In this document: piece after piece, positions 1 through 64,000 of the stretch
Numbering within the stretch: position 1 is the stretch's first letter
Layout of the letters: each line of letters starts with the position of its first letter
Virus record (IMG/VR): IMGVR_UViG_3300028364_001588
Source of the DNA: a virus
DNA: 64,000 nucleotides
Direction: 5' to 3' (one strand)
The notes under the pieces: generated by a model
Told to the model about the DNA's origin: nothing
What the model saw: the letters and a program-made list of their open reading frames with translations, nothing else
The model's database searches: none
Program-made: the position numbers and the translations under genes

Positions 1-9699: not shown

Positions 9700-10419
9700 T
9701 TATTTTTTCTCCTTATCTCCAACAAACAAATCCTCTATAAAAGAAGGGTTAACATCTCTAATAGATTTGAAGCTATGTTCAACTTCATCGTACTGATTAA
9801 ATGGGTGCTCTATTTTTATAATAGTTTTTCCTTTTGGTACATTTTGAATAACTTCAGGAACACAATCAATTATAATATCACAATAATCCCATTTTTCATA
9901 ATCCTCTTGAATGAATGCTATGTTTCTAACTCTACACGCATTCTTTGCAAGGAAGTGAAATGTAGCTGGAATCGCTTTACTATCTGTATTAGATATAAGA
10001 ATTGTTTTATAAAGATTATTTTGAAGCCCGTAAGCCTGAATTCTGTTTAGCGCATCTGAAGCTCCTTCATACTCATCAGCGTCTCCATATATCTTGAAGG
10101 GCTTGATGTTGTTCATGAAGTTTAAAAGAGCCTCTTCTGGTGATAATACAGTTTCTCCATCAAGAGCAATTTCCTCTCCGAACTTGTAGTGGTTGTTCAA
10201 GTTGTATGTATTAACTGGAAGAGATATAAGCTCTTTCTCTTGAAGGTTTATTCTTTTTTCAAGATTTTCCAACTCTTCTTCAGTGTTCTCCTTTACAGTC
10301 ATATCTTTGTTCATCTCTACAAGAGATGGATTGTGGATATATTTACTTCTGTATTGTTTATCAAACGCACTATGAAGGTCTCTCAATACTCCGTCAATGC
10401 TAATTCCTAATGTTTTCAT
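9700..10419 (-). CDS. HAD-like 5'(3')-deoxyribonucleotidase-related protein
   Basis: GISIDGVLRD (motif I, first Asp replaced by Ser), DIIID, HPFN. Confidence 0.6.
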   Translation of the reverse strand: MKTLGISIDGVLRDLHSAFDKQYRSKYIHNPSLVEMNKDMTVKENTEEELENLEKRINLQEKELISLPVNTYNLNNHYKFGEEIALDGETVLSPEEALLNFMNNIKPFKIYGDADEYEGASDALNRIQAYGLQNNLYKTILISNTDSKAIPATFHFLAKNACRVRNIAFIQEDYEKWDYCDIIIDCVPEVIQNVPKGKTIIKIEHPFNQYDEVEHSFKSIRDVNPSFIEDLFVGDKEKK

Positions 10420-10465
10420 TTTCTAAATTTATAATGTCCTGGTAAATAGTTGTAGAAATTTAAAC

Positions 10466-10495
10466 AAAAAAAAGAGGAATATCAAATTCCTCTTT
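10466..10495 (-). terminator. Intrinsic terminator of the original A1-like gene 3' end
   Basis: AAAGAGGAAT/ATTCCTCTTT stem with U-run on minus, directly after the orphan IHFIRGGYTTFE* stop. Confidence 0.7.
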
Positions 10496-10499
10496 CATC

Positions 10500-10538
10500 T
10501 TATTCAAATGTTGTATATCCTCCACGTATGAAGTGTAT
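10500..10538 (-). pseudogene. Orphaned original 3' end of the A1-like gene (IHFIRGGYTTFE*)
   Basis: Translates to a near-copy of the current C-terminus IHFIRGCFTTLD* at 11426-11464. Confidence 0.8.
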
Positions 10539-10572
10539 TTATATAAATAAAATTTTTACCTATTTATAAATT

Positions 10573-11442
10573 ATGAAAACAAATAAGTTTATAGAAGAGT
10601 CGATTAAAATTCATGGAAATCGCTATAATTATAAAAACACAAAATACACAAACGCAAGAACTAAAATTAAAATAATTTGCCCAGAACACAATGAGTTTGA
10701 ACAGTTGCCTGGAAATCACAAAAGAGGTAATGGATGTCCTAAGTGTATTTATAACAAATTAACTAAAAAAGAAGTTTTAAAGCAATTTAAAAAAATACAT
10801 GGAGATAAATATGATTATTCTTTAATTGATTACAATGGAGATAATGTTAAAGTAAAAATAATTTGTTCAGAACATGGAGTATTTAAACAAGTTCCAGGAA
10901 TACACAAATTAGGTAGTGGTTGCAAAAAATGCGCTGGACTTGAGAAATTAGATAATGAAAAAGTGGTGGAGCAATTTAAAGAAACACATGGAGATAAATA
11001 TAATTATTCTTTAATTAACTATATTAATGCTCATACAAAAGTTAATATTATATGTCCAGAGCATGGAAGGTGGAGACAAACTCCAAATAATCATAAAAAC
11101 GGAAATGGGTGTCCTATATGTAAAGAATCTAAAGGAGAAAGAAAAATCAGAAATTTATTAAATGAAAATAAAGTCAATTTCATCTCGCAATATAAATTTA
11201 AAGATTGCAAAAATATATTGCAATTACCTTTCGATTTTTATTTACCAGAATATAATATATGCATTGAATACAATGGAATGCAACATTATAAACCAATTGA
11301 ACACTTTGGGGGTAGACTTGGTTTCAAAAAAAGAATTATTAATGATAATATAAAAAAAGGATATTGTGAAAAAAACAATATCCTTTTAATAACTATTAAC
11401 TACAACGAAGATGTAGAGAAAAAACTTAATCTAAAGTGGTAA
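10573..11442 (+). CDS. Free-standing homing-endonuclease-like protein (3 zinc-finger repeats plus Vsr/PD-(D/E)xK domain)
   Basis: Three IICxEHxxxxQxPxxHKxGxGCxxC repeats; FDFYLP..ICIEYNG.QHY nuclease motif; opposite strand to neighbours; own TATTTAT at 10561. Confidence 0.8.
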   Translation: MKTNKFIEESIKIHGNRYNYKNTKYTNARTKIKIICPEHNEFEQLPGNHKRGNGCPKCIYNKLTKKEVLKQFKKIHGDKYDYSLIDYNGDNVKVKIICSEHGVFKQVPGIHKLGSGCKKCAGLEKLDNEKVVEQFKETHGDKYNYSLINYINAHTKVNIICPEHGRWRQTPNNHKNGNGCPICKESKGERKIRNLLNENKVNFISQYKFKDCKNILQLPFDFYLPEYNICIEYNGMQHYKPIEHFGGRLGFKKRIINDNIKKGYCEKNNILLITINYNEDVEKKLNLKW

Positions 11443-13051
11443 AACACCCTCGTATAAAGTGTATCTGCTGGGCTTTTCCATCTGAGTGAATAATTGAGTG
11501 TGATTGCAACCACGGGCTTGCTCCAATATTATATCCAACTCTAAGAATTGTAGAAGTTCCTACTTGAATTACTCCATCCATACGGCCTGGAGAGTGTGAA
11601 TGTCCAATAATCATTTTTGTACTCAACTTTCTAAACTGAACAATTGACCCACGACTACCTGAAGCTCCGATGTCTCCATGTTGTCCAACTTCCCATTCAT
11701 GAATTCTATGAGTGTGGCTTCTGCCCAGTGTAATGAAATTAGGAAACTTTTCGTTAATCAAATAAGGAATAACTCCATCTGGAGCATCTTCCCCAAGCAA
11801 CAAAGCCGCATAGTTCATGTAACAAAGAGAGTTTTTCATTGTTGACTCTTTTCTCCAATCAACATCTCTAAGCCATCTGTCAAGGAAATCATCATGATTA
11901 CTTCTAACTATGACTGTCTTATATTCTCTGAATGCCTCAAGGCCATCAAGCATAAAATCAATCTCTTTTTTAAGGTCGTTCTTTCCAGAGATTTCCTTTT
12001 TGTATTGAGCAAACGCATCCTTTCTGTCGTGATGACTAATAGAGTGTCCGTCAAAAACATCATGAAGAACTACCTCTTTAGGCTTCAGCTTTTTAAACAA
12101 AACATTTAAAGTTGTATTCATTACATCTTTATCTGTTTCGCCAAAGTGAATATCCCCAAGAATAGCGCCATCAATAGACTTATTTCTCTTTATAACTGTT
12201 TTACCAATCAACTCTTCTCCTTGAAATGTTAGGCCAGGTATTAAATCAACCTCTTCATAACCACCATCAAAAGACACATTATAATAAAGGTCGTTAAAAT
12301 TACCATCTTCCGTTGCAGTGACTTGCCTTGTGTAAAAAACTTCTTCATCTTTAATCTCAACAACAACAAAACCAAGGGTGTGGTGAAACTCTCCTTTCTT
12401 TCCTGCTTTTGAGTCTGTATAATTTTCTAAAGTTACAGCTCCAGTTGTCATCATCATCTTTGGTGCTGTACCTTCTAATGCAGAAACCATTTTCATTTGC
12501 ATCTTAGGGTGTCCAAATATAGATGATTCTGGTCCAGAAAAACCTTCCAATGCTGTCATTGGGTTTGTGGCTGTAGGAGAAATTTTGACATCACCACAAA
12601 CAATCAATCGCTTGTGAGCATTTTGTCTTGCGGCAAATAAATAAGGCTCTACTCTTGAGTGCCATGATTCAAAATCTTTATCATCAAATACAGATGTTGG
12701 ATTTTTGTATCTACCAGCTATTATATGAACTTCTGCGTTAATCTCTTTTGCATAAGCTTCGATATTTCTAAGAAACACTTCGTGTACTGGAGTGTTGTTT
12801 TGTGCCCATGTAAATATGAATCTCTTAGATTTTTTGCTAATCTTTTTCTTTTTAGCTTTTTTGAACTGGGGTGAATCCTCAGTAGCAGTTTTTTTAATTC
12901 CAAGCTTTACAAGCCAGTTTCGAGTTGTTTTTTCGCCTTTTCCGAAAAATTGCATTAACTCACTTATCCTTTCGTCATAAGCTAAATTGGATGAATAATA
13001 AATCTCCTTCGCATGAAGAATATCATCCTCTGTTAGTTTTTTGAATTTCAT
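11426..13051 (-). CDS. T5 A1-like metallophosphoesterase/nuclease (likely start MKFKK at 13051)
   Basis: AQNNT, GHPK, TTG..T..NY...KAG.K.EFHH, GDIH, HDVFDG.SISHH, SNHD, HGD.G..GSRGS and GHSHSP motifs as in T5 A1; extra N-terminal HTH-like segment. Confidence 0.75.
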   Translation of the reverse strand: MKFKKLTEDDILHAKEIYYSSNLAYDERISELMQFFGKGEKTTRNWLVKLGIKKTATEDSPQFKKAKKKKISKKSKRFIFTWAQNNTPVHEVFLRNIEAYAKEINAEVHIIAGRYKNPTSVFDDKDFESWHSRVEPYLFAARQNAHKRLIVCGDVKISPTATNPMTALEGFSGPESSIFGHPKMQMKMVSALEGTAPKMMMTTGAVTLENYTDSKAGKKGEFHHTLGFVVVEIKDEEVFYTRQVTATEDGNFNDLYYNVSFDGGYEEVDLIPGLTFQGEELIGKTVIKRNKSIDGAILGDIHFGETDKDVMNTTLNVLFKKLKPKEVVLHDVFDGHSISHHDRKDAFAQYKKEISGKNDLKKEIDFMLDGLEAFREYKTVIVRSNHDDFLDRWLRDVDWRKESTMKNSLCYMNYAALLLGEDAPDGVIPYLINEKFPNFITLGRSHTHRIHEWEVGQHGDIGASGSRGSIVQFRKLSTKMIIGHSHSPGRMDGVIQVGTSTILRVGYNIGASPWLQSHSIIHSDGKAQQIHFIRGCFTTLD

Positions 13052-13116
13052 AAATTGTTGTCTTATTATTTCTTCTAAGTGCAAATTAAAGAAAAAAAAG
13101 GCAACCAAACAAATAT

Positions 13117-13940
13117 TTATCTACTTTTTAAAATCTTAACCCACTCATCAAGACTCTTTTCTGGTCTCCAATTCAGAACTTTCTCTGTATCTGAGGGAAA
13201 TTCTTCTGAAGTAAATCTTTCTCCTTTTCTTTCTGGAATCATGATTACATCATCACTAAATTTCTTGGCAAGTTCAATCAATTCAACATTTTGCCCAGAA
13301 CGAAGCATCCACTCTCTGTTTAAATTCATGTGAGTTGTCATCTCAACTCCACGAACAACGTCTTCAACGTGTGTAAAATCTCTTGATTGAGTTCCAGGAG
13401 AAACCACAGTAATTGGCCTGCCTTCTTTCATAATGTTTTTTGTCTGCGGAAACCCAATCATCACGAAGTGTGGTTGGGATGAGCAGGCCTCTTTTTGTTA
13501 GTATACGACAAATATACAAAAAAAATTTAATTAATTTCAAGTTTTCTTTTTTTTATCTGCACCACCATTTCCAAATTTAGAACTACTGGCTGAATAAATT
13601 ATTTTTGGCACCTTTTCTTTTACAGTATTCAATAACTTCAGATGTACCACGAAGATTTGATTTCATAACATACTCTATGTCATCAAAGCTTTTGACAATT
13701 CTTGAATATTCTCCAAGGTGATATACGATGTTTGGGTTAAACTGAGTTGTTACAAATCTAAGGTTTTATTTCCCAAGTATTTCCATGAACATAGTGAACG
13801 CCATCAATGTGATTATCTCTACTCCCTGTGAAGTAATTATCAAGAGCCATTATTTCAGCATAAGGATGCTCTTCTTTTAAATGCTTTACCAAGTGAGTTC
13901 CTATAAACCCAGCCCCGCCCGTTACTAATATTTTATTCAT
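13117..13940 (-). pseudogene. NAD-dependent epimerase/dehydratase pseudogene
   Basis: VTGGAGFIG N-terminus; frameshift at ~13765 continuing YHLGEYSRI; second frameshift at ~13605 continuing IIYSASSSKFG; YxxxK region missing; C-terminal RDFTHVED domain intact from 13431. Confidence 0.85.
13436..13560 (-). promoter_or_regulatory. Promoter (TATATTTG 13509-13516) plus hairpin leader and new ATG, inserted in the epimerase pseudogene
   Basis: TTG..TATATTTG; hairpin at 13443-13487; flanked by GCAGAYAAAAAA direct repeats. Confidence 0.55.
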
Positions 13941-14970
13941 GTTCTAAATCATATTTAACCATTCTTTCAACAAGTTCGTCAAGGTCAACTTTTGCCTCCC
14001 ATCCAAGAACCGCTTTTGCCTTTGATGGGTCTCCAATTAACCTATCAACTTCTGCTGGTCTAAAATACCTTGGGTCCACCTCTACAAGCAGGTCTCCAGA
14101 TTCTTTGTCGTAACCTTTTTCATTCACACCCTCACCTCTCCATTCAATATCCCAACCAAGATGTTTAGCTGTCATCTCAATAAATGTACGAACTTTATAA
14201 GTTCTACCAGTTGCAAGAACAAAATCTTCTGGCTTATCCTGCTGCAACATTCTCCACATTCCCTCTACATACTCCTGAGCATGTCCCCAATCTCTTTCTG
14301 CCTCCATGTTGCCAATAGTCAAAACCTTACGCTTGCCTTTTTTGATTTGAGCCATGTTGGTTGTAATCTTTCTTGTAACGAATGTTTTACCTCTTCTCTC
14401 ACTTTCGTGATTAAACAAAATTCCATTGCATGCAAATAAATTATAGGATTCACGATAATTCTTGATTATCCAAAAACCATAAAGCTTAGCGCAGCCATAA
14501 GGGCTTCTTGGGTGCATCGGAGAGTTCTCGTCATAAAAACCTTCACTGTTCTTGTTATACTCAAGCCCTCCATATAATTCAGAGGTTGATGCTTGGTAAA
14601 ACTTAGCACCAGGACAATGCGCTCTCATTGCTTCAAGAATAGTAAGCGTTCCAAGTGCGTCTACATTTGCTGTATAGTGAGGTACTTCAAAAGAAACTGC
14701 AACATGCGATTGAGCTGCCAGGTTATATATCTCATCTGGCTGAGTCTCTGCAATAAGCCTCATAATGTTTGAGGGGTCTGTAACATCTCCGTGATGAAGA
14801 TGAAGTCGCTCGTGGTCCATTATGTGTTCAATTCTTTCTGTATTGAATGTACTTGCTCTTCTCATTGTTGCATGCACCTCATACCCTTTTTCTAAAAGAA
14901 GTTCCGCAAGGTAAGAACCATCTTGTCCTGTAACGCCCGTAACCAGGGCAATTTTGTTTTTTTCTATCAT
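13933..14970 (-). CDS. gmd: GDP-mannose 4,6-dehydratase
   Basis: [64 protein letters not shown]. Confidence 0.97.
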
Positions 14971-15782
14971 ATTTCCCACTTATATTTGTATTGTTCCATT
15001 ATTCCTTTTTCGGGTGTAATCCATTTCAAAAAAGCAATTGTATCTTTTTTATCAAACCTTATTCTATTTCTACTTGTTACTGATGGTTTAAATCCTTTTT
15101 TATTTAATTTTTCTACTAAAAATTGATTATCTTCTTTTGTAAAAGAATCTGTGCATAAATAAACATTTCCATCAGTTGTATAACCGTCTCCAACAAACCA
15201 CCAATAGCAAGATTTTGGTGTAATCAAAATATCTCTTGGCACTATTTTTTCTTTTTTTGGATACCATCTTAAATTTTCACTCAATAAATCATGATACATA
15301 TTAGATTTGGAGTGATAACATTTTGTATGTTCGCTTTGCCAAATTGGACTAAAATCAATAGAATGTAATTCTTTAAAAATCTCTTCTGGAGTTTCTTTAA
15401 ACTTAAAGCCAAAAGTCAATCTTGCTGATATTCTTGATTTTTCAGATAAACACCCGTCACTTAGTAATAATCCATCTAAAACCTCTTTTTCTTCATTACT
15501 TAAATTACAGTACCTAAATTTAGAATCATCCCATTTACTTGATTCGCTCATTTTTTCTTTAGACTCTTCTGAATGACTTTTTCCATAAAAGGCGTTTAAA
15601 TCACCTTTTCTGCCCTTTTTTTTATTAACTTCATCTGAATACTTTCTACCCTCACCTTGTTGGCCATTATATCTTCCAGAACAAACTCTGGAGCAAAACT
15701 CTTTTTCTCTTTCTCTTTTTCTTTTGGGATTAAATTCAAACTCTTCATTACATAATTTGCATTTCTTTTTTTCCTTTTCCAT
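14967..15782 (-). CDS. LAGLIDADG homing endonuclease with zinc finger and NUMOD3 motif
   Basis: LDGLLLSDG and WWFVGDG motifs; [17 protein letters not shown] (NUMOD3); CxxC..FCSRVC; own TATTTAT at 15794-15800. Confidence 0.85.
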
Positions 15783-15817
15783 AACTTTTTATTATAAATA
15801 GTTATAAAAATTTCTAT

Positions 15818-15859
15818 TCCAGCAATACCTGTTATAAATGCATTTTATATTCTTCGCAT
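15818..15859 (-). pseudogene. Decayed orphan 5' end of gmd (MRRI*NAFITGIAG)
   Basis: In-frame ATG, one TAA, then the Rossmann motif AFITGIAG ending just before the QDG of Gmd. Confidence 0.55.
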
Positions 15860-16131
15860 TTTAATTTTTCTCTTCTATAATAAAAATCGTTATCATATTC
15901 ATCTTTTATAAATTCTCCAACAGTTAAATTTGATAATCTAATTCCAATTGTAGGTGAATACATATAATTAAACAACATTTCTAAATTACTATTAGTTGCC
16001 TTCATAAATGATTCGATGTTTAATGTGGATTTAATTCTATTATAATAATCCTCTTTACCTTCAAACATTTTCTCGTTTACTATTTTTAACAACTCCGCTT
16101 CTACGTCTATACCATATTTTTTCATATCCAT
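15832..16131 (-). CDS. Hypothetical protein
   Basis: Coupled to the ColD stop codon. Confidence 0.5.
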   Translation of the reverse strand: MDMKKYGIDVEAELLKIVNEKMFEGKEDYYNRIKSTLNIESFMKATNSNLEMLFNYMYSPTIGIRLSNLTVGEFIKDEYDNDFYYRREKLKCEEYKMHL

Positions 16132-17312
16132 TACTTAATTGCGTCAGTTACTGTTTTACAAATAAACTCTATTTCCTTCTTGCCCATCTTAGGGTGATTA
16201 GGAACATAAATACCACAGTCATCGACTGTTTTTGCATTTAGAGTTTCGTGTCTACCATATCTTTTGATGAAGAAAGGTTGAGTTCCCATTGAGCCGCAGA
16301 TAAGTGGTCTACACTCAACATCAGCTTCAATAAGTGCTGCTACAGCTTTTTCTTTATCTTTCTTAGATTGGAATATCATTGGATAACAAAAAGATGCTGT
16401 GAATGAATCTTTGTGCTCTGTCGGCTTCCATATTTTCTTTTTCTTGTCGTATGATTTAATTGCATCCAAGAAGTAGTAGAAGTTTTCGTTTCTTGTATCA
16501 ATCATGTCATCAACTTTATCAAGCTGCTTAATTCCAATTACTGCCTGAAGGTCTGTTGACCTAAGATTGAATCCTGGCTCATAGAAAGTGTATAAGGCAG
16601 AGAATTCATCCACTCCCCACTTAGTTCTTAATCTTTGTTGAGTCGCTGAGTCAAGGTCTCTATCCCACCCATGACTTCTAAGCATTACAAGAAGGTCATA
16701 AACATCTTTATCGTTCGTACAAACCATTCCGCCCTCAATAGTACTCATTGTATGGCCGAAGTAAGTTGAAAACGATGACATCAATCCAAAGTTTCCAAGA
16801 CGAACTCCGTCAAACTCAGTTCCTTGAGATTCACAATTGTCTTCGAGAAGTTCAACTCCATAAGTTTTACAAAGTTCAACAATCTTATCCATATCTGGAG
16901 AAAGACCAAGAACTGAAACAAGAATCATTGCTGCAGGTTTGTGGTGTCTAAATATAGCTTCAAGTTGACTTACATCAACAGCAAGATTATTCATGTTACA
17001 ATCAACGATAAGAGGGTCGAATCCAAGTTGGATTACTGGAGCCATATCAGTTGCCCAAGCAAGAGCTGGAACCACCACTTTATTATTTCTTAGGTTACCC
17101 ATCACTTTAAGCGCATAAAGCATGAGAAGGTTCGCTGAAGAACCAGAGTTTACAAATACAGAATATTTACTACCAATCCATTTGGACCATTTCTCTTCAA
17201 ATTCTCTCGTTTTTGGTCCCATAGTCAAGCGGGGCGCTGGTTTTTGAGACAACCACTTTATAAGGTTTGCAATATCCTCATCATCTATTGTGTCTTTTAC
17301 TAATTTTATCAT
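16131..17312 (-). CDS. colD: ColD-type GDP-4-keto-6-deoxymannose 3-dehydratase (DegT/DnrJ PLP family; likely start 17312)
   Basis: VNSGSSANLL, EDNCES, STYFGHTMSTIEGG with His at the Schiff-base Lys position, RSHGWDR, GFNLR. Confidence 0.8.
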   Translation of the reverse strand: MIKLVKDTIDDEDIANLIKWLSQKPAPRLTMGPKTREFEEKWSKWIGSKYSVFVNSGSSANLLMLYALKVMGNLRNNKVVVPALAWATDMAPVIQLGFDPLIVDCNMNNLAVDVSQLEAIFRHHKPAAMILVSVLGLSPDMDKIVELCKTYGVELLEDNCESQGTEFDGVRLGNFGLMSSFSTYFGHTMSTIEGGMVCTNDKDVYDLLVMLRSHGWDRDLDSATQQRLRTKWGVDEFSALYTFYEPGFNLRSTDLQAVIGIKQLDKVDDMIDTRNENFYYFLDAIKSYDKKKKIWKPTEHKDSFTASFCYPMIFQSKKDKEKAVAALIEADVECRPLICGSMGTQPFFIKRYGRHETLNAKTVDDCGIYVPNHPKMGKKEIEFICKTVTDAIK

Positions 17313-17317
17313 AATTT

Positions 17318-17611
17318 TTATTTTTGATTTATAAACATATTTGCTATACACTTTGAAATAATATTCAAATTTTCTTTAAAGAAATCTTCACCTTCTGGAG
17401 AACTATTCCAAAACATAAATCCTGGAGTATTTTCAATTTTTTTCATTTGTTCTATATTTTTTTTTGACACCTCTTCATCAACTCTTAACTCTAAACAAAT
17501 ATTTTGTCCTAACTGAATTGTTCCTTGGTCGTCTTTTTTTAAATAACCAACCATACCAACTGGCATTTCTGTTTTAAAAACTTCTTTAAAATAAACCTCT
17601 CTTATTGTCAT
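17318..17611 (-). CDS. Hypothetical protein (possible cargo of the adjacent endonuclease insertion)
   Basis: Lies between the endonuclease gene and the replacement colD 5' end. Confidence 0.5.
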   Translation of the reverse strand: MTIREVYFKEVFKTEMPVGMVGYLKKDDQGTIQLGQNICLELRVDEEVSKKNIEQMKKIENTPGFMFWNSSPEGEDFFKENLNIISKCIANMFINQK

Positions 17612-18604
17612 TTATATTTCGTTTAATTTTTTATTTAACCCGTTCTTTATTAAAAAATTATTATAAGCATCTGCAGCTTCAATCTCTGTATCAAAAGTTC
17701 CAACATACTTATGTTTTCCATTATTCCAAACACTTGTCTCCCATTTATCTTTTTTAGCTCTATATGTTACTCCTGTGAATTGAGAGGAAAACTTCTTAGA
17801 GATGTCTATGCTCTTCCAGTCTTTTATGTTGTTTAATTTTGTCTCATCTCCATATAGCTCATAAGCTTTCTGGTTGTATGCAACAGCTGCATCAATTTCT
17901 TTTTTGAAGTGTCCAATAATAATCGACTCTCTATCAAACCTCAGCGTAGCTCTATAAAGCTTTTGAGTAGATATGTAGCTTACTCCTATAAAATTGGAAC
18001 TTGAACTGTCGTGTTTATAGCCAATTCCATTTTTAGAAATCTTGTCTTTAATCTCTTGACTATGTGTCCTGCCCAAATTTATCTCTCTCAATTTTTCTTT
18101 TGTCTCGTCAGACATCTCCCTGCCCTTATTTGCTTCAGAGATTTTCCTACTAATCTCCTTTTTCTTTTTCTCAGAGAAGTTAGAACGTGTCTTCATCATT
18201 TTCTTTTTCACCTCCTCTGGGGGCTTTCTTCCAAGAAGCTTTCCTTTGTTGCCTTTAGAAATTTTTCTCTTTGTTTCCTCCGATAAAATCCTTCCAGTAG
18301 CGCCTTCTCCTCCGTCTGTAGCATTAACCAAAATTCCTTTACTCTTATCCGCTCTTCCGAGTAATTTTATATAAAACTCCTCAGCGTAATTACATCTACC
18401 TTCACTCTCGCAAATTTTAACCAGTTTTATCTCTGGCAATAAACCTTCCTTTTTGAGAGACTTAATCCAGTTGGTCTTATGAGTTCTTGATGAGTCTTGC
18501 ATGTGCCCATTCATTAGTCTATAAGTTAACTTCTTAGTGGTTTTGCCCACGTATCTAACTTCTCCAGCCCTTGGGTCAATTAGAAAATAAATTTTGTATT
18601 CCAT
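17612..18604 (-). CDS. GIY-YIG-like homing endonuclease with NUMOD3 repeats and two AP2 domains
   Basis: IYFLIDPR..EVRYVGKT, N.TDGGEG, SEETKRKIS repeats, two FxGVxY...G.F..EI.AA.AYN AP2 domains; TATTTAT at 18609-18615. Confidence 0.85.
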   Translation of the reverse strand: MEYKIYFLIDPRAGEVRYVGKTTKKLTYRLMNGHMQDSSRTHKTNWIKSLKKEGLLPEIKLVKICESEGRCNYAEEFYIKLLGRADKSKGILVNATDGGEGATGRILSEETKRKISKGNKGKLLGRKPPEEVKKKMMKTRSNFSEKKKKEISRKISEANKGREMSDETKEKLREINLGRTHSQEIKDKISKNGIGYKHDSSSSNFIGVSYISTQKLYRATLRFDRESIIIGHFKKEIDAAVAYNQKAYELYGDETKLNNIKDWKSIDISKKFSSQFTGVTYRAKKDKWETSVWNNGKHKYVGTFDTEIEAADAYNNFLIKNGLNKKLNEI

Positions 18605-18637
18605 AACTATAAATAGCTAAAAAAACTAAATTATTAA

Positions 18638-18742
18638 CTAACCTTTTGTAAGTCTTGGGTAGGTTTTTAACCATTCGATTAAGTTGTCTACATCATCTTT
18701 GTCGATGGTGTCTTTTACGAGTGCAATTTTTTCTTTAGCCAT
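18638..18742 (-). pseudogene. Orphaned original 5' end of colD (34 aa)
   Basis: MAKEKIALVKDTIDKDDVDNLIEWLKTYPRLTKG* versus the intact MIKLVKDTIDDEDIANLIKWLSQKPAPRLTMG. Confidence 0.85.
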
Positions 18743-18795
18743 GTTTCATATCATTTTAATAATAATATGAAAATCATTTCAAATAATCAAGTGGT

Positions 18796-19710
18796 TTATT
18801 TCCAGGTTTGCTGTAAAATAGAATAGGTTGAGCCTATTCCGTGATAAAGTCTTGTTGGTTTAAAATCTGGAAATATACTTTTCATTTTTTCTATTGAAAC
18901 ATCTTTTCTAAATTGACCATCTGGCATTGTTGAATCATATTCAATTTTCATACCATCTGCTTTGCAAGCTCTGATTGCTGCTCTTGCAATATCATCAATA
19001 GAAACATTTTGTTCTGTAGCCACATTGAAGCTGTCATAAACGTTTTCATAAATACATCTTCTGATGATAGCAGCAAGGTCGTTTGAGTGCATAAACTGTC
19101 TCAACGGAGCTCCTGTTCCAAATAAAGTAATTTTTTCTTCACCAGTAGATTTTGCTTGGTGAATCTTTTTTATGAGCGCAGCAACAAAATGACTATTTTC
19201 TCCAAACTTATCGTGCTCTCCATAAAGATTGCAAGGAGTAAGGTATTGATAGTTGGTGCCGTGTTCTTTATTGCAAGCATCTATTTGAACTGCCAGGCAT
19301 CTCTTAGCGTATCCATATGAAAAGTTTGTAGGAGTCGGAGGCCCTTGGTGAAGCATCTCTTCTGTCATTGGGTATTCGTCAACTTTATCTGGATATATAC
19401 ATGTACTTAGTATTCCAATAAATCTTTCAACACCATTAAACTTAGCATACTCAACAAGGAGCGTGTTCATTAAAACATTGTCAGTAAAATAAGTGGATGG
19501 CTTTTTTATATTGTCAATTATTCCACCAACTTTTGCTGCAAGATGAATTACTATTCTTGGCTGAAGTTCTTGATACATTTGAGCAACGCCTCTTTCTGAT
19601 GTTAAGTCATAGTCTTTTGACGATAAATAAACTGCGCCTGGCATTATCTTTTTAAGCGACCTGCCAACCATCCCGCTACCACCTGTAATTACTATCTTAT
19701 TTTGTTCCAT
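18796..19710 (-). CDS. fcl: GDP-L-fucose/GDP-L-colitose synthase (Fcl/ColC family)
   Basis: TGGSGMVG, HLAAKVGGI, STCIYP, YGYAKR, PCNLYG, GTGAPLRQF, PDGQFRK. Confidence 0.92.
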   Translation of the reverse strand: MEQNKIVITGGSGMVGRSLKKIMPGAVYLSSKDYDLTSERGVAQMYQELQPRIVIHLAAKVGGIIDNIKKPSTYFTDNVLMNTLLVEYAKFNGVERFIGILSTCIYPDKVDEYPMTEEMLHQGPPTPTNFSYGYAKRCLAVQIDACNKEHGTNYQYLTPCNLYGEHDKFGENSHFVAALIKKIHQAKSTGEEKITLFGTGAPLRQFMHSNDLAAIIRRCIYENVYDSFNVATEQNVSIDDIARAAIRACKADGMKIEYDSTMPDGQFRKDVSIEKMKSIFPDFKPTRLYHGIGSTYSILQQTWK

Positions 19711-19713
19711 TTT

Positions 19714-20496
19714 TTATATTTTAATCCAACCTTCGCAATAAATATCCTTCGTATCATGAGAAGCAAGCGCTGCTCCAAACCACAAACTTGGAGCTATAAC
19801 TGTTTTTTCTAAATTTCTGTTAAGCCAAGCTCCCCACCAACTAAAAGATGAGTTACAAATTATATTATTTTTACAATGACTCATCAAATAAAGGTCTTCA
19901 TAATCTTTATTACCTTCAATAAATTTGAATTTTTCAGGTAGGTCTGGAAAGTTGCTCTTACACCATTCTATGTCATCAGAAAATATTAAGAACACAGAAT
20001 CTTTGGGCATTTTTTTAATTGCCTTCATATAGTAGTTCATACTTTGAGTGGGGTGGTGATTTGGTGACTTTAGATAATCGCCTCTTCTAACGTGAATAGA
20101 ACAAGTGTTTTCATTACTAAGAATATCTTGCATTTCTTCACTAATATCCACATCGTATGACATAAACTCTTTTCTTATGTCCTCTTCGCAGTCTTTAAAG
20201 TATTTCTCAGACTGATAATAACCAGACAAAAGCACGTTTCTATCTGGATAGTCTGGAACCTCTTGATAATGGAATCCATTTTCATTATGTTGTATTTGTG
20301 AGTTTATAGGATTAGAAAACTCTATATTTTTTAATATATTATCTTCATATGTGTCAATGCTTTTGTGTACAATAACAACTCCTTCTTTATATAAAATAAG
20401 TTCTTTGTTAAATTTTTTTGAATATGAGTATGCAACTGCTATTTGAAATAGTATGTTGCCAATTCCGCCCTGAAGGGTTGTAGTTACTTTATTCAT
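19714..20496 (-). CDS. GT11 alpha-1,2-fucosyl/colitosyltransferase (likely start 20496)
   Basis: GGIGNILFQ, GYYQSEKYF, SIHVRRGDY, FSDDIEWC, NSSFSWWGAWL. Confidence 0.92.
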   Translation of the reverse strand: MNKVTTTLQGGIGNILFQIAVAYSYSKKFNKELILYKEGVVIVHKSIDTYEDNILKNIEFSNPINSQIQHNENGFHYQEVPDYPDRNVLLSGYYQSEKYFKDCEEDIRKEFMSYDVDISEEMQDILSNENTCSIHVRRGDYLKSPNHHPTQSMNYYMKAIKKMPKDSVFLIFSDDIEWCKSNFPDLPEKFKFIEGNKDYEDLYLMSHCKNNIICNSSFSWWGAWLNRNLEKTVIAPSLWFGAALASHDTKDIYCEGWIKI

Positions 20497-20558
20497 TGTT
20501 TTTAAAATATTCATCAAATTTTTCCTTTTTTCTATTCAACTGTATATTAGAATTTTTA

Positions 20559-20999
20559 TATATAATATCAATATCTTTAAGATTGTTAATACCATCATCT
20601 TCAAGGTCAATAATATTAACATTTCCCATTTCCATTCCATTTTTTTTTCACAAAAACGATTTAGTTATATTGAGGTCGTTATATGGAATTGGATTTGCGT
20701 TACTATGTTGACCACAGGCCTCTTTTCTTATCAAACTCTTTACCATTGAAATCTGCTAAATAAAACTTTGTGTCAGATAAGCTCTCCATATGATTAAAAT
20801 AAACACTTGTTCTACCGATTCCAGCTCCAATATCTAAAATAGATTTTGGCTTAGATTTGAATATAAAGCCTTTAACACACTGATACTCATCTTCACTTCT
20901 TTCAGTATATTGTTTGTCAGACTTATTTATTTGAAGATGCTTCAAGTCATCCATTAATTCCTGATTATCACTCTCGAAGTTAAATTTAAAATTACTCAT
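20559..20999 (-). pseudogene. Class I SAM-dependent methyltransferase pseudogene
   Basis: ILDIGAGIGR motif I; homopolymer frameshifts at ~20724, ~20654 and ~20645 link EACGQH..PYNDLNITKSF and NGME..LKDIDIIY; C-terminus lost. Confidence 0.7.
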
Positions 21000-22122
21000 T
21001 TTCATTGTATATATGATTAACATCAGCTCTACTAACAGCAAGTCTAACTGCTGGAGTTTCTCCGATGGCGGTTATTTTGTGTTTCTTTCCTTTTTCTATA
21101 AACACAAGGTCTCCTTCTTTTACTATAATTTCTCTACCTTCAACAGTCCATTTCCATTCTCCGCCAAGAATATACCACCATTCATTCCAATTGTCATGAT
21201 AATGCATTCTATTGCCTTCTCCTGGCATTTGACTTATTAAGGTAGCACTGTTGTTTTCTGTATCAACCAAACGTTTACTCCACGATTCATTCTTTGGATT
21301 GTTTTCTATAATCTCTACAACGCTCACACGTTCATTATTAACATCAAAAAGGTCGTTATTAACAACTCCATCTTTTGCAAGAATACTTGGAACGTCTACT
21401 TCAATTCTCTCTTTATTTTCTGAGTCGTAATATTCTGGCTCTGCAGGTTCTATTTTAATTGCAGAAGCAACCACTTCAGCTATAACAAAATCTTCTTCAT
21501 TATCAACATCAATAGTTGAATATCCGTCAAGCTCATAATATCCAGTACTACGACAACTCCCATGATATGCTGAGCCGAAAGTAGCCATGTCATTTACAAA
21601 CTCTTTAGAGTTCCAGGCCATCAAAGCTGTTGCATATATTTTAACTGGAACTACCTCTTGAGACGGAGGTAATGGTAAAGTTCTATCAAAGTTTATCGCT
21701 TCATCGCCATAAACACAGCTTATTTGAGCGTGTTTAACTGAAATCATGGTTTTGTAATCACCATCTTCCATTGCTTCAACAAAACCTTGAATATCTTCTG
21801 GAGTTACAAAAGGCGAAGTAGGCAATAGTTGATATAAGGTTTCGCACTCGATGTTCTCAATAAAGTCAAGAGCAAAATCATCATTAGTAGCTGTATCACT
21901 TGCATGAATATCTGGTCTTTTATAAAACTTAATACCGTACTCATTAGCAATTTTCTCAAAAACATCTGACTCTGAATTAAGATATATTTCATCAAAACAA
22001 CCAGATGCTTTTGCAGCTTCAATTATATAAGCAATCATAGGCTTTCCGTCAATTATACGAAGATTTTTTCTCTTAACTCTTTTGCTGCCCATCCTGGCTG
22101 GTATCATTGCTACTCTTTTCAT
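20992..22122 (-). CDS. NeuA/KdsB-family cytidylyltransferase fused to a cupin domain
   Basis: IPARMGSKRVKRKN, PTSPF, IDVDNEEDF; C-terminal HYH...EWWYILGG...KHKI cupin. Confidence 0.88.
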   Translation of the reverse strand: MKRVAMIPARMGSKRVKRKNLRIIDGKPMIAYIIEAAKASGCFDEIYLNSESDVFEKIANEYGIKFYKRPDIHASDTATNDDFALDFIENIECETLYQLLPTSPFVTPEDIQGFVEAMEDGDYKTMISVKHAQISCVYGDEAINFDRTLPLPPSQEVVPVKIYATALMAWNSKEFVNDMATFGSAYHGSCRSTGYYELDGYSTIDVDNEEDFVIAEVVASAIKIEPAEPEYYDSENKERIEVDVPSILAKDGVVNNDLFDVNNERVSVVEIIENNPKNESWSKRLVDTENNSATLISQMPGEGNRMHYHDNWNEWWYILGGEWKWTVEGREIIVKEGDLVFIEKGKKHKITAIGETPAVRLAVSRADVNHIYNENE

Positions 22123-23244
22123 TTATTTTTGTTTAGAATATTCTCTTAAAATATTTTTAAATTCATCATCTGGACGCACCTCTTGTTTGAAAACGTATCC
22201 AGGTTCTTTAGAAAGAATAAGGCCCAAGTGTGTCTGAGTGTTCTTTTTATCTTTCTTCAATAACTCTATAAATCTATCTAAAAAGTAATCATTTGAGTTA
22301 TAAAAATCAATCATAACTTCTTTAATATATGTTCCTCCCCAAAAGTTTTTAAGAAAACTATTGGATTTCAAATAAGTTTCTTCATTTGATATTCCTATTT
22401 TCCACGAAACATAGTTAGCCATATCCATTCCATGAACCACAGCAATACCATGAGGAACTCCATAATTCGTTAAAGATTCGATAACGTGACCAAAAGAATG
22501 TCCATAGTTAAACACAAGCCTTGGCCCTTTGTCGAACTCATCAATTTCAACCATTCGCTTCTTTATGCGAAGAGATTGTGTAATAACTTCATCAAGTCTA
22601 TTTCTATCACTGTGAGCTTCTTTAAAAAACTCAAGTTCAAAACCTCCTTGAATCATAAAATAATGAGCCATTTCTCCTAATCCAGATATTATCTGATTTC
22701 CTGGAAGTGTACTTAAAAAATTTGTGTCAATGATGATTTGATGAGGTGGATAGAATCCTCCAAGTTGATTTTTGTAATTACCAAAGTTTATTGATGATTT
22801 GCCGCCAATACAACTATCTCCTTGAGCAAGAAGAGTTGTAGGATAAAACACCCAGTCTACACCCCTATATAGAGTAGATGCTATAAATCCAGATATATCT
22901 TGAACTACTCCACCTCCAATAGCTATTATTTTATTTCCTTTTCTAAATCCAGACTCAATTATCTCTCCAACACACTTGCCTACTTCTGAATATTCTTTGC
23001 TTTTTTCAGACACATCAACTACAACTTTCTTGTGAGCCCCAAGAATACCTTGGCCATTAGAGTTCTCAAGCCAATATAAAAATTCTTTCATATTACCATG
23101 TTCACTCTGGTCATATATAGACTTATCTATTATGATTACATCACCATCGCTAATTAAACTTCTAATGCTATCATAAAAGCCTTCAAACCTTACTTCGTAG
23201 TCATGAATGCTCGACTTTATTTTAAACGACTGTAAATCCTCCAT
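22123..23244 (-). CDS. 3-dehydroquinate synthase-like sugar-phosphate cyclase
   Basis: IGGGVVQD, RG..W..YPTTLLAQGDSCIGGK, KNQLG.FYPP, NYGHSFGH, HGIAV, KDKKN. Confidence 0.88.
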   Translation of the reverse strand: MEDLQSFKIKSSIHDYEVRFEGFYDSIRSLISDGDVIIIDKSIYDQSEHGNMKEFLYWLENSNGQGILGAHKKVVVDVSEKSKEYSEVGKCVGEIIESGFRKGNKIIAIGGGVVQDISGFIASTLYRGVDWVFYPTTLLAQGDSCIGGKSSINFGNYKNQLGGFYPPHQIIIDTNFLSTLPGNQIISGLGEMAHYFMIQGGFELEFFKEAHSDRNRLDEVITQSLRIKKRMVEIDEFDKGPRLVFNYGHSFGHVIESLTNYGVPHGIAVVHGMDMANYVSWKIGISNEETYLKSNSFLKNFWGGTYIKEVMIDFYNSNDYFLDRFIELLKKDKKNTQTHLGLILSKEPGYVFKQEVRPDDEFKNILREYSKQK

Positions 23245-23923
23245 CTACGATAATGTTTTGACCTGTTATATATGTATTTTCCTTGCTGCACATAAAACAA
23301 ACAACATTAGCCATTTCTTCTACTTCAGCAAGTCTTCCGAGAGGAATCTTAGAAGCATACCCATCCATCTCTTCCTGAGAAAGAGATTCTTTAGTTAAGT
23401 CCGTAAGCGTAAATCCAGGAGACACACAATTAACAAGGATGTTATCTGGGCCAAGCTCAATAGAAAGAGCTCTGGTCATGCCAGTAAGCCCTGCTTTTGT
23501 TGTTGAATAAAGACTTCTCTTTTCTCTCGATGTGACGCTCATTATTGATGATATATTAACAATGTGTCCACTACCTCTTTTTTTCATAGAGATAGCAGCT
23601 GCCTTGCACAAAAAATATGGAGCCTTTAAGTTAACATCAAAAAGTCCATCATAATCTTCTACGCTAACTTCTGGAATTAATTTTATATTATTAATTCCTG
23701 CGTTGTTTATTAAGACATCAATCTCTAAACCCTCAAGCTCTTTGAAAAATCTTGGAGAAGTATAGTATGGATTAGAGAAGTTCATTCGAATATACTGAAA
23801 ACCTTCAATATCTGGGTCTTCTCCAGTGCCAGTTATGATAACATCACAACCGTTTGCTTTGAATTGGTCTGCAATAGCTCTTCCAATACCTCTTGTGCCG
23901 CCTGTAACAAGAACTGTTCTCAT
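23222..23923 (-). CDS. Short-chain dehydrogenase/reductase (FabG-like)
   Basis: TGGTRGIG, NNAG, YSTTK, VSPG, ITGQNIIVDGG. Confidence 0.92.
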   Translation of the reverse strand: MRTVLVTGGTRGIGRAIADQFKANGCDVIITGTGEDPDIEGFQYIRMNFSNPYYTSPRFFKELEGLEIDVLINNAGINNIKLIPEVSVEDYDGLFDVNLKAPYFLCKAAAISMKKRGSGHIVNISSIMSVTSREKRSLYSTTKAGLTGMTRALSIELGPDNILVNCVSPGFTLTDLTKESLSQEEMDGYASKIPLGRLAEVEEMANVVCFMCSKENTYITGQNIIVDGGFTVV

Positions 23924-23926
23924 TTC

Positions 23927-24553
23927 TTATTCTTCTGTACTCTTATCATCAAGAGGTCTTGACAATGGTTGAGATACACTTTTTCTCATTCTCTCCGCCT
24001 TAATAGTTGGACATTTAGCGCCACAAGCATGAATAAGCTGGTAGAAAAGTACAAGTGTTAAAATCTCTGTTGTGTGAAAATATTCTGTATCAAAAGTAAG
24101 CTCATGAACCCCTTCTGGTAATACATCAGAACGCTGTCCAGAAATCATTGCAGCCTTATAACCATGTTGTTTAGCCCAATAAAGAGCAGACACTACGTTT
24201 TTCGATGTTCCAGAACATGAAAGACCTACTACAAGAGCGTCTTTGCTAATTTTATCAGTCTTTTCAAAAAGACCTAACCATTCAACAAATAAATTGTTAA
24301 ACCCATAGTCATTAGCAACAGATGTCATCATACACTGACTTTCCATTGTATATACCATCTTTTTTATATCGGCTTTAGCAAACAATCTATTACAATCGTC
24401 TGCAGCATGATTACCTACAGCCCAAAGACCTCCGTTTGCAACAACGTAAACTTCGCTGCTTTCTTTAAACATTTTCAAAAATTCTTTGTATTCTTCTGTT
24501 TCCAAAGTATTCGCAAACCTTTCTTCAAAGTTCTCAAAATCAAGATGTTTCAT
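23927..24553 (-). CDS. SIS-domain phosphosugar isomerase (GmhA-like)
   Basis: ANGG....NHAADD, ANDYG, LSCSGTSKNV. Confidence 0.8.
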   Translation of the reverse strand: MKHLDFENFEERFANTLETEEYKEFLKMFKESSEVYVVANGGLWAVGNHAADDCNRLFAKADIKKMVYTMESQCMMTSVANDYGFNNLFVEWLGLFEKTDKISKDALVVGLSCSGTSKNVVSALYWAKQHGYKAAMISGQRSDVLPEGVHELTFDTEYFHTTEILTLVLFYQLIHACGAKCPTIKAERMRKSVSQPLSRPLDDKSTEE

Positions 24554-24632
24554 AATTTTTATATTTTTTATATTTTTTATATTTTATTTTATCAAAAATA
24601 CTAAAAAAAAAAGTACGAACCAAATGTATTTG

Positions 24633-25385
24633 TTATTTATCTACAAATAATTCATCAAATTCTACGTATTCTAAAAACTCATTTATTGGAGAATCTGGTG
24701 AACTTGATATAATTTCAAAATCAGGTATACTTTTTTGTTGCTCTGAGAAAAGCTTCCAGTAGTGCGTGCCTGCGTGATAAGTGTCTTTTCCTTGGTTTAC
24801 TCCCTCTTTGAACGTTTTAATATCAAAGTAGTCTGGTCGAAAATGACTTAAATCCTCGTTTGAAGCAACGCTTGCGCTTCTACTAACATATTTAGCATCC
24901 ACACCCAAAAGAACTACTCTTTTATATCCAAGAGAACGAGCGACATCCACAGCGCATGCTCCAGCGTTTCCACAGAAGCTAACCCTCTTTCCATCAAGTT
25001 CATGACTCGTATCTTTGGTGGTTTTTAAAAGACTCCCACTTCCGCAGTCAGATATTCTGACTATTTTTTCTCCATTTTCTGACCTCATTTTATCAACCCA
25101 TCCCGACATTTTGTAAGGATTGCCAAGGTGTTTCATTATGAAAAGCTTTTTAATATCTCTTTCTTTTATTATGCTTTCTATATCTTTGTGAATTGTTTTT
25201 ATCAACTTAGAGTCTATAATAAGATAATAAGTTGGAGTGAACCCCCAGTCATCATAAGCAATATACTGTCTATTCATACTAATCGTATTTTGACCAGCCA
25301 GTTTAGACATATCTATTTTGTTTAAGCTTTTTCCACTGCCTATGATAAAAACAGTATCCTTATTTGCTATCTTATCGTTTTTCAT
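24633..25385 (-). CDS. DUF115/Maf-like (CMP-sugar transferase-like) protein, paralog 1
   Basis: FIIGSGKSL, MNR, GYKRVVLLGVD, HF.PDYF. Confidence 0.7.
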   Translation of the reverse strand: MKNDKIANKDTVFIIGSGKSLNKIDMSKLAGQNTISMNRQYIAYDDWGFTPTYYLIIDSKLIKTIHKDIESIIKERDIKKLFIMKHLGNPYKMSGWVDKMRSENGEKIVRISDCGSGSLLKTTKDTSHELDGKRVSFCGNAGACAVDVARSLGYKRVVLLGVDAKYVSRSASVASNEDLSHFRPDYFDIKTFKEGVNQGKDTYHAGTHYWKLFSEQQKSIPDFEIISSSPDSPINEFLEYVEFDELFVDK

Positions 25386-25390
25386 AATAT

Positions 25391-26119
25391 TTAAAATAAT
25401 TCATCAAACTCTATATATTCTAAGAACTCATTTATTGGAGAACCTGGAGAGCTTGATATAATTTCAAAATCAGGCATGCTTTTTTGTTGCTCTGAGAAAA
25501 GCTTCCAATACTTTGTGCCTGAATTAACTCCATCTGGACCCTGATGTACTCCTTGCTTAAAAGTGTTAACATCAAAATAGTCAGAACGAAAGTGACTCAA
25601 ATCCTTATTGGCCTTAACACTTTCTTTTCTGTCAGTGTATTTAGCGTCTATTCCTAATAGTACAACTTTTTTGTATCCAAGAGAACGAGCGACCTCTACA
25701 GAACAAGCGCCAGCATTGCCATCAAATCCCATTCTTTTATTGTCTAAGTCAGGTCCTGATGTTACAAATCTTTCGCTTCCACCTGTGTGTATTTTCACTA
25801 TCTTATCGCCTTTTTCTTTTTTCATTATATCAATCCATGCTGCCATTTGATTCTGTGGATGATGCATGATGAAAAATTTTTTAATATCTGACTCTTCTTT
25901 TATTAATTTCTCCACGTCTTTGTGAATCGTATTTATTAGTTGAGCATCTATAATAAGGTAGTAAGTTGGAATAAATCCCCAGTCATCATAAGCAATGTAC
26001 TGTCTATTCATACTAATCGTGTTGTGATTAGCCAATTTAGACATATCCACTTTATTTAGACTATTGCCACTGCCAATAATAAAAACAGTGTCTTTGTCTG
26101 CTATTTTTTTATTCTCCAT
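25391..26119 (-). CDS. DUF115/Maf-like protein, paralog 2
   Basis: Same motifs; tandem duplicate of 24633-25385. Confidence 0.7.
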   Translation of the reverse strand: MENKKIADKDTVFIIGSGNSLNKVDMSKLANHNTISMNRQYIAYDDWGFIPTYYLIIDAQLINTIHKDVEKLIKEESDIKKFFIMHHPQNQMAAWIDIMKKEKGDKIVKIHTGGSERFVTSGPDLDNKRMGFDGNAGACSVEVARSLGYKKVVLLGIDAKYTDRKESVKANKDLSHFRSDYFDVNTFKQGVHQGPDGVNSGTKYWKLFSEQQKSMPDFEIISSSPGSPINEFLEYIEFDELF

Positions 26120-26130
26120 CTCTTTTTAAT

Positions 26131-26868
26131 TTATAAACTTGTGATTTGTTTAAAAATATCACTTTTTACTTTGTTATTTATTTTACGCATTTCTTCAATA
26201 TCACTTTCTGTTATCTTCCTGTTCTTATATTGTTCATAGTTAAACGTTTCAATTCCATTTTGACATTCCACTTGTAATCCACAAAAAAGCATTTCCAAAT
26301 ATTTTGCTTTGTTTTGATATGCTACCTCTCCAGCCTCTCCCTTCCCCTCGCTTGTCACGTAACCTTTTGAGTGCATAGATGCCATGTAATAAACATCTTT
26401 AATAGTGTTTCCTCTAATGTGCTTGCACTTATCTGGAAATGTCCTTCCAAATAACTTGTGACCAAAATAACACTGTTTCCCATTACGTTCGTTGTTAAAA
26501 ACTGGAAAAGGTGTTTCTGACAAGTAGAAATCGGATATGTATGTATGAACTGAGAATCTATCTTTATATTTTTTATCAAACAATATAAACATATCAACCA
26601 GTTCTTCAGCAACAAGTGTATCGACAAATGGAAACCTTGACTCATCATAAAATAAGGAAATAATTTTAATACCCTGCTCTTTAGCTGATTTCACTTCTTC
26701 TTTTCTTCTGCCTATTAATTCTGGCATGTCTATGAAAAGCCAATATTTAGTTCCATCAAGAGTTTGTCCCTTATCTTCATAAAAGTCAGAAGGATACATT
26801 GAGCTAAGTCCATGAAAACCATGAACTTTATTAAACTCGAAACCTCCATCAAATGTGCATTTAATCAT
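26131..26868 (-). CDS. Hypothetical protein, possibly a degenerate GT-B glycosyltransferase
   Basis: NKAKYLEMLFCG resembles the GT-B K..E...CG motif; located in the glycan island. Confidence 0.4.
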   Translation of the reverse strand: MIKCTFDGGFEFNKVHGFHGLSSMYPSDFYEDKGQTLDGTKYWLFIDMPELIGRRKEEVKSAKEQGIKIISLFYDESRFPFVDTLVAEELVDMFILFDKKYKDRFSVHTYISDFYLSETPFPVFNNERNGKQCYFGHKLFGRTFPDKCKHIRGNTIKDVYYMASMHSKGYVTSEGKGEAGEVAYQNKAKYLEMLFCGLQVECQNGIETFNYEQYKNRKITESDIEEMRKINNKVKSDIFKQITSL

Positions 26869-26889
26869 AATGTAATTTTTATAGTATTT

Positions 26890-27786
26890 TTAATCTGTAG
26901 ATTCTATGTTTTTTTTCATTATTTCATAAGTCTTTTCAAAACCTTCTTTCAAAGAGTGCTCAGGCTCCCATCCAGTTAAATCTTTCAATAAAGTCACGTC
27001 AGCAACAAACTCCATAACACCATCTACATCTCTATTTAGCGAAACTATTTCTTTGCCAGAAATTTCTTCAATAATATTAGTAATATCTTCAATCGAAGAC
27101 ATCGAACCACTGCCTAAATTTAACATACCTACATAATCTGTATCCAAAAGTCTTACAATAGCACTTGCTGCATCTGAAGTGAAAATAAAATCTCTCTTTG
27201 GCTTTTTTGACCAAACAGATGGATTCTCCTTAGTTAATACATCTTTTATTAGAGTAGGAACTAAGTCTGGCCTTATTAAAGATGTGTCTCCATAAATGTT
27301 GCACAATCTTATATTTACTATTGGAACTTCTTTCTTATAAAACTCAACAACCTGCTCAGCTAAAAACTTGCTAAAAATGTATTCATTTTGATATGGATGA
27401 AGCTCATCTGATTCATTAACTGGCCTTCCCTTGGGTTCGTTTCCATATAGCAATATACTTGTAAAGCACACAAACTTGTCTATGTTTCTATTCTTCATAT
27501 AGTGCAAAACTTTCTTAAGAGGAATTACATTATAGTCAAGCCCCATCGTACAGCTTGCATTTATTTCGTGGTGATTTGAATTCCCTATTAGGAATATAAC
27601 ATTATCAAACTCAACATCATCAAGTAAATGTAGGCTATCCATATCAGGCACATGAATGTGTTCGTTTTCAATTTTAGAACCTGGTTGAGAAGGGTGATTT
27701 CTACCAACGGAAACAATCTCTGGATAGTCTCTAAGAAAGATGTGTCCAAGAAATCCGCTTCCTCCGAATAATATTGTTTTTTTCAT
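26890..27786 (-). CDS. NAD-dependent nucleotide-sugar epimerase/dehydratase
   Basis: GGSGFLG, YIFSK, RLCNIYG, RDFIF, NLGSG. Confidence 0.88.
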   Translation of the reverse strand: MKKTILFGGSGFLGHIFLRDYPEIVSVGRNHPSQPGSKIENEHIHVPDMDSLHLLDDVEFDNVIFLIGNSNHHEINASCTMGLDYNVIPLKKVLHYMKNRNIDKFVCFTSILLYGNEPKGRPVNESDELHPYQNEYIFSKFLAEQVVEFYKKEVPIVNIRLCNIYGDTSLIRPDLVPTLIKDVLTKENPSVWSKKPKRDFIFTSDAASAIVRLLDTDYVGMLNLGSGSMSSIEDITNIIEEISGKEIVSLNRDVDGVMEFVADVTLLKDLTGWEPEHSLKEGFEKTYEIMKKNIESTD

Positions 27787-27792
27787 AATGAT

Positions 27793-28002
27793 TTATTTAT
27801 ATGATTTAAGTTTCTCAAACTCTTCTTCTGTCAATTTGAATTCTGTTATAAATTCATCAATTATTATTTCTGAATTTGAATTATAGTATGTATTATAAAT
27901 TCTTTCTCCTACTTGTATTTTACAACCAGACGTAGACCTTAGTGACATTTCAAGCAATTCTTTGTTAGAAAAGTTTGTGTTATTTTTTTCTATTTTCTCC
28001 AT
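27793..28002 (-). CDS. Hypothetical protein
   Basis: Small ORF filling the operon gap. Confidence 0.4.
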   Translation of the reverse strand: MEKIEKNNTNFSNKELLEMSLRSTSGCKIQVGERIYNTYYNSNSEIIIDEFITEFKLTEEEFEKLKSYK

Positions 28003-28003
28003 G

Positions 28004-28750
28004 TTATTTATATGTTTTAATTTTTTTTAAAAAAGGTTTATTAGCAACTTCCTTATGAACACTCCACTGTAGCTGCTGGTCTACTTTGTCATCGCTAATA
28101 GGGTTATCTCTATTGTAGATATAAAGTATTGTATCATTAAACACTGTTTTCTCATGTCCAGCCATTTCTAAAATTGGAAACATGATAACAGTATCATAAG
28201 AACTTTTATAAAAATCTCCACTTTTATCTTTTAGTCCAGAGAAATTCTCATCCTGCTCTTCCATTGATTGATACAAACCTGCTCTGAAAGTTCTTAGGTG
28301 AGACACTTTAAATGGAATGTTTCTAATATTAGAAAATTCTTCTGGAGAATATGCTCTTGCAAATCCTCTTTGACCATTTGTCCAATTTGCTTGACCATAC
28401 ATAATCCAACAATCCTCTTCTTTGTATTGTTCATCAATATAGGAAAGAACTTTTTTATTTGGAAACCAATCATCTCCATCCAAAAGCACAACTATGTCAT
28501 CTGGGTCACAATGGTCCATAATAGCGTTGTGAATATTTTCAAGAGCTGTCTTACGAACTTCATTCTTAATTATAGTTGCCCTGTCATCATCATGAGGTAG
28601 TTTATCATAAGAGCCATCTGTTGACATATCATCAATGAAAATAACTTCATAGTTATCATATTTCTGTGACATTGCTGTAGCAACACATTTCTCTAAAAAT
28701 TCTCCTGGGTTGTAAAAAGGTGTGATTACCTTCATTCTATTATTGCTCAT
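28004..28750 (-). CDS. GT2 glycosyltransferase
   Basis: ITPFYN, IDDMSTDGS, LDGDDW. Confidence 0.88.
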   Translation of the reverse strand: MSNNRMKVITPFYNPGEFLEKCVATAMSQKYDNYEVIFIDDMSTDGSYDKLPHDDDRATIIKNEVRKTALENIHNAIMDHCDPDDIVVLLDGDDWFPNKKVLSYIDEQYKEEDCWIMYGQANWTNGQRGFARAYSPEEFSNIRNIPFKVSHLRTFRAGLYQSMEEQDENFSGLKDKSGDFYKSSYDTVIMFPILEMAGHEKTVFNDTILYIYNRDNPISDDKVDQQLQWSVHKEVANKPFLKKIKTYK

Positions 28751-29006
28751 TTGTTATGTTTTTAACGTGTTCATCTAATCTCTTGATAACAGACCTAAAG
28801 TCTTCATCAACTTCTTCTCCTACCACATATTTTGGATACACACATTCAACTCTAATGTTTGATTCATCTCTTACTGGAATAAAATACTGAGTCAATTCTT
28901 CATCTTTGAGACCTTTGCTTATGGTATCAATATGTTCTTCCACATCGCTGTGGTCTAAATTTCCAATACCAATATAGTATGCTATTATAATTTTTTTATT
29001 GCTCAT
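28740..29006 (-). CDS. Hypothetical protein
   Basis: Overlap-coupled ORF. Confidence 0.55.
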   Translation of the reverse strand: MSNKKIIIAYYIGIGNLDHSDVEEHIDTISKGLKDEELTQYFIPVRDESNIRVECVYPKYVVGEEVDEDFRSVIKRLDEHVKNITNEQ

Positions 29007-29988
29007 TTTCTTCTTTTTTTTCTACCATCTTTGCAACTGCATCAATAGAGTTATTTATTACTTTCTGCTCTTCTTCCGTTAGGTCATCAAACAGTTTTCC
29101 ATGCTTCTTTGCTGCGATAGCATCGAGAGCACCTTTTCCTGAGTCTAATAAAAACCCAAGGTCAAGCTCTTGGTGGCACCCTTCTATTTCTAAACTTAGA
29201 AAATCTATATCCTTTAAAATCGGTGCCTCACCTTTGATTAATTGTTCATTCATTCTTTGTCTGGCTTTTTTAGCCTGAATGTCTTTTAGTGTCATAGTCA
29301 TCTCGTTTTCAACAGACATTTGAACCCTTCCTATTGGAACATTTACAAGTGTGCTGTGATTGTATGATGCCATTTTGTTTCTTGGGAACATTTCGGCAAA
29401 GTCAAACAGAGCCATTTCTAACTCTTCGGCTCCAGTGAATTTAGACTTGCGAACAAGTTTATAAATATCTTTTCTCCTAAAGATGTGGCCATTCAATGCA
29501 AATGGGTATCCGAAGTCAAGATAGTGAAGACTCCAATCCCATTTCATTGTATTGCCGTCATGCTCCATATCGTGCATTACATTGTCTGCACCGAGCGTAT
29601 AACACTTGGTTACGTTTTCTCCAAGCCTAAGAGAAAAGCAAACAACATCTTCATCAGACTCAATCTGAGTTGTGATGTCTTCTGTTTTTACTTCCCTGTA
29701 TAATATGTCATCATCCAAGAAGAAGCAGGCATAATCATGTTTGGTTTTAAGTAGTGCAAGAACTTGTTCTTTAAATTCCTTTTCTTGCATCACAAAATTT
29801 ACATCACTAAAATTGGGGTCATTAATAACTCTCCCATATCCTTTATCATAATCTTCGCTCGTATGACTTACGATTACATTTAAGTCAAAAACTCCAGAAG
29901 CATGTTTGTTTACACTTTCAAGAAACAGTCTCAACTGAGCTGCTTTATCACGACTAAATACTATTGCATTAATTTTATGATTCATCAC
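28996..29988 (-). CDS. GT-A fold glycosyltransferase-like protein
   Basis: IVFSRDK..QL, FFLDDD, FSLRLG, DFGYP..LNGHIF. Confidence 0.6.
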   Translation of the reverse strand: MMNHKINAIVFSRDKAAQLRLFLESVNKHASGVFDLNVIVSHTSEDYDKGYGRVINDPNFSDVNFVMQEKEFKEQVLALLKTKHDYACFFLDDDILYREVKTEDITTQIESDEDVVCFSLRLGENVTKCYTLGADNVMHDMEHDGNTMKWDWSLHYLDFGYPFALNGHIFRRKDIYKLVRKSKFTGAEELEMALFDFAEMFPRNKMASYNHSTLVNVPIGRVQMSVENEMTMTLKDIQAKKARQRMNEQLIKGEAPILKDIDFLSLEIEGCHQELDLGFLLDSGKGALDAIAAKKHGKLFDDLTEEEQKVINNSIDAVAKMVEKKEENEQ

Positions 29989-30322
29989 TATTTGTTTCTG
30001 GAGTATTATGTCTATTTAGAATTTCAATAATTTTATCTTTATTTTGAAGTCCTACAAACTTATCAACTTGTTGTCCTTCTTTAATTACAATGACTGTTGG
30101 CAAGTTTCTTATACCATATTTAGCTGATAGTTCTGGGTTTTCATCTACATTTATTTTTACAACAGTAACATTCTCTACCTCCTCAGATACCTTCTCAAGT
30201 TCTGGAGAGAGAGTTTTGCAAGGCCCACACCAATTGGCATAGAAATCTACGAGTAATATATTTTTTTCAGAGTCCAATATTTGCTGAAACTCTTCTTGAT
30301 TTGCGTTAATTAACTTTCCCAT
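29975..30322 (-). CDS. trxA: Thioredoxin
   Basis: DFYANWCGPCK active site. Confidence 0.95.
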   Translation of the reverse strand: MGKLINANQEEFQQILDSEKNILLVDFYANWCGPCKTLSPELEKVSEEVENVTVVKINVDENPELSAKYGIRNLPTVIVIKEGQQVDKFVGLQNKDKIIEILNRHNTPETNSDES

Positions 30323-30455
30323 TTCTTAAATTTTTTATTTTTTATCGGTTTATACAAATTATCTCTATTTATAATAAAGCATTTGCTTTTAGGAAAAATA
30401 AATAATTGCATTGAGAAAATCAATTTTTTTGAATATTTATTAGAAAACAATAAAG

Positions 30456-30839
30456 ATGAACAAATCAAAAGTTAGCCCAAACGCTATTAAGAAAGCTGTC
30501 TTCGCAGAAGGTCTTAGAATCAAAAGGAAGGAAGAGCTTTACGAGGAGGTAAAACGAATCGAAACAGAACTCGGAACTATCAACGAAGCAAGTGAGAACA
30601 TTCTTTCTGAAATCGGTATGGCAGGTTCATTTGGTTTTGTAGGAGACCAGTCAGATAATCACAAGCATGGATTTGTGGATGACAACTTCCAAAATATTTC
30701 TAACATCGCAAGATTAGAAAAAGAATTTGCTTCAGCAGATTCTAAAGAATCAATGAACGAAGACGTTATTGATGAGAATACACAACTTAAGGCTCAAATC
30801 GAAGAGCTTAAGAAACAACTTGAGGAATCAAAAAAATAA
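30456..30839 (+). CDS. Putative internal head protein
   Basis: TATTTAT at 30434; several [ILM]xE prohead-protease-type sites. Confidence 0.55.
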   Translation: MNKSKVSPNAIKKAVFAEGLRIKRKEELYEEVKRIETELGTINEASENILSEIGMAGSFGFVGDQSDNHKHGFVDDNFQNISNIARLEKEFASADSKESMNEDVIDENTQLKAQIEELKKQLEESKK

Positions 30840-30870
30840 TCAATCATAAACCAAAAAAAACTATTAAGTC

Positions 30871-31692
30871 ATGAAAAAAGACAAATTTCAAATAACAATG
30901 CCTGAGCTTCAAAAGCTAATCAAAGAAGAATACTCTTCTATGGCAAAAAAAGCTTCAAGAGCTGGAGAGATTCAGAACAGACTTAAAGCTATTAACGAAG
31001 AATTAGAAACTTTACCTGAAACTCTTTCAGAAGTAGAAGCTGGCGGCCTTAAAGGTGTTAAGTCAACTGGATGGACTGGAGCTGGAGAAGAAGATAAGAA
31101 GTATGATGAAAAATTCGAAAAAATCGGAACTCACTTAAAGGAGGATGAAGAAATCGAAGGAGAAATGGAAATGGGCGGAGAAGAAGAGTCTATGGGAGGT
31201 CCAGAAATGGGAGAGCCAGAGATGGAAGCTCCAGAAATGGGATATTTCGAATTAAAATTCGCAGAACTTGGAAAAGAGCTTGATGCTAAAGTAGGTGGTG
31301 AAGAAATGGATATGGAAGTTGAAGCTGGTGACGGTGAAGAAATGGAAGTTGAAATGGGCGTTGAAGAGAACGTTGAAATGGCATCTAATGATTCTGTTGC
31401 TTCTGAAGGTCTTTCTGAGGAAGTTGAAGTTGAAGAAGAAGTTGTTGCTGAAGAAATGGAAACAGAGGAAGAAGCAGAAATTGTTTCTGAAGACCTTGAA
31501 GAGCCAATCGAAGGAAAAACTCCAGCACAAGATTCTGATGCAAGATTCAATGATTACATGGAAAAAGATAAGCACGTTAAAGAAAGCGTAAATGCTCCAG
31601 GAGCTGGAGTTTTAAGCGAAGGATATTCTACTCAAAAGAAAACTGCACTTAGCAGCGAACTTGAAAGAATGAAAAGACTTGCTAAGTTATAA
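30871..31692 (+). CDS. Acidic putative prohead core/internal head protein
   Basis: LQKLIKEE, E/M-rich; C-terminal ERMKRLAKL resembles the scaffold's RMKQLAGI. Confidence 0.6.
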   Translation: MKKDKFQITMPELQKLIKEEYSSMAKKASRAGEIQNRLKAINEELETLPETLSEVEAGGLKGVKSTGWTGAGEEDKKYDEKFEKIGTHLKEDEEIEGEMEMGGEEESMGGPEMGEPEMEAPEMGYFELKFAELGKELDAKVGGEEMDMEVEAGDGEEMEVEMGVEENVEMASNDSVASEGLSEEVEVEEEVVAEEMETEEEAEIVSEDLEEPIEGKTPAQDSDARFNDYMEKDKHVKESVNAPGAGVLSEGYSTQKKTALSSELERMKRLAKL

Positions 31693-31703
31693 GAGAATCA
31701 CCA

Positions 31704-32357
31704 ATGGATGGTAATAAAAATATAATTAGAAACCTAATTAAAAAAGAAAGCCTGAGAATTATAAAAGAATCTCAGGCTTCTTTTTTGAAGGAGGATTCTG
31801 GTGACGTTCAAAATGTCATCAAGGATGTCGATGAAGGTATTATCGGTGTTAATGAAAAAAGACTGGCCAAACTTGAAGGTGAGGAAAAATCTGCTAAAGA
31901 TAAAGAAGATTTTGCTGAACTTAAAAGAATCAAAGAGGAACAGCTTGACTCTACAGAAAAACTTATTAGAGGTTATGCTAAAAAAGTAGAACTTCTTACC
32001 AAGGTTAGAGTTGAACTGCAAGAAGAAATGATAAACATTGAAACTAATGGTTCTGGAGTATTTAAAAACCAAGAGATGAGCGAATTCAATAACGAAAGCT
32101 TTGAAAAAGATTGGGGACTTAGAATTGAGACTCCCAACACTTCTACTGGCCTTGTTAAAGTATTAGATACTAACGCATACAAAGTTGTTGACACAAATAT
32201 ACCAAGCCTTGTAGTGGGCGATTTACTTCAGTTACCAGACCTTAAAATAGGAGGAGCTGGTAGTGTTAAAGTTTATAGAAAAGTTGGAGAGAGACATGAA
32301 AATGTTGCCAACTTCAAAATAGAAAATATCACTAAACTGGTTAAGAATCCACAATAA
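31704..32357 (+). CDS. Putative internal head protein
   Basis: IRNLIKKESLRIIKES N-terminal motif. Confidence 0.55.
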   Translation: MDGNKNIIRNLIKKESLRIIKESQASFLKEDSGDVQNVIKDVDEGIIGVNEKRLAKLEGEEKSAKDKEDFAELKRIKEEQLDSTEKLIRGYAKKVELLTKVRVELQEEMINIETNGSGVFKNQEMSEFNNESFEKDWGLRIETPNTSTGLVKVLDTNAYKVVDTNIPSLVVGDLLQLPDLKIGGAGSVKVYRKVGERHENVANFKIENITKLVKNPQ

Positions 32358-32423
32358 CAAAAAACTATAAAACAAAAAAGCTCGTTAAAATTAATTAACG
32401 AGCTTTTTTTATGTTCCAATGTA

Positions 32424-32594
32424 TTATTTTAAAAGTTGTCTTCCATCATCTGTTGTGATGTTATCTTCTCTTTCGACAATATCGTTTTTACCAACGCTAA
32501 TTTTCTTAGCAACCTTTTTCAAAGGAGTGTCAACTTTTTCAGGACTCAATAATCCTTTGTCGTTTTTTTTATTATCTGTACTTTCAGTTATCAT
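32424..32594 (-). CDS. Small protein, tandem paralog 1 (likely start 32594)
   Basis: DKGLLS...TxDGRxxL motif shared with the neighbour. Confidence 0.5.
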   Translation of the reverse strand: MITESTDNKKNDKGLLSPEKVDTPLKKVAKKISVGKNDIVEREDNITTDDGRQLLK

Positions 32595-32604
32595 ATCTTT
32601 ATTT

Positions 32605-32808
32605 TTAATTGAGAATCTCTCTCCCATCATTGGTTAATAGCTTGCCTTCGTTTTTAGACATAAGTCCATCGCTTTTTTTAGATTCCTCTATTTTTTTAGC
32701 TTTCTTTTGAGCGTTTTCTCTTAGAGCTTCACGACTTAAAAGTCCTTTGTCTGCCTTTTTAGATTTATCGTCTCCAGGCATTTCTGGTGAAAAATATTGC
32801 ATGTTCAT
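32605..32808 (-). CDS. Small protein, tandem paralog 2
   Basis: DKGLLS...TNDGREILN; TATTTAT at 32823-32829. Confidence 0.55.
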   Translation of the reverse strand: MNMQYFSPEMPGDDKSKKADKGLLSREALRENAQKKAKKIEESKKSDGLMSKNEGKLLTNDGREILN

Positions 32809-32858
32809 CTTTGTTGTTTTCTATAAATAGAAAAAAATAATAAAATTTACCCCTAAAA

Positions 32859-33647
32859 TTAAGTGTTCCTAATTGTGCCTGGCATTTTTCCAGAATCTTC
32901 AAATTGCTCAAACCTATCAATAATATCAATAAGAATTTGTTCACGAACAATATCATCACGTTCGAATTTAAAATTTTCACAACCATTTATTGTGCTAATT
33001 ATATCTACAAAAGTATCGACAGCAACATATTTCTTGTTAATGTCATTTTGTCTTGTATCTCCCATGAAAACAATCTTACTATTTCTACCAAGACGAGTAA
33101 CAATACTCTTAAGTGCTTTTATGTCAAAGTTTTGGAATTCATCCACAATAATATAAGAATCTTTTAAAGAACGCCCTCTTAAAAACTGAGCTGGTTTAAA
33201 TTCTATCAACTTCTCATCCCACAGGTGTTTAAAGTCTCCTGGAGATAAGAATTCTTCGAAAGAATCTATAAATGATTCTGCAAATACTGCCATTTTTTCA
33301 TCAAGCGTACCTGGAAGTGCCCCTGGGTCTCTTGTTCCAGATAAAACCTCAGTAGGTTTTGATAGGATTATTTTCTTACACTTACCAGCAAGTAATGCTT
33401 GAACTGCTGAATAACATGCGATAAATGTCTTTGATGTTCCTGGAGGCCCTGTTACAGTTATGATTTTGTTTTTTTCAAGGATTGATAAAACTTTTTTTTG
33501 TTTGCTTGTAAGTTCGAAATCTAAACCTTTTATTTTAACAAATTCATTTGTTGTTTTTACTGAGTTTTTATAGTTTTGAACCTCTTCTAAATCAAATTTA
33601 GAAGGTTTTTTACTTTCTCTTCTCGGTGTGTTTCTATTTTTAGCCAT
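32859..33647 (-). CDS. phoH: PhoH family ATPase
   Basis: GPPGTSKT, LPG..DEK, FLRGRS, DEFQN, TRLG, GDTRQND, DIVR. Confidence 0.93.
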   Translation of the reverse strand: MAKNRNTPRRESKKPSKFDLEEVQNYKNSVKTTNEFVKIKGLDFELTSKQKKVLSILEKNKIITVTGPPGTSKTFIACYSAVQALLAGKCKKIILSKPTEVLSGTRDPGALPGTLDEKMAVFAESFIDSFEEFLSPGDFKHLWDEKLIEFKPAQFLRGRSLKDSYIIVDEFQNFDIKALKSIVTRLGRNSKIVFMGDTRQNDINKKYVAVDTFVDIISTINGCENFKFERDDIVREQILIDIIDRFEQFEDSGKMPGTIRNT

Positions 33648-33745
33648 ATATTATTTTGTATAGTAATAAATAAGCATTTTTTTTGTGAAATACAAGCATA
33701 TTCGGTTTAATAAAAATCTGAATATTTATATAGAAAGCCTCTAAA

Positions 33746-34834
33746 ATGAAATTAAACACTGAAGAATTAAAGACTTTAATTGCAAATCAAATAAGAAACG
33801 AGAATCTAAACGGCTCTCTTCCTGATGATGCAATCGAAAGAATAAAAGAAAAAATACTTGCAAAGAACGCTCACGAGTCTGCGCAAGGAATACCAGAAGT
33901 AGTTTCTGAAGACAGTTTTAATACCGATGATAGAGTGTTTCCTGACGAAAGAGAAGGAACTCCTTCTCCAGAGCAACAATTAGATATGACTGGAAGTACT
34001 CAGCCAGAAGTTTTTGTAGATGCTGGAGCCGTATCTATGAATAACACAACTGCGCCAACTATGGGATACACCCCAGAGCTTCCAGAGATGCTTAAAAAAG
34101 CTGCACCTGGAGAATTGTTTGTGTTTAGATATAATGACGTAGGAGAAAGCGGAGAAAACCTTAGCTTTAAGCCTATGAGGCTAATGAATGACCCTGATGT
34201 AAAGAAGTCGATGAACGACCTTTGGATACAGGAGGGAAAAACAAAAGCAGACGTATATGTTGCTAAGCTTGAAAAGATGGGAGAAATTGAGTTTAATTAT
34301 TCAGATGGGACAAGTAAGTTTACAGAAACAGCTTCACTTCCAGATTATGCTGGGGGACCTCAATATAAAGACAACCCTTATGCTGAAAAGTCATTACCAC
34401 AAATAGATGCTGCTACAAAAAACGAACTTGAGACCTACGTTAAATCATCAGTTGATTTAGAAAAAGTTGTTCATGACATCGTGATGAATATTGTTAAAGA
34501 CTCTCTTCTTACTAATACAGAAAAAGCTGTGAGTACAGATGGTGTACAGGAAGATATAGCACCAAGAGTTGATAGGCCTGGATATGGCGCAGAAACTACT
34601 CAAATGGTTAGACCAATGGAAGAAGGTTTTACTCTTTCTATGAGAGAAATTGCAGAGGGAGAATCTTATAAAAAGATTGACCTACCTAAAGGTTTGAATG
34701 AAGCTATATCATCAGGAGACAAAGGTATGCTGGTTCAAGAAAATGAAACTATGCAACAGTGGGAATTTGAAAATAAGACATATTTCACCCCAACGGATAG
34801 GCTTTCAAAAACAAAAGGATACATTAAGTCTTAA
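33746..34834 (+). CDS. Putative internal head/virion protein
   Basis: TATTTAT at 33723; LKTLIA..IRNE and LNE sites. Confidence 0.5.
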   Translation: MKLNTEELKTLIANQIRNENLNGSLPDDAIERIKEKILAKNAHESAQGIPEVVSEDSFNTDDRVFPDEREGTPSPEQQLDMTGSTQPEVFVDAGAVSMNNTTAPTMGYTPELPEMLKKAAPGELFVFRYNDVGESGENLSFKPMRLMNDPDVKKSMNDLWIQEGKTKADVYVAKLEKMGEIEFNYSDGTSKFTETASLPDYAGGPQYKDNPYAEKSLPQIDAATKNELETYVKSSVDLEKVVHDIVMNIVKDSLLTNTEKAVSTDGVQEDIAPRVDRPGYGAETTQMVRPMEEGFTLSMREIAEGESYKKIDLPKGLNEAISSGDKGMLVQENETMQQWEFENKTYFTPTDRLSKTKGYIKS

Positions 34835-34888
34835 AAACACTTTAATTTTATTCATTTGGATTTTACATTAAAAGAAAACAAACAAATT

Positions 34889-35161
34889 ATGAGTACTTGG
34901 AAAATTAAGAACATAACAGATAATCCAGTTAAAATTTCTGTAGCACTTGGTGCCAACAGTAATCCTGGGATTATATTAAAGCCTGGTGAAATGGTTTTGT
35001 CTATTGCAAGACTTACAGCGCCATTGGACGCACAAGAAAGAAGAAGCGCAGTTGAAGTTGACAGAAGCTTTGATAATTCTGAACTTAACTTACCTCTCGG
35101 TACTGTTATGTTAGATATTGATGCAGCGACTCAAAACGTAGAAGATTATTCTGGAGAGTAA
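34889..35161 (+). CDS. Hypothetical virion-associated protein (likely start MSTW at 34889)
   Basis: IKNITDNPV..ILKPGE beta-strand pattern. Confidence 0.5.
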   Translation: MSTWKIKNITDNPVKISVALGANSNPGIILKPGEMVLSIARLTAPLDAQERRSAVEVDRSFDNSELNLPLGTVMLDIDAATQNVEDYSGE

Positions 35162-35520
35162 TGTTTAAGCCTGAATTAAAAGATACTGGTTGGGAAATAG
35201 CCCCAGAAGTAATTTTTGAAATTACTGGAGAAAACTACAAAGAGTCAGAACGAATTTTTTTAAACAACTATAATTATAGTGTAGAAGAGAAAAAATTATC
35301 AACCCTAATGAATAATTCTTTAATGAATATAATTTGGGACTCAATTACTATCTCAGAATTAGAAAATCATTTTAAGAAAGCTATCTCTGAAGAAGATAGT
35401 CAACTTAGATTAGAACTTGATGAAGGTGTTGTATTTGGGTGGTTACACTATAATAGAAATAATAAAATTAACACCTTTAGATTTAAAATAAACTTAAAGG
35501 GAGGGTTTAGTAAGTGCTAA
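35161..35520 (+). CDS. Hypothetical protein
   Basis: TAATG-coupled to the preceding ORF. Confidence 0.5.
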   Translation: MFKPELKDTGWEIAPEVIFEITGENYKESERIFLNNYNYSVEEKKLSTLMNNSLMNIIWDSITISELENHFKKAISEEDSQLRLELDEGVVFGWLHYNRNNKINTFRFKINLKGGFSKC

Positions 35521-35642
35521 ACATAACATACTTAAAATCAATTGAAAGAGGTCAGAAATGTCCTCTTTTTTTGCTTTTTATAATTTAAGTATTGATTTTG
35601 TGACAATCAAGATTTATATTTTTAGAAATCATACTTAAATTC

Positions 35643-36950
35643 ATGAAAGATAAGATTAAAATACTAATTATCCCCTCAGATACAATGGGAGTGGGACATT
35701 TTCGTTCGATTTGGCCAGCCCAATCAATGGAGAGAGATTATAGCGATAAAGTTGATGTAGAAATCAACCACCAACCAAACATTGAGAATATTGAATACCT
35801 TACGTCATTCGATATAATTCATTTTCACAGACACATAGGTCCTTATGAAGGTTCTGCTGAATTATTTCCAAAAATACAAGCTGCAGGAACAATACTTGTC
35901 ATGGATATTGATGACTTTTGGGAACCGCCTTCAACTCACCCTCTTTATGAAGTCGTGAAGAAAGAACGGTTATCTGAAAAGATTAGTGGAAATTTGAAGC
36001 TGGTTGACTACGTGACAACGACTACTGAAGTTTTTGCCGAGCAAATAAGACAGTTTAACAAAAATGTTTTCGTTATTCCTAATGCACTAAACATGGAGCA
36101 CAAAATGTGGGTTTCTGAATCACAAGAAAATCCTACAGATAGATGTAGAATATCTTGGATTGGAGGTTCTTCTCACTTGCATGACCTTGAGCTTATGAAG
36201 CCAGGTTTTCAAAGATTATGGGGCAACTCTGAATTAAAGGACAAATTTCAAATAATCATGTGTGGATTTGACACAAGAGGTAGTATTACAGAAATGACTC
36301 CAGAAGGTCAAGGTAGAACACGACCAATTAAGCCACACGAAACTGTATGGTTAAAATTTGAGGAGTTTTTTACAAGCAATCACAAAGGGGCAGAAAACGA
36401 CCCAGAGTATTACAAGTGGCTTAGTAAAATAAAAAAACCTAAATCAAGTGATTATAAAGATGCTCAGTATGAAAAAGACTATGTGAGAAGATGGACTCTT
36501 CCGCTTACACAATACGGTAGACACTATGATTATTGTGACGTTTGTCTTGCTCCGCTAATTGATACGTGGATTGAGAAAAAAGAGCATAAAAAACCAGACG
36601 GACGAGTTAGTGTTCAAGAAATAAAAAGAAGACACGTATTTAACGAAGTTAAGTCGGAGCTTAAGATTATTGAGGCTGGTATGAAAAAGAAAGTTCTTAT
36701 TGCACAGGACTTCGGAATCTATAAAGAATTAATAGAGGATGGAAAAACTGGATTGCTCGTTAAGAATGACCAAAAAGATTGGTATAAACATATGAAGCGA
36801 GTAATTGAAGACCCTGAGTACAGAGCTGAGCTTGCTGAAAATCTACATGAATTTGTTAAAGACAAATATGAGATTACAGGCGTTACTGGAGATAGAATTA
36901 AAATCTATGAGCAGATAATGGAAAAAGTTAAATCAAAAGAATTAGCATAA
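35643..36950 (+). CDS. GT-B (GT4-like) glycosyltransferase
   Basis: GVGHFR, MDIDDFW, WIGGSSHLHDL, LAPL...FN.VKSELKIIEAG, GLLV. Confidence 0.8.
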   Translation: MKDKIKILIIPSDTMGVGHFRSIWPAQSMERDYSDKVDVEINHQPNIENIEYLTSFDIIHFHRHIGPYEGSAELFPKIQAAGTILVMDIDDFWEPPSTHPLYEVVKKERLSEKISGNLKLVDYVTTTTEVFAEQIRQFNKNVFVIPNALNMEHKMWVSESQENPTDRCRISWIGGSSHLHDLELMKPGFQRLWGNSELKDKFQIIMCGFDTRGSITEMTPEGQGRTRPIKPHETVWLKFEEFFTSNHKGAENDPEYYKWLSKIKKPKSSDYKDAQYEKDYVRRWTLPLTQYGRHYDYCDVCLAPLIDTWIEKKEHKKPDGRVSVQEIKRRHVFNEVKSELKIIEAGMKKKVLIAQDFGIYKELIEDGKTGLLVKNDQKDWYKHMKRVIEDPEYRAELAENLHEFVKDKYEITGVTGDRIKIYEQIMEKVKSKELA

Positions 36951-36951
36951 C

Positions 36952-36989
36952 AAAAAAAGGGACTTCATAACGAAGTCCCTTTCTTTTTT
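36952..36989. terminator. Bidirectional terminator between convergent genes
   Basis: AAAGGGACTTC-loop-GAAGTCCCTTT with A/T runs. Confidence 0.8.
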
Positions 36990-37006
36990 CACTCTGGAGA
37001 GAATGA

Positions 37007-39328
37007 TTACAACTTAATAGTTGCTTGTTTGTCGATAACAGTACATGTAATGTCTGTTCCATCAAATGGAATTGTCATTTCATTTTGGTCTCTATTCTCA
37101 AATTCTGAGAACCAAGATTTACCAACAATAGTTAAGAATTTAGCTCTTGAGATTTGACCCATAAGCTTAGTCTTAGTTTTTCTAAAGTCATCAGATTTAG
37201 CATAAATCCACTCTTCAATCATCATTGACTTCTTGTCCTCTGGAAGGCTTGAGATAGTTTTTTCAAAAGCGATAAACTCTCTGATTGAAGGTGCTGCAAG
37301 AGCTTCTTTACCAGAAAGACTGTCGTCAAGTCCAGCGATGATTTTCTTTTCAGCAGATTCAAACTCTTTTTTAGTAGGATTAGCTGTAAGACCTTTGATT
37401 TTAACCTCAAGTGTGTTAACCTCAATTTCTTCATTCATCTTCTCTACTTTGCTCTTAGGACTGAATCCATTAGCTGTAAGTCCGATTTCTTTAAGCCATG
37501 CTGTAGCATCTTCACCATAAAGGTCAAGGAAACCTTTGCTTGCTCCATCAAAGAATCTTTTCTTGTATTGTCCAAACACATAGTTAGACGCTTTAAGCTT
37601 AGCAAGTTCATGCGCTTCTTTGAATAACGCTTCAGCAGAAAGAGATTGAACCATCTGTCTATTAATTACAGGAAGCTTAGAGAAGTTAAGAACATAAATT
37701 GTTCCTTCTGCATAAGTTTCTCCTTCTAAAAGACCATTAGCCTGAAGTGTATCAAATGTAGTTTTGCTTAAACTAACTGGTAACTCATAAGTCCAGATTA
37801 CACCGTCTTGAATGATTGTGTAGTTTCTAAATATTTGAGTATCAAACTTAGCGTCAAGCCCATAACTGTTTGAAGGCAAGTTTACATATCCCTTAAAGTT
37901 AACGAGAACTGAAAGGTTTGCTCTTGTTTCGTTCCAAGTAAGACTTGAAAAAGAAGATGCTGGCATTTCTTCATTAAAAATAAATTTAATTGGCTCAACA
38001 ATGTTTGCTTTAACTTCTTGAAGTTTTGCTTCAAGACCGTCAAGGTCTCCTTCGTTTAATAAATCAGATAGAGAAGATTTATCTTCATCCGTCATCTCAG
38101 ACTTAACAGCAACCGCTTTTCCTCCAGTTCTTTTGTAAGAAAAAGATTCGTGTCTTGGGTACCAAACATTCTCGTCATCAGACATAAGAGTGTCAAATAA
38201 ATCCATAACACAAAACGCATCTTCTGCAGGTTCTAAGTCTGGATTGTATCCTTGTTGGTATCTTTCGCTTGGGTTTCTCATTGCATTAATGAACTTAAAT
38301 TCAAGTTCGTTAATCTTTTGAGTACCAAAAGTGTTTGTTTTTTCAGTAATCAAATAAGCATCACCTAAGAAGCCTAATATTTCAGAAACTGTATTATAAT
38401 CACTCACTCTTGAGTATGCAAAGGCAGCTCCATAAAGTCCAGCGAAAATAGAATCAGAAGTATCTCCTCTAAGCACTGCATCAGAGATGAAGTTTTCATC
38501 ACCAAGATATTTAGCATTTGGAGTTTCTTCAGTAAAGTAGAATAAATCTACATCACCTTCAACGCTTAAGAAAATTTCATTATCTTCATTTGGAAGATAT
38601 GTAACGATGTCTCCATCAATAACATTGAATACAACTCCATTGTGCGGAGTGTGGTCAAGCTTAACATAACGTCTTTTAGATGTTTGACCTCCAGTGAATA
38701 CTTTTTCAGAATATGGCTCATACTCATCGAAGCCTTCGCTAAAAGTATGTACTCCACCGATTGTGGTAGCCATCTCATTAAGGAGTTGTTTGTTGCAGTA
38801 CCATCCGTACTCTACGATGATTGCGCTTGAAAGTTCTTCCTTAACATCTTCAACAGCCTTAAGGACTTCTGAAGTTGTGTTACGATTATCGTGACCATCA
38901 GTCAAGAAAAACATTGTGTGAAGCATATCTGGGTTTCTCTTAGAAACTCTTTTGATTACTTCTTTTAATTCAACAAGCGGCTCTTTGAACGATGTCAAAC
39001 ACTGCGGTGTTAAATATTTATCAATAAGGTTTTTTACCTTACTAAGTTCAGTTGTTCCATTTACGTGGTAATCCTCAAGAAGAACTCCGCACTCGTTTCT
39101 ACCTGAGAACCAAATCAGCGTAACTGAATCACTTAGCTTAAGCATTGTAGAAATTTTGTTGTAGAGGTCTCTTCTAATAGAGTCCAATTCTCCCCACATT
39201 GAACCTGAACAGTCGATAATGAATGTGTGATGTGCCGATACATCTACAACCTTTTGGTTTCCGTTTTCTGGTTTTACAACCTGATTCAAGAAGTTAAGAT
39301 TGTCCGAGGCTTTTAAATACTTAGACAT
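37007..39328 (-). CDS. Large vWA-domain protein (773 aa)
   Basis: IIDCSGSM MIDAS, FLTDGHD, VEYGWY; C-terminal region unrecognised. Confidence 0.75.
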   Translation of the reverse strand: MSKYLKASDNLNFLNQVVKPENGNQKVVDVSAHHTFIIDCSGSMWGELDSIRRDLYNKISTMLKLSDSVTLIWFSGRNECGVLLEDYHVNGTTELSKVKNLIDKYLTPQCLTSFKEPLVELKEVIKRVSKRNPDMLHTMFFLTDGHDNRNTTSEVLKAVEDVKEELSSAIIVEYGWYCNKQLLNEMATTIGGVHTFSEGFDEYEPYSEKVFTGGQTSKRRYVKLDHTPHNGVVFNVIDGDIVTYLPNEDNEIFLSVEGDVDLFYFTEETPNAKYLGDENFISDAVLRGDTSDSIFAGLYGAAFAYSRVSDYNTVSEILGFLGDAYLITEKTNTFGTQKINELEFKFINAMRNPSERYQQGYNPDLEPAEDAFCVMDLFDTLMSDDENVWYPRHESFSYKRTGGKAVAVKSEMTDEDKSSLSDLLNEGDLDGLEAKLQEVKANIVEPIKFIFNEEMPASSFSSLTWNETRANLSVLVNFKGYVNLPSNSYGLDAKFDTQIFRNYTIIQDGVIWTYELPVSLSKTTFDTLQANGLLEGETYAEGTIYVLNFSKLPVINRQMVQSLSAEALFKEAHELAKLKASNYVFGQYKKRFFDGASKGFLDLYGEDATAWLKEIGLTANGFSPKSKVEKMNEEIEVNTLEVKIKGLTANPTKKEFESAEKKIIAGLDDSLSGKEALAAPSIREFIAFEKTISSLPEDKKSMMIEEWIYAKSDDFRKTKTKLMGQISRAKFLTIVGKSWFSEFENRDQNEMTIPFDGTDITCTVIDKQATIKL

Positions 39329-39461
39329 AATACTCTGTTATTTGTTAAAATTTAATTGTCGATGCGAAGATATAGAAAAAAGATACTCCAGCAAAATTTT
39401 TCTTGATTTATTGTCTTTTTTGATGTATTTATTAGAAAGAGACTCTATAAAAATTTTTACA

Positions 39462-40283
39462 ATGAAAAACATTAGTTATAACTTCGGGGCAATTAGAGAT
39501 AGTATTGCAAGATTATCTTCAAAAGAATTGATGGAACAGAACAAAAGCTTAACGCTTGAAAGGTATGTTTCAAAAACTCAATTGAGCCCAGACCTAAAGA
39601 AACAACAATTAATCTACAAGAACATCCAGGAATGTAAACCATTTCCAAAGGAAAGATTAGCTGAAAGATTTCTTAATCAGAATCTGAGTATGTTTAAAAA
39701 TTCCAACTGGAATGACGTGATATTTGAAAACAAGCAGCTTAGATATGACCTACTTGGAGCTCCAGATGTAAGTCACGTTGGTGCAAACAATAATAACGAT
39801 AAATTATTTGAAGCAATAAACACTCTTATTGAGTCTGTAACAAATAGAGCTTTTTCTGATTTTGAATCAGAGGGTAAAGCTTATGAGTTCGTACTTGAAT
39901 ATCTTACAAGAGAAGTTTCTGAAGAAGAGGTTTCTGAAGAAAAAGATGACGCTCCAGCTTTAAAAGAAGCTTGGAAGTTTGTAACAAAACTTGCAGTAAA
40001 TAATTTCAATGAAAGATACGAGCATTTAAACGAATCTGAAAAAGAAGTTCTTGCCGTATTACTTTCTAACAACAAAGATAAAACTGACTTCTTTCAGAAC
40101 ATTAAAAAAGAAAGTATTCAATTGATTGATTCTTTGCTTGAAGAATCTGAAAAAGTTCATCACGATACTTTAATTGGTTTTAAAGAAAAAATGGAGAAAA
40201 TGGACAATGTTGCTCCAGGAATGATTGACGAGCATATTCTTGAGTGTATTAATTTGAGACAGGCATTAAATGAATTAAAATAA
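39462..40283 (+). CDS. Putative prohead core/head assembly protein (likely start 39462)
   Basis: TATTTAT at 39426; FNERYEHLNESEK; upstream of the head gene cluster. Confidence 0.55.
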   Translation: MKNISYNFGAIRDSIARLSSKELMEQNKSLTLERYVSKTQLSPDLKKQQLIYKNIQECKPFPKERLAERFLNQNLSMFKNSNWNDVIFENKQLRYDLLGAPDVSHVGANNNNDKLFEAINTLIESVTNRAFSDFESEGKAYEFVLEYLTREVSEEEVSEEKDDAPALKEAWKFVTKLAVNNFNERYEHLNESEKEVLAVLLSNNKDKTDFFQNIKKESIQLIDSLLEESEKVHHDTLIGFKEKMEKMDNVAPGMIDEHILECINLRQALNELK

Positions 40284-40398
40284 TTGTATAGCGATTATTT
40301 TTTAACTGTGCAAGAAAAAGTGAGATTAATTCTCACTTTTTTTGTTTTCGGCAATTTCTTTGTTTATATTTCTTTTATTAAGGGAAATAATTTAAAAC

Positions 40399-40914
40399 AT
40401 GGAAGTAAAGACAAAAAGAACAGCGAGAGAGATTAAGATTGGCAACGAACTGTTAGATAACAAAAATATAAATGTAAAGATTGGAACAGTTGAGAACAGA
40501 GAGGCTCCAGAGACAATTTACATATTTATTAGTTTTTGGGCAAAGCCAACGATAGAAATAGAGAATGAATCTCAAGATTTTCTTAAAGATATTTTAAACA
40601 AGAAACTTGGGGCGATATATAGGTCAAAACTAAAACCTTATCTAAGTGAAAATAAATACTTCACAAATGAGAAGGATAATATTTATATCAAAAACATACC
40701 TGAGAACATTAACTATAACAACAAGAGAAATTTTATTTCAGTAGAATTATATCTCCACACTCTAAACATACAAGATGGCAACAGCGTGCCGTTAAGCAAT
40801 AAAAAAAATACAGAGTTATTTGATGAGGCGCTAAGGGTTTCAAATATTATTGGCAACTCACCCTTACTGAGCGATGGTGATGAATTTAAGATATTCAAAA
40901 AATCAATGAACTAA
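40399..40914 (+). CDS. Hypothetical protein
   Basis: Clean ORF flanked by terminator hairpins. Confidence 0.55.
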   Translation: MEVKTKRTAREIKIGNELLDNKNINVKIGTVENREAPETIYIFISFWAKPTIEIENESQDFLKDILNKKLGAIYRSKLKPYLSENKYFTNEKDNIYIKNIPENINYNNKRNFISVELYLHTLNIQDGNSVPLSNKKNTELFDEALRVSNIIGNSPLLSDGDEFKIFKKSMN

Positions 40915-40973
40915 TTACAAAGCTTCCTTATTAAGGAGGCTTTTTTTTTGCTATTTATTAGAAACAATTAGCA

Positions 40974-42074
40974 ATGAACAAAAACGAAATACAAAAGTTA
41001 ATAGCAGAATCTCTATATGAATTAACTCATGAGGATGTTTCTCCAGAAGACCAGTCGATGGATACATCAGAATTCGAAGACTCTCTTGGGAGTGGAGAAG
41101 AAGATTATGAAGACGAAGACATTAACCTTGGATTAGAACCTATATCTATGTCATCAATTGACATTCCTATTCAAGATAAAGGAGTATTCAGTGCTATGGG
41201 TGGTAACGAACCTTATGATGATGAATTTTCTGACTTAAATGGTTATCAAGAATTTGGTGATGATTATGAAGGTAACTATCAAGATGACGTTTCTGTATCT
41301 CCAGGATATTTTAATGAAGAAGAAGTTCCAATGTCAGCAATTGACATGCCGATTAAAGATAAAGCTATTTTTAGCGCCATGGATGGAGACGATACTATGG
41401 ATGACATGTCTGACATTGCTAAATACAGAAGAGACAAAGGTGGTGACTACGAAGGTGGATTCCAGGATGATGTTTCTGTATCTCCAGGATACTACAACGA
41501 AAGCGAAGATGACATGGACCCAATTGCAATAGCTAAGACTAATGCATCATCAAACTACGACCCAACAGAAGATGCTATGGCATATGCTGGAGAACACTGG
41601 GGCTCACTATCTCCACAAGAAAAAGAAGAAATTTTTGCAGATATGGAAAATGATTTCGCAAGAAATATGGGTGAAGCAATTGAGTTTACTCCAGAAGAAC
41701 TTCAAAAAATAATTAGCGAAGGTGTAGAAAGATTACATAGAAAAACTCTTATTGAGAATAGGCTTAAACAAATCAACAACGAACTTAATTTAATGGCTGA
41801 CCCAGAAGCTTGGGAAAATGCTAAAATAGAAGCAAAGGCTCAACTTGCAAAAAAATCAATTGCTTGGAATAATATATCTACAAGAGAAGACCTTTTATCG
41901 GAAATGAGTTTTAGAGATATTAAAATGCCAGTTGCTAAACCAATAGATGTAGCTACAAACAAGGCTAAATCAAAGTGGGATAACATGCAGAAAGAATCGG
42001 TGTCTGATATTATGTCAAGAGCATCAGACCTAATGGCAGAAGCTAAAAAGAAATACAACGACATCTCAAAATAA
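40974..42074 (+). CDS. Acidic internal head protein with an internal ~60-aa duplication
   Basis: IQKLIAESLYE, LQKIISE; two MS.ID.PI.DK..FSAM...QDDVSVSPGY.NE units. Confidence 0.6.
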   Translation: MNKNEIQKLIAESLYELTHEDVSPEDQSMDTSEFEDSLGSGEEDYEDEDINLGLEPISMSSIDIPIQDKGVFSAMGGNEPYDDEFSDLNGYQEFGDDYEGNYQDDVSVSPGYFNEEEVPMSAIDMPIKDKAIFSAMDGDDTMDDMSDIAKYRRDKGGDYEGGFQDDVSVSPGYYNESEDDMDPIAIAKTNASSNYDPTEDAMAYAGEHWGSLSPQEKEEIFADMENDFARNMGEAIEFTPEELQKIISEGVERLHRKTLIENRLKQINNELNLMADPEAWENAKIEAKAQLAKKSIAWNNISTREDLLSEMSFRDIKMPVAKPIDVATNKAKSKWDNMQKESVSDIMSRASDLMAEAKKKYNDISK

Positions 42075-42178
42075 GGTGCTTTATAAATTTAGAAAACCCT
42101 GCAATGTAGGGTTTTTTTAGTTTACCACCTAAATTTCGAAAAAATCAAATATTTATAAGAGAACAACATTACAACATC

Positions 42179-42847
42179 ATGATAAAAGATAATGGAAAAT
42201 ATATAATCTCAGAATTCTATGAATTCAAGATTGAACCGAATTTAATTACGGAGTCTGAGAAAGCTGGAAAACCTCTTGTTATGACAGGGATTCTACAAAA
42301 AGCAGATACGCTTAATAGAAACGGTAGAGTTTATCCTTATGAGATTCTTAAAAGAGAAGCTGATAAGTATATGGAACTTGTTGAGAACAACACTGCAGGT
42401 GGGGAACTTGACCACCCAGACTCAGCAGTTGTATCTCTTGCTAATGTTTCACACAGAGTATCAGAAATGTGGTGGGACGGAAAAGACCTTTATGGTAAAG
42501 TTATTATTGCAGAAGAAACTCCTGCAGGTAAAATTCTTAGAGGACTTCTTAAATCTGGATTTATGTTAGGAATATCATCAAGAGGTGTTGGTTCTGTAAA
42601 ATCAGAAGGAGACCAAGATATTGTACAAGAAGATTTTGAATTAATTGCATTTGACTTTGTGTCATCTCCATCTACTCCAGGAGCTTACTTATTCAAAGAA
42701 GGAAAAGGATATGGAAATAGAGGTGCTGGTATGGTTCCTTTAGGTGAGAGCTCAGGTGTCATAACTACGATTGATGTTCAAGAGAAGGGTAATAATTATT
42801 CTAAATTAAATGAAATAGCAAATAGCGATTTCTGGAAAAATAAATAA
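42179..42847 (+). CDS. Prohead core protein protease (T4 gp21-like)
   Basis: NRNGRVYP, GELDHP, VSH, GISSRGVGS, FDFVSSPSTPGA. Confidence 0.95.
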   Translation: MIKDNGKYIISEFYEFKIEPNLITESEKAGKPLVMTGILQKADTLNRNGRVYPYEILKREADKYMELVENNTAGGELDHPDSAVVSLANVSHRVSEMWWDGKDLYGKVIIAEETPAGKILRGLLKSGFMLGISSRGVGSVKSEGDQDIVQEDFELIAFDFVSSPSTPGAYLFKEGKGYGNRGAGMVPLGESSGVITTIDVQEKGNNYSKLNEIANSDFWKNK

Positions 42848-42923
42848 AAAGATTAACGAGATTTAGATTTTACAAAATTTGTAAATATTTATTAGAAATC
42901 AACAGTCATAAAATAAACACAAC

Positions 42924-44285
42924 ATGAGCGACAAGATTAACAAATCATCATTACAAGAAGCGAAAGCAAATTTTGAAGAGATTCGAAAGTTTGCACTTGA
43001 AGAAGCTACAAAAGGTCTTGAAGAAGAAGTTAGCGCAAAAGTTATTGAACTTATGAATAAATCAATCGAAAGCGATTTAGTCAAAGAAGGTGTTACAATT
43101 AATGCTGACGGAACTACAATAACAATTGACGATTCAGGAGATGTTACAGTAGATGCAGATGTTGATGGTATTGAAGGTGGGGATATGGAAATTGAACCAG
43201 CTGGAGAACCAATAGGAATGGATTCAGAAATGGATTCAGATATTGATTCAGAAATAGTAGTTTCTGATGAAGATGATGAAATTGAAATTGATAACTCAGA
43301 AATAGACGAAATGAACAACTTAGACGAAATGAGCTTTGAAGAACAAGAGATGGCTGCGGCTGCTCCTGCTCCTGAAGCTGCACCTGTTGCACCAGAAGCT
43401 GCTCCAGTAGAGGAGATGCCAATGGATATGCCAGCAGAAGAAATGCCAGCAGAAGATGCTATGGCAAACCCATTTGAAATGTTAGCAGGAAAATTGGACC
43501 AACTTATGTCTATGATGGGCGGAGACGCTGGGGCTGGAGGAGATGAAATTGAAATCATTGATGACGCTGGAATGGAAGCTGCACCTGCGGCTGCACCTGC
43601 TGCGCCAGAAGCTGCACCTGTTGCTGAAGAAATTACTTTTGAAGTGGTAAACAACGAAATGGAAATGCCAGAAATGGACATGGGAGACGATGTTCTTGAA
43701 ATCGTTGGAGAAATGGATGAAGAACCTATTGAAGAAGTTAAGATGATGGGAGTTGGACATACTGTTCAAAGAAGTACTGGAACGAGTGCTGGACCTGAAT
43801 CTGCAAAGAAAAGAGAAAGAATTGCTGAAAGCAATAAAAAAGATATAGCTCAACATGAGGCAAAATTTGCCGAGCTCATTAAGGAAAACGAGGGTTTAAA
43901 ATCGGAGAAAGAAGAATTAGAAGGAAGACTTATTAAGTTTGAAAACGGATTCGTAAAGCTCCAAGAGAATTTTGGTCAAATGCAAGATTACAACGCTAAG
44001 TTGGTAATGGCATACAAAGTTGCAATGTCTGGTGGACTTACAACTGACGAAAAAGTTCAAATCTCTGAGCAGTTCGACAAGTGCGATACTGTAGAAGATG
44101 CTGAAAAACTTTATAAGTCAATTGTGAATGAACACAAAATCAAGGTGAATAAAAACCCTGAGAAAAGCATTAAAAGCAACACTGTAAAAGCAGTACACGC
44201 TAAGAGCGAATCTAAGCCACTATACGAAAGTAGAGAGGTTTCAAGAATGAAGCAACTTGCAGGTATCAAAAACTTAAACGGATAA
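42924..44285 (+). CDS. Prohead scaffold protein (T4 gp22-like)
   Basis: Acidic coiled-coil protein between protease and capsid genes; NAKL..., RMKQLAGI. Confidence 0.8.
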   Translation: MSDKINKSSLQEAKANFEEIRKFALEEATKGLEEEVSAKVIELMNKSIESDLVKEGVTINADGTTITIDDSGDVTVDADVDGIEGGDMEIEPAGEPIGMDSEMDSDIDSEIVVSDEDDEIEIDNSEIDEMNNLDEMSFEEQEMAAAAPAPEAAPVAPEAAPVEEMPMDMPAEEMPAEDAMANPFEMLAGKLDQLMSMMGGDAGAGGDEIEIIDDAGMEAAPAAAPAAPEAAPVAEEITFEVVNNEMEMPEMDMGDDVLEIVGEMDEEPIEEVKMMGVGHTVQRSTGTSAGPESAKKRERIAESNKKDIAQHEAKFAELIKENEGLKSEKEELEGRLIKFENGFVKLQENFGQMQDYNAKLVMAYKVAMSGGLTTDEKVQISEQFDKCDTVEDAEKLYKSIVNEHKIKVNKNPEKSIKSNTVKAVHAKSESKPLYESREVSRMKQLAGIKNLNG

Positions 44286-44344
44286 AAATTATATGTTTTT
44301 CGCAAGAAAAAGTGAATAAAATTTAAAAACACTTTTTTTAAACA

Positions 44345-44351
44345 TATTTAT
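44345..44351 (+). promoter_or_regulatory. Late promoter motif TATTTAT upstream of the major capsid gene (one of more than 20 copies)
   Basis: Same sense-strand motif ~5-65 nt before the starts at 30456, 33746, 39462, 40974, 42179, 42924, 48559, 51055, 51818, 56576, 57105, 63561 and minus-strand starts at 5013, 32808, 48473, 61652. Confidence 0.75.
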
Positions 44352-44376
44352 TATTAACAAATTAAAAACTTAAAAA

Positions 44377-46056
44377 ATGAGCGAATTATTGAACAGTGGT
44401 AAAGTTGGACTTACAGTCTTCAAAAACTTAGCTGAACAAAGAAAGGCGATTGTAACAAGTTGGTCTGATTCAGGACTTCTTGACGAAGGGTACGATGTAA
44501 ATGGTGCTCCAATCAGAATGAAAGGAATCAAAGCTGCAAACGTAGCACAACTTTTAGAAAATCAAGCTGCAGCAATGTTGAACGAGGTAACTCTTGATTC
44601 ATCTGCAGGTAGATTCGATACTGTTGCATTCCCAATCGTAAGAAGAGTATTCTCAAGATTACTTGCTAACGAAATTGTTTCTGTACAGCCTTTGGCATTA
44701 CCATCAGGATTATTATTTTACATGGATGCGAGAGTATCATATGCTGGACAAGATACAGCATTTAACGCAAACCCTCCAGGTATCACAAACGGAACAGGAC
44801 AACGTGACATCGTTGCGCCTCAAAACACAGCTAACGGACAAGCAGGTCCAGTTTTTGCTGACACTACAGCTTACGAGCGTTTTTACAACAACCAAGGTTT
44901 TGATATGTCTTTCGGGACAGGAGAGACAGTTATCGGTGGTGCTGCAGCTTCTGCAGCAACTGCATGGGTTGGTGGACTTAACAATATGGTTTTCAACTTA
45001 GGTGTTGGATTCGATACTTCTAAGCAACAATCTTCTGCAACACTTAGATTTACAGCAGCTACTGATGTATATCTTTCAGGTGCAGCAGGAAACACGTTAC
45101 TTATAGCAGCAGGTGGAACTATTCCATTCTACTCTTCAGTACAAACGTGGGCAGAAGACCAATACCAAGACGGTTTTGCAAGAGTAATTCTTGACCTTAG
45201 ACCAGCTGGTGTATATGGGAATGATTTTGATGCTAACCTTCTTAATGATGGTGCAGGTAACTTCGGTGCTGCGTACTCTCTTCAAGCTGGAGCGCTTTAC
45301 GAAATCTTTAACGATTTAGAGGCTAAGTCAGAAATGGCTGAACTTACAATCAGATTCTCATCTGTAACTGTAAACACTGTAACAAGAAAACTTAGAGCAC
45401 ACTGGACTCCAGAACTTGCTCAAGACCTTGAAGCATACCACTCAATTGATGCTGAGGCTGAGCTTACTGCTCTTCTTTCTGAGCACGTTGCAGCGGAAAT
45501 TGATAGAGAAATCATCATCGACCTTATTAATGGTGCGCCATTCAGAGCAAGATGGGATTACAACGGACTTTCATCTAATGCGAACTTCTTCGGAACTCAA
45601 AAAGATTGGAACCAAACTCTTATCACAAGAATTAACGAGCTTTCAGCTCAAATTCACAAAGCAACACTTAGAGGTGGAGCGAACTGGATTGTATGTTCTG
45701 CTGAGGCAGGAGCAATCTTTGATGACTTAGAATACTTCCACGTTGACGGTAGCGCAGCTCCAGAAAGCGAAAAGTATAACTTAGGAGTTGAGAAAATTGG
45801 TAACTTAGGTTCAAGATACGTAGTATACAAAGACCCTTATCTTCCAGCTAATATCGTACTTCTTGGACACAAAGGGAACACGTTCCTTGAGGCTGGGTAC
45901 ATCTACGCACCATACATCCCTCTTCAGTTGACACAAACTATCACTGACCCTAACGACTTCACACCTCGTAAAGGAATCATGACTCGTTATGCGAAGAAGA
46001 TGGTTAACAACAGATTCTACGGAGTTGTATACATTGATAACATTAACACTTACTAA
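44377..46056 (+). CDS. Major capsid protein (T4 gp23-like)
   Basis: LLENQ, FPIVRRVF, VSVQP..LPSGL, TRKLRA.WT.ELAQDL.AYH, EIDREI, YAPYIPL, FTPRKGIMTRY. Confidence 0.97.
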   Translation: MSELLNSGKVGLTVFKNLAEQRKAIVTSWSDSGLLDEGYDVNGAPIRMKGIKAANVAQLLENQAAAMLNEVTLDSSAGRFDTVAFPIVRRVFSRLLANEIVSVQPLALPSGLLFYMDARVSYAGQDTAFNANPPGITNGTGQRDIVAPQNTANGQAGPVFADTTAYERFYNNQGFDMSFGTGETVIGGAAASAATAWVGGLNNMVFNLGVGFDTSKQQSSATLRFTAATDVYLSGAAGNTLLIAAGGTIPFYSSVQTWAEDQYQDGFARVILDLRPAGVYGNDFDANLLNDGAGNFGAAYSLQAGALYEIFNDLEAKSEMAELTIRFSSVTVNTVTRKLRAHWTPELAQDLEAYHSIDAEAELTALLSEHVAAEIDREIIIDLINGAPFRARWDYNGLSSNANFFGTQKDWNQTLITRINELSAQIHKATLRGGANWIVCSAEAGAIFDDLEYFHVDGSAAPESEKYNLGVEKIGNLGSRYVVYKDPYLPANIVLLGHKGNTFLEAGYIYAPYIPLQLTQTITDPNDFTPRKGIMTRYAKKMVNNRFYGVVYIDNINTY

Positions 46057-46095
46057 GCCGAAAGGATTAGAAAGGTTTATCATAAACTAAAAATT

Positions 46096-46126
46096 AGAGA
46101 GATTCGAAAGAGTCTCTCTTTTTTTT
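46096..46126 (+). terminator. Terminator after the major capsid gene
   Basis: AGAGAGATTC-GAAA-GAGTCTCTCT followed by a T-run. Confidence 0.85.
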
Positions 46127-46252
46127 GCCTTAAACTTTCGCACATTAAAAACGTGCTATAACAGTTGCTAAACACAACTTCGCAGATGTTTAGCTTTGTG
46201 TTGTAGTGCATTGAAACGACACTACAACACGCTATATAAGTAATAAAAAATA

Positions 46253-46453
46253 CTACTTCTGTGCTTTTTTAAGGGCATATTTCTTTTCCCAAGCCGTTCG
46301 CTCAAAATCTAAGTATTCAATTAAATAGTCTAATGTTTTTAGTTTATCCCATTTTTTTAATTCATCTTCTGTGTAGTCGCTCTCTATTTCACAACTACAG
46401 TCATTAGATACTTCTTCTATGAAGTTTTGTATTTTATCAATGTCAAATTCCAT
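46253..46453 (-). CDS. Hypothetical 66-aa protein inside the loop of site B
   Basis: ORF enclosed by inverted arms 46231-46253 and 46481-46503. Confidence 0.55.
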   Translation of the reverse strand: MEFDIDKIQNFIEEVSNDCSCEIESDYTEDELKKWDKLKTLDYLIEYLDFERTAWEKKYALKKAQK

Positions 46454-46509
46454 ATTTATTTATTTAGTGTTAATTTTTCCGTATTTTTTACTACTCATAT
46501 AGCTATCCG

Positions 46510-46782
46510 TTAATAATTTTTTTGCCTTTTAAAATCAGACCATAAAATAACTATTGTTGCTACAATTAACAGTCCTGCACTTATTAAATGTATCGGTACA
46601 GTAAAAGGCAAAAGTGAAAACCCAAAACAATGATGTAGGTACAAACTAAATGCTGTTATTACCCAAGTTATCATTTGTGGTATTATTATAATCGCTCTGT
46701 GTTTTGGCTTATCTAAATAACTAACAACAACATTTGGTATAGTGCATTGCTCTGTTTCTGTTTTTTTATTGTCTGTATTCAT
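46510..46782 (-). CDS. Cassette-like two-TM membrane protein
   Basis: Two hydrophobic helices; N-terminal EQCTIPNVVVS is encoded by the repeat arm; the stop TAA overlaps the TAAC core. Confidence 0.6.
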   Translation of the reverse strand: MNTDNKKTETEQCTIPNVVVSYLDKPKHRAIIIIPQMITWVITAFSLYLHHCFGFSLLPFTVPIHLISAGLLIVATIVILWSDFKRQKNY

Positions 46783-46902
46783 AATTCAAAGTTTTTATAT
46801 TATTTATGTGCCAACGAAGTTCGTCTGCGATTCCATAATGCTCATCTGCACCATCATCTTTAATACATCTAACTTTAATTCCTATTCTCGCTACTTCCAT
46901 AA

Positions 46903-47193
46903 TTAATCAGTTAATGTGCCACACTCCTTAGAAAGTTTCAGAAATTTCTCAATCTTCAACTTCTTCTTTTCAATGGCGGTTCGGTCCAAAATTTTTTTTA
47001 TGTGTCCTTCATCTAACAAAATCTCCATCATTGCAAAAATGTCATTAAATTCATAAACGATTCTTTCTGAGTTAGTTAGCTCTTGACCAGGTTGTACTTC
47101 CTGAAGACTGAAACGTAAAGCTTTGGATGCTCTAACCGCTGTTTCACAACATTCTTCCTCAAGAATTTTTAACAAATGTTCTTGTCTATTCAT
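46903..47193 (-). CDS. MazG-like nucleotide pyrophosphohydrolase
   Basis: EECCE...SKALRF...EFND acidic motif; TAGCTTTG promoter element directly upstream. Confidence 0.65.
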   Translation of the reverse strand: MNRQEHLLKILEEECCETAVRASKALRFSLQEVQPGQELTNSERIVYEFNDIFAMMEILLDEGHIKKILDRTAIEKKKLKIEKFLKLSKECGTLTD

Positions 47194-47213
47194 ATTGCAA
47201 AGCTATAGAAATT

Positions 47214-47816
47214 TTATGATTCGTACAACTCGTAGAAACGATTTAAGAATAATTCCTCTGCCTCCAGTGGAGAAATCTGAGGAATAAAACAGTTAGAAAT
47301 TTTCTCTTTACGTAAAAATTTTCTGGCATCCCTAAGTGAGATTTCTTTTTCAAATGAGCATGCTGCTATTTCGTCACAATTAATAACTACTGCAACAAGT
47401 TCTTTTCTAAGTATATGATTATCAACATCATGTACACGTTGAGAAAAAGGGAACTCCAGTCTAAATTTTTCGAAAATTATCTTCTGAATCTTATCTTCCT
47501 CCAGTCTGTAGTGTTCGAATTCTGGCCTGTGCTTAATTGGTCGGACCAAATCATTCACAAATGCTTCAGATGCATCGTGGAGTAAAAAAGCTAACTGTTC
47601 TTCTTTTGTCCCTTCTTCAAGAGAGCATAAATAAGAATGTAAAGCTACTGAATAATGAAAGAGGCAATGTCCTCCATATCTACATAGATTTGATAATGCA
47701 TGAGCAATATCTTCAATATCAATGTCATCATGACTAAGGTTAAAAATATCAACCTCTTTACCAGAGTAGAGAGTCATTGTCATTGGTTTAATGATACTTT
47801 TATTTCGTACTTCCAT
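47214..47816 (-). CDS. HD-domain 5'-deoxynucleotidase (YfbR/YfdR-like)
   Basis: DIAHALS..CRY.GH...YSVA.HS, LLHDASEA...D...PIK; TAACTTTG promoter element upstream. Confidence 0.85.
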   Translation of the reverse strand: MEVRNKSIIKPMTMTLYSGKEVDIFNLSHDDIDIEDIAHALSNLCRYGGHCLFHYSVALHSYLCSLEEGTKEEQLAFLLHDASEAFVNDLVRPIKHRPEFEHYRLEEDKIQKIIFEKFRLEFPFSQRVHDVDNHILRKELVAVVINCDEIAACSFEKEISLRDARKFLRKEKISNCFIPQISPLEAEELFLNRFYELYES

Positions 47817-47861
47817 AAACTATAAGTTTTGGTGTACTGGCAAAGTTAAGTAAAATATCCT

Positions 47862-48473
47862 TTACGACAAAATCTTTCTTAATTCCTCCTTGATTATAGA
47901 CCTAATTTCATTAAGGCTTTTATGAGACATATAGTATCTTAAAGCTTGTGGTTTAAGAGCTGGTATCTCATCTGGATTCGGAGCAAACCCAAGCCTGCTA
48001 ATAGTGTTTAAATATTGAATTTGGTCGTCAGCATCCAGATAAACAAGTTCTTCTGGAGTAAAAGTTGTATCAATAGAATATTTAATCTTTTCTTTTACAT
48101 AAAAATGCCTTAATTCATCATTTGCAAGTAAATTAAATTCATCTGGTTTAAGTTGAATACCAGTTGATATAGTATTGATAATAAATTTCTTTTGCAATTT
48201 TTCTGGAAGTCTCTTAAGGTCTGCTTTTTGTAAAAATCTTTTTTTAACTATGTAAATTTCCTTTTCTTTATCTGGCATAGCATTAAATTCATAATCCTCC
48301 AGCCAATCAGAAGTTCTAACACGATTATAAAAATATGCACTTCTATTATTTGGGACCAGGTATTTTATTTCCTCTTCAGAAAGTTTTGTATTTTTAATCA
48401 CAAGGTCGTTTACAAAAGCAATTTTTTGCTCTGTAGTCATGTTCTCAAATCTATCTCTTTCGAAGTTAATCAT
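47862..48473 (-). CDS. Hypothetical helical-repeat protein with C-terminal head-targeting-like motif
   Basis: LNEIRSIIKEELRKILS; TATTTAT at 48495-48501. Confidence 0.5.
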   Translation of the reverse strand: MINFERDRFENMTTEQKIAFVNDLVIKNTKLSEEEIKYLVPNNRSAYFYNRVRTSDWLEDYEFNAMPDKEKEIYIVKKRFLQKADLKRLPEKLQKKFIINTISTGIQLKPDEFNLLANDELRHFYVKEKIKYSIDTTFTPEELVYLDADDQIQYLNTISRLGFAPNPDEIPALKPQALRYYMSHKSLNEIRSIIKEELRKILS

Positions 48474-48558
48474 AAAATTATAAGTTTCTCCCCTATAAAT
48501 AGTCTAAAACAAATAGGAATCAAAATTTCTCAGCCTATTTATAATAAAAATTATAATT

Positions 48559-48843
48559 ATGGCTTTTCACAATATAAATTGGACAGCAGTCCCTTTACCA
48601 GCAGGAACTTATACACTTAACGACCTTGGTAATGGATTGACTGGTTCTACAGTACATCAAGTTTTCTGCACCACTTCAGGTTCAGTAACAATAACTGCTA
48701 TGGGTGGTGGTGAATTTACATGGGCAGCAACAGCTGGTCAAAAAGTAGATGTAGTCGCTTCTAAGATAGTGGTAGCTGGTGGTTCTTTTGTAGGCTTTAA
48801 AGCAGCTTATCAACCAAACTACAGACAGCAAATAGGTAGATAA
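48559..48843 (+). CDS. Small virion structural protein
   Basis: TATTTAT at 48536; Gly/Thr beta-rich. Confidence 0.55.
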   Translation: MAFHNINWTAVPLPAGTYTLNDLGNGLTGSTVHQVFCTTSGSVTITAMGGGEFTWAATAGQKVDVVASKIVVAGGSFVGFKAAYQPNYRQQIGR

Positions 48844-48864
48844 TAATTAATAAAAATTTAGAAC

Positions 48865-50067
48865 ATGAGTTTTTGCGCAGAAGGATGTCTGGAATGTATG
48901 ACAGTAACAGAAAAGAACCAAATTTTCAGAAGAATTAGGAGAAAAATTGGTGCGCCTGTTATGGGAGTAGAACTTCTTGACGAACAAATCGAAGAGTGTA
49001 TTTGTGAAGCAATCGAAGAGTATTCTACATACATAAACGATTGGGTTCTTAGGAATCGTCTTGGAGAGATGCTTGGTCTTCCTTCTGAGGTTGATTTCAC
49101 GCTTAAATACGTTTCTAATTCTTTATATTTTGAAAGGTCTTTTGCTCAAGATATTGGTGAACAAATTGGTCTTGGAGCAAATGGAACCAGAGAAGTAAAA
49201 ACTACTTCTATACCATTAACTGCTGGTACTCAGGACTATTCTGTGCCTGCAGGAAGAGAAGTTCTTGATATTTTATGGTTTACTCCATCTTTTATCAACC
49301 TTTATGGACTTGACCCTTTTTCAAACAACAACATTGCTTTTTCTGAGTTTGGAGCTTCATTTGCAGGTCACTCTCTTTATTCTGTTATGCCTGTGTTTGA
49401 CACAATTATGAACGCACAAGCTGCAGAACTTAGAAATAGAGTTAGAGGTTCAGAGTATCACTACATACTTAGACCTGGACCAGATGGTACAAAAACTCTT
49501 AAATTATTTCCAGTTCCAAGAAGCGGAAGTGTGGCTGGCGGAAACAACAACATAGGAATTGGTGCTGGAGCTGGGACTCCTGGTACTGTGTTTTATACAT
49601 ATAGAGATAGAGCTGGTGCTTATGGTAACCCTGAATTTAGTGGATTCACTGCTAATCCAGACCCAAATTTTACAGGAAATACTGATAGTCAAGGAAATCC
49701 TCTTCCAGGAAATGGCCTTGTTTCAGGGCCTGGGGATGCTCAACTTAACTACATTAGCTGGTGTCAAATGAACTCTGTTGCACAAACATGGGTTAAAAAA
49801 TATGCTCAAGCTCTTGCAAAAGAATTGCTTGGTGTCGGTATTAGAGGAAAATTTAATGGACAACTTCCAATTCCTGGAGCTGAACTTACATTAAATAAAG
49901 ATGACCTTATTTCAACTGGTAGAGAAGACCAGCAAAGATTACTTGACAAGCTTGAAAAAGACCTTGAGGAGCTTTCTTACGATAGAATAATGGAGAAAAG
50001 GATGGCTGTACAACAAGCTGTAAACACAACGTTGTCATTCATACCAATGAAAATATGGATTTACTAA
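48865..50067 (+). CDS. Neck/head-completion protein (T4 gp13-like)
   Basis: IGAPVMGVELLDEQI..C..EA; WVKKYAQALAKE.LG..RGKF..IPG..LTLN. Confidence 0.8.
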   Translation: MSFCAEGCLECMTVTEKNQIFRRIRRKIGAPVMGVELLDEQIEECICEAIEEYSTYINDWVLRNRLGEMLGLPSEVDFTLKYVSNSLYFERSFAQDIGEQIGLGANGTREVKTTSIPLTAGTQDYSVPAGREVLDILWFTPSFINLYGLDPFSNNNIAFSEFGASFAGHSLYSVMPVFDTIMNAQAAELRNRVRGSEYHYILRPGPDGTKTLKLFPVPRSGSVAGGNNNIGIGAGAGTPGTVFYTYRDRAGAYGNPEFSGFTANPDPNFTGNTDSQGNPLPGNGLVSGPGDAQLNYISWCQMNSVAQTWVKKYAQALAKELLGVGIRGKFNGQLPIPGAELTLNKDDLISTGREDQQRLLDKLEKDLEELSYDRIMEKRMAVQQAVNTTLSFIPMKIWIY

Positions 50068-50640
50068 ATGGCTGATTTAAACGAAATAGGAAAATTCCCA
50101 GACGGGATGAAGGATGATGAAACTCAACCAGATGGTATTGGGTTATTCTTTGGAGATAAAGAGCGTGCTTTCTTTAGTTCTGCTGGTAGAGAGATGACTG
50201 AACAGATTCTTCAAGAGTCTATGATGCTTTTTAGAATTGACCTTAAGAGAACCCAAGGTCATAGTCTTTATGGTGAAGCAAAAGCTTTTCAAAAAGTTTG
50301 GAAACCAGAAGTTAAGATTCTTGGTAGAATAAATGTAGAGGCTATAGCTCCAGAATACACTGCAGATGGTGGTATTGTAAAGAAAGGGTTTGGACAATTG
50401 ACTGCGCATGTTTATATGGAACACTTAGAAGAGTTGGGTCTTGTTTTTGCCAAAGAAAATCAAACTACTGTGTTTGACCTTAATGATGGTGATTTTATAG
50501 GATTTAAAGACCAGTTTTATAAAATCATAAACAATGGTCACTCTCAAATCTCAAATGAGCACTCTTGGGGTGGTGATAGAAGGTTTTTTATTACAATCAC
50601 TGCTATCGAAGTTGACGAAGACGTTTTTAAGGCAAGGTAA
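50068..50640 (+). CDS. Neck protein (T4 gp14-like)
   Basis: LYGEA..., GDFI; follows the gp13-like gene. Confidence 0.65.
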   Translation: MADLNEIGKFPDGMKDDETQPDGIGLFFGDKERAFFSSAGREMTEQILQESMMLFRIDLKRTQGHSLYGEAKAFQKVWKPEVKILGRINVEAIAPEYTADGGIVKKGFGQLTAHVYMEHLEELGLVFAKENQTTVFDLNDGDFIGFKDQFYKIINNGHSQISNEHSWGGDRRFFITITAIEVDEDVFKAR

Positions 50641-50791
50641 TTCAAGAATTTATTTTTCTCTTAAATTATACTATAATCTTAGATATATAAAAATTATTCT
50701 TACCAGATTTAGGGAAAAATCCAAAAAGATAACGCCCCCCCTATTATCCCCCCCTCTTAGAAAAAGTATTTCTACTTTAATCAAAAAGGCC

Positions 50792-50990
50792 TGTGTGAGA
50801 GGATGCTAAGTTAATTGTTATACTTAGTCTTAAACCTGCAGTGACAGGACACCAAATTGCTTTGGCGGGTAATAGAGAGTTTGTTTTCCAAAAGTATGAT
50901 AAGTCTACCATGCCCAGTGTAAAATCTTTGTGATAGAAAGCAACGCCCCCAAAAATAAAACTCATAGTCACAAAGCAAAAGCCTTACGCA
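50792..50990 (+). ncRNA. Candidate multi-stem ncRNA (~200 nt)
   Basis: Closing stem plus five internal hairpins; G-U pairs favour the plus strand; intergenic. Confidence 0.55.
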
Positions 50991-51054
50991 AAGATAAAGC
51001 ATAAAAAACTTCATTTCCAAATTTCTTCAAACTATTTATTAAAAACACCTACAG

Positions 51055-51768
51055 ATGAGTATTAGTGATAACATAGGAAGAGAGTTGGATAACAACTTTG
51101 AAAACTTTAACTACTTGCCCCAAAAGCTTGAACTTGAAGACCATGACCTTGGTATCAAAAATTTCATTGAAGACTTAGGAATAAGTATGACAAATGAAAA
51201 TAATATTCTTGCTAAAGTTCCATTAATTTGGTTGACTCAAGAGCTTTGGGCTGAGAGAAAATTAAATTGGAAAGAGATGAGGGGAGAATTGGGAGAAGAA
51301 ATTACAAGACCTTTCATGACGATATATAGGAATTCCGTTATTCAAGGAACTTCTCCACTAAAAAGAACAATTCCAAACAAAATGAAGTTCAGATTTGTAA
51401 AGATTCCAAAAATGGATGGAACTTTAAAGGGTTATGATATTTATAAAATTCCACAACCAACTTATGTGGACTGTTCTTATACATTAAGCTTATTTACTCA
51501 CTATATAGTTGACGTAAATACATTTTACGAATTTATATTAAGAGAAGGTTATTCTGGAGGTCAAGGTTATATGAAAATCAATGGTCACGACATTTCTTCT
51601 AAGATAGGCGACCCAAGTGAAAACAATAAAAATGACATCTCTCAAGAGAGGGTTTATAGGATAGACATACCAATAACAGTGCAGGGTAAATTAATTGACC
51701 CAACCAAATTTGAGAAAGTAAATACCATTACAAAGGTGTTGATTAAAATTCAAGAGAAAAGAAGATAA
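51055..51768 (+). CDS. Tail completion/terminator protein (gp15-like)
   Basis: Located between neck and sheath genes; VPLI..ERW-like and PQPTYVD.SY motifs. Confidence 0.6.
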   Translation: MSISDNIGRELDNNFENFNYLPQKLELEDHDLGIKNFIEDLGISMTNENNILAKVPLIWLTQELWAERKLNWKEMRGELGEEITRPFMTIYRNSVIQGTSPLKRTIPNKMKFRFVKIPKMDGTLKGYDIYKIPQPTYVDCSYTLSLFTHYIVDVNTFYEFILREGYSGGQGYMKINGHDISSKIGDPSENNKNDISQERVYRIDIPITVQGKLIDPTKFEKVNTITKVLIKIQEKRR

Positions 51769-51817
51769 TCAATAATGTTTTATCTTTTTTCTTCTATTTA
51801 TAAGAAAGTTTTAGATA

Positions 51818-52114
51818 ATGAAGATTAAGAACAAAAAAAATAAGGTAAACTATGTCAATTTTAAGGATTGTGGAGTACCTAAAAAGATAATGATTCCTGC
51901 TGGTAAGACAGTTGAAGTTTCATCATTAAAAAACTTAGCTCAGGTGTTAAATCTTGGAGATTTTGAAAGAGGTTTTTTTGAAGTAATTGAAGAAAACGAA
52001 GCTGTTGAAATCAAGCCAGCAGAAGCTTCTAAGAAAGATAAAACAGAAGATACCTTAGACAAGGCGGAAAAGGAAGTTAAGAACTACACTGACAACAAAA
52101 AAGAAAAAAAATAA
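51818..52114 (+). CDS. Hypothetical protein upstream of the sheath gene
   Basis: TATTTAT at 51795. Confidence 0.5.
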   Translation: MKIKNKKNKVNYVNFKDCGVPKKIMIPAGKTVEVSSLKNLAQVLNLGDFERGFFEVIEENEAVEIKPAEASKKDKTEDTLDKAEKEVKNYTDNKKEKK

Positions 52115-52139
52115 AAACTAATAATTTAATCAAAGCGAT

Positions 52140-54821
52140 ATGGCAACAATATTTGTATCACCAGGTGTCTTCACAAGAGAACAAGATTTCACAATCTTTG
52201 CATCAAGAATAGGTATTACAAGATTGGGAGTTGTTGGTAAAACCTTAAAGGGACCAGCATTCGAACCAATTAAAATAAGAACTACTGATGACTATCTACT
52301 TAGATTTGGGTCAACTGACCCAGACTTCCCGCTACCATACGTGGCGAATTCATTCTTGGCACAATCAAATGAATTAACTGTAACCAGAGTACTTGGTAGT
52401 GATGGGTTTACTAACTCACCAGCATGGTTAATCATGGCTAACATTTCTGATTTTTATTCAGGAGAGACAGTTTATAGTGGACTTACATTTTCACAAAGCG
52501 GACAAGCTGCACCAGTAACTTATAACTTCTCAGGTATCACAGACCCTGTTATGGCGAACGGAACTGTTTCAGCAAACACTGTTGGAAATGATGTTGTAAT
52601 TAACTATAGTGGTTCTGTAACTTCAGATTTTGTAAACAACGCACTTTTAGCTGATGCAGGATTTGTAGCCTTAAATATTTCTGTTGATGATGATAATGTT
52701 TCTCTTTTTGGAGATGGAACATGGTCACTTGCTGTAGCTACTGCAGAGCCTAAAGGTTCTAAATCAGGTTCTACACTTGCAGTTCTTAGAAGTAAGAGAA
52801 ATCAAATTGATGATTCATGGTACTTCAACGAAGAAAGTGATGTTACAATTGGAGCAATTACTTCTACATTAGGAAGTTTTGCACTTAGCGCAACAACTGG
52901 ACCTCTTACTGCTCAAACAAATAGTGGATTTACAGTTTCTCTTGATGAAACGAGAGAAGATTATATTACTAAGATTCTTGGTAGAAACCCAAAAATTATT
53001 GATGGGGCACCAAATCTTTATGTAGAAAGAATCTACCCTCACTTTGTGAGAGAGGCGAGTTCTCTTAATGATATTGCAAATATTAACTCAACTCTTGCTT
53101 ATACAGAAGAAGCGGCTTATACTGACTTCGCAAATGGATATACAAATGCTATTACTCCATGGATTGTATCGAGAGTAATCGGGGGAGACGTTAGAAACCT
53201 TTTCAAAATCCAAACTATTTCTGATGGTAACTCATCAAATATTGAGATTAAGATTTCTATCGCAAATATTGATATTTTAAACTATACTTTCGATATAATT
53301 GTAAGAAGATATGAAGACACAGATGCTTCAGCTTCTTCTACAGCGCTTGAAAGATGGTCAAACCTTTCTCTTAGAGAAGAAGATGCTAACTTTATTGCTA
53401 AGGTAATCGGAACAGCCGATGAGACTTACCCAAGAAAGTCAAGATTCATTACAATTGACCTTGCTGCTTCATTCCCAACTAATACTGTACCTGCAGGATT
53501 TAGAGGTTATGATTTAAGAGAGACTGGGATTTCAGGTTCTACTGCACCAAATGTTTATTACAAGACTGATTATCTTTCAGGTGATTCAGTGTTCAAAACA
53601 TACCTTGGTATTTCTGAGCTTGGATACACTAATTTTACAACTGACCAAGTTTCTACAAGAACTGCGATTAAGACTATCGAGTCTGATTTATTTTCATACG
53701 AAGGAGGAACTACTACAGATAAAACAGAGATTAAAGGTTTCCACCTTGAGAACACAGCAGATGCTACTAAATTTATTAGTGGTAACGAAAATTCTCTTAC
53801 AGGATATACAAATGCAGCTGGAACACTTGTTGATAGAAACAAGTTGAAATTTACACTTGTACCTGCTGGTGGATTTGATGGATGGGATAAGTATAGAACT
53901 TACCAAAATCTTTACGAAGAGTTTACTGATGCATTCCCTAATAATGTTAACGCATTTAAAGATGGTCTTGACGAAATGGCAAACCCAGAAGTTGTGGACA
54001 TCAATGTAATGGTTACGCCAGGTGTTGATTATAGCAATAATACAAACATTGTTAAGTATGCACTTGATATTGTAGAAGATAGAACGGATGCAATCTATGT
54101 AATGGATGCGCCAAGGCTTACAAGCGGCTCAATCAAAGGGACTCCAGAAGAAGTTGTTTCAAGACTTGAAGCAACTGGTATTGACAGCAACTATGCTGCT
54201 ACATACTGGCCATGGATTCAAATTGAAGACCCTAATTCAGGTAGATTCACTTACCAAGCGCCTACTATGATGGCTGTTCAAACATATGCGCTTACAGATA
54301 ATATTTCTGCGCCATGGTTTGCTCCTGCTGGACTTAACAGAGGACTTGCTGGACCACAAGTAATTAGAGCTGACGTTAGATTAAACAACAACGATAGAGA
54401 CACACTTTACCAAGGTAGAGTTAATCCAATCGCAACGTTTGTACAACAAGGTGTTGTTATTTGGGGACAAAAAACTCTTCAACAAAGACAATCTGCTCTT
54501 GATAGAATTAACATCAGAAGATTGTTACTTCAAGTTAGAAGATTAGTTGCAGCAGCGTCTCTTACATTATTGTTCGAACAAAACGACCAAACTCTTAGAG
54601 ACCAATTCTTAGCTAAGGTTGAGCCAATTCTTCTTCAGATTCAAAATCAAAGAGGGCTTACAGCTTTCAAAGTAGTTATGGATGACTCTAATAACACAGC
54701 AGATACAATCGACAGAAATACGTTGGTTGGTAAGATTCAACTTCAACCTACAAGAACGGCTGAATTCATTGACCTTACGTTTCAAGTCCTTCCCACGGGG
54801 GCGAGATTTGAAGATTTTTAA
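52140..54821 (+). CDS. Tail sheath protein (T4 gp18-like)
   Basis: SPGVFTREQD, KGPAFEP, PWFAPAGLNRG, VNPI, WGQKTL, LDRINIRRL, FEQND, PTRTAEFI. Confidence 0.96.
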   Translation: MATIFVSPGVFTREQDFTIFASRIGITRLGVVGKTLKGPAFEPIKIRTTDDYLLRFGSTDPDFPLPYVANSFLAQSNELTVTRVLGSDGFTNSPAWLIMANISDFYSGETVYSGLTFSQSGQAAPVTYNFSGITDPVMANGTVSANTVGNDVVINYSGSVTSDFVNNALLADAGFVALNISVDDDNVSLFGDGTWSLAVATAEPKGSKSGSTLAVLRSKRNQIDDSWYFNEESDVTIGAITSTLGSFALSATTGPLTAQTNSGFTVSLDETREDYITKILGRNPKIIDGAPNLYVERIYPHFVREASSLNDIANINSTLAYTEEAAYTDFANGYTNAITPWIVSRVIGGDVRNLFKIQTISDGNSSNIEIKISIANIDILNYTFDIIVRRYEDTDASASSTALERWSNLSLREEDANFIAKVIGTADETYPRKSRFITIDLAASFPTNTVPAGFRGYDLRETGISGSTAPNVYYKTDYLSGDSVFKTYLGISELGYTNFTTDQVSTRTAIKTIESDLFSYEGGTTTDKTEIKGFHLENTADATKFISGNENSLTGYTNAAGTLVDRNKLKFTLVPAGGFDGWDKYRTYQNLYEEFTDAFPNNVNAFKDGLDEMANPEVVDINVMVTPGVDYSNNTNIVKYALDIVEDRTDAIYVMDAPRLTSGSIKGTPEEVVSRLEATGIDSNYAATYWPWIQIEDPNSGRFTYQAPTMMAVQTYALTDNISAPWFAPAGLNRGLAGPQVIRADVRLNNNDRDTLYQGRVNPIATFVQQGVVIWGQKTLQQRQSALDRINIRRLLLQVRRLVAAASLTLLFEQNDQTLRDQFLAKVEPILLQIQNQRGLTAFKVVMDDSNNTADTIDRNTLVGKIQLQPTRTAEFIDLTFQVLPTGARFEDF

Positions 54822-54850
54822 TTTTCTGATAATCAGACACTTACATATTA

Positions 54851-54877
54851 AAAGGAGCTTTCGAGCTCCTTTTTTTT
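54851..54877 (+). terminator. Terminator after the sheath gene
   Basis: AAAGGAGCT-TTCG-AGCTCCTTT followed by a T-run. Confidence 0.85.
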
Positions 54878-54942
54878 GTTTTATTATTTTCTTACTATTT
54901 ATTCATACAAACCGAATGCCAGTAGGTATTAAATGAAATGCT

Positions 54943-56001
54943 ATGAAAGAAAAAGGAAACTGCGAGAACTGCGGAAATGAGAACCCTAAGCGAAGTATGA
55001 AGACCTGTTGTAGGAAGTGCGCAGATGAGTTAAAGAAAAAGAAGAGTCGAGAGACCAGAGAGTGTGTTAACTGTAGCCTAGGCTTCGAGGTCAGAAAGAA
55101 AGATAAGAAAAAGCTTTGTTCCGATGAGTGCAGAAAAGAATGGGCCTTGGTTCCAGAGAATTTGGAGTTAAGAATAAATAATTCCAAGCAAGCTGTTAGG
55201 GGTAGGTTTGGGGTTGACAACGTATTTCAATTAGAGAATATTAAACAGAAGTCTAAAGAGACTAAGAAAGAAAGATATGGTGATGAGAACTATCATAATT
55301 CTGACAAAAAAGTTGAAACTTTATACGATAGATATGGAGAGGGTTATTTTAAAAATTTATCAGATAGTTTAAAAGAAAAGTTTTTGAAAGAACATGGAGT
55401 AGAACATCCATTGCAGCTTGACGAATTCAAAGATAAGATGAAGCAAACCAACCTCGACAAGTATGGAGTAGAGAATGTCTCTCAGGTCGAGGAGTTCAAG
55501 GAGAAGAGAAAGGAGACTATGATGGAGCTCTATGGAGTGGAGAATGCTTCTCAGAATGAAGATATTAAGCAAAAGAAGAAAGATACTTCGATGAAGAATT
55601 TTGGAGTGAGCCATCACTTGAAAGATTACGACATGCTCCAGAAACATTTTAAAGCTCAATTAAAGGTCAAGAAGTATAAGGATACCAAGCTGTACTACCA
55701 AGGTTCATATGAACTTCATTTCTTGGAATTGATGGATGATAAAGGTTTGCTTAGTCAGGTAAGCAACGGCAGGAGTTATGACTACGAGTTCATGGACGAG
55801 AATCATGTGTATCATACAGATTTTGTATATGATAGTAAGGACATTGAAATTAAGTCAGGTTGGACGTACAACAAGAATGGAGAAGATAAATTGCTCCAGG
55901 AGATAAACGAGACCAAGTGGCAATCTGTGAGAGATGTGGGTGAGGAGATTGTTGTCTTGATTTCTAAAATTAGAATAAGTGAATTCGTGGACTATTTATA
56001 A
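54943..56001 (+). CDS. Endonuclease-like protein (zinc fingers, KYGVEN repeats, PD-(D/E)xK C-terminus)
   Basis: CxxC..CC..C; repeated [KR]YGVEN; QGSYE..., YHTDF...IEIKSGWT. Confidence 0.7.
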   Translation: MKEKGNCENCGNENPKRSMKTCCRKCADELKKKKSRETRECVNCSLGFEVRKKDKKKLCSDECRKEWALVPENLELRINNSKQAVRGRFGVDNVFQLENIKQKSKETKKERYGDENYHNSDKKVETLYDRYGEGYFKNLSDSLKEKFLKEHGVEHPLQLDEFKDKMKQTNLDKYGVENVSQVEEFKEKRKETMMELYGVENASQNEDIKQKKKDTSMKNFGVSHHLKDYDMLQKHFKAQLKVKKYKDTKLYYQGSYELHFLELMDDKGLLSQVSNGRSYDYEFMDENHVYHTDFVYDSKDIEIKSGWTYNKNGEDKLLQEINETKWQSVRDVGEEIVVLISKIRISEFVDYL

Positions 56002-56004
56002 TTG

Positions 56005-56466
56005 ATGTTAACAGAATCATATATAAGGAAAATTATTAGAGAAGAATTGAAATTGATTCAAGAGTCAAAAAAAATGCCAGAGTATCAATATCATTCTACT
56101 TCATGGGACAAAATTGATTCTATATTGAAAAAAGGATTATTATTACCAAAGACTACATCAGACATTGCAACTCACGCATATAACACAAAAACAATATCTA
56201 CAGCAGATGAAGAAAAATTTGCCATGGTTTATAATCCAAATGGGGCTTTGTTAAAAATAAAAATAAACCCAGAAAATTATAAGGATGTAAACATTAATTC
56301 AATGTGGAAGAGTGGCGAGAATCTTGAACAACTTATGAATAGGTTGATAGATAAGTATAAGTCAGAAGGTTTTAGTGGAATTTATGTTGGAAATAATTAT
56401 CAATCAACAGTAGGTAATCAATCATTCTTTGACATATCTCCATATAATATTGAATTAATAAATTAG
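56005..56466 (+). CDS. Putative packaged ADP-ribosyltransferase-fold protein
   Basis: IRKIIREELKLIQES leader, then YHST...SILKKGL...IST....A..Y...LLKI. Confidence 0.5.
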   Translation: MLTESYIRKIIREELKLIQESKKMPEYQYHSTSWDKIDSILKKGLLLPKTTSDIATHAYNTKTISTADEEKFAMVYNPNGALLKIKINPENYKDVNINSMWKSGENLEQLMNRLIDKYKSEGFSGIYVGNNYQSTVGNQSFFDISPYNIELIN

Positions 56467-56575
56467 AAAAACATAAATAAAACTAAAGAGGATTTGAAAA
56501 ATTCCTCTTTTTTTTGTCAATAACTGTACTTAAAATCATTTTGATTTCTATTTATATAAAAAGCTGTATTTTACT

Positions 56576-57055
56576 ATGTCTGGTATCTATTTTCATCCTA
56601 TAAAAAGAATATTTCTCAACCTTTCGGGTGGGACTGTTACTGGTGATACTGTGTTCACCGAAGGTGTTTACGCTACTCGTTTGTCTGGTGGCACGATTTA
56701 TTCAGGCTCAACAGACCTTGAGGTTATAATTAGAAATATATCCTCTTCGTTTTCTGGTGTCACTGGTAATTTTTTACCATTGTCTGGAGGAACTGGGGGG
56801 TCATATTCTTTTACAGGAGGAACGACAGCAGATACTTTAACAATAACTACTACAGTAGCGCCAGCTACAGATAACACAGTAGACCTTGGGAGTCCTGTGA
56901 GAAGGTTTAGAAGACTTAACATAGTGGATGGAGTTGCAGTAAGTTTTACAGCTTCAACAAGAATTAAAACAGCTCAACTGGAGTTAGGAAATACAATAGT
57001 TACAGAAAACAATATTATACTATCAGGAGATTGTATTGATGGTGGAGATTGGTAA
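56576..57055 (+). CDS. Tail fibre-associated protein
   Basis: FLPLSGGT repeats, P..DNTVDLGS..RR, C-terminal CIDGGDW. Confidence 0.65.
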   Translation: MSGIYFHPIKRIFLNLSGGTVTGDTVFTEGVYATRLSGGTIYSGSTDLEVIIRNISSSFSGVTGNFLPLSGGTGGSYSFTGGTTADTLTITTTVAPATDNTVDLGSPVRRFRRLNIVDGVAVSFTASTRIKTAQLELGNTIVTENNIILSGDCIDGGDW

Positions 57056-57104
57056 CAGATAAACAAAAAATAGAATATTTATTAATAAATAAAAGAACAT
57101 TATA

Positions 57105-58862
57105 ATGGCTGAAATTAGGCAAGTAACAATCAAAGTAAGAGACAGGCAAGTAAACGGTGGTTTGCTTCCCGTGGACACAGTATTCGGAGAACCGTTTGTA
57201 AACCTATACAATGGAGTTCTTAGATTTTCTGGTGTAACTGGAGGAGACTTTGAAGAGTCTGGTCAGTCAGGAGTTTTTGAAGTAGGTTCAAAACTTTACA
57301 ATTCAAATATATCAAATAGACTTAACATCAACGATAATTTTATTATCAGTGGTGGCACTGGGTTGATTTCTACTTATGGTGGAGCATCTGGAGCTGGACT
57401 TGATGGTAAGTTCATGAGTGGTACAACCAACGGGTTTGTATTAGGAAATATTTCAGACATACAAGGTGTGACTACAAGAGTTCAGCCAGGAGTAAACACA
57501 TACACTGGAGGAACAGCTGATAACCCAACTGTAAACGTTGTTGATTCGCCATCTTTTAACGAATTAACCGCTTCTGGAACTTCTAATTTTACAGGAATCA
57601 TTCAATCTGGAGGAACAAATCTTGAGGATATTTTCTTGACTGCTGGAGACCTTTCTGGGACAACTGTAAGCGAAGGTTCGAATGTTAACGTTAACAATGT
57701 TGGTACTGATTATGAAGTTTCTGTTGTAGATTCTCCAAGTTTCAATGATATTCTTTTTTCTGGAACAGCTACTGGTGGAGATGCGTTTTTTACAAACATG
57801 TCAGCAACTACCCTTTACTCAGGCTCAACAGATGTAGAAGATATAATTTATTCAATTGCTGCAGATGTGGCAGGCGAGCACACATATGTTGCTGGAGGAA
57901 CAAATATCGTTACAGGAGGCACAGCAGCGCTACCAACCATTAGTCTTGTAGATTCTCCTTCTGTTAACATACTTACAGCATCGGGACATGTATTTACAAA
58001 TGGTACAACTTATTCTGGAGGAACAATCGTAGACGATGGCGTGTTCACAATTGATGCAGCTACGCAAGTAGAGGTCGATAGCGACTTGCTTCCAACTGCA
58101 CATCTTACTTATGACCTTGGAGCTGTAGGACAAAGATGGGATAGAGTATTTGCAAGAAGAATTAGACTGGGAACGTCATCAACAATACTTGAGGACAACT
58201 TATTCTCGTCAACTACTGGAAACTTCTTGTTTGATTTCGCTGGAGACCTTTCAATAGATAACAACACGCTTCCAAATGTGGATTTAGCTTATGACCTTGG
58301 GTCAAATTCAAATAGATGGAAAACTGCTTACGCTGAAGATTTAGACCTTTCAGGGGTTTTGGCTGCAACTGGAATAACTGATTCAAGCTTAACTGCTGGA
58401 CAAGTTGTGTACGCAGGGGTTGGTGGTAAATTAACAGGAGAACCAGGTTTTGAATATGATGAAGCTTCAAATTTATTTAAGACTGGAAAGATTCAAATTG
58501 GTAACCCAGGAGACACAGGAAATACAACAACTATTTTCGGAGACATTCTTGTTATCGGTCAATCAATTAGTGGGTTTACTTCACAACTTTATATTGAAGA
58601 TAATCTTATTGAACTTAACTACAATCCATCAGCATCAACAATAGCTACCTCACTTGGGGCAGGTTGGTCAATTCAAGATGGTTCTGGTGTAGATGGTACA
58701 GATGTTCTTTGGGATATTAGAGGTACGGCAACAGGTCTTGGTAATCGTTCATTTACAACGAACCTTCAAGATATTAGAATTAGAGAAACAGGAACTATAG
58801 CTGCTCCAAATGGCGATAGGGTAATAGCTGAAAACGATTGCATTGATGGGGGGTCATATTGA
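57105..58862 (+). CDS. Tail fibre/whisker-like protein
   Basis: GEPFVN N-terminus; three V/LVDSPS repeats; two P....YDLG....RW repeats; C-terminal CIDGGSY. Confidence 0.7.
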   Translation: MAEIRQVTIKVRDRQVNGGLLPVDTVFGEPFVNLYNGVLRFSGVTGGDFEESGQSGVFEVGSKLYNSNISNRLNINDNFIISGGTGLISTYGGASGAGLDGKFMSGTTNGFVLGNISDIQGVTTRVQPGVNTYTGGTADNPTVNVVDSPSFNELTASGTSNFTGIIQSGGTNLEDIFLTAGDLSGTTVSEGSNVNVNNVGTDYEVSVVDSPSFNDILFSGTATGGDAFFTNMSATTLYSGSTDVEDIIYSIAADVAGEHTYVAGGTNIVTGGTAALPTISLVDSPSVNILTASGHVFTNGTTYSGGTIVDDGVFTIDAATQVEVDSDLLPTAHLTYDLGAVGQRWDRVFARRIRLGTSSTILEDNLFSSTTGNFLFDFAGDLSIDNNTLPNVDLAYDLGSNSNRWKTAYAEDLDLSGVLAATGITDSSLTAGQVVYAGVGGKLTGEPGFEYDEASNLFKTGKIQIGNPGDTGNTTTIFGDILVIGQSISGFTSQLYIEDNLIELNYNPSASTIATSLGAGWSIQDGSGVDGTDVLWDIRGTATGLGNRSFTTNLQDIRIRETGTIAAPNGDRVIAENDCIDGGSY

Positions 58863-58951
58863 TGGTGGAATTTACTAAATTTTAAACTATTTAGAAAGAC
58901 AGAGTTTGATTACTCTGTCTTTTTTGTTTACAATTAATTTAAAATAAACAT

Positions 58952-59740
58952 ATGAAATCAGGAATTTACAAAATAACAAACACCATTAACAAAAAGGTCT
59001 ACGTTGGACAGTCAGAAAATTTAAACACAAGATATAGTAGGCATTTATATAGAATCAAAAGGAGTGAACATCACAACGAACACCTTCAGAGGTCTTTTGA
59101 TAAATATGGTGAGGATAATTTTATTTATGAGATTTTAGAAGAGACAGAAGATTTGTCTCTCATGGATTTAAGAGAGAAATTTTGGATTGACTATTATGGA
59201 GGAATTAATAGCGATGATACATATAATCTAAAAGACCCACTTCTCAATGAGCACAATGATTATGTTAAAAGCAAGTTAAGTAAAATTAATACTGGAGAAA
59301 ATAATCCTAACTATGGAAATAAGTGGTCAGATAAACAGAGAAAGAAAATGTCTGAGTCAAGAAAAGGAAAAAATTGGGAAGAATTATATGGGAAGAAGAA
59401 ATCTGATGAAATGAAAAAAGAGGCGGCAGAAAGAAAAAAGGGGAGCACACAGTCTGATGAGACAAAAGAGAAGATAAGGGAAGCTAATATTGGAGATAAG
59501 AATCCAGCATATGGAAAAGGTAGTAGGCAGAGAGGAAAGAAAAATCCAAATTTTGGTAAAGCATCAAGTCAAAGAAGAGGTTTATTGCAATTTAGTAAAG
59601 ATGGTATTTTAATTAAAGAATATGAATTTTTATCTCAAGTAAAAGAATGTGGGTTTCATATTGGAAATGTAGCTTCTGCAGCAAGGGGTGACTTAAAATC
59701 TTCTGGAGGATACATCTGGAAGTATAAAGATGAAAAATAA
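58952..59740 (+). CDS. GIY-YIG homing endonuclease (Seg-like) with NUMOD3/NUMOD1 motifs
   Basis: SGIYKITN..N.KVYVGQS, R...H, E..WI, YN; NPNYG repeats; GGYIWKY. Confidence 0.92.
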   Translation: MKSGIYKITNTINKKVYVGQSENLNTRYSRHLYRIKRSEHHNEHLQRSFDKYGEDNFIYEILEETEDLSLMDLREKFWIDYYGGINSDDTYNLKDPLLNEHNDYVKSKLSKINTGENNPNYGNKWSDKQRKKMSESRKGKNWEELYGKKKSDEMKKEAAERKKGSTQSDETKEKIREANIGDKNPAYGKGSRQRGKKNPNFGKASSQRRGLLQFSKDGILIKEYEFLSQVKECGFHIGNVASAARGDLKSSGGYIWKYKDEK

Positions 59741-59755
59741 AAACTATTTATGAAT

Positions 59756-59884
59756 ATGAAAAGAATAATTATATTATTATCAGTTATTGGAACTTTGATT
59801 CTTGCATCATGCGGAACAAGACAACATTGCGATGCATACGGAAGCGTTGAATATAAAACGGATTCTACAGAAATAAAATCATAA
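59756..59884 (+). CDS. Small lipoprotein (42 aa, not in ORF track)
   Basis: MKRIIILLSVIGTLILAS-C lipobox, CGTRQHCDAY; TATTTAT at 59745. Confidence 0.7.
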   Translation: MKRIIILLSVIGTLILASCGTRQHCDAYGSVEYKTDSTEIKS

Positions 59885-59969
59885 TATTTCTTGACGACCT
59901 AAACAGGGTTTATGAGAAAATAAAAAAGCCACCTAAATTAGGTGGCTTTTTTATTTGTATATTTGTAAT

Positions 59970-60344
59970 ATGATTAAGGTTATTCACAAAAAAGATAAAG
60001 ACAAATTTGACAATACAATTTACATTGGAAGAGGTTCGGTATTAGGCAATCCTTATACCAGCATACAGGGGCGTGAAACAAAAGCTGAATTCGTAGTAGA
60101 TTCAAGAAAAGAAAGTATTCAGTGTTTTAAAGATTATTTGCTAAAAAAGATAGATGAAAAAGATGAAGAAGTATGTCTCATGATGAACGAGATATACACT
60201 TTATCTAAACAAGGAGAGGTTTGTCTGGCATGTTACTGTAGGCCAAAGAAAACTTGTCACAGAGATGTGATAAAAGAAATAGTGGATTCAAAAACCTCCA
60301 TACAAATAAAAGATGGTCAACTTGGTTTATTTAATAAGGATTAA
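59970..60344 (+). CDS. DUF4326-like protein (likely start 59970)
   Basis: IYIGRGS.LGNPY, LACYC.P..CH.DVI; TATATTTG just upstream. Confidence 0.75.
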   Translation: MIKVIHKKDKDKFDNTIYIGRGSVLGNPYTSIQGRETKAEFVVDSRKESIQCFKDYLLKKIDEKDEEVCLMMNEIYTLSKQGEVCLACYCRPKKTCHRDVIKEIVDSKTSIQIKDGQLGLFNKD

Positions 60345-60690
60345 CATCCTTTGGAATCATTATGTCGATGAATCCATTTTGTGGAACAGATAGTTTGTTT
60401 CCATCAGAGTACAATAATTGAAACTCTCCTTTGAAAGTTCCGCCTTCATTGGTATCTTCAGAGCTCCAGTTATATTGAATGGTTCCACAAGAATAAGAAA
60501 CTACTTGAGCATCCTTTGCAAAAATTTTATAATCACCACATTCTCTCGTCATCGTGAAAGTGACTCCAGTAATACCAGAAAGGTTAAACGGCTCCTTTCC
60601 ACCAAGGCACCCTCTGTCAATTAAGTTAAGTTGCAGCGCAGGTAGTGTGTCGTTTCTTTTTATTATGAATTCATTCTTATTTAAAGGCAT
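60331..60690 (-). CDS. BppU-like baseplate/fibre-associated Ig-like protein
   Basis: IKRNDTLP, G.IQYNW...DT...G.F.GEF...YSDG...VP. Confidence 0.65.
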   Translation of the reverse strand: MPLNKNEFIIKRNDTLPALQLNLIDRGCLGGKEPFNLSGITGVTFTMTRECGDYKIFAKDAQVVSYSCGTIQYNWSSEDTNEGGTFKGEFQLLYSDGNKLSVPQNGFIDIMIPKDVNPY

Positions 60691-60697
60691 ATCTTAA

Positions 60698-61087
60698 TTA
60701 ATTATAGGTTCCTATTATCTCATACTCCATTGGTCTTGTGTCGCTAATTTCGTAGTCAAGTTGATTTGCAATATTGAAAGGTTTAATTCTAAATCTTGTT
60801 GTCAGTCTTTTGTCTAACGGTGCTTTTGGTGTGTATTGTACATAAAAAGCAAGGTCATAAGTTACATCAGCTGCATACAAAGTTGGGTCCAGGTCTGCAT
60901 AGAAAATTCCCAAACTCTCCTCAGTAATAGGAACGTTGGATTCTATAACAGTAGAACTCGGAGTATCACCGCTTCCAGCAAGATAAACAGAAGCGCTTAG
61001 AGTTGTAGGAGTTATTAGAGAATAGGTGTTCCCAGTACCCGCTGTGGGTACACAATAAAACCTTCTATATAATCTAAACATTCCCAT
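60698..61087 (-). CDS. Virion structural protein (likely start ~61087)
   Basis: Ig-like ES.GIFYADL..YDL pattern; downstream of the tube gene. Confidence 0.5.
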   Translation of the reverse strand: MGMFRLYRRFYCVPTAGTGNTYSLITPTTLSASVYLAGSGDTPSSTVIESNVPITEESLGIFYADLDPTLYAADVTYDLAFYVQYTPKAPLDKRLTTRFRIKPFNIANQLDYEISDTRPMEYEIIGTYN

Positions 61088-61163
61088 ATTCTCTATTAAA
61101 AACAAAAACCTTGAACGCTAAATAATAGCACCCAAGGTTTGAGTTGATATTTTACGATAAAAA

Positions 61164-61652
61164 TTATGCTGCAAGCAGACATCTGTCTGGCTGAAGAGTA
61201 ATTGTTACTGTAGATAAATCGTCAGCACCGTAATCGTAATCATCAAATGAAGCATTTGTAATCATACATCCGATTAAAGTCCACTTTTCAACTTCAACAC
61301 CTGTTGGGTCAAGAGCTTTAAGCACAAGATTCTTTTTGTATCCAATTGCATAACCCATTCTACCTGTAGCAGATTCAAAGTGTAGTCTTACCCACTCCAT
61401 GATTTTTTGAGTTGTAGAGGGCCCTATCACGTCAATGAAGGAAACCTCGATGCTTGACCACACAGAACGACCAGCAACCCAAGTTGAGGTATTCATGTAT
61501 TGGATTTCGGTTGAACCAATTTCAAGCGATGGCTTTCCAGACGTTTGTACTAAGAAGCTCTCAATACCAAGTTCAGTTGGGAATTCCAGCACGAATCTGT
61601 TCTTTCTTTTTGGTTCCTGTTCAATTGGAACAGGTCTAAACATATCAGCCAT
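61164..61652 (-). CDS. Tail tube protein (T4 gp19-like)
   Basis: EPKRKNRF, YMN...VAGR..W, WVRLH.ES.TGR.GY..GYKK, VEKWTL.G, TLQPDR. Confidence 0.9.
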   Translation of the reverse strand: MADMFRPVPIEQEPKRKNRFVLEFPTELGIESFLVQTSGKPSLEIGSTEIQYMNTSTWVAGRSVWSSIEVSFIDVIGPSTTQKIMEWVRLHFESATGRMGYAIGYKKNLVLKALDPTGVEVEKWTLIGCMITNASFDDYDYGADDLSTVTITLQPDRCLLAA

Positions 61653-61764
61653 AATTATTTATTTTATTTGTTTCTTTTATATTAATAAATAAGCAGAAAA
61701 AATTTTTTATATAAATATTTGATTTTTTTTTTCTATATTTATATAAAAACATTAACTTTGGTAT

Positions 61765-63465
61765 ATGGAAAAAAAGTGTGAAATATGTAAAAATTTTTTT
61801 GAGACTGGAAAGCATAAAGAAAAAAAAACATGCGGAAAGGATTGTCTTAAAATTTTACGTGAAAATGGAAAAGAGGAAAGGATTAAAAAATCGAGAGAAG
61901 CTATTATTAAAAAATATGGAGTAGACCACCCTTCAAAAATACCTGGCTTTGGGGATAAAGTAAAAAAAACAAAGAAAGAAAAACATGGAGATGAAACATA
62001 TAATAATAGAAAAAAGGCAAAAGAGACTATAAAAAAAGAATTTGGAGTTGAGAACTCTATGCAAATAGAAGAGTCGAAATTAAAAACAAAAAAAACTAAA
62101 AAAGAAAAGTACGGAGACGAGCATTATAATAATAGAAAAAAGGCAAAAGAGACTATAAAAAAAGAATTTGGAGTTGAGCATCATCTTCAGTTAAAAGAAA
62201 TTTTAGACAAGCAAATAAAGACAAATATAGAAAAAAACGGAGTCTCATATAATGTGCTGAGCGATAAGAGTAAGGAAAATCTAATAAAAACTAATAATAT
62301 AAAATTTGGTTCAGATTATTATTTTTCTTCTTTAGATTATTTAAAAGAAACTAAGGAAGAAAAACTTGAAAGGTTAAGGATAATTTTAGAGGAAAGAAAA
62401 TTAGAATTTAAAGAGTGCGAATGTGATAGGGTAAGATATAAAAACACTGATGGAAAAATTAATTATTTGAAATATGATATAAAATGCACTTCCTGTGGAA
62501 ACAAATTTAGTTCAAGAGTAGTTAAGAGCGCTTTAGTTTGTAGAAAATGTTATCCAATTAAAAGTGGGTCAAAAATTCAAAGAGAGATGAGTGAGTTTAT
62601 TTTTGAAATAGAATCTAATACAACAGAATGCGAAAGAAGTGTTATAAAGCCTTATGAATTAGATTTTTATATAAAAGATAAGAAATTAGCAATTGAGTTA
62701 AATGGGAATTATTATCATTCCGAGATTTCTGGAAACAAAAATAAAAAATATCACCTATCAAAGTCTGAAAAGTCAGATAGATTAGGCATTAAGTTAATTC
62801 ATGTTTTCGAAGACGAATGGCTCCTTAAACAATCTATCGTTAAATCAAGAATTAGGAATTTACTTAATTTAACAGATAGTAAAATATATGCAAGACAATG
62901 CGAAATAAAAGAAGTTTCTTTTGAAGATAAGAAAGAGTTTTTGAATTCAAATCATATTCAAGGAAATTGTGTAGATAAAATTAGAGTTGGACTTTATTTT
63001 AGAAACGAGCTCGTTTCTTTAATAACTTTTGGAAAACCAAGATTAGCACTCGGAGCTAAAAATAAAACTCAAGAAGAAGGTTTTTTCGAATTAATTAGAT
63101 TTTGTTCAATATTAGACACTAATGTTGTTGGAGGGTTTGAAAGATTACTTAAATATTTTACAAACAACTATTCTCCAAAGAAAATATTAACTTATGCTGA
63201 TTGTAGATGGTCTGGAGTAAATCCAGAAAAAACAGTCTATAATAAAGTTGGATTTGAATTTATAAGAAAAACACCTCCATCATATTATTTTGTTAAGACA
63301 AATGATTATTTAAGTAGATTGCATAGATTTTCTTTAAATAAAATTAAATTGTTAGAAACTTATAAGGGAGATAAAAATAAAACTGGATTTGAATTAGCTA
63401 TTGAAAATGGATATGATAGAATTTGGGATTGTGGCACATTGGTGTTTGAGAAAATTGTGAAATAA
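61765..63465 (+). CDS. Hef-like endonuclease (KYGVE repeats, Vsr-like nuclease, GNAT-like C-terminus)
   Basis: ELDFYI....AIELNG.YYHS, IHVFEDEW, IYARQC, NHIQG, ELIRF, YADCRWS, IWDCG; 54-bp exact repeat at 61999 and 62125. Confidence 0.8.
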   Translation: MEKKCEICKNFFETGKHKEKKTCGKDCLKILRENGKEERIKKSREAIIKKYGVDHPSKIPGFGDKVKKTKKEKHGDETYNNRKKAKETIKKEFGVENSMQIEESKLKTKKTKKEKYGDEHYNNRKKAKETIKKEFGVEHHLQLKEILDKQIKTNIEKNGVSYNVLSDKSKENLIKTNNIKFGSDYYFSSLDYLKETKEEKLERLRIILEERKLEFKECECDRVRYKNTDGKINYLKYDIKCTSCGNKFSSRVVKSALVCRKCYPIKSGSKIQREMSEFIFEIESNTTECERSVIKPYELDFYIKDKKLAIELNGNYYHSEISGNKNKKYHLSKSEKSDRLGIKLIHVFEDEWLLKQSIVKSRIRNLLNLTDSKIYARQCEIKEVSFEDKKEFLNSNHIQGNCVDKIRVGLYFRNELVSLITFGKPRLALGAKNKTQEEGFFELIRFCSILDTNVVGGFERLLKYFTNNYSPKKILTYADCRWSGVNPEKTVYNKVGFEFIRKTPPSYYFVKTNDYLSRLHRFSLNKIKLLETYKGDKNKTGFELAIENGYDRIWDCGTLVFEKIVK

Positions 63466-63560
63466 TTTTTTGATTATATAATTATTAAGCTATTTATTTA
63501 AAATGGTTAAATAACCTAGCCTCTTTAGGCGTTTTTTATTAAAGAATTATATAATTCAAC

Positions 63561-64000
63561 ATGACACAAAACAGAGATGCTCGTTTATTAACGAAAAGAA
63601 CCTCTGTACCTGGCAAGATTCCTACGGGAACCACTGGAAATGAACTAAACCTCATTCAAGCTGGAGAACTTGCATCTAATTTGGCGGACCACACCTTGTG
63701 GGGCTATGATGGTACAGGTGTTTTTGAATATGGGTCAAATTCATTTTTGGCACTTTCAGGAGGGGCAGTTATTGGTGATACAATAATTTTCGGAAATTTA
63801 AGCGCTTCTACTTTATTTTCAGGAAGCACAGATTTATACGACATTTTCTTAACAACCGCAGATGGAAATGATATTACAAGGGTTCAGCCTGGCACAAACA
63901 TTAATACAGGAGGCACGGCTAACTTCCCAATTGTAAATTTAGATGCAGACATTGTTCTCACTTCAGTTAATGCAGCAAGCATTTCTGGTGACACACTATA
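63561..64000 (+). CDS. Tail fibre-like protein, 3'-partial (not in ORF track)
   Basis: MTQNRDARLLTKRTSVPGKIP...GELASN; shares SGSTDL and TRVQPG.N..TGGTA repeats with the 57105 gene; TATTTAT at 63491. Confidence 0.75.
   Translation, partial: MTQNRDARLLTKRTSVPGKIPTGTTGNELNLIQAGELASNLADHTLWGYDGTGVFEYGSNSFLALSGGAVIGDTIIFGNLSASTLFSGSTDLYDIFLTTADGNDITRVQPGTNINTGGTANFPIVNLDADIVLTSVNAASISGDTL

Follow-up and report, generated by a model that had tools for sequence, protein, structure and literature searches.

Gene ends exchanged by free-standing endonucleases: three probable terminus-replacing homing cassettes in an uncultured marine phage

Introduction

Replacement of gene ends by invading endonucleases is already known in fungal mitochondria and in yeast; we found no description of it for phages in the literature. 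In yeast, WHO elements at FBA1 place an endonuclease gene between a full-length, chimeric and resistant gene and a stranded fragment of its end (Coughlan et al., 2020, eLife, PMC7282813). The gene end is replaced at each homing event, the fragment is proposed to act as a recombination arm, and splicing is not needed. Cleavage has been demonstrated for WHO6 (PMC7282813). In fungal mitochondria, mORFs produced gene hybrids in Allomyces atp6 and in Glomus atp6, atp9, cox2 and nad3 (PMC3630166). A foreign C-terminal duplicate was inserted together with an endonuclease ORF, and the native end, stranded downstream, is nearer to nuclease-free relatives (PMC3630166). T-even phages carry the free-standing endonucleases Seg and Mob, which practice intronless homing: the naive neighboring allele is cut during co-infection and the flanks are co-converted (review PMC2988022). 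Their genes are located between other genes, or divide a gene so that two working polypeptides result, as in Aeh1 nrdA, T4 gene 39/60 and gene 43. A stranded duplicate gene end is not described in that review.

Here we analyzed a 64,000-nucleotide stretch of DNA from an uncultured marine phage, referred to as the window. It contains three sites at which unrelated free-standing endonuclease genes are located within the ends of three working genes. Like WHO elements, these sites combine a stranded fragment with discordant ancestry of the two gene parts, and need no splicing. WHO elements, however, are nuclear and meiotic, rely on one intein-derived nuclease family and affect only the 3' end. The sites described here are in a phage genome, involve three unrelated families and both 5' and 3' ends, and have very short replacement tracts (27-107 nt). 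One nuclease gene is antisense to its neighbor and overlaps the gene end, and cleavage is putative, whereas that by WHO6 is established. As with mORFs, it is the stranded native end, not the inserted one, that nuclease-free relatives resemble more closely. mORFs replace C-termini only and are often in frame with their host gene, whereas the phage nucleases are encoded by separate genes behind their own promoter-like motif. Unlike mORFs, two of the three window cassettes replace N-termini, so that the new start codon comes from the cassette. Like the T-even phages, this phage has free-standing nuclease genes, among them one of the GIY-YIG family, but here the insertions are inside reading frames and come with a substitute end. 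Placement of the Seg/Mob type was considered and rejected, since the interrupted gene is restored by a duplicate end, not split.

Results

The same order of elements is found at all three sites: an orphan gene end, the motif CTATTTATA, a free-standing endonuclease gene and a complete gene with a foreign end on the nuclease side (Table 1). The 3' end of an A1-like gene is paired with a Vsr-like nuclease, the 5' end of gmd with a LAGLIDADG nuclease and the 5' end of colD with a GIY-YIG nuclease. A preliminary description of this DNA had reported three such orphan/replacement pairs across endonuclease genes. All three are present, and in every case the nuclease gene is flanked by the complete gene and a stranded duplicate of its adjacent end. 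Comparative sequence analysis indicates, with a probability of about 0.85, that these sites are terminus-replacing homing cassettes. Three parts very probably make up each cassette: a promoter-like motif of the phage, a gene for a free-standing homing endonuclease and a short foreign copy of the end of the target gene. A fourth cassette of the same design is located elsewhere in this genome.

Table 1. Features of the three endonuclease sites in the window.
Feature	Position	Strand	Basis or remark
Intrinsic terminator hairpin and T-run	10467..10497	-	Once 3' of the original A1 end, now 3' of the orphan; read from sequence
Orphan A1-like 3' end, 12 codons and stop	10500..10538	-	Terminator directly after; comparison with L003, L052
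CTATTTATA promoter-like motif	10560..10568	+	4 nt before ATG of A1-site nuclease
Endonuclease, 3 Zn-finger repeats and Vsr/I-Bth0305I-like domain, free-standing	10573..11442	+	Convergent with A1; Pfam, PHROG 559/9084, AlphaFold
Replacement A1 3' end, last ~27 nt	11426..11452	-	Informative-site test
A1-like DNA transfer/metallophosphoesterase gene, complete	11426..13051	-	PHROG 1745, E 2e-148
gmd (GDP-mannose 4,6-dehydratase), complete	13933..14970	-	Pfam, 476 bits
gmd replacement end, first ~70 nt	14901-14970	-	Mosaic test
LAGLIDADG endonuclease gene, free-standing; Zn finger, NUMOD3, two LAGLIDADG motifs	14967..15782	-	Stop overlaps gmd ATG; Pfam
CTATTTATA motif	15793..15801	-	10 nt before LAGLIDADG ATG
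Orphan gmd 5' end, Rossmann-motif codons, 23 nt	15819..15841	-	Stop of 99-aa ORF overlaps orphan
99-aa ORF in variable colD-gmd spacer, outside cassette	15832..16131	-	Relatives carry other small ORFs there
colD-type DegT/PLP enzyme gene, complete	16131..17312	-	Pfam
colD replacement end, first ~107 nt	17206-17312	-	Mosaic test
97-aa passenger ORF, between nuclease gene and colD	17318..17611	-	Present in L003
GIY-YIG/NUMOD3/AP2 endonuclease gene, free-standing	17612..18604	-	Pfam
CTATTTATA motif	18608..18616	-	3 nt before GIY-YIG ATG
Orphan colD 5' end, 34 codons, ATG to TAG	18638..18742	-	Similarity to intact alleles ends at 18642

Three relatives without the nucleases (L003, L006 and L007) contain uninterrupted alleles of the orphan type. 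The preliminary description had proposed a comparison with such genomes, and at all three sites their alleles resemble the orphans, not the replacement ends. For colD, A1 and gmd alike, nuclease-free relatives resemble the stranded fragment more than they do the in-gene end. Common ancestry with other nuclease-bearing genomes is confined to the last ~27 nt in A1, the first ~70 nt in gmd and the first ~107 nt in colD, and the cassette-type sites concentrate at the nuclease-proximal end of each gene. Beyond these tracts, each gene has the ancestry of its own lineage. Informative-site tests gave Fisher p values of 1e-4 to 4e-4, with breakpoints picked after seeing the data and few informative sites (4 for the gmd tract, 8 for that of A1).

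At the gmd site, the nuclease has a Pfam LAGLIDADG_2 score of 62 bits, and D109/G110 and D199/G200 do not vary among five homologues. This domain and NUMOD3 agree with the family named earlier. The orphan matches the gmd start of L006 at 19 of 23 nt, including an exact 14-mer, versus 13 of 23 for the window's own gmd start. Up to nt 70, gmd is cassette-type at 3 of 4 informative sites; afterwards, 1 site is cassette-type and 58 are lineage-type (p=4e-4). The neighboring 99-aa ORF has no match in Pfam or PHROG searches.

Homologues of this nuclease are located directly upstream of gmd in L101, L027, L029, L031 and L140, and L004 contains a remnant with an internal deletion. The orphan in L101 is the same as that in the window, and independent orphans are found at the same codon in L027, L004, L029, L031 and L140. 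Altogether this codon holds a LAGLIDADG cassette and an orphan in six further lineages, comprising phages of low and of high GC content and a contig of a bacterial MAG. Their junctions are conserved and their orphans differ. The cassette starts directly 3' of a Gln codon in the window, L101, L027, L004, L029 and L031. In the 15 nt before the insertion point, all seven nuclease-bearing alleles differ from the nuclease-free consensus. A synonymous CAG-to-CAA change at this site is not universal, as L101 has CAG and distant nuclease-free alleles have CAA. In a tree of the gmd core, carriers are interleaved with non-carriers within a clade of 96/97 support. Both the window and L101 have a nuclease-free partner there (L003 and L006, respectively), despite the orphan common to the window and L101.

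The colD nuclease was likewise assigned correctly, with GIY-YIG, NUMOD3 and AP2 domains. With residues 1-98 scanned alone, GIY-YIG (PF01541) scores 25.3 bits (cut-off 22.6). The protein has 465 homologues, and Y6, Y18, G20, R29, E75 and N94 are invariant. The orphan matches L007 at 84 and L006 at 83 of 101 nt, versus just 56 of 110 for the window's own colD start. Its identity to nuclease-free relatives is 83%, that of the colD body is 79%, and its frame is still open. Because the orphan is as close to these relatives as the body and remains open, the colD event appears to be recent. Up to nt 107, colD contains 21 cassette-type and 11 lineage-type sites, versus 27 and 67 beyond (p=3e-4). An 82% GIY-YIG homologue is located upstream of colD in L101/L102, and the left junction of the cassette is the same in L101. 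The L101 cassette lacks the gene for the 97-aa protein, which is an addition in the window and has no family match in Pfam or PHROG.

At the A1 site, the nuclease had been described as a Vsr-like protein with Zn fingers. The Zn-finger repeats are supported by Pfam (DUF4379, CapR, DUF723). Its AlphaFold model has a pLDDT of 88.7, and the best folds for the C-terminal domain are 3r3p (I-Bth0305I), then 1cw0 (Vsr). The predicted fold favors the Vsr-like assignment (3r3p: probability 1.0; TM, by target length, 0.59-0.60), but Foldseek gave an E-value of only 0.01 and DUF559 scores 16 bits, below its cut-off. The domain models as the fold of the EDxHD (Vsr-like) nuclease I-Bth0305I, which is intron-borne, whereas the A1-site nuclease is free-standing with three treble-clef Zn-finger repeats. 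E232, H238 and D258 are conserved, and at position 234 this nuclease has Asn where most homologues have Asp. Asn in place of one acidic residue is a trait of the window's nuclease subgroup.

In its last 15 nt, the A1 orphan does not differ from the end of A1 in nuclease-free L003, whose A1 protein is 93% identical to the window's. The hairpin is conserved downstream of the A1 region in L003 and L007. Over its last 27 nt, A1 agrees at 6 sites with L027, which bears the nuclease, and at 2 with the close relative L003; elsewhere it agrees with L027 at 72 and L003 at 477 (Fisher p=1.4e-4). The nuclease gene and A1 share 17 nt of dual-coding sequence on opposite strands. A conserved Glu of nuclease-free A1 alleles is C or G in all four alleles with a 3' nuclease. 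Homologues of the nuclease are found at the same position in L027, L052 and L071. L052 has the same cassette boundary and an equivalent orphan plus terminator; no A1 3' orphan was seen in L027 or L071. At its A1 5' end, L052 carries a further cassette of the same design with a 46-codon orphan. L071 contains truncated nucleases at both A1 ends and retains the replacement ends.

CTATTTATA occurs 12 times in the window versus 1.2 expected, and 10 of the 12 copies are 3-22 nt upstream of an ATG. With regard to the earlier proposal that each nuclease gene has its own promoter, a copy is found 3-10 nt ahead of every nuclease ATG. The motif is not specific to the cassettes, as it also precedes other, non-nuclease genes and is general in this group of phages. 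Its promoter activity is putative.

An endonuclease gene between a gene and its stranded end is also found in L052, L101, L027, L004, L029, L031, L140 and L134. L003, with about 90-93% amino acid identity to the window, lacks two of the window's cassettes. L004 and L071 represent later stages, with decayed nucleases and retained replacement ends.

Discussion

Our analysis supports the cassettes through site anatomy, recipient-type orphans, foreign tracts, presence and absence, recurrence with conserved junctions and decayed stages. The invasion unit without splicing that was proposed from the window alone gains support from the orphan-type relatives, the foreign ends common to nuclease-bearing genomes and the repeated junctions. 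The evidence for mobility is comparative throughout.

Homing would begin when a carrier phage and a naive phage infect one cell. The nuclease would cut the naive allele in conserved coding sequence near the gene end; likely targets are the Rossmann-motif codons in gmd, those around PRLTKG in colD and the final codons in A1. The carrier genome would then serve as the repair template, with one crossover in the gene body just past the replacement end and the other in or past the orphan, which we infer to be the second homology arm. For such an arm, the gmd and A1 orphans are short (23 and 39 nt). In the recipient, the old end would become an untranslated or truncated orphan, followed by the nuclease gene and a chimeric complete gene. 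The new end differs at the target and would presumably be uncuttable, and the nuclease gene would decay later. Cleavage, target positions and resistance are in each case predictions from the alleles compared. The repair pathway is likely the same as in T-even intronless homing.

The sites could instead be one-off scars of double-strand-break repair, homologous on one side and illegitimate on the other, inherited vertically and with nucleases that have ceased to move as units with their gene ends. T4 intron homing offers a documented case of illegitimate one-sided repair (review PMC2988022), and the gmd orphan common to the window and L101 is shared by descent. The nucleases have also diverged much like the flanking genes (58-65% versus 52-66% amino acid identity between the window and L027), so old vertical inheritance with loss is hard to separate fully from repeated gain. 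We nevertheless regard this explanation as improbable, given six gmd lineages with conserved junctions but different orphans, the interleaving of carriers and non-carriers, and the apparently recent event at colD. Still less probable is that slippage or unequal recombination duplicated the gene ends in tandem and the endonuclease genes landed between the copies by chance. The direct repeats flanking each nuclease gene fit such an origin, but the two copies are only 51-74% identical, and the in-gene copy groups with other nuclease-bearing genomes, not with its own lineage. The layout is the same with three unrelated nuclease families, and no relative has a duplicated end without a nuclease or its remnant.

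Such nuclease families are often borne by introns or inteins, and gmd of the relative L012 contains an intein at a different site from the cassette. The orphan might then be a genuine exon or extein that becomes joined to the rest of the gene, in a group I or II intron, an intein or a split gene. We give this very little credence. No Rfam intron family was found within 9500-19800 at E<=1 and no intein, in agreement with the earlier statement that neither intron core nor intein is visible. gmd, colD and A1 are complete with their own start or stop; the orphan codons are duplicated, not continued, and the gmd orphan is frameshifted. Chance similarity or misassembly is equally implausible, even with two short orphans in a metagenomic contig. 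The gmd-motif peptide pattern matched only true gmd genes and orphans in a six-frame translation of ~176 kb, with zero background matches. The same structures recur in independent assemblies from different samples, and a protein 99% identical to the GIY-YIG nuclease has been recorded from another source.

Terminus-replacing homing cassettes thus remain the preferred reading of the three sites. With slightly less than even confidence, we extend this to a widespread and still active route by which at least three endonuclease families enter phage reading frames without introns or inteins, the orphan serving as a portable homology arm; bacterial sugar-gene clusters may be affected too. If so, every homing event would bring in a short stretch of foreign gene end, and the termini of conserved phage genes would therefore be continually remodelled.

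Genomic context of the three sites

The window comes from a 101.5-kb IMG/VR viral contig, estimated by CheckV to be about 31% complete. Its A1-like protein is nearest to those of Flavobacteriia phages (Maribacter, Cellulophaga and Flavobacterium), with 39-43% identity. A megablast search with positions 10000-19000 matched no cultured phage. The region is mostly encoded on the minus strand.

Features of the endonuclease-bearing region in transcription order, and example sites of the CTATTTATA motif
Feature	Position	Strand	Remark
fcl-like epimerase gene		minus	first in order
34-codon ORF (colD orphan)	18742-18638	minus	
GIY-YIG/NUMOD3/AP2 gene	18604-17612	minus	
97-aa ORF		minus	between GIY-YIG gene and colD
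colD	17312-16131	minus	
99-aa ORF		minus	between colD and LAGLIDADG gene
gmd orphan	15841-15819		
LAGLIDADG gene	15782-14967	minus	
gmd	14970-13933	minus	
SDR epimerase gene	13117-13940	minus	between gmd and A1; frameshifted, three pieces (60, 37, 115 aa)
A1-like gene	13051-11426	minus	
Zn-finger nuclease gene	10573-11442	plus	
A1 orphan	10538-10500		
terminator, then 239-aa gene			after Zn-finger nuclease gene
CTATTTATA example sites	5036, 30365, 48494, 48535, 51794, 55992, 56548		

Stranded gene ends beside the endonuclease genes

The preliminary description claimed an orphan, a stranded copy of a gene end, beyond each of three endonuclease genes. Sequence comparison confirms that the orphans, although short, are real at colD, A1 and gmd. 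The colD orphan duplicates the colD N-terminus. Its DNA matches the intact colD starts of two syntenic relatives, L007 and L006, at 84 and 83 of 101 nt, respectively, but the colD start of the window itself at only 56 of 110. The homology to intact alleles ends abruptly at 18642. Similarity to L007 is 83% for the orphan and 79% for the colD body, as expected if the orphan is the recipient's former colD start. The A1 orphan duplicates the A1 C-terminus (12 codons and the stop). Its last 15 nt are identical to the A1 end of L003, a syntenic relative without the adjacent nuclease, whereas the live A1 end is different. A terminator hairpin comes after this orphan; in L003 and L007 it is located downstream of the A1 region. 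The gmd orphan is reduced to 23 surviving nt coding for Rossmann-motif residues. It has a one-base deletion and is overlapped by the stop of the 99-aa ORF. In a six-frame translation of about 176 kb, the gmd-motif peptide pattern matches only true gmd genes and such orphans.

An Rfam search of the region found no intron, in agreement with the earlier view that none is visible. The downstream genes are all complete and duplicate the orphan codons instead of extending them, which makes splicing unnecessary.

Relatives lacking the nucleases

All three nucleases are absent from L006 and L007. L003 is about 90-93% identical to the window at the protein level and lacks the LAGLIDADG and Vsr-like genes; its contig stops within the 97-aa ORF. 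The uninterrupted allele is orphan-type in every case, the outcome anticipated for nuclease-free relatives. To ask whether the in-gene ends are foreign, we scored which type the window follows at sites that differ between nuclease-bearing and nuclease-free reference genomes. With breakpoints picked post hoc, and their side and approximate place predicted in advance, cassette-type versus lineage-type sites number 3 versus 1 in the first 70 nt of gmd and 1 versus 58 in the rest (Fisher p 4e-4); 21 versus 11 in the first 107 nt of colD and 27 versus 67 in the rest (p 3e-4); and 6 versus 2 in the last 27 nt of A1 and 72 versus 477 in the rest (p 1.4e-4).

Other variation is found around gmd in these and other contigs. 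The small ORFs of the colD-gmd spacer differ in every relative. In L003:1486-2921, an upstream ORF of about 125 codons, homologous to a 141-aa ORF of contig L027, continues in frame into gmd with no intervening stop. The SDR epimerase gene is intact in L003 and L007 (289 aa) and is a 174-aa ORF in L006. In contig L012 (7220-9463, plus strand), gmd is a 747-aa ORF with an intein-like in-frame insert of about 400 aa in mid-enzyme, at a site that differs from the LAGLIDADG cassette site.

The nucleases and the upstream motif

The LAGLIDADG and GIY-YIG/AP2 assignments were borne out. The LAGLIDADG nuclease has a Pfam match of 62 bits and two invariant motifs, and a PDB sequence search returned I-SceI matches only, which are marginal. 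In a scan restricted to the N-terminus, the GIY-YIG domain scores above the Pfam cut-off, and the expected invariant residues are present. Its relatives were absent from a single-protein pattern scan of viral contigs; an alignment-based scan of the same contigs found distant ones only, and a metagenome scan found contigs L101-L103. Homologues at 80-89% exist in a homologue search. The A1-associated nuclease contains three treble-clef Zn-finger repeats. The best fold match of its confidently modeled C-terminal domain (pLDDT 88.7) is the I-Bth0305I catalytic domain, followed by E. coli Vsr, both with weak E-values, and its sequence match to DUF559 is sub-threshold. We therefore call it Vsr-like only and assign no family. 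A PDB sequence search with it gave no match.

Another GIY-YIG/NUMOD3 gene (262 aa, 58952-59740, plus strand) has the terminator of a fibre-like gene (585 aa) on one side and a small lipoprotein-like ORF on the other. Its position is conventional and intergenic, with no orphan gene end.

Each nuclease had been credited with its own promoter. The CTATTTATA motif does precede all three ATGs, 3-10 nt away, but is not specific to the cassettes. The window contains 12 copies versus 1.2 expected, a roughly ten-fold over-representation; at 10 of the 12, an ATG follows 3-22 nt downstream, mostly that of a gene encoding no nuclease. The cassettes thus use a motif general to this phage group. It may function as a promoter, and is a candidate phage promoter yielding near-leaderless mRNAs.

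Recurrence in other genomes

A general splicing-free invasion unit was proposed from the window. The cassette layout of motif, free-standing endonuclease gene and replacement gene end recurs in other lineages. A LAGLIDADG cassette at the same gmd codon, immediately following the nucleotide-binding motif's Gln and with an orphan upstream, is found in six further lineages: L101/L102, with the same orphan as the window; L027/L028; L004, which retains only the two ends of the nuclease gene; L029/L030 and L031-L034, which are higher-GC contigs; and L140 (2440-3420), a contig from a Kapaibacterium MAG bin, in which a DegT-family gene and gmd flank the cassette and 12 nt of gmd persist upstream. In the 15 nt preceding the insertion point, each of the seven gmd alleles with a nuclease departs from the nuclease-free consensus. 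At the insertion point, a synonymous CAG-to-CAA change was rejected as a universal immunity mutation, since CAG persists in L101 and CAA also occurs in distant nuclease-free alleles. A gmd core tree built without the replaced tract joins the window to nuclease-free L003, and L101 to nuclease-free L006, within a well-supported clade. Cassette carriage is thus patchy, with gain and loss not fully separable.

A Vsr-like cassette convergent with A1 and overlapping its 3' end is found in contigs L027, L052 and L071. A Glu kept in all nuclease-free A1 alleles is missing from these three. L052 has the orphan A1 end and terminator, with the cassette boundary as in the window; no A1 3' orphan was found in L027/L050 or L071. 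In L052 (2303-5745), A1 is invaded at both ends. A second cassette, with a 46-codon orphan and a Vsr-like nuclease, occupies the 5' end, and the convergent Vsr-like nuclease, orphan and terminator occupy the 3' end. Another GIY-YIG gene is located just upstream. In L071 (3986-6359), the two nucleases beside A1 carry truncations or frameshifts, and the replacement A1 ends are kept; this locus represents a late stage in the proposed homing cycle.

The GIY-YIG cassette of L101 shares the window's left junction; its orphan is degraded and the 97-aa ORF is absent. A fourth cassette is found in the window's own genome, outside the window (L134:1435-2470, equivalent to G000:C1 about 24150-25180). Here a TATTTATA motif and then the gene of a 311-aa Vsr-like nuclease separate a 15-codon orphan, corresponding to the start of a 291-aa gene, from the complete gene. 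Such cassettes were not seen in the nearest cultured relatives by A1 protein, Maribacter phage Panino and Cellulophaga phi4:1.

Discussion

Homing with gene-end replacement is the best-supported reading of these sequence comparisons. The nuclease would cleave a naive allele, and repair would copy the cassette out of the carrier genome, with one crossover just past the replacement tract and the other in or past the orphan. Cleavage, resistance of the replacement end and a role of the orphan as recombination arm are, like promoter activity, predictions. The first such junction could stem from one-sided illegitimate repair, which is documented for T4 (PMC2988022).

The cassettes resemble the yeast WHO elements at FBA1, for which homing with gene-end replacement was proposed and partly demonstrated; there the stranded fragment is held to be a recombination arm and the new end to give resistance (PMC7282813). 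They also match the gene hybrids that mORFs form in fungal mitochondria (PMC3630166). Unlike these, the phage cassettes involve three unrelated nuclease families, replace 5' as well as 3' ends, presumably comprise separately expressed genes and have very short replaced tracts. One design encodes the replacement end antisense to the nuclease's own 3' end. For free-standing phage endonucleases, a review of the T4 family gives intergenic insertion and gene splitting as known outcomes (PMC2988022). Our search for a phage account of duplicated or replaced gene ends beside homing endonucleases yielded no cases other than those from mitochondria and yeast, a negative that is weak evidence given incomplete literature coverage.

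Beyond self-splicing carriers and gene splitting, gene-end replacement would give homing endonucleases a third means of residing inside a phage gene without killing it. For three uncharacterised nucleases, the loci provide naturally paired targets, the orphan type presumed sensitive and the replacement presumed immune, so that the nucleases' recognition sites are directly testable. Gene-end replacement also offers an explanation for short orphan ORFs and oddly divergent phage gene termini, and bears on gene calling, core-gene phylogenies and recombination analyses. The gmd-specific LAGLIDADG lineage occurs in phages that differ greatly from one another and in a bacterial MAG contig, a spread that points to movement of sugar-pathway gene ends across hosts.

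Follow-up and report, generated by a model that had tools for sequence, protein, structure and literature searches.

Genomic setting of the locus

The window, that is, the whole 64-kb stretch of DNA analysed here, forms the last part of a 101.5-kb IMG/VR virus record (IMGVR_UViG_3300028364_001588) whose completeness is estimated at 31%. The capsid protein gene (44377-46056, plus strand) has relatives in large phage contigs (63-94% identity), two of which are complete, at 372 and 519 kb, and the closest named phages have Flavobacterium and Polaribacter as hosts. Between the terminator of the capsid gene and the neck genes, which start at ~48559, lies a minus-strand accessory block consisting of ORF66, ORF90, ORF44, a MazG-like gene, an HD 5'-nucleotidase gene and a 203-aa gene (Table 1). 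The proteins of ORF66 and ORF90 gave no match in Pfam or PHROG, and the body of ORF90 likely forms two membrane helices, as judged by eye. ORF44 is annotated as a gene in its counterpart in contig L115. No tRNA or tmRNA was detected in the window, and when the locus and three related loci were scanned against Rfam, nothing came close to any gathering score.

Comparison with relatives L004-L015 indicates a hot spot of the giant-phage clade between capsid and neck genes (46057-48558): nothing lies there in L009, the gap measures ~250 nt in L007 and 1.7 kb in L008, and in L004, L013 and L015 it is occupied by differing genes. Homology with the closest relative, L004 (92% capsid identity), breaks off at 46125, and a HAD-family gene plus a 77-aa gene are found there instead of window positions 46126-47223. 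The two breakpoints of this older replacement fall in the T-run of the terminator (46125) and at the 3' end of the HD gene (~47224); since neither lies at a site of the family described below, a cassette system does not explain it. Variation at the hot spot mostly proceeds without involvement of that site family, and no site sequence was found at the junction at the MazG-like gene. The MazG-like pyrophosphohydrolase and HD 5'-deoxynucleotidase genes are adjacent near the capsid gene (46903-47816); L004 retains the HD gene, and there the HAD-family gene, translationally coupled to it, replaces MazG.

Table 1. Features of the locus between the capsid and neck genes; positions are those of the window.
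Feature	Position	Strand	Basis or remark
Terminator hairpin after the major capsid gene	46096-46125	+	Terminator scan; left edge of the variable region
Decayed terminal site, most of site A	46126-46197	-	GTT plus half arm, second copy of the loop motif, private 8-bp hairpin
Compact folded site, 11-bp perfect stem (GTGTT... / ...AACAC), conserved loop with CGTTTCAATG	46198-46230	-	Repeat, fold and covariance-model match
ORF66 cassette unit	46198-46512	-	AAC core, 23-nt left arm, ORF66, 23-nt right arm, GTGTT, compact hairpin, AAC
Right arm (minus-strand sense) of the 23-nt inverted repeat around ORF66	46231-46253		Repeat search
ORF66, acidic 66-aa protein of unknown function, cargo in the site loop	46253-46453	-	Open reading frame
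Left arm (minus-strand sense) of the 23-nt inverted repeat	46481-46503		Repeat search
AAC core common to both units, ORF90/ORF66 cassette junction	46509-46511	-	Homology ends at 46509 (ORF90) and starts at 46511/46512 (ORF66)
ORF90 cassette unit, 5'-truncated, long-form left arm missing	46509-46807	-	Contig comparison
ORF90, 90-aa protein	46510-46782	-	~18-residue leader from the right arm of the site, plus hydrophobic body
Right part of the ~150-nt long-form site (ribosome-binding region, ATG, leader, right arm, GTT)	46729-46795	-	85% identity to Freya, E 5e-11
ORF44, doubtful gene	46766-46900	-	Overlaps a weak remnant of a long-form left arm (~46808-46870)
MazG-like NTP pyrophosphohydrolase	46903-47193	-	PHROG 4856, E 1.3e-15; neighbour gene, no bounding family site

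Four palindromic sites within 700 nucleotides

Four sites lie within 700 nt of each other at the locus: a compact one, a long one with 23-nt arms, a long-form one that is truncated, and one that has decayed. A first-pass annotation, made from the letters alone, had read this region as an integron-like cassette array with GTT/AAC cores, and the sequence features that it listed are all present where it placed them. The 23-nt arms, which it described as enclosing the whole 66-aa ORF, are 91% complementary, both mismatches being G.T on the minus (sense) strand, and the repeat pattern has two matches in the window for 0.02 expected. The perfect 11-bp inverted repeat (46198-46208 / 46220-46230) is likewise real and is among very few perfect hairpins of at least 10 bp in the 101 kb that are not A-run/T-run terminators. 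The 90-aa ORF does stop on a TAA that is followed by C, giving TAAC on the minus strand (46512-46509), and the description of the third site, in which this ORF was said to start, as partly deleted fits as well: only the right part of a longer palindromic module is present, without its left arm. Exact searches of IMG/VR with the 23-nt arm and with the hairpin arms gave no match.

Two elements of that annotation need revision. The sequence proposed as its first site, site A, exists, but its outer arms form only seven of ten Watson-Crick pairs, with three G.T on the plus strand, and minimum-free-energy folds prefer the 8-bp and 11-bp hairpins over the outer stem; most of it is a decayed terminal site, with a second copy of the loop motif carrying one extra T (46143-46153) and a private hairpin (46167-46174 / 46187-46194). 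Neither the stretch 46126-46197 nor this 8-bp hairpin is common to the other contexts of the ORF66 unit. The 11-bp hairpin, for its part, which had been suggested to be an 'empty cassette', belongs to the ORF66 unit and is carried along with it.

The perfect hairpins of this phage are for the most part bidirectional terminators of the A-run/stem/T-run type (8529-8562, 32374-32409, 59918-59956 and others), clearly unlike the GTT/AAC hairpin in form.

ORF66 and ORF90 travel as units bounded by AAC

Ten homologues of ORF66 were recovered, with 66-98% identity. In three contigs (L111, L112 and L113) the ORF66 unit is 98.4% identical over 304-315 nt while the flanks are unrelated, its neighbours being an exonuclease-like gene, an SSB gene and other small ORFs. 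Homology starts at (T)AAC in all three; it ends at the AAC that closes the hairpin in two of them, and inside the hairpin loop in L113. In the 80-kb contig L108 the unit is 89% identical, and no other unit separates it from a 268-aa recombinase gene; from GTGTT onward, this copy has a different hairpin, with compensated arms, in place of that of the ORF66 unit. Altogether, a start at (T)AAC was found in five contexts and an end at the hairpin AAC in three. Two DNA methyltransferase genes (PF00145, PF02086) occur among the small ORFs upstream in L108 (1-2040).

The ORF90 unit behaves in the same manner. Six contigs (L116-L121) carry it at 99% identity over 299 nt, with five different downstream neighbours, and all diverge right after AAC; a seventh, L115, is 100% identical to window positions 47069-46509 and then continues into a different cassette. 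The AAC end of this unit was observed in eight contexts, and an identical ORF90 is encoded on a 147-kb contig. The copies in L116-L121 possess six extra bases (TACAAC), with which pairing to the arm behind the leader is complete again; the junction in the window used the first of the two AAC triplets. Moreover, the unit that follows ORF66 in L111 is the one that follows ORF90 in L119, and the same holds for L112 and L121, which indicates that cassette order has been reshuffled.

All junctions that we read are at AAC, and the sequence in common there can be as short as 3-5 nt. Two properties of integrons, cassette boundaries at a core triplet and the presence of the same cassette in different arrays and orders, are thereby fulfilled. 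The 5' boundary of the ORF90 unit in the window lies inside the central region of its site and not at AAC, and the left arms of long-form sites are mosaic among contigs. Together with a 127-nt repeat at an indel between two arrays (L126 and L127, below), this indicates that homologous recombination also reshuffles these regions.

A long-form site supplies a ready-made protein leader

The similarity of the truncated site to the Polaribacter phage Freya covers the ribosome-binding region, the ATG and 18 codons, beyond which the proteins are unrelated. An exact 19-mer from this right part occurs in 13 IMG/VR contigs, each with a different small protein behind the same leader, and these contigs share ~60 more bases upstream, bringing the whole module to ~150 nt. 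The ends of the module form a long-range stem with a 21-bp consensus, including three G.U pairs, and with AAC at the base of the left strand and GTT at that of the right; one position is doubly compensated, in phage P12002S. The left arm is what the window lacks. The module is common to the Polaribacter phages Freya and P12002S, and was single-copy in every genome examined.

At least 13 unrelated small proteins begin with the ~18-residue leader (MNTDNKKTETEQCTIPSV) encoded by the right arm of the long form (comparison of L084-L096, L001, L097 and L106 with window positions 46729-46782); in L106 the leader stretch sits mid-way in a 146-aa ORF. The idea that the leader is a capsid-targeting signal was set aside; non-coding DNA is conserved to the same degree, and the conserved part coincides with the site's right arm. 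We rejected the module as a phage attP with a host attB: a scan of 185,579 species genomes with the 19-mer returned one chance match and one phage-like Lutibacter contig.

A constant leader joined to many C-terminal bodies, and whole ORFs flanked by inverted repeats, are also what an inversion switch of the inverton or shufflon type would produce, where an invertase flips genes on and off or swaps C-terminal parts at inverted repeats; the recombinases linked to arrays (see below) do match models of tyrosine-type invertases, if weakly. However, both orientations of a segment, which would mark such a switch, were not found among the recovered contexts: the seven of ORF66 and the twelve of ORF90 are all collinear, with a constant orientation relative to the sites. 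Differences consist of presence/absence or replacement, never of inversion, and each segment carries one ORF with no alternative reading on the other strand. We regard an inversion switch as quite improbable.

Distant homologues of ORF90 (68%) lie in arrays of 30-38 co-oriented small ORFs. Two ENA contigs, L126 (18.1 kb) and L127 (12.0 kb), consist of arrays whose ORFs encode 34-126 aa and many of whose spacers contain family sites; the 127-nt repeat mentioned above is found at an indel between them. Two of the arrays with distant ORF90 homologues differ by a 2.1-kb block. One ORF in these arrays carries a Tad8 (anti-Thoeris) domain, which hints at anti-defence functions among the cargo.

A family of sites whose structure is conserved above its sequence

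In such arrays, many of the intergenic sites take the form of a compact hairpin: the loop is CGTTTYAATG, and the stem sequence varies from site to site. The 11-bp hairpin in the window belongs to this group. The short form has a stem of ~10-11 bp, and long forms accommodate the start of a gene or a whole gene in the loop. Across ten sites and ten stem pairs, double-sided changes occupied 23 cells, against 10.7±2.4 in shuffles (0/500 as high), and the covariation score was 0.578 against 0.262 (0/500); slid controls were all lower. The site is an imperfect palindrome that folds and whose structure is conserved above sequence, as is required of an integron site.

A covariance model was searched against 463 kb. 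Its single match in the 101-kb record is the hairpin in the window (46191-46235, 39.8 bits, E 2.5e-6), and it found none in the giant relatives; elsewhere its many matches occur only in arrays and only on the ORF-sense strand. The loop motif similarly appears in the 101 kb only at 46209-46218 and, with one extra T, in the terminal site. Further copies of the site, with covarying stems, do exist in other phages, as the first-pass annotation had required; within the window phage the family is confined to one locus. A profile built from 22 left-arm instances found nothing significant in the genome, the window's own left arm included, so that the membership of the latter rests on architecture and not on a profile score.

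Mismatches within stems, counted on the sense strand, comprise 13 G.T and no A.C. This count is partly biased, because stems were defined on the sense strand, and a G.T bias is equally compatible with mRNA structure and with folded single-stranded DNA.

Could the sites be chance palindromes and ordinary terminators in AT-rich intergenic DNA, whose neighbour genes vary for unrelated reasons? AAC and GTT are common in such DNA, the outer stem of site A is weak, and the left-arm profile gave no significant match in this genome. Nevertheless, the 23-nt repeat was hardly to be expected, the loop motif is restricted to this locus, the stems covary, and the unit boundaries are exact. A chance origin is extremely improbable, and is already contradicted by the repeat expectation, the unit boundaries, the covariation and the covariance-model search.

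Cultured phages that differ by whole cassettes

The Freya phages constitute a natural experiment. Their array of small ORFs stops 57 nt before a 271-aa integrase gene, and six plaque-purified isolates (Freya_2, 5, 6, 8, 9 and 10), otherwise 99.7-100% identical, differ only by blocks of small ORFs directly upstream of this gene. The 44.8-48.9-kb size range of Freya_2 to Freya_10 (L099/L100/L098/L101-L104; MT732464-MT732472) arises wholly from the presence or absence of blocks.

At every Freya junction read, ...AAC is the end of a block and directly precedes either another block or the integrase leader; the ends of the indels have 8/11 bases in common. Blocks are built as AAC, left arm, loop with an optional ORF, right arm, GTGTT, an arm x, ORFs or none, the complementary arm x' and AAC. 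One x/x' pair (28 nt, 89% complementary) spans three ORFs. Genes are found inside site loops in the case of ORF66, Freya10_78 and the Freya_6 cassette, and between sites in the case of others, as had been inferred from the window alone. The paper describing the Freya phages makes no mention of arrays, block polymorphism or cuts at AAC.

The exact change of gene content at the AAC/GTT core, observed for the ORF66 and ORF90 units and for the Freya isolates, is the result on which the first-pass annotation had staked its reading, breakpoints elsewhere being named as its refutation; the reading survived. On these comparisons, the two small genes behind the capsid gene of this giant marine phage are self-contained mobile cassettes bounded by folded sites. 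What is established is that the units are discrete and mobile with AAC as their boundary, that the sites form a structured family, and that isolates are polymorphic for cassettes.

Recombinases at the ends of arrays

In Freya, L108 and L093, arrays end 57-100 nt before homologous recombinase genes, the linked tyrosine recombinase that the first-pass annotation had proposed to look for; in L093 the gene follows a cassette that bears the long-form module. The three proteins (~270 aa) are 33-42% identical to each other (Freya versus L108, 36%) and Xer-like (PF13495 plus PF00589), with the XerA model as best match. Against the integron-integrase model TIGR02249 they reach 96 and 140 bits, for a cut-off of 265, and align in two stretches only; the integron integrase IntI4 in the PDB matches in sequence over the N-terminal half only.

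No recombinase is encoded in the window, as had been noted from its letters, and a PF00589 search of the entire 101-kb record (~31% complete) revealed no tyrosine recombinase in the remainder either. None was found in the two complete giant relatives, nor in P12002S, G010 and G011, complete or near-complete genomes that do bear sites; the link to the enzyme is accordingly not universal. With no recombinase found in the 101 kb of this incomplete record and sites nowhere else in it, the locus would be a recombinase-less cluster, comparable to a CALIN.

The absence of an enzyme from some carriers bears on an account that would need none, in which the palindromes and 5' modules are regulatory or structural elements of transcripts, shuffled by general or microhomology recombination. 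There is a precedent in the PeSLs of T4-type phages, which combine a strong sigma-70-type promoter with a terminator stem-loop and recombine by homology, related phages differing by insertion, deletion or replacement at the motifs, and for which mini-circles have been proposed (Arbiol et al., 2010; PMC2839356). Several site-bearing phages, the window phage and P12002S among them, lack a tyrosine recombinase; the long-form site holds a ribosome-binding region, a start codon and a leader; left arms are mosaic, and a 127-nt repeat accompanies the indel between L126 and L127; and mismatches of G.T type only suit RNA folding. In contrast, RecT-type annealing would need more than the AAC and few further bases that junctions have in common, the triplet at which they fall is nevertheless always the same, and three arrays end at homologous recombinase genes. 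The hairpins also lack a T-run (a U-run in RNA), and a scan for sigma-70-type promoters, from which Bacteroidota-type promoters were left out, gave 11 for 13.1 expected, none at the sites, so that the combination of promoter and terminator that defines a PeSL was not found. We consider enzyme-free shuffling unlikely as the main explanation, and retain it as a serious alternative on two grounds, namely that the enzyme is absent from some carriers and that recombination also occurs at longer repeats.

Discussion

Proposed movement of cassettes in trans

Taken as a whole, the explanation that we favour, with only a modest lean in its direction, is that the locus is a two-cassette, recombinase-less cluster in the capsid-neck hot spot, moved in trans by an Xer-like enzyme. 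A tyrosine recombinase of ~270 aa, of the kind encoded at the array ends of related temperate phages, would act in trans, during co-infection or from a prophage. It would recognise the folded sense strand of the site and exchange strands at or beside AAC/GTT; units would be excised as circles and reinserted at other sites, as IntI does with attC. Catalysis by the recombinase, its action in trans, recognition of a folded strand, and excision and insertion of circles are inferred, with no experiment or circle data behind them. The mechanism is directly testable at the bench, since the cultured, plaque-purified Freya_2 to Freya_10 already differ by whole cassettes.

A broader hypothesis, which we put forward tentatively and would hold slightly more doubtful than sound, is that Flavobacteriia phages share a pool of small-gene cassettes that constitutes a second, independently built system of the integron type, with the giant phage as a passive recipient served in trans. 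It includes a short Xer-like recombinase without the extra domain of IntI, sites that fold on the gene-sense strand, and sites whose own loop carries either a gene or just the start of one, which has no promoter but brings a ready-made leader. Its carriers would span from 45-kb temperate siphoviruses to giant myovirus-like phages. A literature search retrieved no published description of such arrays in Bacteroidota phages. If this hypothesis is true, capture of cassettes at folded sites evolved, or diversified, more than once, and the spread of near-identical small accessory genes between unrelated marine phages would be explained. The accessory genes carried by cassettes are probably anti-defence genes, one array member having a Tad8 domain.

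Comparison with known systems

The arrays resemble Xer/dif modules in pairing a small Xer-like tyrosine recombinase with short palindromic sites, and shufflons (Rci/sfx) in joining a constant N-terminal coding part to variable downstream parts. They differ from both in showing no inversions, in having many sites per array with differing stems, and in the position of the breakpoints, which is the outer AAC except in a single case, L113, where it is the central spacer. As with PeSLs, hyperplastic regions of large phages contain small ORFs whose function is unknown and which have repeated stem-loops on their flanks; unlike PeSLs, the sites here have no sigma-70-type promoter or U-run, identity at junctions is limited to a few bases, and several phages have a dedicated recombinase linked to the array.

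The closest parallel is with integrons. These consist of IntI, attI and cassettes bounded by attC, and CALINs are clusters of attC without an integrase. To our knowledge, integrons have been seen as an invention of bacteria that depends on a single enzyme, IntI, and on a single type of site, attC. As in integrons, small co-oriented cassettes each have a foldable, imperfectly palindromic site; stems are cassette-specific and covary, the AAC/GTT exchange triplet is conserved, cassette ends are complementary and stop codons overlap the core; and arrays end at a tyrosine recombinase of the Xer/IntI branch. The cluster in the window, as far as the incomplete record shows it to be without recombinase, would correspond to a CALIN. 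The system is nevertheless integron-like in logic and not an integron: the integron-like reading of the first-pass annotation holds for the AAC/GTT cassette logic and fails for the machinery, as there is no IntI, the recombinase of phage arrays is only ~270 aa long and scores far below the integron-integrase cut-off, and the core flanks (TGCTAAC, TACCAAC, GTTAGCA) do not fit RYYYAAC/GTTRRRY. Unlike in integrons, the exchange point, viewed on the sense strand, is on the side of the site that is nearer to the gene, and array genes consequently point toward the recombinase gene; G.T wobbles likewise point to the sense strand as the one that folds. Finally, whole genes or gene starts lie inside the loops of the sites, and the carriers are phages.

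Follow-up and report, generated by a model that had tools for sequence, protein, structure and literature searches.

A conserved structured RNA gene, probably read from the minus strand, between neck-side and tail-side genes of uncultured jumbo phages

Comparison of one intergenic gap with its relatives indicates that it very probably holds a minus-strand non-coding RNA gene, belonging to a family that has not been described. The gap lies in the window, by which we mean the whole 64,000-nt stretch of phage DNA analysed here. The best explanation overall, to which we give a probability of roughly 0.55, is a stand-alone gene for a structured RNA that would be transcribed from a sigma-A-type promoter and would act as a folded RNA. 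The gene is about 285 nt long (50700-50985, minus strand), as delimited by a covariance-model match and by the full-length consensus fold of 15 sequences. We infer the strand, the ends and the timing of this RNA from sequence comparison.

The gap measures 414 nt, from a 190-aa neck-side ORF (50068-50640, plus) to a 237-aa ORF (51055-51768, plus), which is followed by the gene for an 893-aa tail sheath protein starting at 52140. Neither of the two flanking genes has a family match, and the predicted RNA gene is antisense to both of them, on the neck side and on the tail-terminator side. The virus record containing the window is 101.5 kb long and is estimated to be only 31% complete, and the phage is therefore a jumbo phage. 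The RNA is present as a single copy in this record, with no repeats of it elsewhere in the window. The window does contain repeats unrelated to the RNA, namely diverged tandem duplications at 24645-26134 (units of ~735-750 nt, 72-90% identity) and three diverged tandem units of ~186 nt found by a repeat scan at 10662-11111.

Relatives were collected by protein-anchored scans of IMG/VR and metagenomes, using the 237-aa protein as synteny anchor. This gave about 45 distinct syntenic loci from uncultured jumbo-myophage contigs, with the RNA at the same position. At 50% identity or more in the 237-aa protein, the gap is 300-440 nt long, or longer if an extra ORF has been inserted; at 38% or less, it is 47-82 nt and the RNA is absent. 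A covariance model (R1) built on the first 105 nt of the RNA matched 42 loci with E values from 1e-20 to 4e-5, all on the same, minus-equivalent strand and none in the short-gap clade. The R1 match in the window covers 50881-50987 on the minus strand (92.3 bits, E 1.7e-19). Searching 50,697 phage records with the gap and its flanks by blastn returned no match, and tblastn with the 237-aa protein returned a sole match of 26% identity, in Microcystis phage Mel-JY01; on these two results, there is therefore no cultured relative. When 185,579 species of bacteria and archaea, each represented by one genome, were scanned by pattern, a single match was obtained; it lies inside a 415-aa ORF, scores 12.9 bits with the covariance model and was rejected as chance.

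Known RNA families do not account for the element. Rfam 15 at gathering thresholds gave 0 matches in the 64-kb window, and ARAGORN found 0 tRNA or tmRNA genes there, in agreement with an earlier note on this DNA, which had judged the stretch to be unlike tRNA, tmRNA or RNase P. When Rfam was searched over 50500-51200 with E up to 10, only chance matches of 18.9 bits or less were obtained, against thresholds of 38-100, and there was no covariance-model match to phi29 pRNA (RF00044), GOLLD (RF01998) or ROOL (RF03087). No description of such an RNA was found in the literature searched. A gene for a small protein was considered and rejected, given that among 15 close relatives the longest ATG-initiated ORF may be as short as 9 aa or as long as 69 aa on the RNA strand, with a range of 7-39 aa on the opposite strand. 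Neither strand has a conserved ORF; the earlier note, for its part, had seen no credible ORF in its stretch. A riboswitch or other cis-acting leader was rejected too, with no co-oriented ORF downstream and the minus-strand RNA running into the antisense of the 190-aa gene. The same holds for a plus-strand leader of the 237-aa gene, since a separate promoter box stands between the structure and that gene.

The earlier note had drawn a plus-strand RNA as a six-way junction at 50792-50990. Its closing stem (UGUGUGAG from 50792 with CUUACGCA ending at 50990) enclosed CUAAGU (50806) with ACUUAG (to 50827), CCUG (50835) with CAGG (to 50848), CCAAA (50852) with UUUGG (to 50865), GGGUA (50867) and UAGA (50873) with UCUA (50904) and UGCCC (to 50915), and CUUUGUGA (50926) with UCACAAAG (to 50975). 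All twelve strings sit exactly at those positions, the RNAfold minimum free energy structure of 50792-50990 on the plus strand is exactly the one drawn, and the stretch is indeed richer in GC (0.387 versus 0.136 and 0.234 in the flanking spacers). The note had itself said that a folding energy no better than that of shuffled controls would refute its proposal, and this is what was obtained: -40.0 kcal/mol compared with -37.9 +/- 3.9 for dinucleotide shuffles (z -0.55; 52 of 200 shuffles as good), so that the fold alone is no evidence. What did bear out the idea of a conserved structured non-coding RNA was the finding of covarying homologues. Among seven close homologues, three of the six stems covary, those numbered 2, 4 and 7, with double changes at 4 pairs of CUAAGU/ACUUAG, 5 of CCAAA/UUUGG and 4 of CUUUGUGA/UCACAAAG. 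The other three do not hold in the same homologues: pairing in the closing stem reaches 77.6%, with a single double change; in CCUG/CAGG there are no double changes and the outer pair is broken in four of the seven; and GGGUA..UAGA/UCUA..UGCCC, paired at 69-86%, hardly covaries. These last two compete with long-range helices that covary. The plus-strand alignments contained invariant blocks and compensatory changes, and in them RNAalifold put a helix between 50737-50749 and 50867-50879 in place of the closing stem. The junction closed by 50792/50990 is thus not conserved, the actual closing helix being 50879-50867 with 50749-50737, followed by a second long helix. The element extends from about 50985 to 50700, some 90 nt past the left boundary first proposed.

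The comparative data also moved the RNA from the plus to the minus strand, on the combined evidence of the promoter, the consensus-fold z-scores and an asymmetry in the mismatches. Helices read on the plus strand have recurrent A·C or C·A mismatches that become G·U pairs on the minus strand. When the pairs predicted on one strand or the other are taken together, G·U cells of the minus strand exceed A·C cells by 138 to 10 in group A and by 98 to 36 in group B. Whole helices need these minus-strand G·U pairs, as in the helix P3 of the lineages L046, L049 and L067 and in the arm M3c. The consensus fold scored -50.1 on the minus strand versus -24.3 on the plus strand for 15 group A sequences, and -39.5 versus -17.1 for 8 group B sequences, with column-shuffle z values for groups A and B of -11.6 and -8.3 (minus) and -5.5 and -7.0 (plus). 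Plus-strand versions of several helices, including one with a G-rich 5' partner in the GC-rich group, were dropped on account of their A·C mismatches on the minus strand, which the other evidence supports. On neither strand did single sequences fold better than their shuffles (z -0.81 and -0.08), and the evidence is therefore comparative and not thermodynamic. In favour of a plus-strand RNA that would be part of the late neck transcript and form the six-way junction at 50792-50990, one can cite its identity with the minimum free energy structure, the late read-through that would transcribe that strand, and a plus-strand consensus fold that also beats column shuffles, the last because helices are complementary. 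Given that the closing stem and two others are without covariation, that many helices, if read on the plus strand, contain C·A mismatches, that there is no conserved plus-strand promoter or motif upstream, and that the conserved promoter faces the other way, we regard this reading as very improbable and the plus-strand junction as largely refuted.

The promoter appeared in the alignments as a conserved plus-strand block, CAAAnnTA, which on the minus strand reads TAnnTTTG. The pattern TTTG-N18-21-TAnnTTTG has a match on the minus strand at 50989-51021, where the window reads TTTG-N21-TATCTTTG (51021-50989). The -33 box, TTTG (51018-51021, minus), corresponds to a (T/C)TTG found 20-21 nt 5' of the -7 box in nearly all homologues. 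The -7 box itself, TATCTTTG (50989-50996, minus), is kept in all sequence groups and reads TATCTTTG or TATACTTG in the group with 49% GC. In nearly every homologue, the 49% GC lineage included, the pair of boxes stands at a fixed distance from the first hairpin, P1. TAnnTTTG at -12 to -5 is the -7 consensus for sigma-A of flavobacteria (PMC9723704). By its fit to the consensus in both sequence and spacing, the predicted promoter of the RNA gene is of the Bacteroidota sigma-A type (TTTG / TAnnTTTG) and is conserved; it differs from other promoters of this type in being carried by a phage, inside a late structural block, and in facing against the neighbouring genes. The 5' end of the RNA would then lie about 5-7 nt past the -7 box. 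A scan for sigma-70 promoters and terminators found nothing above shuffles, the spacer included, and no terminator or 3' end of the RNA was found. The motif ACTA..AGT, which precedes the element on the plus strand, shows no enrichment as a general promoter (7 found versus 6.8 expected).

A different box, CTATTTAT (51032-51039, plus), is invariant in homologues and is the putative late promoter of the 237-aa gene. It was found 12-30 nt 5' of many start codons on both strands, which suggests that it is probably the late promoter of the phage. In the form CTATTTAT(W)A it is present on the plus strand at 9647, 10560, 40951, 48535, 51032, 51794, 54895 and 56548 and on the minus strand at 32830, 18616, 15801, 10449 and 5044, often right after a hairpin plus T-run. 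With only 10 nt between the -33 box of the RNA and the copy at 51032-51039, which would serve the 237-aa gene, the two promoters would be divergent, back to back. No intrinsic terminator was found between the 190-aa gene and the gap, and late read-through would consequently yield the complement of the RNA. On its other side, the RNA is separated from the 190-aa stop codon by an AT-rich spacer (50641-50699, 13.6% GC). In relatives this spacer has lineage-specific direct or inverted repeats, at equivalent positions and read on the plus strand. L043 has three copies of ACTGTGTTTA, L059 two of a 16-nt unit and L032 two of ATCTTCTTATAT; L037 and L039 have a 16-bp palindrome, and L035 is also among the relatives concerned. 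These repeats could be binding sites or mere AT-rich slippage.

The full-length fold of 15 group A sequences has 64 pairs, with 96.8% of cells paired as compared with 46-54% in slid controls. Double changes were seen at 29 pairs (94 cells), a level reached by 0 of 500 shuffles. In the following description all features are on the minus strand. After a short leader comes the 5' hairpin P1 (50926-50975), formed by CUUUGUGA (50975-50968) and UCACAAAG (50933-50926) and complementary to the sixth stem of the earlier note. Over 42 sequences, 91.7% of the P1 cells are paired, with 116 double-change cells, 0 of 500 shuffles at that level and slid controls at 35-55%. The 34-nt loop of P1 displays a conserved GGGGCGUUG; the loop motif GGGGGCGUUG (50941-50950) is conserved in alignments A6 and A7. 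A second copy of the motif, GGGGGGGCGUU (50741-50731), is in the internal loop between the helices P3 and P2', and AACGCCCC is what the plus strand reads at both sites. No targets complementary to the GGGGCGUUG loop were found in the window. P1 is followed by a joining strand, AUUUUACACUGGGC (50912-50925), of which UUUURCACUG is conserved across groups in alignment A6, and then by the M2 hairpin, AUGGUA-GACU-UAUCAU (50896-50911), which carries a box that we call X1 and has a G·U pair that would be A·C on the plus strand. A hairpin is found at the M2 position in every lineage, its sequence changing (UGCAA/UUGCA, CGUGG/CCACG, GCAA/UUGC).

The A-rich 5' strand of P2', ACUUUUGGAAAAC (50883-50895), pairs with a U-rich tail at 50733-50712, and these pairs include AAC/GUU, formed by 50885-50883 with 50733-50731. 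A search for the P2' duplex in 25 lineages gave long covarying helices in eight of them (L046, L048, L044, L055, L058, L041, L140 and L132; z -2.7 to -5.3). P3 is formed by CUCUCUAUUACCC (50867-50879) and GGGAUAAUAGGGG (50737-50749), the latter with G-runs; this helix, helix 5 of the fold, has 13 pairs, 7 of them with double changes, and in group B it is complete only with G·U pairs and hence only on the minus strand. In lineage L034 the whole of P3 is replaced by an unrelated complementary pair, CUUAAAUGGUUCC/GGAACCAUUUAAG. Mononucleotide-shuffle tests of the P3 and P2' duplexes were weak (median z -1.7 and -0.9), since strands rich in G and in U go on pairing when shuffled, and the argument for both predicted helices is one of covariation and not of energy. 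Together, P2' and P3 make a long composite helix that closes a junction of three arms. M3a (50851-50866) is a hairpin, the complement of CCAAA/UUUGG, and as helix 6 has double changes at 5 of its 5 pairs. M3b (50790-50848) consists of helices 7-9, with 3, 2 and 6 pairs showing double changes: an outer helix (50848-50844 with 50794-50790), which replaces the CCUG/CAGG hairpin drawn previously, a middle helix (50839-50835 with 50802-50799), and a terminal hairpin (50829-50822 with 50811-50805), which is the complement of CUAAGU/ACUUAG. In M3c (50751-50788), CCUUUU (50788-50783) pairs with GAGGGG (50756-50751) as helix 10, mostly through U·G alternating with C-G (per pair, UG in 8-10 against CG in 6-7), which would be C·A on the plus strand. 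The arms vary between lineages, being three simple hairpins in group B, and the core is conserved. On the 3' side, conservation reaches a CUGGUAA box at 50707-50701.

This last box, X2 (50701-50707, minus), lies directly 3' of the P2' 3' strand and is a second copy of the box in M2, so that in the window the two copies read AUGGUAG (X1, in M2) and CUGGUAA (X2, after P2'). Each RNA is in fact built of two similar modules, GGGGCGUU ... U-run ... C-C-CU ... box, the second GGGGCGUU being in the internal loop of the P2'/P3 helix, and the R1 model, which represents the 5' module, finds weak second matches on the 3' module of the same RNAs. The boxes vary by lineage with both copies changing in parallel: CGCAAGUC occurs twice in L063, GCAA[G/A]UAUAUUG twice in L139, GCAAUAUAUC twice in L045 and UGGUAGUAUA twice in L043. 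In a local-score permutation test, the similarity of X1 to X2 was 120 within lineages versus 91.5 +/- 4.7 across lineages, and 0 of 5000 permutations reached that value; a test by 9-mer identity was discarded because its background was too high. Both boxes are complementary to the 3' strand of M2, which directly precedes the P2' strand. Pairing of this M2 strand with the second box would extend P2' (by 10 bp in L032) and release the first box, and since the two boxes complement the same strand, transcription of the 3' tail may remodel M2. Perhaps the twin boxes serve a co-transcriptional strand exchange of this kind, or they may be the sign of one lineage-specific partner.

Several relatives depart from this plan. 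Inserted ORFs have enlarged the gap to 588-1370 nt in L045/L070, L056, L060/L066, L061 and L148; by eye, the frame in L148 resembles an HNH endonuclease. Such gaps still contain the RNA gene, farther from the 237-aa gene (R1 matches at 441-545 in L148 and 443-545 in L045). In L033 (the same as L003; 1190-1500), about 110 nt have been deleted, and with them M3b, M3c and the greater part of the P3 5' strand. The promoter is retained, as are P1, M2 and the tail (R1, 91 bits), and this RNA is a minimal form or else a copy in decay. Group E (L042, L053, L054, L062 and L144) has a strongly divergent RNA with the same promoter and position, whose 3' end has a G-run, then a U-run and a box resembling CACUUAGG; the R1 search had no match to the RNAs of this group. 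The lineage of 49% GC (L063, L064, L149 and L151) has a compact version of the RNA, with an extra GC-rich hairpin and U-run within the P2' 3' strand. This hairpin resembles an intrinsic terminator, yet it is inside the conserved fold.

As to what the RNA does, we tentatively favour a trans-acting scaffold or decoy, ahead of a primer RNA and then of a locus-bound antisense element. The host RNA polymerase would make the RNA from the start of infection, and the RNA would act in trans, as a folded RNA particle or as the scaffold of an RNP. Its modules (GGGGCGUU ... U-run ... box), two in number and equivalent, would bind two copies of one partner, which might be a phage protein or a nucleic acid. 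The closest systems in kind are GOLLD (RF01998) and ROOL (RF03087), likewise large multi-helix RNAs, found in phages and in mobile DNA, that are stand-alone, promoter-driven and of no known function, with invariant loops or junctions and strong covariation. The resemblance is in kind only, and the RNA described here is no member of either family. GOLLD and ROOL RNAs are more than 500 nt long, as compared with about 285 nt and an internal two-module repeat in the present case; they often adjoin tRNA genes, of which there are none in the 64 kb, and they differ also from an RNA that is fixed in a structural gene block with always the same two neighbours. GOLLD, ROOL and OLE form RNA-only homo-oligomers (PMC12286853). 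The strict synteny with neck and tail genes speaks against a function in trans, since it could mean a role tied to the locus. An early transcript that pairs or collides with late neck read-through mRNA, and so sets the neck/tail boundary or its timing, would agree with this strictly conserved position, with the back-to-back arrangement of the RNA promoter and the late promoter, with the failure to find an intrinsic terminator between the 190-aa gene and the gap, and with the different RNA variant that group E has at the same spot. Simple antisense or roadblock action needs neither some 60 covarying intramolecular pairs nor invariant loops, however, and we consider this explanation unlikely.

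Slightly less unlikely, by analogy with ColE1 RNA II and T4 oriF/oriG, is a replication-origin primer, the G-rich 3' part of which would stay as an R-loop on the C-rich template and prime synthesis into the AT-rich spacer. Like those transcripts, the RNA has a host-type promoter (hence, in our reading, a host polymerase), a required fold, and G-rich segments (runs of G7, G7 and G5 in a 34% GC genome), with the 13.6% GC spacer and its lineage-specific repeats in relatives lying immediately downstream. However, the G-runs take part in covarying pairs within the RNA, and L034 does without them, having in their place a helix that is not made of G-runs; there is no homology to the known primers, no initiator gene or boxes were identified, and cumulative GC skew has no turn at 50.8 kb that would show an origin but turns near 30 kb, where gene orientation flips. 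Much less probable still is a virion or assembly cofactor comparable to the packaging RNA of phi29, which would contact co-evolving neck or tail proteins. The phi29 pRNA, with its early promoter, conserved fold and lineage-specific pairing boxes, is also a phage-encoded structured RNA, and a packaging role had been among the speculations of the earlier note; the constant location of the gene between neck-side and tail-side genes, and the twin boxes that change together in each lineage, would suit such a cofactor. There is no similarity to pRNA (RF00044), though, nor any link to the packaging motor in what is here a contractile-tail jumbo phage, the boxes vary in parallel and not as complements, and neither packaging nor neck assembly of the T4-like kind is known to require an RNA. 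We put at an equally low level the more specific proposal of an early-made assembly or identity cofactor, in which the two co-evolving boxes would be addresses that dock the RNA, as a monomer or an RNA-only multimer, on the co-evolving neck or tail-terminator proteins encoded by the flanking genes.

Large structured RNAs whose conserved core looks tertiary are few in number, and every one of them has in the past led to new biochemistry, in the form of ribozymes, riboswitches or RNA-only assemblies. With strand, boundaries, promoter and fold defined, the RNA is directly testable, and its case illustrates how a real gene can be hidden by a single-sequence fold that looks plausible but is on the wrong strand. 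Should the assembly-cofactor reading be true, this would be the first RNA to take part in head-tail joining in a phage with a contractile tail. The clade of uncultured jumbo phages that carries the RNA probably infects Bacteroidota. Its retention at one fixed spot throughout the clade, together with apparent transcription by the host polymerase, suggests that the RNA is likely to be a tool of the phage during infection.
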